Below, one piece after another: positions 1 through 23,312 of a DNA stretch of 23,312 bases. Both the position numbers and the translations under genes were made by a program. Numbering within the stretch: the stretch's first letter is position 1; each line of letters opens with the position of its first letter. Source of the DNA: a virus (taxonomy: Duplodnaviria > Heunggongvirae > Uroviricota > Caudoviricetes). The DNA lies in IMG/VR virus record IMGVR_UViG_2617270991_000003. One strand, written 5' to 3'. The notes beneath the pieces are model-generated. The model was not told the origin of the DNA. It did not search any database and saw only the letters and a list, made by a program, of their open reading frames with translations.

Positions 1-2053
1 CCAGATCGATAGTCTTACTAAATTCCGGTCCCATATCTCCGGTTTGCGGATCGAAAAATATTGCACCTATTGAGATGATCGGGGCATCAGGATTTTTTCC
101 CATGGTTTCAAGGTCGATCATTAGATGGTCACACGTCCTGCTGGTGGATGTGATTTCTTGATGACCGTTCACCTTAATTGAGTGATCTGCCGTCTCGCCA
201 GTTTCATTATCGCTATCGTGATGCTGATTGCCGCCAGTGTTCTCCTTGTGTGGATGTTCAGCGCCTTCCATTTCCTCCGGATCATCTTCCTGAACTTCAG
301 GCTGATACTCTTCATCGAATGTTTCCTGGTATGTTGCGTCGCCCATTACCGCGCCACAATCAGGGCAGTTGCCGCCGCCGGTCTGACCGCAGGCGGTGCA
401 GACTTTTTCCACTTCCTGTTGCGCCACTGATTCAGGCTGTTTCGTTTCTGGCTCGTTTTGTAACGCATTTGGGCTGTTTTGTTCCGCTTTCTGGTCGTTC
501 TGTTCCGTTTCTTGCTGGTTCTGGTTCACAGAATCGCGGGTCTGGTTCCCCTTAACCCATTTCGGATCATTCGGGTCGCTAATCCCTTCAACAAATTCAC
601 CACGTGATACTGCAAGCAGTTCATCGGCGTCAGGCTGGCTGATATTGGCTGCCTGCATAATTTTGTTTACTTCGTCAGCGGTAACTTTTACCGGCTCTGG
701 TTGTGCGGTCGTGTCAGATGCACCAGTATTTTGTTGTGAACCTGAGTATGTACCGTTTTTACGTGCGAAGTATTCCTCTTTTGTGATTTCCGTAGCTCCC
801 AGGGCCAGTGCTTTTTCCAGACCAGAAAGTTTGTTTGCGCGACCGTATTTTTCGCCGTCCTTATCGGTGAAAAGGAAGTAGAACGGTCCCTCACGCTCTA
901 CAGATGGTTCGTCTTCCACTTCGCATTCGGTTTTTTCGTTGTCCGGCATTGCCGTTTCCACTGCATCAGTTTCTGGTACTGGTGACGGGAGAGTACCAGC
1001 TGTGCCCTGATTTGTTCCTTCGTCATCTTCAAACACGCCCTTGGTAGTCAGGTATTCAGTGATGTATTTGTTCAGTGCTACGGGATCTTTGTGAATGTCG
1101 ATCGGACGTTCACGGACAAGGCCAAAAATAGTCTGGCGGTCGTAGCGAAGGGCATCAGGCTGTTTGCGCATTGATGCCGAGATACGCTTCCAGTCTTCGC
1201 GGTCGTTGTCGATAACTTCATTTTTTGCCCAGCGATGGATGCTGCCGTCAATGTTTCCGGCATCCACATCATCAGGCCAGAGAGCGTAGGCCAGTTCGTC
1301 ATCCAGTGTTTTCCATGTCTGCTTGTATTCGCGATGAATGGCAGCAATGACCGGGCTGATTTTTCCTGTTGAATTTTCACTGTGCTGTTGATTGGTTCTG
1401 GCGCGGGCGAGATCAACAACAGACGTGTATTTTCCGGTTTCCTTGCGTTCACCTTCGCGACGTTTTTTCCAGATGCGCATCTCTGCCTGAATTTCGGGCC
1501 ATTTGGCACCAGGCTTACATTTATGCTTAACCCACCCGATGGCATGCAGCTTAAGCTCCGGATACATGGCGTTAACTTCTGGCATTTTCATCAACGCTTC
1601 AACGATATGTCCGTCGAATGTTGCCATGTCTTCCTGCAACAATTCCTGTGCGCTAATAACCATATCAACGGTGATGTTTTCACATGTGTCGAACTTAACC
1701 ATGACAGCGTTCTGTACTTCAGGGGCCAGCTTGTCAAAAGTGACGTTCATCGGATCGGATTCAGTCTCAACCGGGACAAAGGAAGCAGACTCCTCATCCC
1801 AGCGGTTTTCCTGCATATATTCAGCATCCCAGGAATCGAGGGCAGGGCGGGGTATACCGGGTTTATCCTCGCAGACAAGAAATTTATAAGCGCAGTCCTG
1901 AGCAGCCGGATAATGTTCCAGGAATTGCCAGTGAAATTTTGCGCGGGCGCGACGTTCATCACCGGCTTCAATGGCAGTGGCTACAGCGACGGCACCTTCT
2001 TCCTTTATTGCCTGTTCGTCCGGAATGGCGGCGCAAATAAAGACTTTACTCAT
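1..2053 (-). CDS. Large prophage exonuclease-family protein, 5' portion (about 684 codons); C-terminal part lies beyond the window start
   Basis: Hand translation of the minus strand is open from ATG at 2053 (GAGGT RBS about 9 nt upstream) to the window edge; not in the ORF track, presumably because it is edge-truncated. Protein-like sequence (MSKVFICAAIPDEQ...), Cys4 ribbon CTACGQTGGGNCPDCG, and at the window edge a DnaQ/DEDD-like Exo I motif MIDLETMG..ISIGAIFFD. Plus-strand ORFs 178-881 and 1382-2113 are shadows. Confidence 0.55.
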   Translation of the reverse strand, partial: MSKVFICAAIPDEQAIKEEGAVAVATAIEAGDERRARAKFHWQFLEHYPAAQDCAYKFLVCEDKPGIPRPALDSWDAEYMQENRWDEESASFVPVETESDPMNVTFDKLAPEVQNAVMVKFDTCENITVDMVISAQELLQEDMATFDGHIVEALMKMPEVNAMYPELKLHAIGWVKHKCKPGAKWPEIQAEMRIWKKRREGERKETGKYTSVVDLARARTNQQHSENSTGKISPVIAAIHREYKQTWKTLDDELAYALWPDDVDAGNIDGSIHRWAKNEVIDNDREDWKRISASMRKQPDALRYDRQTIFGLVRERPIDIHKDPVALNKYITEYLTTKGVFEDDEGTNQGTAGTLPSPVPETDAVETAMPDNEKTECEVEDEPSVEREGPFYFLFTDKDGEKYGRANKLSGLEKALALGATEITKEEYFARKNGTYSGSQQNTGASDTTAQPEPVKVTADEVNKIMQAANISQPDADELLAVSRGEFVEGISDPNDPKWVKGNQTRDSVNQNQQETEQNDQKAEQNSPNALQNEPETKQPESVAQQEVEKVCTACGQTGGGNCPDCGAVMGDATYQETFDEEYQPEVQEDDPEEMEGAEHPHKENTGGNQHHDSDNETGETADHSIKVNGHQEITSTSRTCDHLMIDLETMGKNPDAPIISIGAIFFDPQTGDMGPEFSKTIDL

Positions 2054-2145
2054 TTTGTTTTACCTCATTACAGATTTAAGGGTGAACAAATCCCTGCCAT
2101 TGCTGGCATATAAGAATGAAACCGGATATTTATTACGGAACTGTT

Positions 2146-2337
2146 TTAAAGACCTGCCGGGATTTCGTTATTATCCTGGTGAATAACTTTATCGACCGGG
2201 TAACAGTTACCGGGAATTTTCTGTTCCGCTGCGGCAGCCATGCATTCTTTCATTGAGTTGTACATGCCGGTGATTGCATCAAGCGACTCACCAGTATTGA
2301 GATATACAGTCAGAATGAGTATGAATAATGTGTTCAT
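2146..2337 (-). CDS. Small protein with hydrophobic N-terminus (63 aa), YdfD-like by size and position (putative lysis/membrane peptide)
   Basis: ATG at 2337 with GGAGAG RBS 5 nt upstream (track ORF starts at an in-frame GTG at 2343); MNTLFILILTVYL hydrophobic segment; lies directly downstream of the dicB-like gene as ydfD does in Qin. Confidence 0.5.
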   Translation of the reverse strand: MNTLFILILTVYLNTGESLDAITGMYNSMKECMAAAAEQKIPGNCYPVDKVIHQDNNEIPAGL

Positions 2338-2522
2338 CGCCACTCTCCGAAAATACCGAGTTTAAGAAGGGCAATTCTGGAGAGTATGGAATTGTCATTC
2401 AGCAGGTAGGGTTCATATTTTCTCATATTGATTGCATCCTCGGTGAAATCCCTGTTACTGAGCAGAACACCAATATTAAAGCACCCGTCAGACGTATTAA
2501 CGTTTGGTAGTGACGTTTCCAT
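2334..2522 (-). CDS. dicB: DicB-like cell-division inhibitor (62 aa)
   Basis: N-terminus METSLPNVNTSDGCFNIGV..SN..FTEDAIN.RK matches my recollection of Qin DicB (MKTLLPNVNTSEGCFEIGV...FTEDAINKRK); AGGA RBS 7-8 nt upstream; 4-nt overlap with the downstream gene. Confidence 0.7.
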   Translation of the reverse strand: METSLPNVNTSDGCFNIGVLLSNRDFTEDAINMRKYEPYLLNDNSILSRIALLKLGIFGEWR

Positions 2523-2532
2523 TATCGCGTCC

Positions 2533-3090
2533 TCAACAATGAATTTTTAGCAATTGCTCCACAGTCATATTTTTAATTGCGCTCCGGTTTACAAGAGTCC
2601 ATCCTTGTTTCTCCAGATAAAACCGGAAGGTATCCAGGGTGCAGACCATTGCGCCGTCAGGAACGGTTTCAGTGAATTTGATATTGCCGTGTTCGTCGAG
2701 ACGGATAACCAGGGTGCGTCCGTCCCCGTGAATCATTTTGTCGGGAGACGGGGCGTTATTCTGGCGCAGTTCTTCCTCCATGCGATCGAACTCAGCGATG
2801 TAGGCTTCTTTGAAAGTTGCGGCTTTTTTACCTGTGAACCCCATCACCAGGAAAACGAAGCCGTTTTTGGTGATTTGGTACATGGGGCGTTTTTCGCCTT
2901 TGGCGTCGGTGTAGGTAACGGGCGTAAAATTGCGCTCGTTAAAATCTTCAGAGCATTCTAGCGTTTCAATTTTGCGCAGAACGTCCTTGTGCATTTTGCG
3001 GAAGAACTCTGCAACCGCAACAGACGTAGTGACAGCGCGACCATTTTCGATGGTTACGTCAGGGTGAGAAAGGGTAGGGATAGTAGCCAT
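2533..3090 (-). CDS. rha: Rha-family phage regulatory protein (185 aa)
   Basis: MATIPTLSHPDVTIENGRAVTTSVAVAEFFRKMHKDVLRKI...KNGFVFLVMGFTGKKAATFKEAYIAEFDRME fits the Rha domain pattern; ATG at 3090 with AGAGG RBS. The track ORF extends in frame to 3387 but that extension contains an intrinsic terminator. Confidence 0.7.
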   Translation of the reverse strand: MATIPTLSHPDVTIENGRAVTTSVAVAEFFRKMHKDVLRKIETLECSEDFNERNFTPVTYTDAKGEKRPMYQITKNGFVFLVMGFTGKKAATFKEAYIAEFDRMEEELRQNNAPSPDKMIHGDGRTLVIRLDEHGNIKFTETVPDGAMVCTLDTFRFYLEKQGWTLVNRSAIKNMTVEQLLKIHC

Positions 3091-3257
3091 AATGGCAGCC
3101 TCTTGGTTGAGTATTAATAACTCACCACCAAGGTTTTCCACGACCATAAGGGTGGTGAGGCGTACAGGGGTGGAAATACCGGTCAACCAAGAATCCGGCC
3201 AGCCTTGCAGCTGCCCTGCACGCCCCACCATAATCTGAATGTGGCTGTGCTTGACGC

Positions 3258-3282
3258 ATAAAAAAACCGCCTGAGCGCGGTT
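3258..3282 (-). terminator. Rho-independent terminator (leftward transcription) just upstream of rha
   Basis: Minus strand reads AACCGCGCTCAGGCGG followed by TTTTTTTA: short GC stem (CCGC/GCGG) plus a 7-nt U-run. Confidence 0.5.
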
Positions 3283-3564
3283 ATGCGCTTGATTGAATTC
3301 CGGGTTTCCACGCCCGGCACCCGTTTTATGAGGTGCAGGAGCACTATAATTCCACCCGTTCTGGTTTTCAATAGCTACATTCAACATTTTCTCTTACCTT
3401 TCATCACCGAAGTGAACTTTGTTGATGCGGTGCCTGGTGCCTCCAGGTGACGTTAACCAGTTAACAATTAACGCCGGATACAGAGAATCCACCCATAACA
3501 CTGTTTTTGGTTTTAACTGTTCCGCGTGCGCTTAGCCGCATTCACCGCATCACAAAATTCACTT

Positions 3565-3622
3565 TAAAAAGGGTGGCAGAGCAGTCACGGAGTAGAACTG
3601 ATGCCACCAAAGACTACACATG
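3565..3622 (-). ncRNA. dicF: DicF-like small RNA (3' hairpin and terminator conserved)
   Basis: Minus strand TTTGGTGGCATCAGTTCTACTCCGTGACTGCTCTGCCACCCTTTTT closely matches my recollection of E. coli DicF 3' two-thirds (..TTTGGCGGTATCAGTTTTACTCCGTGACTGCTCTGCCGCCCTTTTT), with compensatory GGCGG/GCCGCC to GGTGG/GCCACC changes preserving the stem; sits between ydfC-like and dicB-like genes as in Qin. Confidence 0.6.
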
Positions 3623-3944
3623 GGTATTGTGGCGGGGCTGTCACTTAAGCGTATGGTCAACCTGACAACCCGGTGCATTTTCTGGAGCAATGGAGGAAAC
3701 CCCAGCCATACTTACCGCCGCGCCATTTCGCGGAGTGCCACAACCGGAAGCGCACGGTCGAACTAAATTTAACGACACCGTACAGAGAGACCAATTTCGC
3801 CGTGCGCTTTCGCGTTATGCCCTGACTTTTCAGGGACATATCCTTTCAGTAAACTGTCAGTGCCGGATGTTCACCCGTGTCCGGCGCACGCACTCCACCT
3901 GACCCGTGGAGAACTCCTTAATTACCAACCCTCAGGAGGGTGAA

Positions 3945-4223
3945 ATGGATAAAAAGCAAATTGAGGCCCTGCAATCTATTATTGAAAAACAAGATGAAGC
4001 TATCAGGATTCTTTCATATCGCACTGATATGATACTAAATATGCTTTCTGCATTAACGGCTGCGCTTGGTGGTACAAAAACAAACGTATACCGCGAAGTT
4101 GTTATTCAACAGATAGATAAATTTGAAAAAACCATACCAGGTATTAATGCTCATCTTGCAGAACAAGAGAAAGACCATGCTCTTATGGCAATTTCTTCAG
4201 TAGCTCTCCCGAAAGTTGAGTAG
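3945..4223 (+). CDS. Hypothetical protein (92 aa), convergent with and overlapping the 3' end of the 133-aa minus-strand gene
   Basis: ATG at 3945 preceded by AGGAGG with 6-nt spacer; clean ORF MDKKQIEALQSIIEKQDEAIRIL...; AT-rich codon usage unlike neighbours; no recognisable domain. Confidence 0.5.
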   Translation: MDKKQIEALQSIIEKQDEAIRILSYRTDMILNMLSALTAALGGTKTNVYREVVIQQIDKFEKTIPGINAHLAEQEKDHALMAISSVALPKVE

Positions 4224-4584
4224 TTTTAATTGTTGTTTTGAAATAATCACTGCTTTCACATTTGAGTGATTTCATGGCAATCCAAATGCGGGCCTCTGTG
4301 CCTGCATTTGGTTCCAGTTGCTGTAGACGTTTTGCGTCTTCCAAAAGTAAGGCGATAATGTGTTTCAGCTTCTCATCATTTGCTTGATTCTTGTTTTCAG
4401 GCGAATTCTGTCCGCCGAATAGGCGCTTCTCTTCATACAGACCTATAAAGGCACGACGCACGTTACCGGATATAGTATCGATGGTTTCCTTTTCTACAGT
4501 ACTCAGGTCAAGAGTCGCCAGTTGAGAGCGAACCACATTCGCTGCCATTTCCTGGAATGGCATTGGTAAATCTTTAAATTCCAT
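4183..4584 (-). CDS. Hypothetical protein (133 aa)
   Basis: Track ORF; ATG at 4584 with GAGG RBS 8 nt upstream; plausible protein MEFKDLPMPFQEMAANVVRSQLATL...; no domain recognised. Confidence 0.55.
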   Translation of the reverse strand: MEFKDLPMPFQEMAANVVRSQLATLDLSTVEKETIDTISGNVRRAFIGLYEEKRLFGGQNSPENKNQANDEKLKHIIALLLEDAKRLQQLEPNAGTEARIWIAMKSLKCESSDYFKTTIKTTQLSGELLKKLP

Positions 4585-4606
4585 TATTAGCCTCGTTGGT
4601 TAGCTA

Positions 4607-4825
4607 TTAACGTGGGTATGTAACCATTCTGGCAATGCTTAATGCCGCTGCTTTTTCCAGCCTGGTGATATCCTGCTCCAGAGCGGACAGATTTTCAGCC
4701 TGCTTAGTCCTGGCTTCATTGGCCCATTTCAGATCCTGCGCTGCATTAATTTTCTGGTGCATCCACTCATAAAGTTCATCATCGGTATAGTCTGGCGCGA
4801 TGATGACGGGTTCTCGTTTCTGCAT
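4607..4825 (-). CDS. Small hypothetical protein (72 aa), YdfC-like by size and position
   Basis: Track ORF; ATG at 4825 with GAGGAA RBS 7 nt upstream. Confidence 0.55.
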   Translation of the reverse strand: MQKREPVIIAPDYTDDELYEWMHQKINAAQDLKWANEARTKQAENLSALEQDITRLEKAAALSIARMVTYPR

Positions 4826-4854
4826 ACTGATTCCTCGCGGTGCTGCTTCGCTTA

Positions 4855-4983
4855 TCAGCCGTTAGATTTTGCCGAGCTGGAAAGCGCCTGTTTAAACTCA
4901 CTGAAGCTGAGAGCTTCTTCGCCTTCGGCAAGGCCTTCGAAGTATTCTTCGTAAGCCTTTTCCATGATTGTGTCGAAATCCAT
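4855..4983 (-). CDS. Small hypothetical protein (42 aa), YdfB-like by size and position
   Basis: Hand-found ORF (below the track length cut-off): MDFDTIMEKAYEEYFEGLAEGEEALSFSEFKQALSSSAKSNG; GGTGAG 4 nt upstream; start lies 1 nt after the stop of the upstream small gene. Confidence 0.45.
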   Translation of the reverse strand: MDFDTIMEKAYEEYFEGLAEGEEALSFSEFKQALSSSAKSNG

Positions 4984-4984
4984 A

Positions 4985-5140
4985 TCACTCACCTGAGTTT
5001 CTTTCCAGCCAGCGACGGGCACCATTTTCGGTTTTAAACGTTTTGCTTTTGGTATACGTCATCGCGGTGAATGTGCCGTCCTGGTTGGGAAACACGCCGT
5101 ACACCAGAGATTCGTTGTTGCCAAGCTCGATAGTATCCAT
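4985..5140 (-). CDS. Small hypothetical protein (51 aa), YdfA-like by size and position; first gene of the leftward early operon
   Basis: Hand-found ORF: MDTIELGNNESLVYGVFPNQDGTFTAMTYTKSKTFKTENGARRWLERNSGE; GAGGT RBS 6 nt upstream of ATG at 5140. Confidence 0.5.
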   Translation of the reverse strand: MDTIELGNNESLVYGVFPNQDGTFTAMTYTKSKTFKTENGARRWLERNSGE

Positions 5141-5211
5141 GCTGACCTCATTTCCCCTTAACGCCGGGTGGCGGAACTAAAACCTACAGCGCCGTGCTGT
5201 TCTTGATAGAA

Positions 5212-5240
5212 ATATTAGTAACGCGGATATTTTAAGTCAA
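5212..5240 (-). promoter_or_regulatory. pL-like sigma70 promoter for the leftward early operon, inside an inverted repeat (candidate operator)
   Basis: Minus strand TTGACT, 17-nt spacer, TAATAT; embedded in inverted repeat TTGATAGAAATAT...ATATTTTAAGTCAA (5203-5240). Confidence 0.45.
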
Positions 5241-5336
5241 CAGTATGGCGTATGATATTTTTGATTTGGTAACTATGTAAATGTTTTTTCAAGGGAAAAA
5301 TATTAGTTATACAGCTGATTTGCAGAAGTTATGGCA

Positions 5337-5367
5337 CAAAAAAACCGACTAAGACGTCGGTTTTTTT
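5337..5367. terminator. Bidirectional rho-independent terminator downstream of the repressor gene
   Basis: A-run, CCGAC stem, TAAGAC loop, GTCGG stem, T7 run; reads as hairpin plus U-tract on both strands. Confidence 0.55.
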
Positions 5368-5393
5368 GTTGTGGATGGGGTAGTGAGCGGTGG

Positions 5394-5855
5394 CTACTGG
5401 TTACGTTTCTTTAGTGCCAGCATGTTCTCGAAGGCTTCCTCGTAGAGCTTGTTTAGTCCACGTAGCTGGTTAAGGAGTTTGGCTTTTTCTGACGCAGGTA
5501 GAATCTCGAAGAGGTTAAGTAACTCTGCCTGTTCTTCATTGACCAGCCTCCATCCTTTGCCTGAAAAGTTATCATCATAAGTATCTGATGATCTTACATA
5601 ATTCATTAAGTCTTTAAGGTCTTCTCGAATGTCCTCTGGTTTTACCTTTAACAGAGCCGCAAATTTTAGCGCAGCGTCGGTATTTACCGGTATCTTGCCG
5701 TTCAGATACTGGCTAACGGTGCCTTGAGATTCGAATCCCAACAACTCAGCCGCCAGCTCTTGAGTCAGCTTCAGCTCTTTTTTTCTTGCATTCCATGCGG
5801 CTTTTAAATTCTTGTTCGCTTCTGGAGTTGCAATCACTTCGCGTGTTTTTTTCAT
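5394..5855 (-). CDS. Prophage repressor, HTH (XRE-type) N-terminus, no LexA-like S24 peptidase domain (DicA/RacR-like, 153 aa)
   Basis: Track ORF; HTH signature LTQELAAELLGFESQGTVSQYLNG; C-terminal helical tail ..EEQAELLNLFEILPASEKAKLL.. resembles DicA C-terminus as I recall it; no Ala-Gly/Ser..Lys autocleavage motifs; divergent from a cro-like gene. Confidence 0.75.
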   Translation of the reverse strand: MKKTREVIATPEANKNLKAAWNARKKELKLTQELAAELLGFESQGTVSQYLNGKIPVNTDAALKFAALLKVKPEDIREDLKDLMNYVRSSDTYDDNFSGKGWRLVNEEQAELLNLFEILPASEKAKLLNQLRGLNKLYEEAFENMLALKKRNQ

Positions 5856-5861
5856 ACATAG

Positions 5862-5889
5862 AGTTTATTTGTTTTACCAATATTATCAA
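5862..5889 (-). promoter_or_regulatory. pRM-like promoter for the repressor gene (near-leaderless transcript)
   Basis: Minus strand TTGATA, 16-nt spacer, TAAACT, with the -10 ending about 7 nt before the repressor ATG at 5855. Confidence 0.4.
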
Positions 5890-5903
5890 AGATAGTCTGG
5901 CTA

Positions 5904-5932
5904 TTGATCTTTAAAATTAGTGGGGCTAATAT
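5904..5932 (+). promoter_or_regulatory. pR-like sigma70 promoter for the cro-like/replication operon
   Basis: TTGATC, 17-nt spacer, TAATAT, about 30 nt upstream of the cro-like RBS. Confidence 0.5.
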
Positions 5933-5962
5933 TTGCTCGAGGCATAACGTAGAAGGTTGGCT

Positions 5963-6238
5963 ATGAACTTAAGAGACTATTTAAAAGAGAAACATATCAC
6001 CCAGCTACAGTTTGGGAAGCTAACGGGTTTATCTCAGGTGCATGTAAGTCGAGTGCTGGGGGGCTATGAAAGATTCAGCCCTGAAAAAGCATTACGTGTT
6101 GCTGAAGTAACGAATTTCGAGGTTACACCTCATGAACTCCGGCCTGATATTTACCCGAATCCAACCGACGGCTTACCTGTTGGATTCAAGGCTAACACAC
6201 CAAATGCATCGGAGTTGATTCATGAAAATCAGGCATGA
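5963..6238 (+). CDS. Cro-like HTH DNA-binding protein (Cro/DicC/YdaS-type, 91 aa)
   Basis: ATG at 5963 with GAAGG RBS (track begins at upstream TTG); HTH motif ITQLQFGKLTGLSQVHVSRVLGG; divergent from the repressor. Confidence 0.7.
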   Translation: MNLRDYLKEKHITQLQFGKLTGLSQVHVSRVLGGYERFSPEKALRVAEVTNFEVTPHELRPDIYPNPTDGLPVGFKANTPNASELIHENQA

Positions 6239-6647
6239 GCACATCCGCATGGCGATGAATGCCTGGGCGCATCCGGACGGTGAAAAAGTTCCGGCAGCTG
6301 AAATAACCCGGGCTTATTTTGAGCTTGGTATGACGTTCCCGGAATTATATGACGACAGCCATCCGGAAGCCCTGGCTCGCAATACCCAGAAAATTTTCCG
6401 CTGGGTGGAGAAAGACACTCCTGATGCGGTTAAAAAAATTCAGGCGTTGTTACCAGCGATCGAAAAAGCAATGCCGCCTCTGCTGGTGGCCCGAATGCGC
6501 AGCCACAGTTCAGCTTATTTTCGGGAGCTGGTGGAGACGCGGGAACGACTGGTGAGAGACGCTGATGATTTTGTCGCAGTGGCGATCGCTGGTTTCAACC
6601 AGATGAATCGTGGTGGCCCTGCAGGAAATATTGTGGCTGTGCATTGA
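6222..6647 (+). CDS. YdaT-like (CII-position) regulatory protein, 141 aa
   Basis: Track ORF; GGAG RBS; overlaps the cro-like stop; size, position after the cro-like gene and MKI.HEHI...IVAVH ends fit my recollection of the Rac YdaT family. Confidence 0.45.
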   Translation: MKIRHEHIRMAMNAWAHPDGEKVPAAEITRAYFELGMTFPELYDDSHPEALARNTQKIFRWVEKDTPDAVKKIQALLPAIEKAMPPLLVARMRSHSSAYFRELVETRERLVRDADDFVAVAIAGFNQMNRGGPAGNIVAVH

Positions 6648-6718
6648 CTCGCAATATTCATACCGGATCACTTCCGGCAATTTGTGAGTAAAAAGATTCG
6701 GTATCAGAAGAGGTGAGT

Positions 6719-7759
6719 ATGGCTAACGCCTGGCTCAGATTATGGCATGACATGCCAAATGACCCTAAGTGGCGAACAATTGCCAGGGTGTCAGGGCAGC
6801 CAATTGCAACAGTGATGGCAGTGTATATCCACCTTCTGGTGAGCGCGTCACGAAATGTCACGACATGTCACGGCGTGTCACTACGTGGTCACATTGATGT
6901 CACGACGGAAGATTTAGCAAGTGCGCTTGATGTGACGGAAGAAGTAATTGATTCAATTTTACAGGCAATGCAGGGGCGGGTACTTGATGGAGATTTAATC
7001 ACCGGATGGGAAAAACGCCAGGTACTGAAAGAGGACAATGGCAACGTTTCACAAACCGCGAAATCCCCGGCAGAGCGCAAGAGAGCGCAGCGCGAGAGGG
7101 AAAAATTACGAAAACAGAATGAGGGGTGTCACGACGAGTCACGCATATGTCACGACATGTCACGACGAGTCACGACAGATAAAGATACAGATAAAGAATT
7201 AAACCCCACACATAACGCGCACGTGCGCGAGAGTGCTCCGACCAGTGAGTCGAGTGGTACGCCGTTGCAGGCAGCAGAACCTGCATCCCTGGATGGACTG
7301 AGCGAACCCATCGGGAAATTTCCGATGGTCGATGACTGGCATCCGTCGCCGGATTTTCGACGACGGGCTGCGTTGTGGGGGATGGCTTTGCCGGAGCCGG
7401 AATTTACACCTGCTGAACTTGCCGCTTTCCGGGACTACTGGGCAGCGGAGGGGAAAGTGTTTACTCAGATTCAGTGGGAGCAGAAATTCGCCCGTCACGT
7501 AAATCACGTCAGGGCGCAGGTTAAACCAGTCAGCAAGGGGGTAAACCATGCAGCAGCACCAGGTGGCACCGCATCACGGGCAGTTCAGGAAATTCGGGCA
7601 GCACGTGAGCAGTGGGAACGTGAAAACGGATTTATCAGCGACGGAAACGGTCTGGAAGCTGTGGGAACTCATGGGGGAGGTTTATTCGAACCGCTGGACC
7701 CAGAAGAACGGGGCCGCACCTTCGAAGCTCTGGATTGCACAGATTGGCGCGATGACTGA
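6719..7759 (+). CDS. Replication initiation protein (lambda O position), carrying iterons within its coding sequence
   Basis: Track ORF (ATG at 6719 after GAAGAGG; track starts at GTG 6713); two clusters of TGTCACGAC-type direct repeats inside the gene; followed by a P-like gene. Confidence 0.6.
   Translation: MANAWLRLWHDMPNDPKWRTIARVSGQPIATVMAVYIHLLVSASRNVTTCHGVSLRGHIDVTTEDLASALDVTEEVIDSILQAMQGRVLDGDLITGWEKRQVLKEDNGNVSQTAKSPAERKRAQREREKLRKQNEGCHDESRICHDMSRRVTTDKDTDKELNPTHNAHVRESAPTSESSGTPLQAAEPASLDGLSEPIGKFPMVDDWHPSPDFRRRAALWGMALPEPEFTPAELAAFRDYWAAEGKVFTQIQWEQKFARHVNHVRAQVKPVSKGVNHAAAPGGTASRAVQEIRAAREQWERENGFISDGNGLEAVGTHGGGLFEPLDPEERGRTFEALDCTDWRDD
6846..6907. repeat. Iteron cluster 1: six direct copies of about 10 bp (A/G)TGTCACGAC
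   Basis: cGTCACGAaa TGTCACGACa TGTCACGGCg TGTCACTACg TGGTCACATtga TGTCACGAC read directly. Confidence 0.55.
7125..7200. repeat. Iteron cluster 2 (five copies) followed by AT-rich AGATAAAGATACAGATAAAGAATT; candidate origin core
   Basis: GTGTCACGAC gaGTCACGCA taTGTCACGAC aTGTCACGAC gaGTCACGAC then AT-rich tract; organisation parallels lambda ori inside O. Confidence 0.55.
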
Positions 7760-8213
7760 GCAGCAAATCCGACAGGTCTGCCGCCAGTGCATGGACCGCT
7801 GCCGGGCGGGTGAAACATGGCCTCCGGACCTGGCTGAGTTTGTGGCGCTGATTTCAGAAAGCGGGGCCAATCCATTTGGCCTGACGGTGGATGCTGTGAT
7901 GGAGGAGTACCGCCGCTGGCGTGATGAGTCCTGGCGATATGACGGAAGCGACAAATATCCGTGGCCTCAGCCTGTGCTGTACCACATCTGCCTCGAAATG
8001 CGTACCAGAGGGATTGAGCGCCAGATGACGCAGGGTGAGTTAAAACGACTTGCGGAACGGCAACTGACGAAATGGGCAAAGCATGTTGGTAACGGGATGA
8101 GTGTTCCGCCAGTGCGACGACAACTGGAAGGGGCGAAACACCCGCAAGGGCCAACGCCAATTGAACGGCTGAAACAGGAATACGAACGCCGGAAGGCAGC
8201 TGGTTTTATTTGA
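7548..8213 (+). CDS. Replication protein P-like (helicase loader), 221 aa
   Basis: Track ORF; AGGGGGT RBS before ATG 7548; central region (..IGAMTEQQIRQVCRQ..KYPWPQPVLYHICLEMR..) has the same motif pattern as lambda P (..GITTMEQVNAGMR..SYPWKSNAHYWLV..); overlaps the O-like ORF by 212 nt out of frame. Confidence 0.6.
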   Translation: MQQHQVAPHHGQFRKFGQHVSSGNVKTDLSATETVWKLWELMGEVYSNRWTQKNGAAPSKLWIAQIGAMTEQQIRQVCRQCMDRCRAGETWPPDLAEFVALISESGANPFGLTVDAVMEEYRRWRDESWRYDGSDKYPWPQPVLYHICLEMRTRGIERQMTQGELKRLAERQLTKWAKHVGNGMSVPPVRRQLEGAKHPQGPTPIERLKQEYERRKAAGFI

Positions 8214-8246
8214 ATCTGAGAAACGATTTTGTCGGAGGAAATTTTA

Positions 8247-9017
8247 ATGGAAACCGTATTTGACGCACTGAAAGCAATGGGAAAAGCCACATCGGTAGAA
8301 CTGGCCGCGCGACTTGATATCAGTCGTGAAGAGGTTCTCAACGAGCTGTGGGAACTCAAAAGAAATGGCGTCGTTGATAAAACTGGTCACACCTGGTTTC
8401 TGGCTGGCGAAGGTGAATCCCGGGTAACCGAAGAGCGGCCAGTAAAATCTGAAGCACAGGATATGCTGACCGGAGAGGTCGAACAAAAAGTTACCGCAGA
8501 CATGATGATTGAGTTTATCGGTCAGGATGGTGCTAAAACGTGTGAGGAACTGGCGGGTAAGTTCGGCGTCAGTACTCGCAAGGTTGCCTCCACGCTGGCG
8601 GTGGTAACCGCAATGGGGCGGCTGGCACGCGTTAATCAGAACGGTAAATTTCGTTACTGCATGCCGGGCGATAATTTACCAGCAGAGCCGAAAGCCGCGC
8701 TGGTAACGGAAAGTGATGGTAAGGCCTTTCCTCAGCCAGCAGGTGCTGCGTTACCAGTCCGGGAAGCCGCAACACAGGAAGAAATTAAAACAGAAACTGT
8801 GGCGGACATTGTGCAGCCGTTGCCATCGTTTACCGAAACGCAAGCAGATGAGCTGATTTTTCCGTCCCTTCGCAGGGCAAACCTGGCGCTGCGCAGGGCG
8901 AAAAGTGATGTTCAGAAGTGGGAGCGAGTCTGCGCCGCGCTGCGGGAGCTGAACAAGCACCGGGATATTGTTCGACAGATTACTGATTCTTCCCGCCGTG
9001 TTGTATCGGAAAAGTGA
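8247..9017 (+). CDS. Hypothetical protein with two winged-helix-like segments (256 aa)
   Basis: ATG 8247 with GGAGG RBS 8 nt upstream (track starts at TTG 8229); [27 protein letters not shown] and [24 protein letters not shown] look like HTH/wHTH. Confidence 0.5.
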
Positions 9018-9032
9018 TTGCCGGAGGCGCTT

Positions 9033-9425
9033 ATGGCAAAAGTATTTACACCAGAAGAGCGGGAAGAAGTGAAGGCGCGCATTGTGGAATTCGTGCGCCT
9101 GAGCGGACGAGAAACTTTTCGACAACTGGCAGATAAAACGGGTGTCAGTAAGACCGCTATTCGTCGTTTATCTGGTGCGCTTGCGGCCAGTGGTGATGTC
9201 TGGCTCTCTGGTTGCGGGGTATTTCCATCAGAGCAGGCGTATCGCGTATGGCGTAAGACACCGGAGAAGGCTGCTGACCCGACACTGATTCGAAAGTTAC
9301 CTGACGGAGAAATACGTCGTTACAACAGACGGCAGAACATAATTTTTCGTGAGTGCCGCCAGAGCGAAGTTATGCAGCGTGTGCTGGCGTTCTATCGGGG
9401 AAACTTTCAGGAGGTGATGGAGTGA
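9033..9425 (+). CDS. Hypothetical protein (130 aa), possible HTH
   Basis: ATG 9033 with GGAGG RBS 5 nt upstream; FRQLADKTGVSKTAIRRLSG motif. Confidence 0.5.
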   Translation: MAKVFTPEEREEVKARIVEFVRLSGRETFRQLADKTGVSKTAIRRLSGALAASGDVWLSGCGVFPSEQAYRVWRKTPEKAADPTLIRKLPDGEIRRYNRRQNIIFRECRQSEVMQRVLAFYRGNFQEVME

Positions 9426-9718
9426 GGGTCAGAGTTTATATTGCCGGTCCAATGACGGGATATGAAAATTTCAACCGTGAGGCGTTTCACAAGGCGGAAG
9501 AGGAACTGAAACGGGAAGGGCATACCGTCTTAAACCCGGCAGTACTTCCGGACGGGCTGACACAGCCGCACTACATGGATATTTGCATGGCAATGATTCG
9601 TTGTGTGGATGCGATTTACATGCTGAATGGCTGGCAGCGGTCAGCGGGCGCTAAGGCAGAGCTGGCACTGGCGGAGAAACTGGGGCATGCAGTGATTTAT
9701 CAGGAGGTGGCTCAATGA
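9422..9718 (+). CDS. DUF4406-like protein (nucleoside 2-deoxyribosyltransferase-like fold), about 98 aa
   Basis: VYIAGPMTGYENFNREAFHKAEEEL pattern typical of this family as I recall it; probable GTG start at 9422 overlapping the upstream stop; start uncertain. Confidence 0.5.
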   Translation: MRVRVYIAGPMTGYENFNREAFHKAEEELKREGHTVLNPAVLPDGLTQPHYMDICMAMIRCVDAIYMLNGWQRSAGAKAELALAEKLGHAVIYQEVAQ

Positions 9719-10176
9719 GAGAGGTTAACTATGAGGCGCTTCGTGAGGCAGCACAAAACTATCAGTCGACGCTGGCGTGGTATCAGGCTATCCCGGACAG
9801 CCCAAATGCTGAACGGGATTGTGATGCGGCTCTTGCTGCGTTTAAGCGTCACATCCGTCATCGGGAAGCGGATATTATCGCTGATTTGCTGGATGGACTG
9901 GAAGAAGCAAAATCACAACTCAACGAGCAGCGTGAGTATTACGAAGGCGTTATCTCTGATGGGAGCAAGCGTATTGCTGAACTGGAAGCGCGGGAAGTTC
10001 AATTACCGACTCGCTACGACCTTCGATATGGACACCCGATAAATGCAGATGAGCGACATGTCATGATACCTAAAGAAAATGGCAGTTGGCTTTACCTGAT
10101 TGACTTAGAACACGCATTACGCGTCGCTGGCATTCGCATCAAAGGAGAGGAGCATGGAAATAAAACCAGAGGATGA
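9715..10176 (+). CDS. Hypothetical protein (153 aa)
   Basis: Track ORF; GGAGGTGG RBS; C-terminus ..GIRIKGEEHG.. contains the conserved junction motif. Confidence 0.5.
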   Translation: MREVNYEALREAAQNYQSTLAWYQAIPDSPNAERDCDAALAAFKRHIRHREADIIADLLDGLEEAKSQLNEQREYYEGVISDGSKRIAELEAREVQLPTRYDLRYGHPINADERHVMIPKENGSWLYLIDLEHALRVAGIRIKGEEHGNKTRG

Positions 10177-10510
10177 GTTAAGCAATATCGTTTTATTTCC
10201 GGTAAAAGAGGATGACCCTCGTAATCAGGTTAATTTTCTTTATGAGCCATCGGAAAGACCATATTGTCATCACGCCTCTGTTCGGGTTGACGAAAAAGAG
10301 CGTCAGGTCCGCTGTAAAATCTGCGGTGCAGTTGTGGAGCCGTTTGACTGGATGCTCTCTGTGGCGAAAAGAGAAACCAGACTGGCAGATGATGTAAGGC
10401 TATTGCGCCAGGAGGAACAGGAAAGGCGGAAAAATATAGAAAAGTTAATTCAGATTGAGCGTAACGCGAAAGCGCGGATATGCAGGGCGACAAAATCCAG
10501 AACTGAATAA
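10154..10510 (+). CDS. Hypothetical protein with Cys/His zinc-ribbon-like motif (118 aa)
   Basis: Track ORF; AAAGGAGAGG RBS; CHH...CKICGAVVEP motif. Confidence 0.5.
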   Translation: MEIKPEDELSNIVLFPVKEDDPRNQVNFLYEPSERPYCHHASVRVDEKERQVRCKICGAVVEPFDWMLSVAKRETRLADDVRLLRQEEQERRKNIEKLIQIERNAKARICRATKSRTE

Positions 10511-10605
10511 TTAAATTTAGCACTGTAAATAAAATCAAATCCTTAACCGGAGGGATTTCTGCACCCTCAGAACATCAGGAGGCCGTCCGAAAGGGCGGTA
10601 GTGAA

Positions 10606-10788
10606 ATGCGAAAATTCAAAATAATTATTGAAACGGGAATAGCCGGTGGAGATTTCGAGGATGAATTCGAAGTGGATGATGATGCAACACCAGATGAAAT
10701 ACAGGATGAAGCTAAAGGTATTTTCTTTAACTACTGCAATTACTCATACCACGAAATAAAAGACGAAGAGGAAGAACAAAATGGCTGA
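10606..10788 (+). CDS. Small acidic hypothetical protein (60 aa)
   Basis: Track ORF; weak RBS; strongly acidic (DFEDEFEVDDDATPDE). Confidence 0.4.
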   Translation: MRKFKIIIETGIAGGDFEDEFEVDDDATPDEIQDEAKGIFFNYCNYSYHEIKDEEEEQNG

Positions 10789-10957
10789 TTCTGGTTCAAC
10801 TAAATATAACGCCAGTTTTGAAGAATGGCATGAACTGTTAATGGATTATGCAGAGTTACGCGGTGGAAGTGCCGCTGATGCTGAAGCATGGCGTGATGAT
10901 TATGAAGCAGGGAAAACACCGGTCGAAGCATATTGTGATGAGTGGGGCGATGAATGA
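10781..10957 (+). CDS. Small hypothetical protein (58 aa)
   Basis: Hand-found ORF (below the track length cut-off): MADSGSTKYNASFEEWHELLMDYAELRGGSAADAEAWRDDYEAGKTPVEAYCDEWGDE; GAGGAAG RBS; overlapping start/stop coupling on both sides. Confidence 0.45.
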   Translation: MADSGSTKYNASFEEWHELLMDYAELRGGSAADAEAWRDDYEAGKTPVEAYCDEWGDE

Positions 10958-11313
10958 GCGAGATTAATTATCAGGAAGGGCATGAAAAGGCAGGGCAGGC
11001 AAAACCAGTGGCATGGCGATATCGCTACGTGAAAAAAGGCGTTACAGACTTTCAGGGGAAGCAGTGGGTTGGTGACTGGAAATATGTCCCGACAAAAGAG
11101 GATTGTAACGACAGACCAAACTATGAAATTCAGGCGTTATTCACTGCCCCGCCTGTGCCACTGACACCAGAAGGATTGATTAAAGCAGTGCGTTTCTATG
11201 AACAGGTAAAGCGTGAGAATCCGCCAGTCGAAACCGGAGCATGGAAAGACGCTGTTGACTGGGTGCTCAAAGAGGCTTGCCAGTCTGTAAACATTGGCAT
11301 CAAAGGAGAGTGA
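10954..11313 (+). CDS. Hypothetical protein (119 aa)
   Basis: Track ORF; ATGA coupling with upstream gene; ends ..NIGIKGE in the conserved junction motif. Confidence 0.5.
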   Translation: MSEINYQEGHEKAGQAKPVAWRYRYVKKGVTDFQGKQWVGDWKYVPTKEDCNDRPNYEIQALFTAPPVPLTPEGLIKAVRFYEQVKRENPPVETGAWKDAVDWVLKEACQSVNIGIKGE

Positions 11314-11315
11314 GA

Positions 11316-11807
11316 ATGCAAATTTCACCGGTTACTCTTCGTGTTGCGAAGGCGTTTATATCCAGACATCACCGACACAATAAACCCCCGGTGGGGCATA
11401 AATTCAGCATTGGTCTGAGAAATGATGCCGGAGAATTGATAGGTGTGGCGACAGCCGGTCGACCTGTTGCACGACATTTGGATGATGGATTAACGCTTGA
11501 AGTAAATCGCACATGTACCACAGGAGAACGCAACGCTAACAGCGCGCTTTATGGTGCTGTCTGGCGGGCAGCAAAAGCTATGGGTTATCAACGTTGTATT
11601 ACGTACACCCGGGCAGATGAATCAGGAGCATCTCTTCGCGCAGCTGGTTTTGTTCGTGTGAAAGAGCTTCCTCCAAGAAAAAGCTGGGCGGAATCAAGCG
11701 TCGCCCTGCGGAGTAAACGCGATCCAGTCGGAAACGGTGGTGTTCCTCGTGTGCTCTGGGAAATCAGGATAATGAGTACCACTGGTATTCGCATCAAAGG
11801 AGAGTGA
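11316..11807 (+). CDS. Hypothetical protein (163 aa)
   Basis: ATG 11316 after AAAGGAGAG (track ORF starts further upstream in frame); ends ..TGIRIKGE in the junction motif. Confidence 0.5.
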   Translation: MQISPVTLRVAKAFISRHHRHNKPPVGHKFSIGLRNDAGELIGVATAGRPVARHLDDGLTLEVNRTCTTGERNANSALYGAVWRAAKAMGYQRCITYTRADESGASLRAAGFVRVKELPPRKSWAESSVALRSKRDPVGNGGVPRVLWEIRIMSTTGIRIKGE

Positions 11808-11808
11808 T

Positions 11809-12072
11809 ATGGCAACTTTGACAAAAAAAGAACGGGCATGGTTGAACGAATTACAGGACGTTCTTGATCGCTGCCCATCACCGAAAAAAATTGGTTTTTA
11901 CACCATTGGCGATAAAAGCATTTACCTGTATGACCTACGCCGCATGGATGAAATCATGGAGGCTCTTGATAATCGTTCGTCGATGGATTGGTGTGTTGCT
12001 GTTCATGATATGAATGCAGGGTTTGATGAAAAGATTTTGTTCCCCTCATCAGTTGAAAGCACTGCGGGTTAA
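11809..12072 (+). CDS. Hypothetical protein (87 aa)
   Basis: Track ORF; AAAGGAGAG RBS. Confidence 0.5.
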   Translation: MATLTKKERAWLNELQDVLDRCPSPKKIGFYTIGDKSIYLYDLRRMDEIMEALDNRSSMDWCVAVHDMNAGFDEKILFPSSVESTAG

Positions 12073-12082
12073 GGAGTAACAC

Positions 12083-12250
12083 ATGACCACTATTACCAAA
12101 GAACGTATTGAATTGTTCATTAAAAACCCGCTTGAAAACGGGCTTACCCGTGGTGAACAAATGGAACTGGCACGGATTGCGCTGGCATCGCTGGAAGCAG
12201 AGCCGGTTGTGTTCTGGTTTGAAAAATATCAAGAAGGGGCTACGGCATGA
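12083..12250 (+). CDS. Small hypothetical protein (55 aa)
   Basis: Hand-found ORF (below the track length cut-off): [55 protein letters not shown]; AAGGAG RBS 6 nt upstream; ATGA coupling to next gene. Confidence 0.45.
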
Positions 12251-12591
12251 CGACTTTTACCAGAGAGCAGTTAATAGCTCACGCAGAGGAGACTATTGAA
12301 GCACAGAGACTGTGCATACCGGGTACAATCGACCATGACATCATCCGCACATATAAGATGGATATTGCTGTTCTGGAAATCGCACTGGTATCGCTGGCAG
12401 CAGAGCCAGCCGGTAAATTGCATGAATACAAACCAGTGGGATATCAGCGTCTGGTCGATGAGTTAACCATGCTGGTAAAGCAGTTAACCTGGCAACTGAG
12501 GAAAGCGAAGCCAGACTGCAAATTACCGGATAAGGCGATGAGTTATCTGGAGCGGAACGGACTGATAAGCGTGGAGGATATTTTACGATGA
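12247..12591 (+). CDS. Hypothetical protein (114 aa)
   Basis: Track ORF, coupled to the upstream gene. Confidence 0.5.
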
Positions 12592-12671
12592 CCTGGCCTG
12601 AAGCATTAACAACGGTAGGAATTGCGATGGCGGTGGCGCTGGTGGTGTATTCGATTTGCCGCTGGGGATAA
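12588..12671 (+). CDS. Possible small hydrophobic peptide (27 aa)
   Basis: Hand-found ORF: [27 protein letters not shown]; ATGA overlap with upstream stop; GGAGG 11 nt upstream; too short to be sure. Confidence 0.25.
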
Positions 12672-12678
12672 AAACGGT

Positions 12679-12706
12679 TTGCGGGAAAAGGAGAGTTAAG
12701 TAGAAT
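12679..12706 (+). promoter_or_regulatory. Candidate promoter of the hok transcript
   Basis: TTGCGG, 16-nt spacer, TAGAAT; followed by a structured leader with inverted repeat CTATCTG...CAGATAG. Confidence 0.35.
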
Positions 12707-12882
12707 TGCAGCGGGTGCTTGAGGCTATCTGTCTCAGGCATGAACACCAAAAGGCAGATAGAGAAAAGCCCCAGTTAACATTACGCGTCCGGCAAGACGC
12801 TTAACATTAATCTGAGGCCATATCTATGCTCTACACACGTAGGTTAGCCTCTTACGTGCCGAAAGGCAAGGAGAAGCAGGCT

Positions 12883-13038
12883 ATGAAGCAGCAAAAGGCG
12901 ATGCTAATCGCCCTGATCGTCATCTGTTTAACCGTCATTGTGACGGCACTGGTAACGAGGAAAGACCTCTGCGAGGTACGAATCCGAACCGGCCAGACGG
13001 AGGTCGCTGTCTTCACAGCTTACGAACCTGAGGAGTAA
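12883..13038 (+). CDS. hokD: Hok/Gef-family type I toxin (51 aa), HokD/RelF-like
   Basis: MKQQKAMLIALIVICLTVIVTALVTRKDLCEVRIRTGQTEVAVFTAYEPEE has the Hok family signature (TM helix, LTRK.LCE.R); track ORF 12826-13038 is an in-frame upstream extension (mok-like reading frame). Confidence 0.75.
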   Translation: MKQQKAMLIALIVICLTVIVTALVTRKDLCEVRIRTGQTEVAVFTAYEPEE

Positions 13039-13108
13039 GAGACCCGGCGGGGGAGTAATCTCCCGCCACCTCTGATGTGCCAGGCATCCTCAACGCACCC
13101 GCACTTAA

Positions 13109-13127
13109 CCCGCTTCGGCGGGTTTTT
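13109..13127 (+). terminator. Rho-independent terminator at the hok transcript 3' end (left copy of the direct repeat)
   Basis: CCCGC-TTCG-GCGGG hairpin followed by TTTTT. Confidence 0.55.
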
Positions 13128-13139
13128 GCATTAGTCTGG

Positions 13140-13168
13140 TTGACAAAAATAGAAAAATGCGAAAATAT
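13140..13168 (+). promoter_or_regulatory. Candidate promoter of the inserted two-gene cassette
   Basis: Consensus -35 TTGACA, 17-nt spacer, weak -10 AAATAT; about 35 nt upstream of gene A ATG. Confidence 0.3.
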
Positions 13169-13203
13169 GTGGTTTACGAATTCTAAAAAAAGCGAAACTT
13201 GAA

Positions 13204-13854
13204 ATGAATGAAAATCAGTTAGCTCCTTGTTGGGAATTTCAACCTTATCTTGCTGAAAACTATGTTCGCCACTTGTTGGCGGAGATCGCTAACGTACTTG
13301 AGCAGCTGTACTATCATAAGCACGCATTAGACAGCAACTGGTCTGAAGGTGTAAGGGCTTATGATTGGGTCAGAAATCATCTTATTCAAAATGAAGATGC
13401 AATTCCTGGCCTTGAGATGATTTCCAAGGGGTTGGACTATGTAGTTGCTTTAAATAAAGTTCCGCTACAATTTACCAAAGATTGCATTAATAACCCCAAA
13501 AAGAAACATCGTCTGCGTCGAAATAAAGTAGAGTATGAGCAGCTCTCATTGTTTGGTGATGTTGAGGCTGAGCAAGATATTACATGGCGAGTCATAGCTG
13601 AGCCTTTTTTATCCGAAGAGGGCGATGGTGAATTAGAGTCCACACTGCCTCGTTGGGAGGTAGCTCTTGTTGGATTTAATACTTATGGTGCTCAGATTAG
13701 TATAGTTTCTCATCAATCTACAGCATCGATGCCGCTTATGCCTCTTGATTATAACACACTCCCTGACGAAGCGGAGATTAATAAGGTGCCTCTTCGTCGG
13801 CGTACGAAGGATAAAGATTTGGATGTGAGCAGTGATGGAACATCAGGTGAATAA
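13204..13854 (+). CDS. Hypothetical protein (216 aa), first gene of the inserted cassette
   Basis: Track ORF; no recognisable motif; acidic; AT-rich codon usage; overlaps the downstream gene by 20 nt. Confidence 0.6.
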   Translation: MNENQLAPCWEFQPYLAENYVRHLLAEIANVLEQLYYHKHALDSNWSEGVRAYDWVRNHLIQNEDAIPGLEMISKGLDYVVALNKVPLQFTKDCINNPKKKHRLRRNKVEYEQLSLFGDVEAEQDITWRVIAEPFLSEEGDGELESTLPRWEVALVGFNTYGAQISIVSHQSTASMPLMPLDYNTLPDEAEINKVPLRRRTKDKDLDVSSDGTSGE

Positions 13855-14938
13855 CTTCACTGAGTATCGGGGTGATAAGCTCAAACTAGCGAGAATGGCT
13901 GTTGGGCTTTCTTGTGAAGAGTTAGCCGAAAAAATTGGCAAGACAAAGCAATTCGTTAGCAAACTGGAGAAGGGGTGCAGGCCATCGGAGCAATGTCTTG
14001 AGTTAATATCTTCAGCGCTTATGATTAAGTCCAGTTTTCTTTTTACTGAACGAAAATACGCTCTGGAAAGTGATGTCTGCCATTTTCGGAGTAAGAAGTC
14101 CAGGACTCAAACGCTGACTAATAGTGTATTGGCCAGGGCTGAGATTCTTAATATTATAATTTCTGCTGTTGAAGGTGAAATCGAATTTCCTGACGTTAAC
14201 ATACCGGAGCACCCAGGGGCTGAATTACTTACTCCGAATGATATTGAGCGAGTGGCAGAAGATTGTCGCCGTGCCTGGAATTTAGGTCTTGGCCCTATAT
14301 CATCAATGGTTAAATTGGCGGAGAGTTTAGGGGTAATCGTTGCGCATGTTACGGGAGTCGATGATCGTGTTGATGCTTTTACTGTTCACAATAACAGGCC
14401 TGTTATCATCAGGAACAATGTTAAAAAAAGCATATGTAGATTTCGCTCTGATTTAGGTCATGAATTAGGGCATTTAGTAATGCATGAGGGCATAACGACA
14501 GGTGATAAACTTACGGAATCACAAGCCGATCACTTTTCGAGCGCCTTATTAGTTCCCAGGTTATCTTTCATTAAAGAATTTCCACGAATACGAGGTAAGC
14601 AATTCGACTGGAATGCTCTGGTTGAATTTAAACTTAGATGGAAAATCAGCCTTAAAATGTGTATTTATCGAGCCAGCGCATTAGGCTTATTGACCCAGGA
14701 ACAGGCAAGAACTGGCTATATGCATCTTAATTCCAGAGGGTATACGAGAGTTGAACCTGGTGATGAACTTTTGCGCCCTGAAGAACCCGGCATGCTGGCC
14801 GAGGCGATTGAAATGCTGGATGATGCAACCTGGCTAAGAATTCTTATGAAAACTGGCTTGAGCCAAGATTTAATTCGTGAGTTGTTCTCCATCAACAGAC
14901 CTATTACAAATCCAAGAAATATTTTCCAGATTGTTTGA
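13835..14938 (+). CDS. Fused XRE-family HTH / ImmA-IrrE (COG2856, M78-like) zinc metallopeptidase (about 367 aa)
   Basis: N-terminal HTH (KLKLARMAVGLSCEELAEKIGKTKQFVSKLEKGCRPS); HExxH motif HELGHLVMH in an ImmA/IrrE-like context; ATG 13835 (track starts at adjacent GTG 13832). Confidence 0.75.
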   Translation: MEHQVNNFTEYRGDKLKLARMAVGLSCEELAEKIGKTKQFVSKLEKGCRPSEQCLELISSALMIKSSFLFTERKYALESDVCHFRSKKSRTQTLTNSVLARAEILNIIISAVEGEIEFPDVNIPEHPGAELLTPNDIERVAEDCRRAWNLGLGPISSMVKLAESLGVIVAHVTGVDDRVDAFTVHNNRPVIIRNNVKKSICRFRSDLGHELGHLVMHEGITTGDKLTESQADHFSSALLVPRLSFIKEFPRIRGKQFDWNALVEFKLRWKISLKMCIYRASALGLLTQEQARTGYMHLNSRGYTRVEPGDELLRPEEPGMLAEAIEMLDDATWLRILMKTGLSQDLIRELFSINRPITNPRNIFQIV

Positions 14939-14943
14939 GTATA

Positions 14944-14968
14944 CCCGCTTCGGCGGGGTTTTTGTTTT
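14944..14968 (+). terminator. Rho-independent terminator (right copy of the direct repeat)
   Basis: CCCGC-TTCG-GCGGG(G) hairpin followed by TTTTTGTTTTT; same 15-nt hairpin core as 13109-13127. Confidence 0.55.
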
Positions 14969-15047
14969 TATTTTCAACGTGTTTGAAGTTTTGGACGGTG
15001 CCAGAATAGAATCAAAAATACTTAAGTAGCGCGCAGGGAGAAGAGGG

Positions 15048-15269
15048 ATGGACCCCGAACAGGGGGAGTGCTATTTATCTGGAAGGATTCTGTTGATGAA
15101 AATCGAAGAATTACGTGAAATTTTTAGTGAAGATGGCCTCTATGCTGTGCGCGTTGAGAATGGGGGTATTACCTACACAGCGTTAATTCCTGATGATCAT
15201 GTAGTGTTATCTGTTGAGGCATTCATTGAATACTTGGAAAGACTCGGTTTCAAGGTAGTTCGGGAATAA
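15048..15269 (+). CDS. Hypothetical protein (73 aa)
   Basis: Track ORF; GGGAGAAGAGGG RBS. Confidence 0.5.
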   Translation: MDPEQGECYLSGRILLMKIEELREIFSEDGLYAVRVENGGITYTALIPDDHVVLSVEAFIEYLERLGFKVVRE

Positions 15270-15328
15270 GTTATAATACGTGAGCCAGCCTGAACAACTG
15301 GCAACCTGCAGCGCCATTGGAGATGACA

Positions 15329-15601
15329 ATGGCGCATAATTTCAAATTTCGCAATTCTGATTCTGCCTTTGCCAGCAGGCACGGGTGGCGTTCTCACGCA
15401 TTCAAATATGACTGGTATCAGCACGATCCCTGTACTGAAGAACAGGCCGAATGGCTGATTCATAACTACCGCAGACGTGGATATGAGTTTAGGAAAGCCC
15501 TCACCCTCGATTATCGTCACTGGATAATCTACGTCAGACTCCCTTATTCCGAACGCCCACCGCGTCCGTCCCGCACATTCCAGCAACGCATCTGGAGGTA
15601 A
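15329..15601 (+). CDS. Hypothetical protein (about 90 aa)
   Basis: ATG 15329 after GGAG (track starts at TTG 15317). Confidence 0.5.
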   Translation: MAHNFKFRNSDSAFASRHGWRSHAFKYDWYQHDPCTEEQAEWLIHNYRRRGYEFRKALTLDYRHWIIYVRLPYSERPPRPSRTFQQRIWR

Positions 15602-15602
15602 C

Positions 15603-16649
15603 GTGCGGGTATTACTTCGACCTGTTCTGGTACCGGAACTCGGGCTGGTGATCGTTAAGCCGGGCCGTGAATCCATGCCGGTATTCCACAATACCCGGGT
15701 ACTGGTGGAGCCGGAACCGAAAAGCATGCGTAATCTGCCGTCCGGGGTCGTTCCTGCCGTTCGCCAGCCGCTGGCGGAGGATAAATCATTACTGCCATTT
15801 TTCAGCGACGAACGAGTGATTCGTGCTGCTGGTGGCGCTGGCGCATTGTCTGATTGGTTACTGCGCCATGTTAAATCCTGCCAGTGGCCACACGGCGATT
15901 ATCACCACAGTGAAACCGTCATTCACCGTTATGGTACCGGCGCAATGGTGTTGTGCTGGCACTGCGACAACCAGCTGCGCGACCAGACCTCCGAATCACT
16001 CGGGCAACTTGCTCACCAAAACCTGTCTGCATGGATGATTGACGTCATACGCCATGCAATGAATGGCTCGCAGGAACGGGAATTATCGCTGGCTGAATTA
16101 TCCTGGTGGGCGGTCCGCAATCAGGTGGCGGACGCGCTACCGGAAGCGGTATTACGTCGTTCGCTGGGGTTGCGTGCGGAAAAAATCCGCTCAATGTACC
16201 GTGAAAGCGACATCGTACCGGGAGAGCAGACCGCCACCAGCATACTGAAGCAGCGCACAAAAAATCTTGCGCCGCTGCCTCACGCCCACCAGCAAAACCC
16301 GCCACAGGAAGAGACGGTGGTCAGCATTGCCGTTGATCCTGAGTCTCCGGAATCTTTCATGAAACGACCTAAACGTCGCCGCTGGGTTAACGAGAAATAC
16401 ACACGCTGGGTGAAGACACAGCCGTGTGCGTGTTGTGGTAAGCCAGCCGACGATCCCCATCACCTGATTGGTCATGGTCAGGGCGGAATGGGGACAAAAT
16501 CTCACGATATTTTCACGCTACCGCTGTGTCGGGAGCATCACAACGAGCTTCATGCGGATCCTCTGGCGTTCGAAGAAAAGCATGGTTCTCAGGTTGATTT
16601 AATTTTTCGTTTTCTTGATCACGCCTTTGCAACTGGCGTGCTTGGGTAA
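15603..16649 (+). CDS. DUF968-like protein with Cys/His (HNH-like) C-terminal motif, YdfU-like by size and position (348 aa)
   Basis: Track ORF; probable GTG start after GGAGG; C-terminus ..TQPCACCGKPADDPHHLIGHGQGGMGTKSHDIFTLPLCREHHNELH.. Confidence 0.55.
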   Translation: MRVLLRPVLVPELGLVIVKPGRESMPVFHNTRVLVEPEPKSMRNLPSGVVPAVRQPLAEDKSLLPFFSDERVIRAAGGAGALSDWLLRHVKSCQWPHGDYHHSETVIHRYGTGAMVLCWHCDNQLRDQTSESLGQLAHQNLSAWMIDVIRHAMNGSQERELSLAELSWWAVRNQVADALPEAVLRRSLGLRAEKIRSMYRESDIVPGEQTATSILKQRTKNLAPLPHAHQQNPPQEETVVSIAVDPESPESFMKRPKRRRWVNEKYTRWVKTQPCACCGKPADDPHHLIGHGQGGMGTKSHDIFTLPLCREHHNELHADPLAFEEKHGSQVDLIFRFLDHAFATGVLG

Positions 16650-16661
16650 AAGAGGTGACTG

Positions 16662-17036
16662 ATGCTCATAGATTTGGTTTTACCTTACCCGCCGACGGTG
16701 AACACTTACTGGCGACGCCGTGGCAGCACATATTTTATCTCGGAGGAGGGAAAGCGTTATCGCCGGGCTGTGGCGCTTATTGTTCGCCAGCAGCGGCTGA
16801 AATTAAGCCTGTCCGGAAGGCTGGCGATAAAGGTGATTGCAGAGCCACCGGATAAGCGTCGTCGCGACCTGGACAATATCCTGAAAGCACCGCTGGATGC
16901 GCTGACGCATGCGGGAGTGTTAATGGACGATGAGCAGTTTGATGAAATCAATATCGTTCGTGGTCAGCCAGTATCTGGTGGACGTATGGGGGTGAAGATT
17001 TACCCCATAATGCATGAAGAGCAGGTCAAAAAATGA
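16662..17036 (+). CDS. rusA: RusA-family Holliday junction resolvase (124 aa)
   Basis: MLIDLVLPYPPTVNTYWRRRG...RRRDLDNILKAPLDALTHAGVLMDDEQ signature; AAGAGGTG RBS. Confidence 0.8.
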   Translation: MLIDLVLPYPPTVNTYWRRRGSTYFISEEGKRYRRAVALIVRQQRLKLSLSGRLAIKVIAEPPDKRRRDLDNILKAPLDALTHAGVLMDDEQFDEINIVRGQPVSGGRMGVKIYPIMHEEQVKK

Positions 17037-17854
17037 AACTGGAAGATTTACCGAAATACTACTCCCCAAAATCCCCTGGCCTGACCGATGCATCGGCCTC
17101 AACGTCAAAAGATGCGCTGAGTATCACTGATGTGATGGCCGCGCAGGGCATGACACAGAATCGGGCTGAGATGGGGTTTTCTGCGTTCCTGGGGAAAATG
17201 GGCATCAGTATGAATGACAGGGCGCGGGCAACAGAATTACTGGCAGATTATGCACTCAGTCGGTGCGATCGTGTGGCGGCGTTGAGAAAACTTCCGGCAG
17301 AAATAAAACCGGTAGTGATGCGCATTATGGCTTCGTATGCGTTTGAAGATTATGCCCGTAGCGCGGCGAGCAAAAAACAGTGCCCCTGCTGTCACGGAAA
17401 AAAATTTATTGAAAGCGAGGTTTTTACAAACAAGATCCAGTATCCGGATGGTAAGCCACCAGTGTGGGCAAAGTGCACAAAAGGCGTGTATCCGTCTTAC
17501 TGGGAAGAATGGAAAAAAGTCAGGGAGGTGGTAAAAGTTGCCTGTCCGGAGTGTGGCGGAAAGGGTGAGGTTTCCACCGCCTGTAAGGATTGCCGTGGGC
17601 GTGGTGTCGCCATTCATCGTGAAGAGTCGGTAAAACGTGGTATGCCTGTTATCAGAGATTGCCAGCGTTGTGGTGGTCGTGGCTGTGAAAGGCTGCCATC
17701 AACGGAGGCATTTAATGCCATATGCAAAGTGACGAGTGCTATCACGCTTGATACGTGGAAAAAATCAGTGAAACGCTTTTACGATACGTTGGTGGTTCGG
17801 TTTGACATTGAAGAGGCATGGGCGGAGCGGCAGTTAAAGAGGGTAACGCGATAG
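17033..17854 (+). CDS. Putative late-gene antiterminator (Q-like, QuuQ-type position) with DnaJ-type CxxCxGxG zinc-finger repeats (273 aa)
   Basis: Track ORF; ATGA coupling to rusA; CPECGGKG, CKDCRGRG, CQRCGGRG repeats; positioned before a promoter/terminator pair and the tRNA/lysis region; function inferred from synteny. Confidence 0.45.
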   Translation: MKLEDLPKYYSPKSPGLTDASASTSKDALSITDVMAAQGMTQNRAEMGFSAFLGKMGISMNDRARATELLADYALSRCDRVAALRKLPAEIKPVVMRIMASYAFEDYARSAASKKQCPCCHGKKFIESEVFTNKIQYPDGKPPVWAKCTKGVYPSYWEEWKKVREVVKVACPECGGKGEVSTACKDCRGRGVAIHREESVKRGMPVIRDCQRCGGRGCERLPSTEAFNAICKVTSAITLDTWKKSVKRFYDTLVVRFDIEEAWAERQLKRVTR

Positions 17855-17859
17855 TGTTG

Positions 17860-17887
17860 TTGATTTTTCCCGAATCTGTGGTAAATT
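17860..17887 (+). promoter_or_regulatory. Candidate late promoter (pR'-like) just downstream of the Q-like gene
   Basis: TTGATT, 16-nt spacer, TAAATT. Confidence 0.3.
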
Positions 17888-17936
17888 TGCTCTAACGATG
17901 GGCGTTTTATGCCTGACGTTAGAAGATTTTTTACAC

Positions 17937-17958
17937 CCCGCCGCCTGGCGGGTTTTTT
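17937..17958 (+). terminator. Rho-independent terminator (tR'-like), about 65 nt downstream of the candidate late promoter
   Basis: CCCGCC-GCCT-GGCGGG hairpin followed by TTTTTT. Confidence 0.55.
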
Positions 17959-18080
17959 ATGACTGAAATCGCGTCAGTACAGTAAACGCGCTGGTGGCGG
18001 TGAATACCTGTCTTTCAGCTTGCTGGCTTTTTCGACAAGAGTTATTGGTGTGTCACGTTAACCGGAAAAGGGAAAAAGAC

Positions 18081-18278
18081 ATGCTAAAACAGCAGGATAT
18101 GACAGAAACCGCCAGAGTGGTGTTTAATGAATTAAGCGTTACCGAACCGGCGACAGTCGGGGAGATAGCGCAGAATACTTACCTTTCACGCGAACGCTGC
18201 CAGTTAATACTGACCCAGCTGGTTATGGCGGGTCTGGCAGACTATCAGTTCGGTTGTTACAGACGCCTTCCGCAGTGA
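18081..18278 (+). CDS. Small hypothetical protein (65 aa), possible DNA-binding
   Basis: ATG 18081 within track ORF 17994-18278; MLKQQDMTETARVVFNELSVTEPATVGEIAQNTYLSRERCQLIL. Confidence 0.4.
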   Translation: MLKQQDMTETARVVFNELSVTEPATVGEIAQNTYLSRERCQLILTQLVMAGLADYQFGCYRRLPQ

Positions 18279-18290
18279 AGGCTTTTTTAT
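18265..18290 (+). terminator. Rho-independent terminator overlapping the stop of the small ORF
   Basis: GCCTTC-CGCAGT-GAAGGC hairpin followed by TTTTTTATTT. Confidence 0.5.
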
Positions 18291-18428
18291 TTGTGGTAAA
18301 TGGGCGGCTGGTGGGGGTTAGGGGCACCCACCAGCCATCTGCTCATGCGTTGGGTTCACAAGCAAACCTCAGGCCCACTGCTTTGCGCAAAAGCAGAATG
18401 AGCCTATCAGAGACAGGCTTAATGATCC

Positions 18429-19478
18429 ATGCTTAATACTGTAAAAATATCCAGTTGTGAGTTAATCAACGCCGACTGCCTGGAATTTATCCGGTCGTTA
18501 CCCGAAAATTCTGTTGACCTGATAGTCACGGACCCGCCGTACTTTAAAGTGAAGACTGAGGGATGGGATAACCAGTGGAAGGGCGACGATGATTACCTGA
18601 AGTGGCTGGACCAGTGTCTGGCGCAGTTCTGGCGGGGGCTGAAACCTGTCGGAAGTCTTTACCTGTTCTGTGGTCATCGCCTGGCATCTGATATCGAAAT
18701 CATGATGCGTGAACGCTTCAGTGTGCTGAACCATATTATCTGGGCGAAGCCGTCCGGACGCTGGAACGGATGCAACAAGGAAAGCCTGCGGGCGTATTTC
18801 CCCGCCACAGAGCGCATTCTGTTCGCGGAACATTATCAGGGGCCGTATCGTCCGAAAGATGCCGGGTATGCGGCGAAGGGCAGTGCACTGAAACAGCATG
18901 TGATGGCCCCGCTGATTTCTTACTTTCGTGATGCGCGCGCGGCCCTGGGGATAACGGCAAAACAGATTGCAGATGCCACAGGAAAGAAAAACATGGTGTC
19001 GCACTGGTTCAGTGCCAGTCAGTGGCAGCTACCGAACGAAAGCGATTATCTGAAATTACAGTCGCTGTTTGCCCGGGTGGCAGAAGAGAAACATCAGCGC
19101 GGTGAACTGGAAAAGCCCCACCACCAGCTGGTGGATACGTATACGTCACTGAACCGGCAGTATGTGGAGCTGCAGAGTGAATATAAGCATCTGCGGCGGT
19201 ATTTTGGTGTGACGGCGCAGGTGCCGTACACGGATGTGTGGACACATAAACCGGTGCAGTTCTATCCCGGGAAACATCCGTGCGAAAAACCGGCAGAAAT
19301 GCTGCAGCAGATAATCAGCGCAAGCAGTCGTCCGGGTGACCTGGTTGCAGATTTTTTTATGGGCTCAGGTTCAACGGTAAAAGCTGCACTGGCGCTCGGG
19401 CGTCGTGCGATTGGCGTTGAACTGGAGACCGGACGTTTTGAGCAGACAGTCAGGGAAGTTCAGGATTTAATCGTTTGA
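18429..19478 (+). CDS. Orphan DNA methyltransferase (amino-methyltransferase, DPPY motif near N-terminus, FxGxG near C-terminus)
   Basis: Track ORF; IVTDPPYF catalytic motif and C-terminal FFMGSGST SAM-binding motif; no adjacent restriction endonuclease. Confidence 0.75.
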   Translation: MLNTVKISSCELINADCLEFIRSLPENSVDLIVTDPPYFKVKTEGWDNQWKGDDDYLKWLDQCLAQFWRGLKPVGSLYLFCGHRLASDIEIMMRERFSVLNHIIWAKPSGRWNGCNKESLRAYFPATERILFAEHYQGPYRPKDAGYAAKGSALKQHVMAPLISYFRDARAALGITAKQIADATGKKNMVSHWFSASQWQLPNESDYLKLQSLFARVAEEKHQRGELEKPHHQLVDTYTSLNRQYVELQSEYKHLRRYFGVTAQVPYTDVWTHKPVQFYPGKHPCEKPAEMLQQIISASSRPGDLVADFFMGSGSTVKAALALGRRAIGVELETGRFEQTVREVQDLIV

Positions 19479-19527
19479 AACGGATGAGATTGCAGAATTA
19501 ATTACGCACCATTATTATTCTGCTTCC

Positions 19528-19603
19528 GGCCCTTTAGCTCAGTGGTGAGAGCGAGCGACTCATAATCGCCAGGTCGCTGGTTCAAATCCAGCAAGGGCCA
19601 CCA
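19528..19603 (+). tRNA. tRNA with anticodon CAT (Met-type; in phage context probably tRNA-Ile2 read as AUA after lysidine modification)
   Basis: Hand-folded cloverleaf: acceptor GGCCCTT/AAGGGCC, D-arm GCTC..GAGC, anticodon loop CTCATAA, T-arm GCTGG-TTCAAAT-CCAGC, 3' CCA; 76 nt. Confidence 0.8.
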
Positions 19604-19610
19604 TCACATA

Positions 19611-19687
19611 CCGCCATTAGCTCATCGGGATAGAGCGCCAGCCTTCGAAGCTGGCTGCGCGGGGTTCAAGTCCCCGATGGCGGTCCA
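19611..19687 (+). tRNA. tRNA-Arg, anticodon TCG
   Basis: Hand-folded cloverleaf: acceptor CCGCCAT/ATGGCGG, D-arm GCTC..GAGC, anticodon stem CCAGC/GCTGG with loop CTTCGAA, T-arm CGGGG-TTCAAGT-CCCCG, 3' CCA; 77 nt. Confidence 0.7.
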
Positions 19688-19700
19688 TTATCTGCATCAT

Positions 19701-19745
19701 GCGTTGTTAGCTCAGCCGGACAGAGCAATTGCCTTCTAAGCAGCT
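19701..19745 (+). pseudogene. Truncated tRNA (5' half only: acceptor 5' strand, D-arm, anticodon arm with loop CTTCTAA, anticodon TCT = Arg)
   Basis: GCGTTGT-TA-GCTC-AGCCGGACA-GAGC then anticodon arm; no T-arm or matching acceptor 3' strand (ACAACGC) found downstream; followed by a G/T-rich tract. Confidence 0.4.
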
Positions 19746-19893
19746 GTGGTTGCACTCCTGTTGTTTCTGGTGGTGATGGTGGACTTCAGCAGCCGGATAA
19801 TGTCGGTGCTGTCTGATGGTGTTTTGGTGGCGGGTGTGTGGTTGTTGCTTTCCCGTTGCTGAAAAAGAAAGCATCAGGCGATTAGCAGGGTAT

Positions 19894-20140
19894 CAGTTAC
19901 CCGTTGAAATTTTTAAATACCTCACAATTCCACAGCTTGATGATTGTCTGGCTGCCGGAGAATTTGTTAAAAATTACATCGCATGGTGAATCCCCCTCAG
20001 CGGCGGGGCATCTGGCAAAGTGTATGATCCAGAGAACATGCAAATTCAGTAGACAGGCTGAATTTACCGGGAGGCCCCTGGCACCATGCGACAGACAGAA
20101 ATTAGGCTATACTTCAGCCCCTCTCCGGAGGGGCTTTTCT
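19894..20140 (+). repeat. Structured repeat, copy 1 (about 247 bp), ending in an intrinsic terminator; candidate sRNA or processing/termination module
   Basis: Conserved blocks shared with copy 2: TTGTCTGGC, GTTTGTTAAAAA, GCATGGTGAATCCCCCT, CTGAATT(T/C)ACCGGGAGGC.CC.GGCACCATGC, AGCCCCTCTCCGGAGGGGCT; GCATGGTG and CACCATGC can pair as a long-range helix. Confidence 0.5.
20116..20140 (+). terminator. Rho-independent terminator at the end of repeat copy 1
   Basis: AGCCCCTC-TCCG-GAGGGGCT perfect 8-bp hairpin followed by TTTCT. Confidence 0.55.
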
Positions 20141-20329
20141 GTGCAGGATGTGTCACAGTTTCCTGAATTCTGAGTACTGTCCTGTTACTCAGGGTGCTAT
20201 ATTTTCTGACGTGATGAAAGTCTGCCGGAAGGCGGAACGTATCGGAAATGACCCAGTAGAGAAAACGTTGACTCAGATACCGATGCTGAGTTACCGGGAA
20301 ACCGGCATCACATGACCGCTATCCTTCCA

Positions 20330-20352
20330 GGCTCGCTCCGGCGGGCCTTTTT
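20330..20352 (+). terminator. Rho-independent terminator between the two repeat copies
   Basis: GGCTCGC-TCCG-GCGGGCC hairpin (one G-U pair) followed by TTTTT; same TCCG loop as the repeat terminators. Confidence 0.5.
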
Positions 20353-20363
20353 ACTGCAGAAAA

Positions 20364-20605
20364 CAGTTTTCCCGTAAAATGCCACGTTGCTCATAATTCA
20401 GGCTGGCGATTATTGTCTGGCCGGCGGGAAGTTTGTTAAAAAATTTCGCATGGTGAATCCCCCTGTGCGGAGGGGTAATCAGCGAGTAGGTATATGGGAT
20501 AATCGCGGATTCAGGTGCTGGTACTGAATTCACCGGGAGGCACCCGGCACCATGCAATGGCACATAGCGCCACTCTCCAGCCCCTCTCCGGAGGGGCTGT
20601 TTATA
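20364..20605 (+). repeat. Structured repeat, copy 2 (about 242 bp), ending in an intrinsic terminator
   Basis: Aligns with copy 1 across 5' and 3' conserved blocks, with a divergent middle segment. Confidence 0.5.
20579..20605 (+). terminator. Rho-independent terminator at the end of repeat copy 2
   Basis: AGCCCCTC-TCCG-GAGGGGCT hairpin followed by GTTTATATT. Confidence 0.5.
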
Positions 20606-20633
20606 TTGATTTTGTCAGATGTGAGTAAACTGC

Positions 20634-20969
20634 TTATGGACTTTGTTGTTTTAGCCCATAAGGACATATTTGCAGAGTGCAACGGTTATTAAAGCATTCA
20701 TTCAATACGTTATCTGTATTTGTAGGGCATTCCTGGCTGTTTTTGATTAAATTCCATAATGTTTTATTGAATGGTACTACGTTGTAAATGGTTACAGGTA
20801 GCACTTTGTTATTGAGCATGATGCCTGTGTGAGTCAGTGTAAATATACTTTCAGGAGGTAAGAAAGCATCCGATTGATACCAGATTATTAATTTTATTTT
20901 ACTCCATATGACTGAAAAAGATATTCCGCATGATGGCTGGATAACTGTATCAATCACAATCCACTTCAT
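20634..20969 (-). CDS. Possible hypothetical protein (111 aa) on the minus strand within an AT-rich island
   Basis: Track ORF; AGGAAA 6 nt upstream of ATG 20969; unusual Trp/Cys/Ile-rich composition; could equally be a chance ORF in AT-rich DNA. Confidence 0.25.
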
Positions 20970-21229
20970 TTAGTTTCCTTGTTTATGCCTTGCTGGTGAT
21001 GTTCTGAAAAGTATAAATGATATTTTTGATTGTAAACCATAGAGCAGAATTATTTTTCTGATGTTGTTTATTGTTTATTTAAATGCAGGGTGGTTTATAT
21101 CTCGTCTTGTAGTTTATCCATGCATATCTGCTTGATGATGAGGTTTTTATTTAAGGTATGGTTTTGTGTTTTTTCTGTATTACATGTCAGGTATTTTAAA
21201 GAATCATTTTTCAGATGGTGGAAAGAACC

Positions 21230-23312: not shown

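Follow-up and report, generated by a model that had tools for sequence, protein, structure and literature searches.

Does a prophage that carries a DicF-like hairpin with a different 5' end still encode DicF, and would such an RNA control the same host genes? DicF, a prophage small RNA that blocks division of E. coli cells, is a stable RNA of about 53 or 72 nt that binds Hfq; its overproduction leads to filamentation. It ties prophage induction to host cell division, to sugar metabolism and, in EHEC, to virulence, and its copy number varies by strain. It is already known how DicF acts, that many prophages carry it and that EHEC has several copies. In a stretch of Caudoviricetes DNA of 23,312 nucleotides (the whole stretch is called the window here), a first-pass annotation had placed a DicF-like sequence on the minus strand and had suggested a covariance-model search with the DicF family model. 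In an Rfam scan of the whole window with the curated thresholds, the DicF model RF00039 matches positions 3571-3622 (minus strand) with 61.1 bits (E = 2e-11), which exceeds the gathering score of 48 bits. The match spans the full model (positions 1-52 of 52), with canonical pairing throughout its 11 base pairs. In the same test, K-12 dicF reaches 76.7 bits, so that the window allele scores 15.6 bits lower. The minus strand at window positions 3566-3624 reads CCCAUGUGUAGUCUUUGGUGGCAUCAGUUCUACUCCGUGACUGCUCUGCCACCCUUUUU and the K-12 dicF reference (L002:2883-2935) reads UUUCUGGUGACGUUUGGCGGUAUCAGUUUUACUCCGUGACUGCUCUGCCGCCC; the K-12 sequence given in the annotation proved accurate where it was used when checked against K-12 dicF. 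Furthermore, the 19 nt 3' of the hairpin, which carry the 72-nt RNase III end, are the same in the window allele and in K-12.

The claimed setting in a dicB operon agrees with the RefSeq annotation and with Pfam matches to DicB, DUF1482 and DUF1391. The window is 100% identical to E. coli 266917_2, where the locus occupies 5468180-5468780 of NZ_CP026723.1 and RefSeq gives the order repressor, DUF1391, ydfB, ydfC, hypothetical, [DicF], Rha, dicB, DUF1482, exonuclease. The gene order ydfA-ydfB-ydfC-orf133-DicF-leader-dicB-ydfD parallels that of K-12 Qin and corresponds to the K-12 dicBF operon with two insertions (Table 1); the element thus lies in a dicB-type early operon of a lambdoid prophage, downstream of a DicA-like repressor. 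K-12 DicF (Qin cryptic prophage; RF00039; b1574) occupies the same place between ydfC and dicB and has the same hairpin and U-run. Its loop core, ACUCCGUGACUG, is identical, and the downstream leader and the upstream precursor hairpin are nearly identical. The window differs by an added 133-aa ORF upstream and by an 865-bp immI-like cassette between leader and dicB, and it is without the K-12 seed UUUCUGGUGACG, the RNase E site AAU|UUUC and the hairpin that presents this site. By the curated Rfam test and by its genomic context, the window element is a true member of the DicF family; it is a DicF allele not yet characterised rather than a novel kind of element. We refer to it as the short allele.

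A promoter scan found no promoter-like site on the minus strand between 3372 and 3977, and we thus rejected a separate promoter for the sRNA. The absence of a nearby promoter fits a release from the polycistronic transcript. The upstream precursor hairpin GGGUUGUCAGGUUGACCAUACGCUUAAGUGACAGCCC is predicted in the precursor folds of both K-12 and the window. It is about 81-85% identical to the annotated 'dicF-like region' of phages P1 and P7, to which no other part of the locus matches, and may serve in the processing or regulation of the precursor. Between ydfC and DicF, K-12 carries non-coding sequence alone and the window has two ORFs; the 133-aa ORF is found in some short-allele contigs (L080) and is missing from others.

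Table 1. Features of the dicF locus in the window, followed by the predicted target duplexes of DicF
Feature	Position	Strand	Basis or remark
DicA-like HTH repressor gene	5394-5855	-	
Promoter-like sites, downstream of the repressor gene, at the position of the dicB operon promoter	5212..5281	-	
ydfA/DUF1391	4985-5140	-	Pfam, RefSeq
ydfB	4855-5025 as listed	-	
ydfC	4607-4825	-	
133-aa ORF, absent from K-12	4183-4584	-	no Pfam match
Convergent 92-105-aa ORF between ydfC and DicF	3906-4223	+	no Pfam match
Upstream precursor hairpin, 37-40 nt	3633..3672	-	nearly identical to K-12
Divergent 5' segment CCCAUGUGUAGUCUUU	3609..3624	-	replaces K-12 ...UAUCAAUUUUCUGGUGACGUUU; alignments
DicF homologue, short allele	3566..3622	-	Rfam-equivalent 52 nt (3571-3622) plus U5 tail (3566-3570)
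Two-part terminator hairpin	3572..3608	-	cmscan structure line, MFE, pair counts
Loop and 3' side of stem 2, UCUACUCCGUGACUG	3582..3596	-	alignments; duplex predictions
Structured leader 3' of DicF, STnc100-like	3418..3559	-	38 bits, below gathering score 47
immI-like cassette, 865 bp, between leader and dicB	2548..3412	-	insertion boundaries from locus comparison
Cassette promoter-like site	3371..3343	-	
Cassette isrK-like RNA	3260-3336	-	69 bits
Weak c4 a1/b1 target match	3297-3349	-	
Cassette C4 antisense RNA	3148-3235	-	78 bits
Cassette ORF fusing Ash/Icd-like and Rha antirepressor domains	2533-3387	-	annotated 284 aa
dicB, 62 aa, cell-division inhibitor	2334..2522	-	Pfam DicB 111.7 bits; RefSeq
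xylR duplex	K-12 DicF nt 6-15 GGUGACGUUU with +9..+20		predicted -13.5 (K-12) vs -3.3 kcal/mol (window allele)
pykA duplex	K-12 DicF nt 26-43 with -19..+1		predicted -11.9 (K-12) vs -11.0 kcal/mol (window allele)
ftsZ duplex	K-12 DicF nt 26-53 with -28..-1		predicted -8.9 (K-12) vs -5.6 kcal/mol (window allele, loop core alone)
manX duplex	K-12 DicF nt 35-54 with +35..+53, coding region		predicted -12.9 (K-12) vs -6.0 kcal/mol (window allele)

The hairpin of the short allele consists of stem 1 (3602-3608 with 3572-3578; 7 bp) and stem 2 (3597-3600 with 3582-3585; 4 bp). From UUUGG to the final CCC, window and K-12 differ at 4 of 41 positions. C18U and G50A (K-12 numbering) are stem partners, which converts C-G to U-A (U3606-A3574 in the window) and GGCGG/CCGCC to GGUGG/CCACC. 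U21C converts a U·G pair to C-G (C3603-G3577), and U29C (window 3595) is a loop change. The predicted folding energy is -15.8 kcal/mol for the window allele vs -15.9 for K-12, with the same two-part shape, and the window allele has folding z-scores of -2.45 (57-mer) and -4.27 (46 nt of hairpin and tail). When comparing 18 distinct E. coli DicF sequences, we find that pair 18-50 is the sole pair altered on both sides. The two-sided change is present in 3/18, all in the short-allele lineage, and the K-12-type contig L093 has A50 without the partner change, that is, an uncompensated C·A. As a single lineage carries the 18-50 change, the compensatory change represents one evolutionary event. The first-pass annotation had taken the paired stem substitutions as strong evidence for selection on an RNA structure; the compensatory pair is real, but as a single event it is modest evidence. 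Furthermore, the approximately 150 nt downstream differ from K-12 at 3 positions, so that the hairpin region, with 4 differences in 38 positions, is more diverged than this downstream sequence and the sRNA body gives no sign of extra conservation.

The 5' segment had been described as different from that of K-12, and the alignments agree. The 37 nt upstream (CACCGGGUUGUCAGGUUGACCAUACGCUUAAGUGACA) are the same in the window and in K-12, which makes the divergence an island around the 5' end of DicF. Here, the window locus is 14 nt shorter than K-12 (alignment of 400 nt of each locus), and directly 5' of UUUGG it has CCCAUGUGUAGUC whereas K-12 has CCCUCUGUUAUCAAUUUUCUGGUGACG. The replacement is non-homologous and the RNase E site is gone. 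In the K-12 precursor, the extra 5' sequence is predicted to fold as a small hairpin, UGUUAUCA / AUUUUC / UGGUGACG, and the loop of this hairpin holds the RNase E cut that makes the mature 5' end. As a sequence criterion for such sites we used RN|WUU, reportedly the RNase E consensus of Chao et al. 2017, expected some 15 nt 5' of the hairpin. In K-12, a strict site coincides with the mapped 5' end (AAU|UUUC) and has P(unpaired) 1.00, whereas no strict site was found within 80 nt upstream of the hairpin of the window allele, where the nearest relaxed site is 40 nt upstream. Thus, a discrete species of roughly 55 nt is not assured for the window allele, and its mature 5' end cannot be assumed.

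Where does the replacement come from? A distant search of phage genomes gave hairpins of the Rac type, in Rac-type phages and in Shigella Stx phages (Rac-SA53, L142:1499-1553; vB_EcoS-666R9; phiSTEC1589-Stx1c; Shigella phage 75/02), which are located, as in the window, between the early-left genes and the gene of a division inhibitor. The positions of the Rac-type hairpins are L142:1499-1553, L143:1499-1554, L141:1499-1549 and L140 ~1560-1610. Their stem, GGCGGCAUCAG/CUGAUG·CCGCC, is homologous to that of the window and is followed by a U-run and an STnc100-like leader; it has 11 continuous bp with one bulged U. The U-rich loop UUUUUUCUUGAAGUUCGG differs from that of the window in having no anti-ftsZ ACUCCG, and the elements score 35-41 bits, below the gathering score. 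The 5' flank GUGUGUAGUC is common to both: in the Rac-type elements it sits directly before (U)UUGGCGGCAUCAG (alignment), and the replacement segment AUGUGUAGUC of the window agrees with it at 9/10 positions in the same register. By our own calculation, the chance of such an agreement at a fixed position is ~3e-5. C21 is also common to the window allele and the Rac-type elements. With the Rac-like flank and the shared C21, the window allele is thus a mosaic of a Rac-type 5' flank and 5' arm with a Qin-type loop and 3' arm. The loop change has a separate history: a K-12-type DicF with a UUC loop (Ecol_316, L138:2490-2541) has the same U29C and the same Rha/C4/isrK cassette as the window, but differs in its long K-12 5' end, its GGCGG/CCGCC stem and its score of 71.5 bits. 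U29C thus occurs without the 5' replacement and arose or spread independently. The partial-match signature of Ecol_316 is shared by 89 records, one of which was inspected.

To estimate the consequences for targets, we compared sRNA intervals with positions -100 to +60 of each K-12 target using ViennaRNA, scoring hybridisation energy plus the opening energies of both strands; this is a home-made score and not a validated target predictor. Plain RNAduplex without accessibility was discarded because its duplexes were over-extended: all pairs, the Rac-type control among them, came out at -27 to -49 kcal/mol. It has been reported that the 3' region of DicF pairs with ftsZ and pykA and the 5' end with xylR (PMC5069750), and manX is a further target (PMC9438474). 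As a positive control, our search recovers all four published K-12 DicF sites (xylR, pykA, ftsZ and manX).

We observed that the predicted interactions change in different ways (Table 1). The K-12 seed for xylR, 10 bp formed by GGUGACGUUU and facing xylR codons 3-7, is absent from the window allele, and the predicted duplex falls from -13.5 to -3.3 kcal/mol. This supports the earlier suggestion that the variant 5' end could shift the target range. The effects also reach the 3' part, where G50A and U29C weaken the predicted ftsZ and manX duplexes. For ftsZ, the ACUCCG:CGGAG core is retained and each of the two substitutions costs one predicted pair; the duplex weakens as an A-U pair is lost to U29C and G50A interrupts the GGCG:CGCC helix. 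For manX, the weakening comes from G50A together with a higher cost of opening the stem. Thus, substitutions that preserve the terminator erode two target duplexes. The anti-Shine-Dalgarno motif ACUCCG is present in the 11-nt loop of the window allele, where it is predicted to pair with the ribosome-binding regions of ftsZ and pykA. The 5' segment of the window has a predicted duplex of -11.2 kcal/mol with manX +20..+32; this value depends on the assumed 5' end and has no background control, and we do not count it as evidence. By these predictions, the window allele would keep pykA, lose xylR and pair more weakly with ftsZ and manX, and the genes under its control probably form a set that is narrower than that of K-12 DicF or shifted.

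Taken together, we consider it likely that the element is a prophage-borne dicF allele, encoding an sRNA that works as K-12 DicF does, with an altered 5' end and weaker pairing to ftsZ and manX. The main rival, to which we give a low though real probability, is that the element is chiefly the intrinsic terminator of the early-left operon, a counterpart of lambda tL before the host-killing gene kil/dicB, in which sRNA activity is residual or lost. A G+C-rich hairpin followed by U5, without its own promoter and between early genes, has the sequence features of an intrinsic terminator, here a predicted one (a simple terminator scan overlooked it because the loop is above the scan's 8-nt limit). 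The Rac-type loci have a hairpin and U-run at the same position upstream of kilR with another loop and their sub-threshold DicF scores. This wholly different loop indicates that it is the hairpin and not the anti-ftsZ loop that is common to the wider group. The accessibility-corrected search predicted no duplex between the Rac-type loops and the ftsZ ribosome-binding site. The window allele, furthermore, lacks the RNase E site through which K-12 DicF is released, and its double substitution keeps the stem while breaking the GGCG:CGCC helix with ftsZ and one pair with manX. A compensatory change that keeps the terminator and costs target pairing fits selection for termination rather than for regulation. 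However, the loop and the 3' side of stem 2, which pair with ftsZ and pykA, agree with K-12 at 14/15 positions (the exception is U29C at 3595) and the predicted pykA duplex is essentially unchanged. Moreover, terminator and sRNA roles coexist in K-12 DicF (PMC5069750, PMC9438474), and a terminator role is compatible with the element being an sRNA.

Could the locus instead be a dicF copy that has lost its function and is decaying in a cryptic prophage that itself degenerates, with the 5' difference as a deletion scar? In favour of this, the shortening by 14 nt falls precisely on the functional 5' end, the Rfam model scores K-12 dicF 15.6 bits higher, and the element is absent from the RefSeq annotation. 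RefSeq, however, leaves both short and K-12-type dicF unannotated outside K-12, and the replacement is no simple deletion junction, given its agreement with the Rac-type flank in the same register. The compensatory change, furthermore, preserves the stability of the hairpin. The distribution of the allele argues in the same direction. We found the short allele at full length and at least 98% identity in 208 of 5,426 complete E. coli genomes, where it is nearly invariant and, in several prophage backgrounds, is followed by an intact dicB. For comparison, the K-12-type 100-mer is present in 3,968 of these genomes at 7,043 places. Among viral contigs, about 6 of 122 DicF cores are short, and all of these have the same linked changes. 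The short allele occurs in at least three mosaic backgrounds: with the Rha cassette (L003), without it (L021, L080), and with or without orf133. Its presence in several prophage backgrounds suggests that the allele has moved between them and is maintained rather than being a one-off lesion. No short allele was seen in the INPHARED complete phage records, with three records at ≥90% identity lying outside the inspection. A scan for the core pattern in one genome per species gave Escherichia, Shigella and a few MAG contigs with K-12-type or chance matches, with no outgroup and no short allele. We therefore regard decay of the locus as improbable.

That a small protein-coding ORF rather than an RNA explains the conservation is more improbable still: ORFs of 43 aa (3559-3690, minus strand, TTG start) and 52 aa (3507-3665, plus strand) overlap the region, but the 14-nt difference from K-12 lies within both and shifts their frames, on which ground we reject a coding explanation, no RefSeq CDS is present here in E. 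coli 266917_2 or K-12, and the covariance-model match and the compensatory pair point to RNA. Both decay and protein coding are thus poorly supported.

Returning to the short allele as a variant of the sRNA gene dicF, our analysis establishes that it belongs to the family, what its structure and context are, how frequent it is and that complementarity is lost; we infer its expression, processing, Hfq dependence and actual regulation. A transcript would start at the early promoter, controlled by the repressor, of a Qin/Rac-like lambdoid prophage and extend through ydfA-ydfB-ydfC-orf133. Part of this transcript would terminate at the two-part G+C-rich hairpin with U5, as judged from K-12, while the compensatory U-A pair and the C-G pair would hold the stability of the hairpin constant. 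The released 3' fragment with its ACUCCG loop would then pair, together with Hfq, with the ribosome-binding regions of ftsZ and pykA and repress translation, as the identity of the loop suggests. With the K-12 seed and the hairpin presenting the RNase E site swapped for the Rac-shared segment, pairing to xylR would be lost and the mature 5' end would arise elsewhere or not at all. G50A and U29C would drop pairs from the extended ftsZ and manX duplexes and so weaken these interactions. The resulting regulon would be narrower, with no control of xylR and a weaker control of ftsZ and manX.

A more specific proposal, which we put forward tentatively and think somewhat unlikely as it stands, is that the short allele is a natural seed swap, in which an exchange with a Rac-type terminator replaced the 5' seed and the RNase E release site and kept the anti-ftsZ/pykA loop. 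If this were true, about 4% of E. coli genomes would carry a class of DicF whose regulon is rewired, without xylR, with weaker control of manX and ftsZ, perhaps with new targets for AUGUGUAGUC, and possibly with another mature length. It would also be a case, caught in the act, of phage terminators gaining, shuffling and losing sRNA seeds. In the literature searched we found no description of this allele class, as defined by the Rac-type 5' flank, the absent RNase E site and the predicted target shifts; a prior description is possible, with the four EHEC copies and the dicF-related sequences of 1994 lying outside the comparison.

If DicF alleles differ in seed content too, then the identity of the controlled host genes cannot be read off from a genome scored as 'DicF present'. 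Furthermore, the allele offers a natural experiment, with the same loop, another 5' end and no canonical RNase E site, that could separate the roles of the modules in toxicity and in the regulon. The practical gain is modest since the family, the mechanism and the multi-copy nature of DicF are already known. Among other sRNAs, SroC, CpxQ and SdhX are 3'UTR-derived or intra-operonic Hfq sRNAs that arise from termination and RNase E cleavage (PMC9438474). The biogenesis proposed for the short allele is the same, with early Rho-independent termination inside an operon followed by 5' processing. However, these sRNAs are unrelated in sequence and belong to core-genome genes, whereas the window allele is prophage-borne and has no identifiable 5' processing site.

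Lastly, we describe additional features of the window, starting with the leader 3' of DicF. Its counterpart in K-12 is the untranslated spacer between dicF and dicB, and the arrangement is also present in Rac-type loci. RefSeq/PGAP annotates a partial 'cell division inhibition protein DicB' pseudogene at 3418-3501 (minus strand), which aligns to the K-12 dicF-dicB spacer and not to the dicB coding sequence. This pseudogene annotation looks spurious. RefSeq omits these DicF copies and also mislabels the adjoining leader as a DicB pseudogene. An STnc100-like leader is located after every DicF or DicF-like hairpin examined (window, K-12, Rac-SA53, 666R9, the STEC1589 Stx1c phage and Shigella 75/02) and before dicB or kilR, with scores of 31-44 bits vs the gathering score of 47.

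Two tandem full-score STnc100 copies are present in the late region of the same prophage, at 19951-20144 and 20420-20608 on the plus strand (138 and 132 bits). Rather than an independent sRNA, STnc100 may represent a leader that recurs in phages and acts in cis. Directly upstream of the tandem copies we found tRNA-Met(CAT) and tRNA-Arg(TCG) (19528-19687, plus strand); Stx phages carry tRNAs and toxin genes at that position of the late region.

The immI-like cassette is absent from K-12 and from the short-allele contigs L021 and L080, and it is present in L003 and L138. Its annotated ORF crosses both RNA genes, and the N-terminal third of the 284 aa may thus be mis-called. Furthermore, the window contains a hok/sok-type toxin-antitoxin module at 12713-13038 (plus strand), in which the sok RNA model matches 12713-12888 with 117 bits and a Hok-like ORF (MKQQKAMLIALIVICLTVIVTALVTRKDLCEVRIRTGQTEVAVFTAYEPEE) lies inside 12826-13038.

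Follow-up and report, generated by a model that had tools for sequence, protein, structure and literature searches.

A small gene set backwards in the early-left operon of an Escherichia coli dicBF-type prophage, and the slot of alternating genes in which it lies

The overlapping gene pair and its operon

The DNA discussed here, which we call the window, is the whole stretch of 23,312 nt in the IMG/VR record IMGVR_UViG_2617270991_000003. It is a lambdoid Qin/dicBF-type prophage of E. coli, and over 1.7 kb it is 100% identical to several chromosomes, for example NZ_CP026723. We are concerned with two small genes that overlap at their 3' ends in its early-left operon. The operon is read on the minus strand, and genes on the plus strand at this site are referred to as reverse genes. 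The features, in the order of the operon, are these:

5394-5855, minus strand: HTH repressor, the first gene in the minus-strand order
4985-5140, minus strand: DUF1391/YdfA-like gene, after the repressor and before ydfB
minus strand: ydfB, between the DUF1391/YdfA-like gene and ydfC
4607-4825, minus strand: ydfC (RefSeq annotation, phrog_1744), upstream of the slot
3931-4586: accessory cassette of 656 bp, between ydfC and the dicBF leader
4183-4584, minus strand: minus ORF of 133 aa, with an ATG start and GAGG at 4591-4594
4183-4223: convergent 3' overlap of 41 nt, common to both ORFs
3945-4223, plus strand: plus ORF of 92 aa, with its ATG at 3945 and stop at 4221-4223
3933-3938, plus strand: Shine-Dalgarno sequence AGGAGG of the plus gene, 6 nt ahead of its ATG
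3623-3930, minus strand: long untranslated leader of the dicBF operon, about 300 nt, the conserved right-hand flank of the slot
3571-3622, minus strand: DicF sRNA (Rfam RF00039, 61.1 bits)

Past DicF the minus-strand order continues with a truncated dicB fragment, a Rha/Ash gene with C4 and isrK RNAs, an intact dicB and a DUF1482 gene. The Rha/Ash gene with its two RNAs is a second insertion, which splits the dicB leader in the window.

An earlier note on this DNA had given the same ORF coordinates and lengths, the AGGAGG ribosome-binding site and the 41-nt overlap, and a check of the ORFs and the sequence bears it out; what it had called a DicF-like sRNA is the Rfam match listed above. It had also described the plus gene as AT-rich and as the only plus-strand gene in a leftward operon. 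The GC content of the plus ORF is 36-37%, whereas the window as a whole has 48.8% and the leader next to the ORF 54.5%, and the annotation agrees that the ORF is the sole plus-strand CDS from the excisionase to the repressor. Both proteins are labelled hypothetical in RefSeq (WP_000358771.1, WP_000394529.1).

The dicBF operon is described in the literature as ydfABC, a long leader, DicF and dicB only (PMC5069750). The Qin operon and the window have in common a ydfA-like gene, ydfB, ydfC, the leader, DicF and dicB in that order, but Qin is without the gene pair, which in the window is inserted at the junction of ydfC and the leader. In alignments the cassette is a clean indel with respect both to Qin of K-12 and to phage Tritos, in each of which the ydfC stop region runs straight into the leader. 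Its ends are 14 nt before the plus ATG and 2 nt past the minus ATG. The leader itself is conserved in Tritos, K-12, the PPompW prophage and the Salmonella elements L090/L091.

The earlier note's view of the pair as accessory, inserted between ydfC and DicF, is thus well founded: the 656 bp are missing from these two close relatives, and of 5426 complete E. coli genomes no more than 127 (2.3%) carry the cassette, 126 of them at 99% identity or more. Parts of the surrounding operon, taken as a 1.7-kb query, are present in 4613 genomes. The contrary case, in which the two genes would be core genes of all dicB-type operons, is not what is seen, the pair being absent from K-12 Qin and Tritos; there are many dicBF operons, these two included, in which the ydfC/DicF slot holds no reverse gene of any kind.

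The two proteins

We use the name RevA for the 92-aa product of the plus gene. Homologues in E. coli share 99% identity with it, those in Salmonella 82, 73 and 71%, and those in further Salmonella elements 47 and 44%, and it is 28% identical (pairwise E = 9e-6) to the 91-aa reverse gene product of a sister cassette, B1, which is described below. AlphaFold2 models RevA as a three-helix protein (helices at residues 3-40, 46-59 and 69-85; pLDDT 80, pTM 0.67), and it is predicted to be a soluble helical protein. It has no hydrophobic stretch of membrane-spanning length and does not resemble the hydrophobic peptides of type I toxins.

The plus ORF might be no gene at all, but a chance ORF antisense to the operon. 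It has no clear promoter, it has no Pfam family (there is no match even at E = 10), and tblastn of RevA against deposited phage genomes gave no match, all of which can be read in that way. However a comparison with the Salmonella copy of 72% identity gives a dN/dS of 0.15-0.23 for the annotated frame, as opposed to 0.31-2.75 for the five others, the Shine-Dalgarno sequence is strong, the full-length homologues extend down to 28% identity in different contexts, RevA matches phrog_18692 along its full length, and the AlphaFold2 model is a confident one. As the dN/dS is lowest in its own frame and the 41-nt overlap is found in three unrelated prophage backbones, the ORF goes beyond what chance would give. 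The comparisons indicate that the plus ORF is a real gene under purifying selection as a protein; they already contradict the chance reading, to which we attach almost no probability.

The 133-aa protein of the minus strand is modular:

4420-4584, minus strand: N-terminal module, residues 1-55 (MEFKDLP...GLY)
4261-4380, minus strand: second head module, residues 69-108 (ELKHxIALLLEDAKRLQQxEPNAGTEARIW), from an exhaustive HMMER search
4186-4260, minus strand: tail, residues 109-133, predicted to be disordered (pLDDT below 50)

Relatives of the minus ORF numbered 263 in one search and 109 in the exhaustive search. The N-terminal module heads proteins with at least four unrelated C-terminal continuations, Stx phage proteins among them; a scan of species-representative genomes with this module gave only two loci, both in E. 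albertii. Dozens of clusters at 50% identity consist of small phage proteins that begin with the second head module and vary in their tails. The median dN/dS of this module is 0.07 at a dS of 1.2 (35 haplotypes), which indicates strong purifying selection at the protein level. The AlphaFold2 model has two helical hairpins (residues 8-56 and 65-106) with a disordered linker and tail, and the last 13 codons of the gene are the antisense of the C-terminus of the plus gene. The 133-aa gene is therefore best described as two widespread and strongly conserved phage head modules followed by a borrowed, disordered tail.

Neither protein obtains a functional name from Pfam, NCBIfam, PADLOC or PHROGs. 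The statement in the earlier note that both lack recognisable motifs stands for Pfam, NCBIfam and PADLOC (RevA has no significant PADLOC match), but not for PHROGs, as both proteins fall in PHROG families: RevA in phrog_18692 and the 133-aa protein in phrog_1363, both families without a function, and the two halves of the latter protein match different PHROGs. Sequence searches of the PDB with both proteins gave nothing below E = 0.5. Foldseek searches with both models against the PDB and BFVD gave one match with E below 0.01, between the N-terminal module and a 52-aa uncharacterised protein of phage phi191. No publication on either of them came up in literature searches, whether by accession or by topic.

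Exchange of partners and of cassettes

The plus gene is an independently mobile accessory gene. Genes of the RevA type keep the 41-nt overlap opposite the 133-aa protein and three other convergent partners:

window: the 133-aa protein
L087, a Rac-like Salmonella prophage: a stand-alone head protein of 71 aa
L168, E. coli: a head protein of 67 aa
L090-L092, Salmonella elements with a P2-type switch: an HTH protein of 171-191 aa

In the HTH protein only the last 22 or so residues resemble the tail of the 133-aa protein. From the retention of the 41-nt overlap with exchanged partners it follows that the mobile unit is the plus gene together with about 66 nt past its stop, and the overlap and an 'S-x-ELL' tail recur with different partners because the adjacent leftward gene reads into these 66 nt.

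The slot is also filled in other ways. We retrieved 80 IMG/VR loci with the N-terminal module, which divide as in the first four lines below; the last three lines are further types.

type A, the cassette of the window: 28 of 80 loci
type B1: 14 of 80 loci, with a 91-aa reverse gene, a distant relative of RevA, and an overlap of 23-32 nt
type B2: 6 of 80 loci, with a 73-aa reverse gene and an overlap of 11 nt
solo type: 32 of 80 loci, the head gene without a reverse gene
type D: a 133-aa protein at 88% identity, next to another reverse gene, of 56 aa, with a hairpin between the two
two-TM type: a 148-aa reverse gene product with two TM segments in the slot
PPompW prophage type: a 135-aa and 77-aa pair with an overlap of 23 nt

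Identity between PPompW and the window is limited to about 50 N-terminal codons of the minus gene and to the Shine-Dalgarno sequence of the reverse gene, the rest having been replaced. The stretch CTCAGGAGGGTGAA, which includes AGGAGG, is identical in the PPompW cassette, and the reverse ORFs diverge from the ATG onward. The gene with the N-terminal module pairs in all with at least five other reverse genes. We considered a strict co-variation of the reverse gene with the type of C-terminal domain, and rejected it, as it is contradicted by type D and by the HTH partner.

A wider survey drew on IMG/VR, metagenomes and deposited phages for loci that contain the second head module, where there was enough downstream sequence. 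A convergent ORF of at least 40 aa, overlapping the head-module gene or ending within 120 nt of it, lies behind 52 of 56 distinct genes, a count in which some singleton reverse ORFs may be spurious. Single-linkage clustering gives about ten groups, most of them families with a Shine-Dalgarno sequence, from E. coli, Salmonella, Cronobacter phage phiES15, Aeromonas phage pAEv1818 and metagenomes. The two largest are the family of the plus gene and a family of about 95 aa in phiES15 and pAEv1818, which has a 30-nt overlap. One member of the latter scores 21.2 bits against the Pfam GhoS model, for which the cut-off is 21, and the profile of the family did not retrieve GhoS, a type V antitoxin, from the PDB. 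Among the remaining cargo are a Zn-ribbon family, which matches Lar below threshold, and the two-TM protein, with a weak match to SLATT. No relationship was found by hhalign between the RevA family and three other reverse-gene families.

At least six unrelated small reverse genes take one another's place here and, in other phages, next to the same head module. Their site is a slot with exchangeable content, in which the gene always lies antisense to the early-left operon and overlaps or abuts the 3' end of a head-module gene.

These data bear directly on the suggestion in the earlier note that the pair is a dedicated antisense module, in which one product would be a toxin or an effector and the other would give immunity or act as antitoxin, under control through the 41-nt overlap. 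Several observations are as such a module would have them. The convergent overlap is conserved in three backbones, B1 holds a distant homologue of the plus gene that again overlaps its neighbour, the constant N-terminus with variable C-termini resembles that of polymorphic effectors, and one family of reverse genes in the same slot reaches the GhoS threshold. However the plus gene joins unrelated partners, an HTH protein among them, the head gene has at least six unrelated reverse genes as neighbours and in 32 of 80 loci none at all, and the part of the 133-aa protein that co-varies with the plus gene is the disordered tail, which is merely its antisense. There is no toxin, antitoxin, membrane or defence signature: among the toxin and antitoxin models of Pfam, NCBIfam and PADLOC none matched at its cut-off, the best being RelB-like in NCBIfam (15.9 bits, with a cut-off of 50), and there is no hydrophobic peptide of type I kind. 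With regard to polymorphic toxins, the variable C-termini that do exist are short stretches, disordered in part, for which no toxin family gave a match, and there is no downstream immunity gene in the same orientation, the neighbour being on the opposite strand in every cassette. We therefore think a dedicated pair quite unlikely, and the evidence favours an accessory slot of the moron or sieB type over a toxin/immunity pair.

Expression signals, comparable systems and the nature of the slot

The expression signals of the reverse genes seem to be placed in the conserved flanks. The candidates in the window are:

4282-4311, plus strand: hairpin of 12 bp (CCAAATGCGGGC-CTCTGT-GCCTGCATTTGG), antisense to the PNAGTEARIW codons of the second head module
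3860-3911, plus strand: two leader hairpins upstream of the plus gene, from alignments of three prophage backbones
3827-3855, plus strand: candidate weak promoter TTTTCA-N17-TAAACT, 8 of 12 positions, inferred by eye

The hairpin at 4282-4311 lies 59 nt 3' of the plus stop, in a region with a fold z of -4.2, and has a poor U tract. Its stem shows constraint at synonymous sites: at the four-fold codons only 5 of 110 deviate from the major codon, against 43 of 108 outside the stem in the same 22 haplotypes, and in 24 of 26 haplotypes the 30-mer has its more stable form in the plus sense, that of the reverse gene; these haplotype statistics ignore shared ancestry. We regard the hairpin as a candidate for the 3' stem-loop, or the terminator, of the reverse transcript. 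The B-type cassettes have on the reverse strand AAGGGGUUC-UAUUC-GAAUCCCUU followed by UCUUUUUCAUU, which is a textbook intrinsic terminator, and it is antisense to the KKKGIRIEPL codons. Its stem is shortened or weakened in the solo type, which has no reverse gene, and is kept in L064 despite amino-acid changes. The hairpin at 4282-4311 is the type A equivalent of this terminator, and in both cases there are hairpins within conserved coding sequence of the operon strand whose best fold is that of the reverse strand.

On the other side of the slot, about 130 nt with the two leader hairpins and the Shine-Dalgarno sequence are conserved in all three backbones, and the region of the leader hairpins folds better in the plus orientation (z of -2.2) than in the minus orientation (-0.05). 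A scan for sigma-70 promoters upstream of the plus gene in the window, L087 and L090 gave no match of at least 9 of 12 positions. The candidate promoter at 3827-3855 would start an RNA at the foot of the first leader hairpin.

Conserved signals of this kind could also mean that the reverse transcript is what matters, and its protein is secondary. Transcription of the plus unit would then be a cis-acting antisense insulator, colliding with leaky early-left transcripts or forming an RNase III substrate with them, and so shielding the lysogen from DicF and DicB, in analogy with the oop RNA of lambda, which acts on the cII mRNA. The unit is placed directly upstream, in the operon sense, of the toxic DicF/dicB part, the convergent overlap is constant while the reverse coding sequence is interchangeable, and the reverse-strand hairpins are conserved, all of which would fit. 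But the plus ORF is under clear purifying selection at the protein level and its family is kept down to 28% identity, and many dicBF operons, those of K-12 Qin and Tritos among them, manage without a reverse gene. We consider an insulator of this kind unlikely as the main role of the unit.

The accessory-slot reading has a close parallel in Rac of K-12, in which the order is racR <- ydaG <- ydaF (DUF1391) -> sieB <- KilS sRNA <- kilR; the KilS sRNA has been described (PMC8175672). In the window the order is repressor <- DUF1391 <- ydfB <- ydfC <- 133 aa -> 92 aa <- leader-DicF <- dicB. The two orders match, and the plus gene therefore occupies the position of sieB. Each is the lone rightward gene inside a leftward early operon, after small DUF1391-type genes, and so antisense in the early-left operon beside the immunity region, and each has next to it, in the operon sense, an sRNA (KilS or DicF) with a cell-division inhibitor behind it (kilR or dicB). 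Both overlap their neighbour at the 3' end, sieB by only 4 nt with ydaF and the plus gene by 41 nt. However SieB, superinfection exclusion protein B, has 162 aa and matches PF14163 at 109 bits, while the 92-aa protein does not belong to PF14163 and has no sequence or fold relationship to it. Of the idea that the pair is a superinfection-exclusion module, the positional part thus stands, and there is no SieB/PF14163 or defence-family match to go with it; an exclusion role of the plus gene may be suggested by positional analogy with sieB only.

Morons, a concept reportedly due to Hendrix and colleagues, are said to be extra genes of lambdoid phages that have their own expression signals and are present in some relatives only. 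The plus gene is like them in that it is missing at the same site in close relatives, has a low GC content and an orientation independent of its surroundings, and is followed by a terminator-like hairpin. Classical morons bring their own promoter and terminator. The signals of the plus gene, in contrast, are apparently in the conserved flanks, its 3' hairpin is inside the coding sequence of its neighbour, and it overlaps that neighbour.

The accessory and defence hotspots of P2- and P4-like elements have conserved flanks and variable cargo. The slot resembles them in its conserved flanks and in its alternative, unrelated cargo, which includes SieB of Rac and the two-TM protein with its weak likeness to SLATT, but differs in that its cargo consists of single genes of 56-148 aa, antisense in a lytic operon, with no recognised defence system among them, PADLOC giving no significant match for RevA. 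Lambda oop/cII and the type I toxin-antitoxin pair txpA/RatA are 3'-overlapping antisense pairs, and in the window too the convergent 3' ends overlap by tens of nt, so that an RNA duplex is possible; unlike those systems, both partners in the window code for proteins of about 100 aa, there is no small hydrophobic toxin, and the pairing is not obligatory.

The explanation that we find best overall is that of a small mobile accessory gene plugged backwards into a fixed and reusable slot in a prophage early operon, and we would give it slightly better than even chances. The conserved flanks would act as an expression socket, with a leader and Shine-Dalgarno sequence on one side and a 3' stem-loop or terminator within the coding sequence of the neighbour on the other. 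The plus gene would have a transcript of its own in the lysogen, in which the DicA-type repressor silences the early-left operon. As the two transcription units converge and overlap, only one of them should be active at a time: the accessory gene would be shut off on induction, and its transcription would impede leaky reading of the operon towards DicF and DicB. For the 92-aa protein our best guess, made from its position and the neighbours in the slot, is a function that benefits the lysogen or acts in conflicts between phages.

A broader proposal can be made, but only tentatively, and we think it rather less than likely to hold in full. It is that temperate phages of Enterobacterales and Aeromonas share a one-slot early-left socket, in which a head-module ORF hides the terminator or 3' stem-loop of the convergent gene, the leader gives the start signals, the cargo is exchanged by homologous recombination and is expressed in the lysogen as antisense to the operon, and the pair in the window is one filling. 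A socket that recurs in this way, its terminators lying inside a conserved head ORF, has apparently not been described before; the pair itself is an ordinary uncharacterised accessory cassette.

For the window the analysis is a caution against annotation of the pair as a toxin-antitoxin system. Early-left operons of the dicBF and Rac types are among the most widespread prophage remnants of E. coli and carry the toxic DicF, DicB and KilR. If the slot is a general exchange point, it would account for a family of phage ORFs with an ultra-conserved start and a hypervariable end, it would be a concrete case of a coding sequence doubling as the terminator of an opposing gene, and it would give a defined place in which to seek new exclusion or regulatory proteins expressed in the lysogen.

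The slot, its cargo and the terminators within coding sequence

In K-12 Qin and in Tritos the empty site of the cassette is a short stretch that is imperfectly palindromic, TAACCAAC-N9-GTTGGTAA, and in the window the palindrome arms flank the cassette (3922-3929 and 4595-4602). The slot can carry other cargo, and in one retrieved locus we find:

L082 2954-3400, minus strand: alternative slot cargo, a protein of 148 aa for which two membrane helices are predicted

In PADLOC this protein weakly matched the DRT-system SLATT domain (E = 0.002).

Within the operon-strand gene of the window there is an inverted repeat (4282-4311, plus strand) that encodes the conserved peptide PNAGTEARIW, and these codons form a 12-bp hairpin, which folds more stably in the sense of the opposing gene. 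The stem shows unusually little synonymous variation: 5/110 four-fold codons deviate from the major codon, as against 43/108 outside the stem, counted over 22 haplotypes with shared ancestry ignored. The sister cassettes have a canonical intrinsic terminator for their reverse gene, antisense to the KKKGIRIEPL codons of the operon-strand gene:

L012 2700-2760: terminator of the reverse gene
L066 2740-2800: terminator of the reverse gene

It is weaker in a sister variant that has no reverse gene.

A second insertion in the operon

The operon that carries the cassette has a second accessory insertion, at 2533-3501, and with its flanks it comprises:

2334-2522: dicB, intact, on one flank of the Rha/Ash gene
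2533-3387, minus strand: Rha/Ash-family gene
3148-3235: C4 antisense RNA, within the insertion
3260-3336: isrK, within the insertion
3418-3501: truncated 5' fragment of dicB, on the other flank

The insertion looks like a c4/ant immunity module of the P1/P7 type. The same C4 and Ash module adjoins the plus-gene homologue in the Salmonella elements L090-L092.

DicF, its leader and other RNAs

The DicF of the window (3571-3622, minus strand) differs from that of K-12 in its first ~14 nt, lacks 14 nt immediately upstream relative to K-12, and has an Rfam score of 61 bits, where the PPompW copy reaches 76.7; on these grounds its target range might differ from that of K-12 DicF. Salmonella elements L090 and L091 retain the ~300-nt dicBF-type leader, and at the DicF position (L090 4621-4638, minus strand, and its equivalent in L091) have a different stretch, with a terminator at its end consisting of GCGGGAATGGAATCCCGT followed by ACTTTTT. 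Possibly this stretch is a different sRNA that takes the place of DicF; in Rac it is KilS that occupies the same relative position.

The Rfam search also covered the prophage beyond the operon, and in three regions (12713-12888, 19528-19684 and 19951-20608, listed jointly) gave a sok antitoxin RNA of the hok/sok type, two tRNAs and two tandem copies of the STnc100 sRNA.

Antisense to the dicBF leader we find:

3827-3855, plus strand: weak promoter-like sequence

It is present also in the cassette-less Qin of K-12 (NC_000913.3, about 1649130-1649142, minus strand), and if active would yield RNA antisense to the region of the DicF precursor.

Follow-up and report, generated by a model that had tools for sequence, protein, structure and literature searches.

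A probable RosmerTA toxin–antitoxin module carried as a moron by an E. coli lambdoid prophage, with a candidate sliding-clamp-binding peptide in its predicted toxin

The two-gene cassette located between hok and rem in the window, the 23,312-nt stretch of viral DNA (IMG/VR record IMGVR_UViG_2617270991_000003) analysed here, is very probably a toxin–antitoxin (TA) module of the Rosmer family. Both genes match RosmerTA models, which places the cassette, as far as profile searches tell, in an already catalogued defence family; the earlier note, made from the letters alone, had spoken of an uncharacterised effector, and it has to be corrected in that the kind of system is known. Our reading as a whole is that of a RosmerTA moron whose toxin would attack the beta sliding clamp (DnaN) and would be neutralised by the antitoxin RmrA, and we assign to it a probability of about 0.6. 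For its least certain component, the action of the toxin through the clamp, the chances appear evenly balanced. The clamp enters the argument through a conserved, position-specific peptide of the clamp-binding type, QLSLF, recognised in the predicted toxin; for an RmrT-type toxin this is a new lead, and it suggests that DNA replication may be the process poisoned.

The insert comprises two overlapping genes with a candidate promoter of their own, and comparison with cassette-free phages revealed a clean insertion of 1,835 bp, just as had been supposed for a moron inserted after hok. The intrinsic terminator of the hok mRNA (13107..13128, plus strand; −15.1 kcal/mol, z −3.9) recurs behind the second gene as the terminator of the cassette (14943..14964, plus strand; −10.3 kcal/mol). 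Both copies are terminator-like hairpins and carry a direct repeat (D1; 13108-13127 and 14943-14962) identical at 19 of 20 positions, in line with the earlier description of the flanking repeat as the hok terminator hairpin. In cassette-free phages the terminator is present only once, and this single copy aligns to both copies of the window, thus indicating that the cassette is a true insertion and ruling out a chance repeat. The sequence downstream of the right-hand copy is collinear with the empty site. The AT-rich character noticed at first sight was borne out by measurement: the G+C content is 0.40-0.45 over 13200-15200 vs. 0.50 upstream and 0.54-0.57 in ydfU. The genes themselves, 13204-13854 and 13835-14938 with a 20-nt overlap, were correctly delimited, the RefSeq annotation of E. 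coli 042 having the same pair of CDSs. On one side gene A is adjoined by hok, with a sok Rfam match at 12713-12888 bringing the hok/sok locus directly to the cassette, and on the other side lies rem; no other defence genes were found flanking the cassette, nor any CBASS or ICE operon nearby. From its anatomy the cassette can be described as moron-like: two genes forming a self-contained insert in a lambdoid prophage of E. coli.

A candidate sigma-70 promoter of the cassette (13140..13168, plus strand) can be read directly from the sequence, with the −35 hexamer TTGACA (13140-13145), a 17-nt spacer and the −10 hexamer AAATAT (13163-13168). The −10 element matches the consensus at only 3 of 6 positions, and the promoter falls below the threshold of a consensus scan. 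The same TTGACA-17-AAATAT arrangement is nevertheless kept upstream of the non-identical Rosmer cassette of phage Tritos, where the spacer sequence has diverged, and the proposal that the module has its own promoter with a consensus −35 gains support from this conservation of hexamers and spacing. Downstream of the −10, no operator palindrome common to the two cassettes was found. An imperfect palindrome surrounds GAATTC (13173-13188) in the window; any operator role for it would be speculation.

Gene B (13835..14938, plus strand; WP_000401168.1) encodes a 367-aa protein when read from ATG 13835, or a 368-aa one from GTG 13832. It matches the PADLOC RmrA model PDLC03943 at 6.2e-105 over model positions 2-342 of 370 and phrog_2439 at 7.6e-123, while the match to the NCBIfam spr1629-family repressor/antitoxin (1.5e-45) lies below the cut-off of that model. 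The fusion of an XRE-type HTH to a HELGH peptidase, deduced earlier from the translation, was confirmed by Pfam profile search, both matches exceeding the gathering scores: HTH_3 (5.1e-7) at residues 16-62 (13880..14020, plus strand), a region with sequence matches in the PDB to SinR and the 434 repressor, and the ImmA/IrrE-type Peptidase_M78 (PF06114, 6.5e-11) at residues 176-281 (14360..14677, plus strand), with HELGH encoded at nt 14459-14473. None of the residues H209, E210, G212, H213, H217 and E228 varies among nine RmrA homologues sharing 24-42% identity, and the M78 active site is, by its residues, intact. Gene B shares 29% identity with the RmrA verified by Millman (2e-35) and 32% with the Tritos RmrA (2e-47), and on these similarities it is best described as the putative antitoxin of gene A. 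In ImmR/ImmA of ICEBs1, IrrE/DdrO and CapH/CapP, an M78 (COG2856) fold with HExxH is likewise paired with an XRE-type HTH; there, however, repressor and protease are separate proteins and cleavage de-represses a neighbouring operon, whereas here the two domains are fused and the partner is a small toxin candidate. The cassette and its neighbours show neither a protease beside a separate cognate XRE repressor, as in ImmR/ImmA, nor separate capH and capP genes beside a CD-NTase/effector operon. The PADLOC capP and capH models score 1.6e-14 and 1.5e-4 on gene B vs. 6e-105 for RmrA, which speaks against the suggestion that it gates a separate effector in the manner of CapH/CapP.

Gene A (13204..13854, plus strand; WP_001004956.1) encodes a 216-aa RmrT-type toxin candidate. 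It had been described as having no recognisable motif, and this remains correct for Pfam and NCBIfam, where no match was obtained; it does not hold for the PADLOC RmrT model PDLC03929 (4.6e-25, model positions 5-195 of 198), for phrog_5786 (8e-85), or for the clamp-binding-type peptide. The AF2 model of the protein has a pLDDT of 85, and gene A does not show the combination of a restriction-endonuclease-like alpha/beta core with D...(D/E)xK residues that defines a PD-(D/E)xK nuclease. All five distant homologues that were checked (5/5) stand first in a toxin-first, overlapping pair and are followed by a gene for an HTH/M78 protein of 342-373 aa, in contexts that include a Tn7-like element and a streptococcal chromosome, both unrelated and outside prophages. 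One strain carries an IS5 within gene A, near codon 40, beside an undamaged gene B, which is circumstantial evidence for a toxin role of gene A. Homology of gene A to other Rosmer toxins at the sequence level was considered and abandoned: BLAST gave E = 7 against Millman's RmrT and E = 0.02 against TRITO_40 of Tritos, and an HMM of the gene A family produced no significant match to RipA, Millman's RmrT or TRITO_40.

RosmerTA was defined as an anti-phage TA family in which the antitoxin is conserved and the toxins vary (Millman 2022), and members of it were shown to be TA defence systems (Millman 2022; Ernits 2023). PADLOC/DefenseFinder distinguish 14 families of RmrT. Two cloned Rosmer systems, those of OLC-716 (Millman 2022) and of phage Kita (Ernits 2023), protected E. 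coli from phages, and a delta-rmrA construct could not be transformed (Millman 2022). The anti-phage or abortive-infection role proposed for the cassette agrees with the assignment of both genes to this family; a search for phage-resistance data on WP_001004956.1 and WP_000401168.1 returned none. The OLC-716 system resembles the present one in that a toxin gene comes first, its product about 200-240 aa long and without a Pfam domain, that an XRE-HTH + M78 antitoxin of about 370 aa follows, and that a mobile element is the carrier. It differs in that its toxin belongs to another sequence family (PDLC03935 vs. PDLC03929), its carrier is a P4-like satellite and not the nin-region junction of a lambdoid prophage, and its toxin bears the peptide QLKLDL in place of the pentapeptide QLSLF. 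The Kita toxin depolarises the membrane (Ernits 2023), and Rosmer toxins are therefore mechanistically heterogeneous.

A mechanistic precedent is RipA/RipB (Spr1630/Spr1629) of Streptococcus pneumoniae, where the toxin likewise comes first, RipA corresponds to the PADLOC RmrT model PDLC03931 and RipB is an RmrA homologue. Cells need ripB only if they also carry ripA. RipA targets DnaN, as suppressor substitutions all fall in the hydrophobic pocket and two-hybrid data lend support, and it is restrained by ClpX (Maziero et al. 2025, PMC12795458). This pocket, the proposed target of RipA, is where a QLSLF peptide would bind. No sequence similarity between RipA and gene A is detectable, however, so that the result can be transferred to gene A by analogy only; moreover, RipAB is chromosomal, Gram-positive, and has competence induction as its phenotype. 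The DnaN-contacting peptide of RipA is left undefined in that paper (PMC12795458), and the candidates in the pneumococcal protein (N-terminal NQDLF and central QMELV) fit the motif less well than QLSLF, QMELV failing even the relaxed pattern. A second parallel is the type VI TA system SocAB of Caulobacter crescentus, in which the toxin SocB uses a clamp-binding motif to bind the clamp cleft and so stops replication elongation (PMC9690074). SocAB needs ClpXP to keep the toxin harmless, just as Rosmer-type modules are reported to depend on clpX or clpP, but it bears no sequence or domain relation to the cassette, and SocA is a ClpXP adaptor in contrast to the HTH-M78 protein found here. We know of no mobile-element or defence role for SocAB. 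A Rosmer-like prophage TA renders clpP essential in E. coli E101 (Rousset et al.); its accessions differ from those of this cassette and of Millman's pair, which excludes identity, and our guess from the T46S suppressor that the E101 toxin belongs to Millman's family was dropped. PD-lambda-2 of Vassallo (Xre-peptidase, HigB and a third gene) was likewise rejected as the closest relative on account of its three-gene architecture and weak model match.

The bacterial clamp-binding motif is either the pentapeptide QL(S/D)LF or the hexapeptide QLxLxL (PMC9690074). Gene A contains an exact match to QL[SD]LF at Q113-L-S-L-F117 (codons at 13540..13554, plus strand), a pattern found in a fraction of only 3.8e-4 of shuffled gene A sequences. 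Of 57 family representatives, 15 fit the strict pattern at the aligned site and 39 fit the relaxed one, while elsewhere in the same 57 proteins there are 0 strict and 2 relaxed occurrences (0.46 and 6.9, respectively, in shuffles); the relaxed patterns are to be read with the fact that chance alone produces them in 16-38% of the shuffled proteins. The residue counts at the site, Q(44) L(23) S(23) L(38) [F/L], reproduce the pentapeptide, and the substitutions it tolerates (QLxLxL, QxxLF) correspond to known variants of the clamp motif. The site is flanked by acid-rich segments of variable length. Clamp-motif-like peptides recur in three RmrT families: besides QLSLF in the gene A family, the candidates are QLKLDL or NLDLF in the family of Millman's verified RmrT, which itself has QLKLDL, of the QLxLxL form and conserved in that family, and QMELF or an N-terminal DLF in the RipA family.

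Taken together, these data point to the following mechanism. Transcription from the TTGACA-17-AAATAT promoter would yield a bicistronic, translationally coupled operon ending at the hok terminator copy, which RmrA probably autoregulates through its HTH. The M78 Zn-peptidase domain of RmrA would keep the toxin inactive, probably with the help of ClpXP. [quoted passage not shown] Infection or stress may disable the neutralisation, such that the cell and any clamp-dependent phage would stop replicating. Toxicity, neutralisation, clamp binding, the part of ClpXP, the defence phenotype and its trigger are inferred by us. What could be followed directly in the sequences compared is the family membership, judged by homology and architecture, the way in which the cassette is inserted, the intactness of the active site, and the fact that the motif is conserved and tied to one position. 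As a broader and tentative proposal, somewhat unlikely as it stands, clamp-binding peptides may be a hitherto overlooked feature general to sequence-unrelated Rosmer toxin families, RosmerTA being largely a beta-clamp-poisoning system in which the HTH-M78 antitoxin and ClpXP neutralise the toxin by recognising or cleaving the same peptide.

The module may be a RosmerTA and the peptide still have another function: ExxQLSLF could be the docking or cleavage site of RmrA, a ClpX recognition element or simply the end of a structural helix, with the toxin acting by way of its globular part, for instance as a restriction-endonuclease-like nuclease. RmrA partners many unrelated toxins, and a short peptide shared among them could be what the antitoxin recognises. 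The most conserved residue, E110, stands three residues upstream of Q113 (conservation 0.91 vs. 0.77 for Q113), at −3 and thus outside the canonical motif; to our knowledge, a conserved E at this position is not a feature of clamp-binding motifs. The structural models point both ways. In the pLDDT-85 model the motif is partly helical, forming the end of a short helix (108-115) with pLDDT of about 72-89; with a helix-end position and no free tail, the peptide could be structural in this prediction. In favour of a clamp-binding peptide, the region is the weakest block of the core in that model (72) and falls below 50 in a shallow-alignment model. The consensus, moreover, agrees with the clamp-binding pentapeptide at every residue, its variants mirror the known ones, and the RipA genetics and two-hybrid data lead to the DnaN pocket, which makes another role for the peptide unlikely. 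Besides, an antitoxin that masks or cuts a clamp-binding peptide would satisfy both readings, which are not exclusive.

It is quite improbable that the cassette serves chiefly for addiction (post-segregational killing), or as a selfish element, stabilising the prophage without any real anti-phage function. The vicinity of hok/sok, a classic addiction locus, the common role of TA modules as stabilisers, the finding of a Doc-family TA at the same junction in another strain, and the physiological role of RipAB, which is known for competence and not for phage defence, would all suit such a function. However, the protection conferred by the two cloned Rosmer systems (Millman 2022; Ernits 2023) and the occurrence of homologues in defence-cargo positions, i.e., in the Tn7-like element and, for the verified system, in the P4-like satellite, argue for defence, and a module may serve both ends. 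The induction switch envisaged in the earlier note, with gene B as an ImmA-like anti-repressor protease cleaving the 153-aa repressor of the prophage, is very unlikely: although M78 is related to ImmA/IrrE, the cleavers of XRE repressors (Ernits 2023, quoting ICEBs1 work), and the repressor (5394-5855, minus strand) is DicA-like and devoid of an S24 peptidase domain, the cassette is dispensable, being missing from most related prophages and from the approximately 4,700 E. coli genomes with the same junction, the repressor lies 7.3 kb away while ImmA-type proteases adjoin their substrates, the HTH of gene B is fused to the protease, gene-A-like partners accompany the HTH-M78 gene in all homologues checked, non-prophage contexts included, and RmrA models outscore every other model by tens of orders of magnitude.

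RosmerTA is widespread, and how its toxins act was unknown until the late-2025 work on pneumococcal RipA. If QLSLF docks DnaN, three mutable residues would offer a handle on how a Rosmer toxin kills, and a catalogued defence family would be tied to an arrest of replication in the model organism with the best genetics. This would also suggest why ClpX and ClpP turn essential in strains carrying such modules, and prophage-borne clamp poisons would join the few natural clamp inhibitors, a group that attracts interest as a source of antibacterial leads. Should the peptide prove structural, the cassette is one more annotated copy of RosmerTA at a known moron hotspot.

As to distribution, a megablast search returned matches to the flanks only, and tblastn with gene A found nothing in 50,697 deposited phage genomes. 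Among 5,426 complete E. coli genomes the cassette was found in 237, of which 232 have it in the same setting between hok and rem, and the genomes with the empty junction number about 4,700. E. coli 042 and ABU 83972 are natural carriers. The comparison of this junction across related prophages, which had been recommended as a check, showed the cassette to be present in some and absent from most, hence not invariant. In phage Tritos, the same junction is occupied by its different Rosmer pair.

The lambdoid prophage carried on the window bears an operon whose anatomy had been described accurately in the earlier note: gene A (13204-13854, 216 aa, WP_001004956.1) and gene B (13835-14938, 367 aa, WP_000401168.1) overlap by 20 nt, the second encodes an HTH and a HELGH peptidase domain, and a repeat flanks both. 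Profile searching bore out the domain assignment, with HTH_3 and Peptidase_M78 both exceeding the Pfam thresholds (HELGH, nt 14459-14473). The repeat is indeed a terminator hairpin: its copies at 13107-13128 (-15.1 kcal/mol) and 14943-14964 (-10.3 kcal/mol) are identical at 19/20 positions in the direct-repeat comparison, and both score as intrinsic terminators. The duplicated sequence is the terminator of hok. Directly upstream of the cassette, hok/mok (12826/12883-13038) and sok (12713-12888, an Rfam match of 117 bits) form a complete type I toxin-antitoxin locus, so that two different toxin systems lie back to back in the prophage. Downstream, the rem homologue (15048-15269) is followed by a small ORF, ydfU/DUF968, rusA and Q. 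The G+C content is 0.40-0.45 across the cassette vs. 0.50 upstream and 0.54-0.57 downstream, the reduction extending beyond the cassette through rem.

Comparison of the junction with cassette-free relatives confirmed that the cassette is a genuine insertion; the site is a hotspot for cargo. In Stx2_14040/PPompW and HannyBb, the two flanks (window 12671-13128 and 14943-15170) match one uninterrupted stretch, in which they share a single terminator copy (positions 1784-1804 of the relative's sequence, L002). The 1,835 bp separating the repeats are thus inserted DNA, with a duplicated terminator on either side. None of the 79 phage records sharing the flanks (among 50,697 phage records) contains the cassette. 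It occurs in 237 of 5,426 complete E. coli genomes, at no less than 99% identity in 224 of these and in the same hok-rem context in 232; a hok-rem query matched 4,716 E. coli genomes, almost all without the cassette, and hokD and rem are directly adjacent in most of the sampled matches. The junction (window 13128/14943) accepts alternative cargo: phage Tritos (L001 1950-3823) carries there a different Rosmer pair, TRITO_40/41, whose HTH-M78 protein shares 32% identity with gene B, and E. coli 103605 (NZ_CP025920.1) has, between hokD and rem, a Doc-family TA toxin together with a small gene. In several phages the junction is occupied by IS or "mobile element" genes (IS629 in PPompW_EH2201). The Tritos and window cassettes have TTGACA-17 nt-AAATAT in common, the spacing being the same and the spacer sequence divergent; this conservation supports the previously suggested promoter, despite its weak -10 and its absence from the output of the consensus promoter scan.

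By sequence models, the cassette is a member of the known, catalogued RosmerTA kind. Gene B matches RmrA nearly full length (PADLOC model PDLC03943, 6.2e-105) and gene A matches RmrT (PDLC03929, 4.6e-25); PHROGs holds families for both, and the NCBIfam "spr1629 family repressor/antitoxin" matches gene B at 1.5e-45, under its equivalog cut-off. The defence module proposed in the earlier note was thus right in kind, but its family had already been named. RosmerTA was defined by Millman et al., for whom an rmrA deletion was unobtainable; Ernits et al. (2023) described RmrA as a conserved ImmA-protease antitoxin that has diverse partner toxins, and they added a second validated system, that of phage Kita, in which the toxin causes membrane depolarisation. 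Millman's verified RmrA is 29% identical to gene B (2e-35), whereas the verified RmrT is unrelated to gene A in sequence. That verified pair lies on a P4-like satellite (L026, E. coli O55:H7 DEC5B, 3708-5549), adjoining a P4-family primase and an Icd-like gene, and is rarer than the window cassette, being found in only 10 of the 5,426 genomes. The literature search found no mention of WP_001004956.1 or WP_000401168.1.

The peptidase site of gene B is intact. All nine RmrA proteins compared, at 24-42% identity, have the same Zn-site residues (H209, E210, H213, H217 and E228), so the peptidase is probably active. An FR dipeptide (F84-R85, window 14084-14089), usually HFR, lies in the HTH-M78 linker; it is as conserved as the Zn ligands, being invariant in the same nine proteins, and could be a self-cleavage or pseudo-substrate site.

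Gene A carries a conserved, position-specific QLSLF-type peptide. A word-index search with gene A returned relatives from Enterobacterales only, and an exhaustive HMMER search with their profile gave 69 proteins, about 56 of them full-length relatives (about 200 aa, 16-41% identity). In all five homologues looked up, an HTH/Peptidase_M78 gene of 342-373 aa follows directly, the contexts including a Tn7-like element, phage-like DNA-polymerase regions and a resolvase locus. The Tn7-like element, on metagenome contig SRR22387854 (L020 1-4917), has Mu-transposase C, TniB and TniQ, and carries as cargo a distant homologue, P0069 (QLSLFDN), with its M78 partner, followed by a DUF1508 gene. Outside the core strands, the family alignment has no short element better conserved than E110-x-x-Q113-L-S-L-F117: among 57 representatives, the six successive positions counted from that of Q113 hold Q in 44, L in 23, S in 23, L in 38, F or L in 15 or 10, and F or L in 15 or 12. 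Segments of variable length flank it (10-14 and 10-25 residues), the downstream one enriched in acidic residues. The most conserved residue of the region, above Q, is E110 (window 13531-13533; 0.91 of the 57), and an acidic residue at -3 likewise occurs in the family of Millman's verified RmrT. A glutamate three residues before the peptide is not among the known features of clamp-binding motifs.

The bacterial beta-clamp-binding pentapeptide is QL(S/D)LF (PMC9690074), which gene A matches exactly, as do only 3.8e-4 of gene A shuffles. With literature-type clamp-binding patterns, the strict form was found at the aligned site in 15 of the 57 representatives and the relaxed form in 39, vs. 0 and 2 elsewhere in the same proteins and means of 0.46 and 6.9 anywhere in shuffled proteins; the 39 matches are not independent events, because family members inherit the site, and the counts speak for conservation and specificity of one motif. 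No description of such a peptide in this toxin family was found in the searchable literature. With it, a "toxin of unknown function" becomes the subject of a specific hypothesis about three residues.

Judging from homologues, gene A would be toxic, and gene B would neutralise it and probably autoregulate. From the motif and the RipA and SocB precedents, a plausible reading is that the toxin docks on DnaN, leading to replication arrest, and that ClpXP assists neutralisation. Maziero et al. (PLoS Genet 2025) showed pneumococcal RipA (Spr1630), placed by them in the Rosmer family, to be a toxin that RipB (Spr1629) neutralises; suppressors of its toxicity change five DnaN residues, all in the hydrophobic pocket, and with these substitutions the RipA-DnaN signal is lost in both two-hybrid and split-luciferase assays. 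In their work, ripA alone is the reason why clpX and ripB are essential. That paper nowhere discusses a RipA motif. A RipA/RipB pair from S. mitis, recovered via a published primer sequence, scores as RmrT PDLC03931 and RmrA PDLC03945 (PADLOC); the gene A profile does not detect RipA. After a variable linker, the RipA family has an invariant Q141-x-E-L, then V, I or F, then acidic residues (QMELF in the S. suis-type form), and also an N-terminal DLF. In the family of Millman's verified toxin, a variable segment contains Q-L-[KND]-L-D-L in Enterobacterales, and NLDLF or NYDMF in members of the Vibrio type. Such resemblances between families are no more than suggestive, since the pneumococcal-type QMELV does not fit the relaxed pattern and relaxed patterns are frequent by chance. 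ClpXP holds the clamp-binding toxin of SocAB in check, a parallel to the E. coli E101 prophage TA that makes clpP essential (Rousset et al.), Millman's cited precedent for the Rosmer configuration.

The main rival to clamp docking is that the peptide is a recognition site for RmrA or ClpX, or is structural, which would agree with membership in RosmerTA and might even hold alongside clamp binding. An AlphaFold model of gene A from 13 close sequences reached pLDDT 62, and one from 63 diverse sequences pLDDT 85 (pTM 0.75). The latter begins with a pair of long N-terminal helices, continues with a sheet of three strands, short helices at 101-104 and 108-115 and three more strands, and closes in a C-terminal tail of low confidence. 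The motif makes up the last part of helix 108-115 in this model and leads into the core block of lowest confidence; hence it cannot clearly be taken for a free linear peptide. The induction switch that the earlier note had offered as an alternative is not supported, given that related prophages do without the cassette, the DicA-like repressor (5394-5855) lies far from it and a gene-A-type partner always accompanies it.

In E. coli FDAARGOS_1249, a single case, an IS5-family element disrupts gene A near codon 40 (window 13320-13328), with gene B intact and identical. The insertion may have inactivated the toxin naturally and lends circumstantial backing to the roles of toxin and antitoxin.

Elsewhere in the window, within the late-regulatory region, an ORF resembling a DNA methyltransferase (18429-19478) is followed by two tRNA genes, Met-CAT and Arg-TCG (19528-19687); annotation of the corresponding stretch in E. 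coli 042 lists tRNAs for Ile, Arg and Arg.

Follow-up and report, generated by a model that had tools for sequence, protein, structure and literature searches.

The end of the tRNA gene cluster in the DNA analyzed here, a whole stretch of 23,312 nucleotides (IMG/VR record IMGVR_UViG_2617270991_000003) referred to below as the window, is very probably a lambdoid-prophage deletion scar, in which a single microhomology-free loss of ~654 nt joined nucleotide 42 of the tRNA gene argO to codon 8 of the small gene tciB, whose remnant has been decaying since. An orphan tRNA half and the tract of odd composition behind it are on this reading two ends of one deletion, which matters little beyond annotation. 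Its site is the moron (“cargo”) slot that follows the late-gene antiterminator Q and a DNA methylase, and the ancestral layout there was ileZ, argN, argO, a rho-independent terminator, tciA (TerB-like), tciB and the small RNA STnc100. One illegitimate, one-step deletion would have destroyed argO and removed the terminator, tciA and the start codon of tciB together with its translational coupling; with the initiation signals lost, the remnant would then have decayed, by a -1 frameshift here and by a Gly to Asp change in a sister lineage. The scar is built of known components which are partly annotated in databases, though as a protein gene. No description of an argO/tciB scar was found in the literature, where the matches were almost entirely unrelated (Trypanosoma cruzi genotypes, antibiotic-resistance-gene tools). 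Coordinates of all features are collected in Table 1.

Table 1. Position, strand and supporting evidence of the features found in the window.
Feature	Position	Strand	Evidence
C4 antisense RNA	3148-3235	-	Rfam match
isrK RNA	3260-3336	-	Rfam match
DicF RNA	3571-3622	-	Rfam match
sok antitoxin RNA (hok/sok-type)	12713-12888	+	Rfam match
Intact ileZ-type tRNA, anticodon CAT	19528..19603	+	ARAGORN; Rfam tRNA, 72.5 bits
Intact argN-type tRNA-Arg, anticodon TCG	19611..19687	+	ARAGORN; Rfam tRNA, 58.4 bits; aligned to 933W argN
5' 42 nt of argO (tRNA-Arg, anticodon TCT)	19701..19742	+	Aligned with complete argO genes (933W, IMG/VR loci)
Probable deletion junction AAGCA/GCTGTGG	19742..19743	+	933W homology stops at 19742, JLK-2012 homology from 19743
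tciB (DUF3927) remnant, the G/T-rich tract, codons 8-54 and original stop TAG 19883-19885	19743..19885	+	Pfam; identity to JLK-2012
1-nt (G) deletion, GGGTGT-GTGG	~19837..19839	+	Alignment to JLK-2012
STnc100 small RNA copy with terminator, conserved right flank of cargo slot, outside the scar	19951..20144	+	Rfam RF02076, 138 bits
Second STnc100 copy	20420-20608	+	Rfam RF02076, 132.5 bits
111-aa ORF; near-identical prophages have “anti-adapter protein IraM” annotated at this site	20634-20969	-	No Pfam match here
622-aa protein (NanS-p/YjhS-like), downstream of the scar	21215-23083	+	DUF1737, SASA esterase and DUF6645 domains

The original prediction, made from the letters of the sequence, described two intact tRNAs with anticodons CAT and TCG followed by a third one cut short, and this is borne out by ARAGORN, Rfam and alignment to argO of phage 933W. 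The tRNA finders, which had been proposed as a check, gave no complete third tRNA: ARAGORN called two tRNAs in total in the 23.3-kb window, and the same two, with no third, scored above the threshold of the Rfam tRNA model. The first of them is identical in alignment to 933W ileZ and is annotated as tRNA-Ile in 933W and RefSeq. Positions 19701-19742 correspond to nucleotides 1-42 of argO, i.e. the acceptor 5' strand, the D arm and the anticodon loop CTTCTAA; the stub also keeps three of the five nucleotides of the anticodon-stem 3' strand, while the T arm and the acceptor 3' strand are missing. A permissive Rfam scan of 19480-19960 returned a partial tRNA match at 19710-19744 (model positions 10-42 of 71), which at 14.2 bits lies below the gathering score of 29. 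The complete cloverleaf that RF00005 and ARAGORN look for (both acceptor strands and the D, anticodon and T arms) is thus not formed by the third tRNA, and the 3' half of argO, with its T arm and acceptor strand, is absent from the entire window even when up to three mismatches are allowed. A 42-nt stub without acceptor and T arms should not be recognized by RNase P and processed as a tRNA. Other changes in the same cluster were observed in related prophages. In several of them (L001 at ~4120-4205, L006 at 2903-2995 and L036) argN is degenerate: the acceptor-stem ends GCCATTAGCT...CCCGATGGCGGTCCA are kept, but unrelated sequence has taken the place of the interior, and no tRNA is called there by ARAGORN or by Rfam. 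A tRNA gene of this cluster has thus decayed a second time, independently of argO. In one locus (L101) the whole ileZ-argN-argO triplet is duplicated.

Behind the stub, the 120 nt from 19743 to 19862 (A10 C20 G45 T45) are 75% G+T, the highest value of all 120-nt intervals in the 23.3-kb sequence (mean 0.52, sd 0.055), so the G/T skew noticed earlier is real. The start of the feature at 19701 also stands; its end, placed originally at 19870, has been moved to 19885, the original-frame stop of the gene remnant found in the tract. The tract matches the Pfam family DUF3927 (PF13064) with E=5.8e-11 and 42.6 bits, above the cutoff of 25, and is 94% identical in nucleotides (blastn) to tciB of JLK-2012; its more distant relatives by tblastn and blastn are tciB of phages 434 and P1. 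In near-identical prophages GenBank and RefSeq label the stretch “TciB” or “DUF3927 family protein”. One strain with this prophage is NCCP15648, whose sequence agrees with the window to 99% over 17000-22877. The match covers only positions 11-39 of the 53 in the profile, compared with 4-50 of 53 and 71.8 bits for the intact JLK-2012 TciB, a protein of 54 aa (VTVKMRLAVVALLLFLVVMVDFSSRIMSVLADGVLVAGVVVVAFPLLKKKASGD). On the plus strand the remnant holds an ORF of 38 aa at 19746-19862, starting with GTG at 19746 (MVALLLFLVVMVDFSSRIMSVLSDGVLVAGVWLLLSRC), and a shorter one of 28 aa from ATG at 19776; besides the 38-aa form, the peptide MVDFSSRIMSVLSDGVLVAGVWLLLSRC would be a possible product of the remnant. 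It falls short of a full-length DUF3927 protein, which has two hydrophobic segments, a basic C-terminus and its own start. It also lacks the linked upstream tciA (TerB-like) with the overlapping stop/start GTGA, the junction lying directly upstream of the remnant and tciA being absent from the window.

The composition of the tract follows from this identity. Intact tciB genes are 58-67% G+T (0.58-0.67) and their products contain 45-53% of V/L/F/G/W, while the remnant, in which mostly the hydrophobic core is retained, has 75% and 59%, respectively, and neighboring genes have 49-55% G+T. The skew arises because TciB has a high content of Val, Leu, Phe, Gly and Trp, which are encoded by GTN, CTG/TTG, TTY, GGN and TGG. 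The tract is a coding remnant of a gene for a small hydrophobic membrane protein, tciB (54 codons when intact), and its skew is codon composition. The earlier suggestion that it could be a regulatory RNA segment finds no support: within 19743-19885 no Rfam family was matched, even at E<=10, and the minimum free energy of 19701-19870 does not differ from that of dinucleotide shuffles (z of -0.34 on the plus and +0.02 on the minus strand). A structured or regulatory RNA in the tract was rejected on these grounds.

A recombination or deletion breakpoint inside the tRNA had also been proposed, and alignments place it exactly. Megablast against phage genomes retrieved 294 records, mostly Stx phages, whose similarity reached only to query position 263, which is window position 19742; this left flank is 94-96% identical in nucleotides to Stx phages as far as nucleotide 42 of argO. 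In pairwise blastn, 19742 is the last position with homology to 933W and 19743 the first with homology to JLK-2012 tciB, and the alignments concur. The comparison with an intact argO from an Stx phage, named in the original prediction as the way of locating the break, thus puts it after argO nucleotide 42. Microhomology at the deletion endpoints was looked for in the parental sequences and none was found, and the junction carries no site-specific signature.

To reconstruct the parental layout, we used 80 IMG/VR loci encoding TciA upstream of tciB. TciA of JLK-2012 matches Pfam TerB (E=2.9e-16) and, to our knowledge, the function of P1 tciA, tciB and tciC is known only through homology to TerB. 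Immediately upstream of tciA lies ileZ-argN-argO in 37 of the 80 loci and ileZ-argO without argN in another 24, so that argO-tciA-tciB on one molecule is the commonest context of tciA (61/80). Both flanks of the junction are collinear on one molecule in 63 of the loci; their spacing is 651-654 nt in 43 and ~1250 nt in most others. In the ~1250-nt variants (L055, 1825-2311), argO and tciA are separated by two extra small ORFs of 74 and 69 aa. Compared with the parental layout, the window lacks 654 nt, i.e. nucleotides 43-77 of argO, its rho-independent terminator (annotated at the equivalent place in 933W), all of tciA, and codons 1-7 of tciB (VTVKMRL). In this layout the GTG start of tciB overlaps the stop of tciA (GTGA), which implies translational coupling. 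Since the collinear layout is common (63/80), a one-step deletion suffices and is more parsimonious than recombination between phages; we infer that the event was intramolecular.

Recombination between phages would mean that an illegitimate event joined a 933W-like segment (methylase-ileZ-argN-argO) to a JLK-2012-like one (tciA-tciB-STnc100-nanS), making the junction a true boundary of module exchange. Such an origin would account for a left flank 94-96% identical to Stx phages next to a right flank whose best match is JLK-2012, a phage with Asn, Thr and Gly tRNAs and not ileZ, argN and argO. The locus does carry alternative cargo, and the best collinear parents are ~86-95% identical to the flanks of the window, the exact parent sequence not having been recovered. 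However, argO, tciA and tciB already stand in this order in most tciA loci, the same holds for both flanks, and the junction has neither microhomology nor a site-specific signature, for which reasons we regard an exchange between phages as quite unlikely. The idea that the break marks the boundary of cargo exchange is consequently correct only in part: the locus is a cargo slot with alternative contents, and the break itself is best explained by an internal deletion and not as the edge of a swapped cassette.

The tciB remnant carries further lesions beyond the loss of codons 1-7. Loss of one G causes a -1 frameshift, after which the ORF ends at TGA 19860-19862 (...VWLLLSRC*), while the ancestral C-terminus, VVVAFPLLKKKASG(D*), can still be read, in the alternative frame, as far as TAG 19883-19885; reinsertion of the G restores the C-terminus of JLK-2012. 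The frameshift is present in 30 of 34 junction-bearing sequences examined. The remaining four, a sister lineage, are without it and have GGT>GAT, which replaces Gly by Asp in S-D-G, a motif conserved among the TciB proteins of P1, 434 and JLK-2012. Two different disabling changes in two sub-lineages, though they are only two events, fit relaxed constraint after loss of the start codon. The copies bearing the junction differ at only 1-2 sites, and the remnant is not preceded by a good, suitably spaced Shine-Dalgarno sequence. It is probably a decaying, non-functional pseudogene, and the 28-aa “DUF3927 family protein” given by RefSeq at this locus is the decayed remnant. Some residual expression of the 38-aa or 28-aa ORF may occur, as the ORF is open and annotated in RefSeq.

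It could be asked whether the deletion created something useful. The terminator-like site at 20116-20135 on the plus strand, which belongs to STnc100, is the next strong one downstream of the stub. Loss of the argO terminator probably lets transcripts that start at the tRNA promoter or at pR' continue across the stub toward it. A prophage with this scar no longer has the argO terminator, and would also be without tRNA-Arg(UCU) and TciA. It is very unlikely that the deletion rewired expression, by letting a constitutive tRNA promoter drive transcription across the stub into the first STnc100 copy or by yielding a micro-protein of 28-38 aa or a stable tRNA 5' half; if any of these were true, a scar present in 6% of complete E. 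coli genomes would have a selectable function.

We consider it highly improbable that the remnant is functional, whether as a membrane micro-protein of 28-38 aa, as a leader or spacer coupling the tRNA operon to STnc100, or as a stable 5' tRNA-half fragment or decoy. An open, RefSeq-annotated ORF which still scores above the DUF3927 gathering threshold, the spread of the scar through 321 genomes, and the fact that the first downstream plus-strand terminator-like site with a GC-rich stem is that of STnc100 all speak for a function. Yet the GTG start overlapping the tciA stop is lost with no good Shine-Dalgarno sequence in its place, the conserved C-terminus is removed by the frameshift, the S-D-G motif is mutated in the sister lineage, and as an RNA the segment has no Rfam match and folds no better than shuffles. 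The 100% identity of the copies is put down to recent shared ancestry and not to demonstrated selection, and tciA, tciB and tciC of P1 were non-essential in a CRISPRi screen (PMC10695390). Finally, a complete third tRNA of unconventional form (intron-containing, split or permuted) or a truncation produced by assembly, for which the intact 5' half and nothing more could be cited, can practically be dismissed: the former was ruled out by the lack of any ARAGORN or Rfam call and of the argO 3' half anywhere in the window and is at odds with the recognizable protein-gene remnant (DUF3927) past the break, and the latter with the occurrence of the same junction in hundreds of independent complete genomes.

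The deletion scar is widespread. A query spanning the junction reached a coverage of 80% or more in 321 (6%) of the 5426 complete E. coli genomes, and the exact junction 22-mer occurs in 30 IMG/VR contigs; among the one-per-species GTDB representatives it was found only in the type strain of Escherichia albertii. The junction is identical in 34 of 34 sequences, while the tRNA region upstream of it is variable, with argN intact or degenerate and with different spacers. An identical junction beside a variable upstream region points to one origin of the scar, after which recombination disseminated it, carried on prophage modules, within E. coli and as far as E. albertii. The junction is for this reason a handy single-origin marker for tracing the prophage module in these two species.

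On the right, the scar is followed by two STnc100 copies in tandem, which are ~73% identical to each other and each of which ends in a CCCCTCTCCGGAGGGG-T terminator. In 933W one STnc100 copy lies after stx2B, and next to it comes AsxR, encoded on the other strand. STnc100 follows stx2B in 933W, tciB in JLK-2012 and a tciB remnant or stub in E. coli PigCaeca_2 (L006), and it seems to be the conserved right-hand boundary of the stx/tciAB cargo slot, which has the tRNA cluster as its left flank. Between tRNAs and STnc100 the alternative cargo is stx2AB in 933W, tciAB in JLK-2012, a 117-aa ORF in PigCaeca_2 and the extra small ORFs in L055. In PigCaeca_2 (L006, 3081-3711) an intact argO is followed by this unannotated ORF (L006, 3191-3544), which has no Pfam match, and by a tciB stub cut at a different point, homology resuming at window position 19787. 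The differently cut stub suggests that the 3' end of tciB survives repeatedly as the right-hand scar of cargo turnover. The interval from tRNAs to STnc100, which is the slot carrying stx in Stx phages, thus owes its turnover to deletion and not only to the exchange of cassettes. Elsewhere in the window further Rfam matches were observed (C4, isrK, DicF and sok), all of them small RNAs typical of lambdoid prophages.

Compared with known systems, the left side of the scar is a degraded member of the ileZ-argN-argO cluster of Stx phages (933W, VT2-Sakai), for which a generic gene map, Q-methylase-tRNA-stx-yjhS, is available (PMC3491183). As in that cluster, the tRNA genes come after Q and the DNA methylase and include intact copies of ileZ and argN; order and identity agree through ileZ and argN and as far as nucleotide 42 of argO. 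The differences are an incomplete third gene, the lack of stx genes behind it and the loss of the argO terminator, which is annotated in 933W. The right side is related to the tciA-tciB(-tciC) genes of P1, JLK-2012 and 434, in which TciB is the DUF3927 protein, most closely to those of JLK-2012, and the tci genes of P1 and JLK-2012 adjoin phage tRNA genes as they do here. In contrast to these systems, tciA is absent here and tciB, which has lost its coupled start along with codons 1-7 and carries a -1 frameshift, is a pseudogene remnant. The locus as a whole corresponds to the lambdoid moron slot between the Q-tRNA region and nanS-p and the lysis genes and is likewise bounded on the right by a copy of STnc100, but here the slot has been essentially emptied through deletion and holds scars only.

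What the first reader, a model, noticed from the sequence alone, without database searches (positions are those of the whole stretch)
19894..20605. Tandem pair of about 245-bp structured repeats, each ending in an identical perfect terminator hairpin, at the stx-equivalent locus
Seen: two copies (19894-20140 and 20364-20605, period about 470 bp) share conserved 5' and 3' blocks with a divergent middle; GCATGGTG near the 5' block is complementary to CACCATGC in the 3' block; each copy ends in AGCCCCTC-TCCG-GAGGGGCT plus a T-rich tail, and a third terminator with the same TCCG loop lies between them. Small ORFs inside the copies are not conserved between them, which argues for RNA rather than peptide. 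Established knowledge: the interval between the late-region tRNAs and the esterase gene is where Stx phages carry stxAB, and regulatory sRNAs have been described in the late regions of EHEC prophages. Inference: duplicated sRNA genes or Q-dependent termination/processing modules occupying a cargo hotspot.
Basis: partly seen in the sequence, partly recalled or inferred. Interest (0 to 1): 0.65.

Follow-up and report, generated by a model that had tools for sequence, protein, structure and literature searches.

The report
Tandem prophage STnc100 small-RNA genes
The two repeats are copies of a known prophage small-RNA gene family (STnc100, also called EcOnc05/06/27 and related to PasD), a third diverged copy lies between them, and the locus is ordinary apart from its modular build.

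Summary
Both repeats are full-length matches to Rfam RF02076 STnc100, at 138 and 132.5 bits against a cut-off of 47. Copy B is essentially the Hfq-bound sRNA EcOnc05 of E. coli O157 Sakai prophage Sp4: the published Northern probe matches 35 of 35 bases.

I call it unit M (30 bits, below the cut-off). It has the same helices, kept by compensatory changes. The array is therefore three units about 230-240 nt apart, not two units 470 nt apart.

Each unit has three parts: a promoter region, a conserved four-helix 5' domain of about 108 nt, and a variable single-stranded tail ending in an intrinsic terminator. Covariation supports the domain strongly: 20 of 26 pairs show changes on both sides.

The array sits where Stx phages carry stxAB, between Q/tRNAs and iraM/esterase/holin. 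The real pR'-tR' module lies elsewhere, at 17862-17960.

The most likely function is three independently terminated, Hfq-type base-pairing sRNAs with different tail seeds. This is inferred from homologues and was not tested here.

In passing, the same 5' domain turned up downstream of DicF in this window and in the dicF-dicB spacer of K-12.

The parts
19894..19980 (+). Unit A upstream block, covering promoter candidates and a possible leader. The distal candidate has a -10-like CACAAT at 19923-19928. The proximal candidate is TTGTCT (19944-19949), an 18-nt spacer, then TGt-TAAAAA (19965-19973), ending 7 nt before the domain.
   Evidence: The block is conserved between units A and B and across 38 distinct upstream variants in viral contigs. 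The consensus promoter scan finds no + strand site here. The proximal geometry matches PasD2, whose RNA-seq 5' end is the G of GCAUGG. Northern sizes of EcOnc05 and EcOnc27 favour a 5' end about 45 nt further upstream.
19981..20089 (+). Unit A conserved 5' domain: closing helix P1 (GCAUGGUG/CACCAUGC), hairpins P2, P4 and P5, and a variable P3 region.
   Evidence: Rfam RF02076 scores 138 bits over 19951-20144. My model R1 scores 95.9 bits. The fold z-score is -3.8.
20090..20140 (+). Unit A tail (GACAGACAGAAAUUAGGCUAUACUUC, the putative seed) followed by the intrinsic terminator 20116-20135 and UUUU.
   Evidence: Terminator. The tail is related to the canonical STnc100/EcOnc27 tail ACAGAGAUUAGGCAUAUAC.
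20170..20208 (+). Unit M upstream region: inverted repeat CTGAGTA..TACTCAG, then an extended -10-like TGc-TATATT (20195-20203) about 7 nt before the domain.
   Evidence: Read directly from the sequence. The region is conserved in the 86%-identical M variant of E. coli 83972. Function is inferred.
20209..20313 (+). Unit M diverged 5' domain: P1 ACGUGAUG/CAUCACAU, P2 CUGCC-GGAA-GGCGG, P4 ACUCAG/CUGAGU, P5 CCGG-GAAA-CCGG.
   Evidence: Rfam RF02076 scores 30 bits, E 5e-5, over the full-length model, which is below the cut-off of 47. R1 scores 31.7 bits, E 6e-6. Helices are kept through compensatory changes. The unit occurs in 673 of 5426 E. coli genomes in two variants.
20314..20353 (+). Unit M tail (GACCGCUAUCCUUCC, CU-rich) followed by the terminator 20329-20348 (AGGCUCGC-UCCG-GCGGGCCU) and UUUUU.
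20364..20447 (+). Unit B upstream block. The distal candidate has a -10-like CATAAT at 20392-20397. The proximal candidate is TTGTCT (20413-20418), an 18-nt spacer, then TGt-TAAAAA (20434-20442).
   Evidence: The block is 93% identical to the region upstream of EcOnc05 in Sakai Sp4.
20448..20555 (+). Unit B conserved 5' domain, the commonest type in phage contigs.
   Evidence: Rfam scores 132.5 bits and R1 scores 125.6 bits. The EcOnc05 Northern probe matches 20477-20511 with 0 of 35 mismatches, and the EcOnc06 probe matches 20490-20524 with 1 of 35.
20556..20608 (+). Unit B tail (AAUGGCACAUAGCGCCACUCUCC, with an anti-Shine-Dalgarno-like CUCUCC) followed by the terminator 20578-20599 and UUUAUAUU.
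   Evidence: The tail is identical to that of EcOnc05 in Sakai Sp4 and of the unit downstream of stx2B in Stx2a phage LC645410.
3425..3550 (-). A separate fourth copy of the 5' domain, not part of the array. It lies immediately downstream of DicF and upstream of a Shine-Dalgarno sequence and ATG, and has no terminator.
   Evidence: R1 scores 50.1 bits, E 2e-10, full length. P1 is AUGCGGUG/CACCGCAU, which is four compensatory swaps. It is 97.6% identical to the K-12 dicF-dicB spacer.

Best explanation
The locus is an array of three tandem, same-strand genes for prophage small RNAs of the STnc100 family. The family is also known as EcOnc05/06/27 in EHEC and is related to PasD in EPEC. The array sits in the late-operon 'moron' site where Stx phages carry stxAB.

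Each gene is a self-contained unit: a promoter, a conserved four-helix 5' domain of about 108 nt, a short variable single-stranded tail, and an intrinsic terminator.

In a lysogen each unit is probably transcribed on its own and stopped at its own terminator. That would give RNAs of about 145-205 nt that bind Hfq through the terminator hairpin and U tail. They would then pair with target mRNAs or sRNAs through the CU-rich tail. The structured 5' domain would serve as a constant scaffold, plausibly protecting the RNA from 5'-end-dependent decay.

The three tails differ, so the three RNAs would have different target sets. During lytic growth, RNA polymerase modified by Q at pR' (17862-17960) would read through all three terminators to reach the esterase and lysis genes.

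Shown here: family membership, the fold and its covariation, the terminators, the synteny, and near-identity of unit B to EcOnc05. Taken from papers on homologues: expression, Hfq binding, and the seed position in the tail. Inferred: transcription of A, M and B in this genome, the 5' ends, the targets, and the role of the 5' domain.
For: Family membership and identity:
- Units A and B score 138 and 132.5 bits against a cut-off of 47.
- Unit B equals EcOnc05 of Sakai Sp4: the probe matches 35 of 35 bases, and the domain and tail are nearly identical.
- Unit M is a full-length sub-threshold match to two models.

Fold:
- On 38 distinct family sequences, 97.8% of cells pair.
- 20 of 26 pairs change on both sides, against 6 or fewer in the slid controls, and 0 of 500 shuffles reach the observed values.
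- RNAalifold independently recovers P1, P2 and P4.

Terminators: three intrinsic terminators on the + strand.

Expression and Hfq binding of homologues:
- EcOnc05, 06, 13 and 27 were recovered by Hfq crosslinking and seen on Northern blots (PMC4104026).
- STnc100_4 in EDL933 was Northern-positive, and 11 copies were transcribed (PMC5331693).
- PasD1 and PasD2 are Hfq-dependent. Their RIL-seq chimeras map to the 3' ~50 nt, and the seed UGUGAG lies in the tail (PMC8550237).

Modularity:
- The same B-type domain is joined to at least 8 different tails.
- Arrays of 2-4 units occur in other phage contigs and genomes.

Context: Q, methyltransferase, tRNAs, DUF3927, the array, iraM (- strand), esterase, holin. 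The synteny matches Stx2 phages.
Against: - No transcript data exist for this genome.
- Unit M has no experimentally studied homologue that I could identify, and it falls below the Rfam cut-off.
- The simple sigma-70 scan finds no + strand promoter in front of any unit.
- The 5' end is ambiguous. The PasD2 RNA-seq end is at GCAUGG, but the Northern sizes of EcOnc05 (~222 nt) and EcOnc27 (~235/247 nt) suggest a start about 45 nt further upstream.
- No direct target of any STnc100-type RNA has been validated in the papers read. Only overexpression effects on fimZ and espA, and RIL-seq partners of PasD, are reported.
- No target above shuffled controls was found inside the window.
- The 5' domain also occurs without a terminator, in the dicBF operon and in L130 units 1-2. 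Its role is therefore not tied to sRNA genes and remains unknown.
Confidence: 0.78

Rival explanations
1. The units act at the DNA or cis level as boundaries of mosaic modules. On this view they are conserved linker sequences that promote recombination between lambdoid phages, plus terminators that insulate cargo genes. Any RNA products would be by-products.
For: One near-invariant domain sequence is joined to at least 8 different tails and to different upstream blocks. Arrays differ in unit order between prophages. An M-type terminator remnant precedes EcOnc05 in Sakai Sp4. The third tRNA, argO, is cut at a junction just upstream.
Against: Compensatory changes keep four helices across copies that are only 31-62% identical, which indicates selection on the RNA fold. 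Homologues are abundant, Hfq-bound and Hfq-stabilised RNAs. Recombination at these sequences can coexist with an RNA function.
Confidence: 0.1
2. The conserved domain is a cis-regulatory leader, a riboswitch- or attenuator-like sensor that controls read-through or translation of the gene downstream (esterase, dicB).
For: The domain sits directly upstream of a Shine-Dalgarno sequence and ATG after DicF, both in this window and upstream of dicB in K-12, with no terminator. PasD2 ends 87 nt before the esterase gene. The junction nucleotides GGUGAAU and the P5 loop AGGCA are highly conserved.
Against: Unit A is followed by unit M, not by a gene. Unit B is followed by a convergent gene, iraM on the - strand. 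The tails between domain and terminator are hypervariable, and I saw no conserved alternative pairing with the domain. No Rfam riboswitch family matches.
Confidence: 0.08
3. The units are Q-dependent late-promoter modules, pR'-qut-tR' equivalents such as lambda 6S RNA or StxS, duplicated in the late operon.
For: Their size of about 160-200 nt is close to the 194-nt length I recall for lambda 6S RNA, which I did not check here. They end in strong terminators and lie in the late operon.
Against: A separate pR'-like promoter (TTGATT, 16 nt, TAAATT) with its own terminator (17937-17952) lies directly after the Q gene at 17862-17960 and shares no similarity with the units. Units of one type occur next to different Q genes and also in the early-left dicBF operon.
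Confidence: 0.03
4. The repeats are remnants of protein-coding sequence.
For: ORFs of 89 aa (+ strand) and 70 aa (- strand) overlap units A and B. RefSeq annotates a pseudogene fragment antisense to unit B and a hypothetical protein antisense to PasD1. Some EDL933 copies showed ribosome footprints.
Against: The ORFs lie on different strands in the two copies. Neither has a Pfam family. The A/B alignment has indels that do not preserve a reading frame. Substitutions follow base-pairing rather than codon structure.
Confidence: 0.01

Closest known systems
Rfam RF02076 STnc100 (Gammaproteobacterial sRNA, first listed in Salmonella prophages)
   Same: Units A and B match the whole 206-position model well above the curated threshold. 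They share its closing helix, internal hairpins and terminator. Unit A also carries the canonical tail ACAGAAAUUAGGCUAUAC.
   Different: Unit M and the DicF-adjacent copy fall below the threshold (30 and 34 bits). The first ~30 model positions may be promoter rather than RNA in at least the PasD-type members.
EcOnc05 / EcOnc06 (Hfq-bound sRNAs of E. coli O157 Sakai prophages Sp4 and Sp17; Tree et al. 2014, PMC4104026)
   Same: The RNA body of unit B (domain plus tail plus terminator) is nearly identical to the Sp4 gene. The probes match with 0 and 1 mismatch. The position after the late-region tRNAs and before the esterase is the same.
   Different: In Sakai the unit is single and faces a convergent anti-sRNA gene of the EcOnc08/AsxR/AgvB type. 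Here it is the third unit of an array and faces iraM, and no AgvB or AsxR match was found.
EcOnc27 / sRNA103 (downstream of stx2B in Sp5/933W)
   Same: Same family and same position relative to the cargo gene. The unit A tail resembles the EcOnc27 tail. An Stx2a phage (LC645410) carries the unit B tail after stx2B.
   Different: The P3 region differs, and the cargo upstream is stx2AB rather than DUF3927 plus further sRNA units.
PasD1 / PasD2 (EPEC E2348/69; PMC8550237; bioRxiv 10.64898/2026.05.13.724894)
   Same: Same P1 5' arm (GCAUGGUGAAUCC), P2 and P4, and the same context of Q, DUF3927, sRNA, esterase or holin. The seed lies in the tail next to the terminator, and the RNAs are Hfq-dependent.
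   Different: PasD lacks P5, has a different tail and terminator, and scores below the Rfam cut-off (41 and 38 bits). Neither PasD probe nor PasD seed is present in this window.
AsxR / AgvB anti-sRNAs (Rfam RF02703 / RF02702)
   Same: Same moron site, and the same design of one constant part plus one variable pairing part.
   Different: They are much shorter (51-60 nt), lie on the opposite strand, and have the variable part at the 5' end. They are not present in this window.
dicF-dicB spacer of the Qin prophage (E. coli K-12)
   Same: It contains the same four-helix domain: R1 scores 44.6 bits, E 8e-10, and it is 97.6% identical to window 3425-3550.
   Different: It lies inside a polycistronic early-left operon, with no promoter of its own and no terminator, directly upstream of a coding gene. 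The dicBF paper I read does not describe it.

Membership tests
Rfam RF02076 STnc100 | Covariance-model score at or above the curated gathering score (47 bits) | tested here: met
   Unit A scores 138 bits and unit B 132.5 bits over the full model. Unit M scores 30 bits and does not meet the cut-off on its own.
Rfam RF02076 STnc100 | Closing long-range helix enclosing internal hairpins, followed by a terminator hairpin | tested here: met
   P1, P2, P4 and P5 are 97.8% paired across 38 distinct sequences, and 20 of 26 pairs covary. Unit M keeps all helices through compensatory changes.
Rfam RF02076 STnc100 | Location in a lambdoid prophage late region, between Q and the lysis genes | tested here: met
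   RefSeq annotation of an identical locus plus Pfam on the window ORFs.
Rfam RF02076 STnc100 | Expressed as a discrete small transcript | not testable with these tools
   Known only for homologues: EcOnc05 ~222 nt, EcOnc06 ~177 nt, EcOnc27 ~235/247 nt, PasD 172-173 nt, and STnc100_4 by Northern.
Hfq-dependent trans-acting sRNA | Intrinsic terminator with a U tail as the Hfq proximal-face site | tested here: met
   Three GC-rich hairpins are followed by U4, U5 and U3AUAUU. The U tract of unit B is the weakest.
Hfq-dependent trans-acting sRNA | Own promoter | tested here: inconclusive
   The consensus scan finds none on the + strand. By eye there are conserved extended -10-like motifs and a second CACAAT/CATAAT candidate. 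The PasD2 5' end supports the proximal candidate, and the EcOnc Northern sizes support the distal one.
Hfq-dependent trans-acting sRNA | Accessible seed that pairs with defined targets | not testable with these tools
   The tails are predicted to be largely unpaired and are CU-rich. No in-window target exceeds shuffled controls. The host genome and interaction data were not available.
Q-dependent pR'-qut-tR' module | Promoter immediately downstream of the Q gene, with a short terminated transcript | tested here: not met
   That module is at 17862-17960, about 2 kb upstream, and is unrelated in sequence.
Protein-coding gene or remnant | ORF conserved between copies, or a match to a protein family | tested here: not met

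The most novel reading that the evidence does not exclude
The conserved ~108-nt four-helix 5' domain may be an autonomous, mobile RNA module of lambdoid prophages rather than part of one sRNA family. Three observations fit this reading. It is combined with interchangeable 3' seed-terminator cassettes. It is multiplied into arrays of 2-4 units at the stx/moron site. It also sits without a terminator between DicF and the next gene (dicB in E. coli K-12). On this reading the domain has a function of its own, such as 5'-end protection after processing, a processing signal, or a protein-binding platform. The arrays would then be a way of diversifying sRNA seeds on a constant scaffold.
Probability: 0.3. 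Interest if true: 0.5.

Novelty: already known. Interest (0 to 1): 0.25.

Why it matters
The two repeats add nothing new in themselves. They are instances of a curated RNA family whose EHEC and EPEC members have been seen on Northern blots and bound to Hfq.

The locus is useful as an example of how prophages pack regulatory RNAs into the same cargo slot that holds Shiga toxin genes. It shows three related sRNA genes with different putative seeds in 700 bp. The same segment is present at 80% coverage or more in 1012 of 5426 complete E. coli genomes.

Two by-products may deserve follow-up. The first is the constant-scaffold, variable-tail design, with a diverged third member that threshold-based annotation misses. 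The second is the presence of the same domain in the well-studied dicBF operon of K-12, where genetic tools exist to find out what the domain does.

Tried and rejected
It gave no taxonomic information.
2. The MAFFT alignment of all domain types misaligned P2 of unit M and the 3' end of PasD. I replaced it with a covariance-model alignment.
3. I searched the whole window for targets of the three tails by duplex energy. Nothing exceeded shuffled tails except trivial self-antisense matches.
4. I looked for PasA, PasC, PasD, EcOnc04, EcOnc08, EcOnc13 and EcOnc27 probe sequences in the window. None was present.
5. I looked for AgvB/AsxR convergent anti-sRNAs next to the units. There was no Rfam match even at E of 5 or below.
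6. Protein-coding readings of the overlapping ORFs were rejected.
7. The pR'-tR' reading was rejected.
8. I first assigned the 5' end of A and B to the G of GCAUGG by analogy with PasD2. Northern sizes of the identical EcOnc05 made this uncertain, so both promoter candidates are reported.

Full report
**Observation.**
- Three blocks of 30-35 nt recur 466-469 nt apart at 83-91% identity.
- GCATGGTG (19981-19988; 20448-20455) is complementary to CACCATGC (20082-20089; 20548-20555).
- Both copies end in AGCCCCTC-TCCG-GAGGGGCT followed by a T-rich run. A third hairpin with the same TCCG loop lies at 20329-20348.
- The region holds 9 terminator-like sites against 2.0 expected from shuffles.
- The overlapping ORFs are on different strands in the two copies and match no Pfam family. 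The A/B alignment has gaps that break any reading frame.

**Identity.** A gathering-threshold Rfam scan places both copies in RF02076 STnc100, full length. The hits are 19951-20144 at 138 bits and 20420-20608 at 132.5 bits, against a cut-off of 47. The family is documented in several papers.
- EDL933 has 11 transcribed copies, one of them Northern-verified (PMC5331693).
- An Hfq-bound sRNA, EcOnc27/sRNA103, lies just downstream of stx2B (PMC4104026, PMC7873438, PMC12711010).
- A copy was detected in outer-membrane vesicles of STEC (PMC12370729).
- A 2026 preprint links STnc100 to the EPEC sRNAs PasD1 and PasD2.

The Northern probe for EcOnc05 (Sakai Sp4) matches window 20477-20511 without a mismatch. 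The EcOnc06 probe matches 20490-20524 with one mismatch. The Sp4 gene is nearly identical to unit B through domain, tail and terminator. Unit B is therefore EcOnc05 in another prophage.

**A third unit.** At a relaxed threshold the 220-nt 'spacer' is itself a full-length STnc100 match: 20180-20355, 30 bits, E 5e-5. It keeps every element of the family.
- Closing helix: GUGAUG/CAUCAC.
- First hairpin: CUGCC-GGAA-GGCGG.
- Further hairpins: ACUCAG/CUGAGU and CCGG-GAAA-CCGG.
- The terminator.

A model I built from the 5' domain alone (R1) finds it again at 31.7 bits, E 6e-6. Unit M occurs in 673 of 5426 complete E. coli genomes as two variants, one at 99% identity or more and one at about 86%. The variants differ by pair-preserving changes in P2 and the terminator. 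The array is thus A (domain 19981-20089), M (20209-20313) and B (20448-20555), with starts 228 and 239 nt apart. Domain identities are A/B 62%, M/B 50% and M/A 40%.

**Structure.** I aligned 59 hits (38 distinct) to R1. They came from the window, E. coli genomes and IMG/VR contigs.
- 97.8% of cells form standard pairs.
- 20 of 26 pairs show changes on both sides, against 1-6 when partners are slid by 1-3 columns.
- None of 500 shuffles reaches the observed values.
- The alignment was fitted to the model, which favours the structure. However, RNAalifold on the same alignment independently recovers P1, P2 and P4.
- Single-sequence folds give z-scores of -3.8 (A), -3.0 (B) and -2.6 (M).

**Architecture of the family.** Across 71 unique units from viral contigs, one near-invariant 'B-type' domain is joined to at least 8 unrelated tails. 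A tail here means linker plus terminator. PasD's experimentally inferred seed UGUGAG lies in this tail, and its RIL-seq chimeras map to the last ~50 nt. The three tails in the window differ and are CU-rich next to the terminator.
- A: GACAGACAGAAAUUAGGCUAUACUUC
- M: GACCGCUAUCCUUCC
- B: AAUGGCACAUAGCGCCACUCUCC

This fits a constant scaffold with a variable pairing region.

Arrays are common.
- The same A-M-B triple occurs in L140, L185, L213 and L227.
- A different triple, B-type then M' then a third unit, occurs in L132, L139, L147, L156, L212, E. coli 83972 and pMY504-2.
- L177 has a double.
- L130 has a quadruple in which two units lack a GC-rich terminator.

**Context.** RefSeq annotation of an identical locus, together with Pfam, gives this gene order: RusA, antiterminator Q, a hypothetical protein, DNA methyltransferase, tRNA-Ile(CAT), tRNA-Arg(TCG), DUF3927, the array, IraM (- strand), SASA esterase, holin.
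- Stx2c phage 1717 has Q, stx2cA, stx2cB, one unit, iraM (- strand), esterase.
- An Stx2a phage has stx2B, one unit carrying the unit B tail, then a convergent AsxR-type terminator.

The array therefore occupies the stx-equivalent slot. The segment 19480-21220 is present at 80% coverage or more in 1012 of 5426 complete E. coli genomes.

**Where the late promoter is.** Directly after Q lies TTGATT, a 16-nt spacer, TAAATT, and then a terminator at 17937-17952. That is the pR'-tR' equivalent. It shares nothing with the units, so the 'Q-dependent module' reading fails. The units are terminators that Q-modified polymerase must override. That last point follows from established lambdoid biology and was not tested here.

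**5' ends.** These remain unresolved.
- PasD2's RNA-seq 5' end is the G of GCAUGGUG. It is preceded by TTGACT, 18 nt, TAAAAA.
- Units A and B have TTGTCT, 18 nt, TGt-TAAAAA in the same place. Unit M has TGc-TATATT.
- EcOnc05, which is identical to unit B, runs at ~222 nt and EcOnc27 at ~235/247 nt. The distance from GCAUGG to the terminator is only 153-175 nt.
- Allowing for the ~10% overestimate seen for EcOnc13/PasD (187 nt against 172 nt), these sizes fit a start about 45 nt upstream. That would follow the conserved CACAAT/CATAAT (19923-19928; 20392-20397).
- The consensus scan supports neither promoter.

**Mechanism.** The best-supported reading is three independently terminated, Hfq-type base-pairing sRNAs with different seeds. 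The structured 5' domain would serve as scaffold, possibly protecting the 5' end. Only the anatomy and the homology are shown here. Expression, Hfq binding and seed position come from papers on homologues. Targets are unknown, and none stands out within the window.

**Unexpected extra.** R1 finds a fourth domain copy at 3425-3550 on the - strand (50.1 bits, E 2e-10).
- It lies immediately after DicF and before a Shine-Dalgarno sequence and ATG.
- Its P1 carries four compensatory swaps, and it has no terminator.
- The dicF-dicB spacer of K-12 MG1655 is 97.6% identical to it. It scores 44.6 bits with R1 and 34.4 bits (sub-threshold) with Rfam STnc100.
- A recent study of dicBF processing does not mention this element.

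The domain is therefore not confined to sRNA genes.

**Verdict.** The modest additions are the diverged third unit, the scaffold-plus-variable-tail design with arrays of 2-4, and the domain homologue in the dicBF operon.

Noticed in passing
window 3425-3550 (- strand); L247 1956-2081 (E. coli K-12 NC_000913.3, about 1649455-1649580): A fourth copy of the STnc100 5' domain lies directly downstream of DicF and upstream of a Shine-Dalgarno sequence and ATG, without a terminator. The dicF-dicB spacer of K-12 Qin is 97.6% identical. Rfam scores it below threshold at 34.4 bits, so it goes unannotated.
   Followed up: partly
window 19690-19742: A third late-region tRNA, argO-type with an Arg UCU anticodon loop, is truncated after the anticodon loop. 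These 53 nt are 96% identical to argO of Stx2 phages. ARAGORN reports only two tRNAs, and the DUF3927 mini-gene (19776-19862) follows. This looks like a recombination junction inside a tRNA gene.
   Followed up: partly
L248 2541-2560 versus L249 2040-2061; equivalent to window 19962-19980 and 20431-20447: PMC12711010 reports two polymorphisms as linked to HUS-associated Stx2a prophages: T/C at +90 and a single-T deletion at +103 after stx2B. They are exactly the differences between Stx2c phage 1717 and an Stx2a phage just upstream of the domain. The first changes the TG of the extended -10-like motif TGtTAAAAA to CG. The second shortens the stretch between that motif and GCAUGG.
   Followed up: partly
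window 20634-20969 (- strand): A 111-aa ORF converges on the terminator of unit B. RefSeq names it anti-adapter protein IraM. It occupies the same position after the sRNA unit in Stx2c phage 1717. Pfam finds no family for it.
   Followed up: partly
window 2533-3387 (- strand), overlapping Rfam isrK 3260-3336 and C4 3148-3235: A 284-aa ORF has Pfam Phage_ASH (residues 14-109) and Rha (120-205) domains. Its N-terminal part overlaps two above-threshold RNA family hits, isrK and C4, on the same strand. Either the ORF start is misplaced or the Ash-family region and the RNAs share sequence.
   Followed up: no
window 12713-12888 (+ strand): A full-length sok antitoxin RNA match (117 bits) suggests a hok/sok-type toxin-antitoxin locus inside the prophage.
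   Followed up: no
window 17862-17960 (+ strand): This is the likely late promoter and first terminator (pR'-tR' equivalent) directly after Q: TTGATT, 16 nt, TAAATT, then hairpin 17937-17952 and T6. It would give a transcript of roughly 60 nt, comparable in position to StxS of Stx phages.
   Followed up: partly
L130 2326-3350 (- strand; IMG/VR contig 2861053794_000003): Four tandem domain copies lie within 1 kb. The first two are followed by AT-rich sequence instead of a GC-rich terminator, and the last faces an AsxR-type convergent terminator.
   Followed up: partly
L250 1681-1709 (E. coli O157 Sakai Sp4): Immediately upstream of EcOnc05, right after argO, lies a terminator (GGCTCGCTTTTGCGGGCC plus T8) that resembles the terminator of unit M. 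The body of unit M may have been lost there.
   Followed up: no
window 19951-19965 and 20420-20434 (Rfam model positions 1-15): PMC12370729 proposes that positions 5-15 of STnc100 pair with stxB. If the RNA starts at GCAUGG as in PasD2, that segment lies upstream of the transcript start and would not be in the RNA.
   Followed up: no
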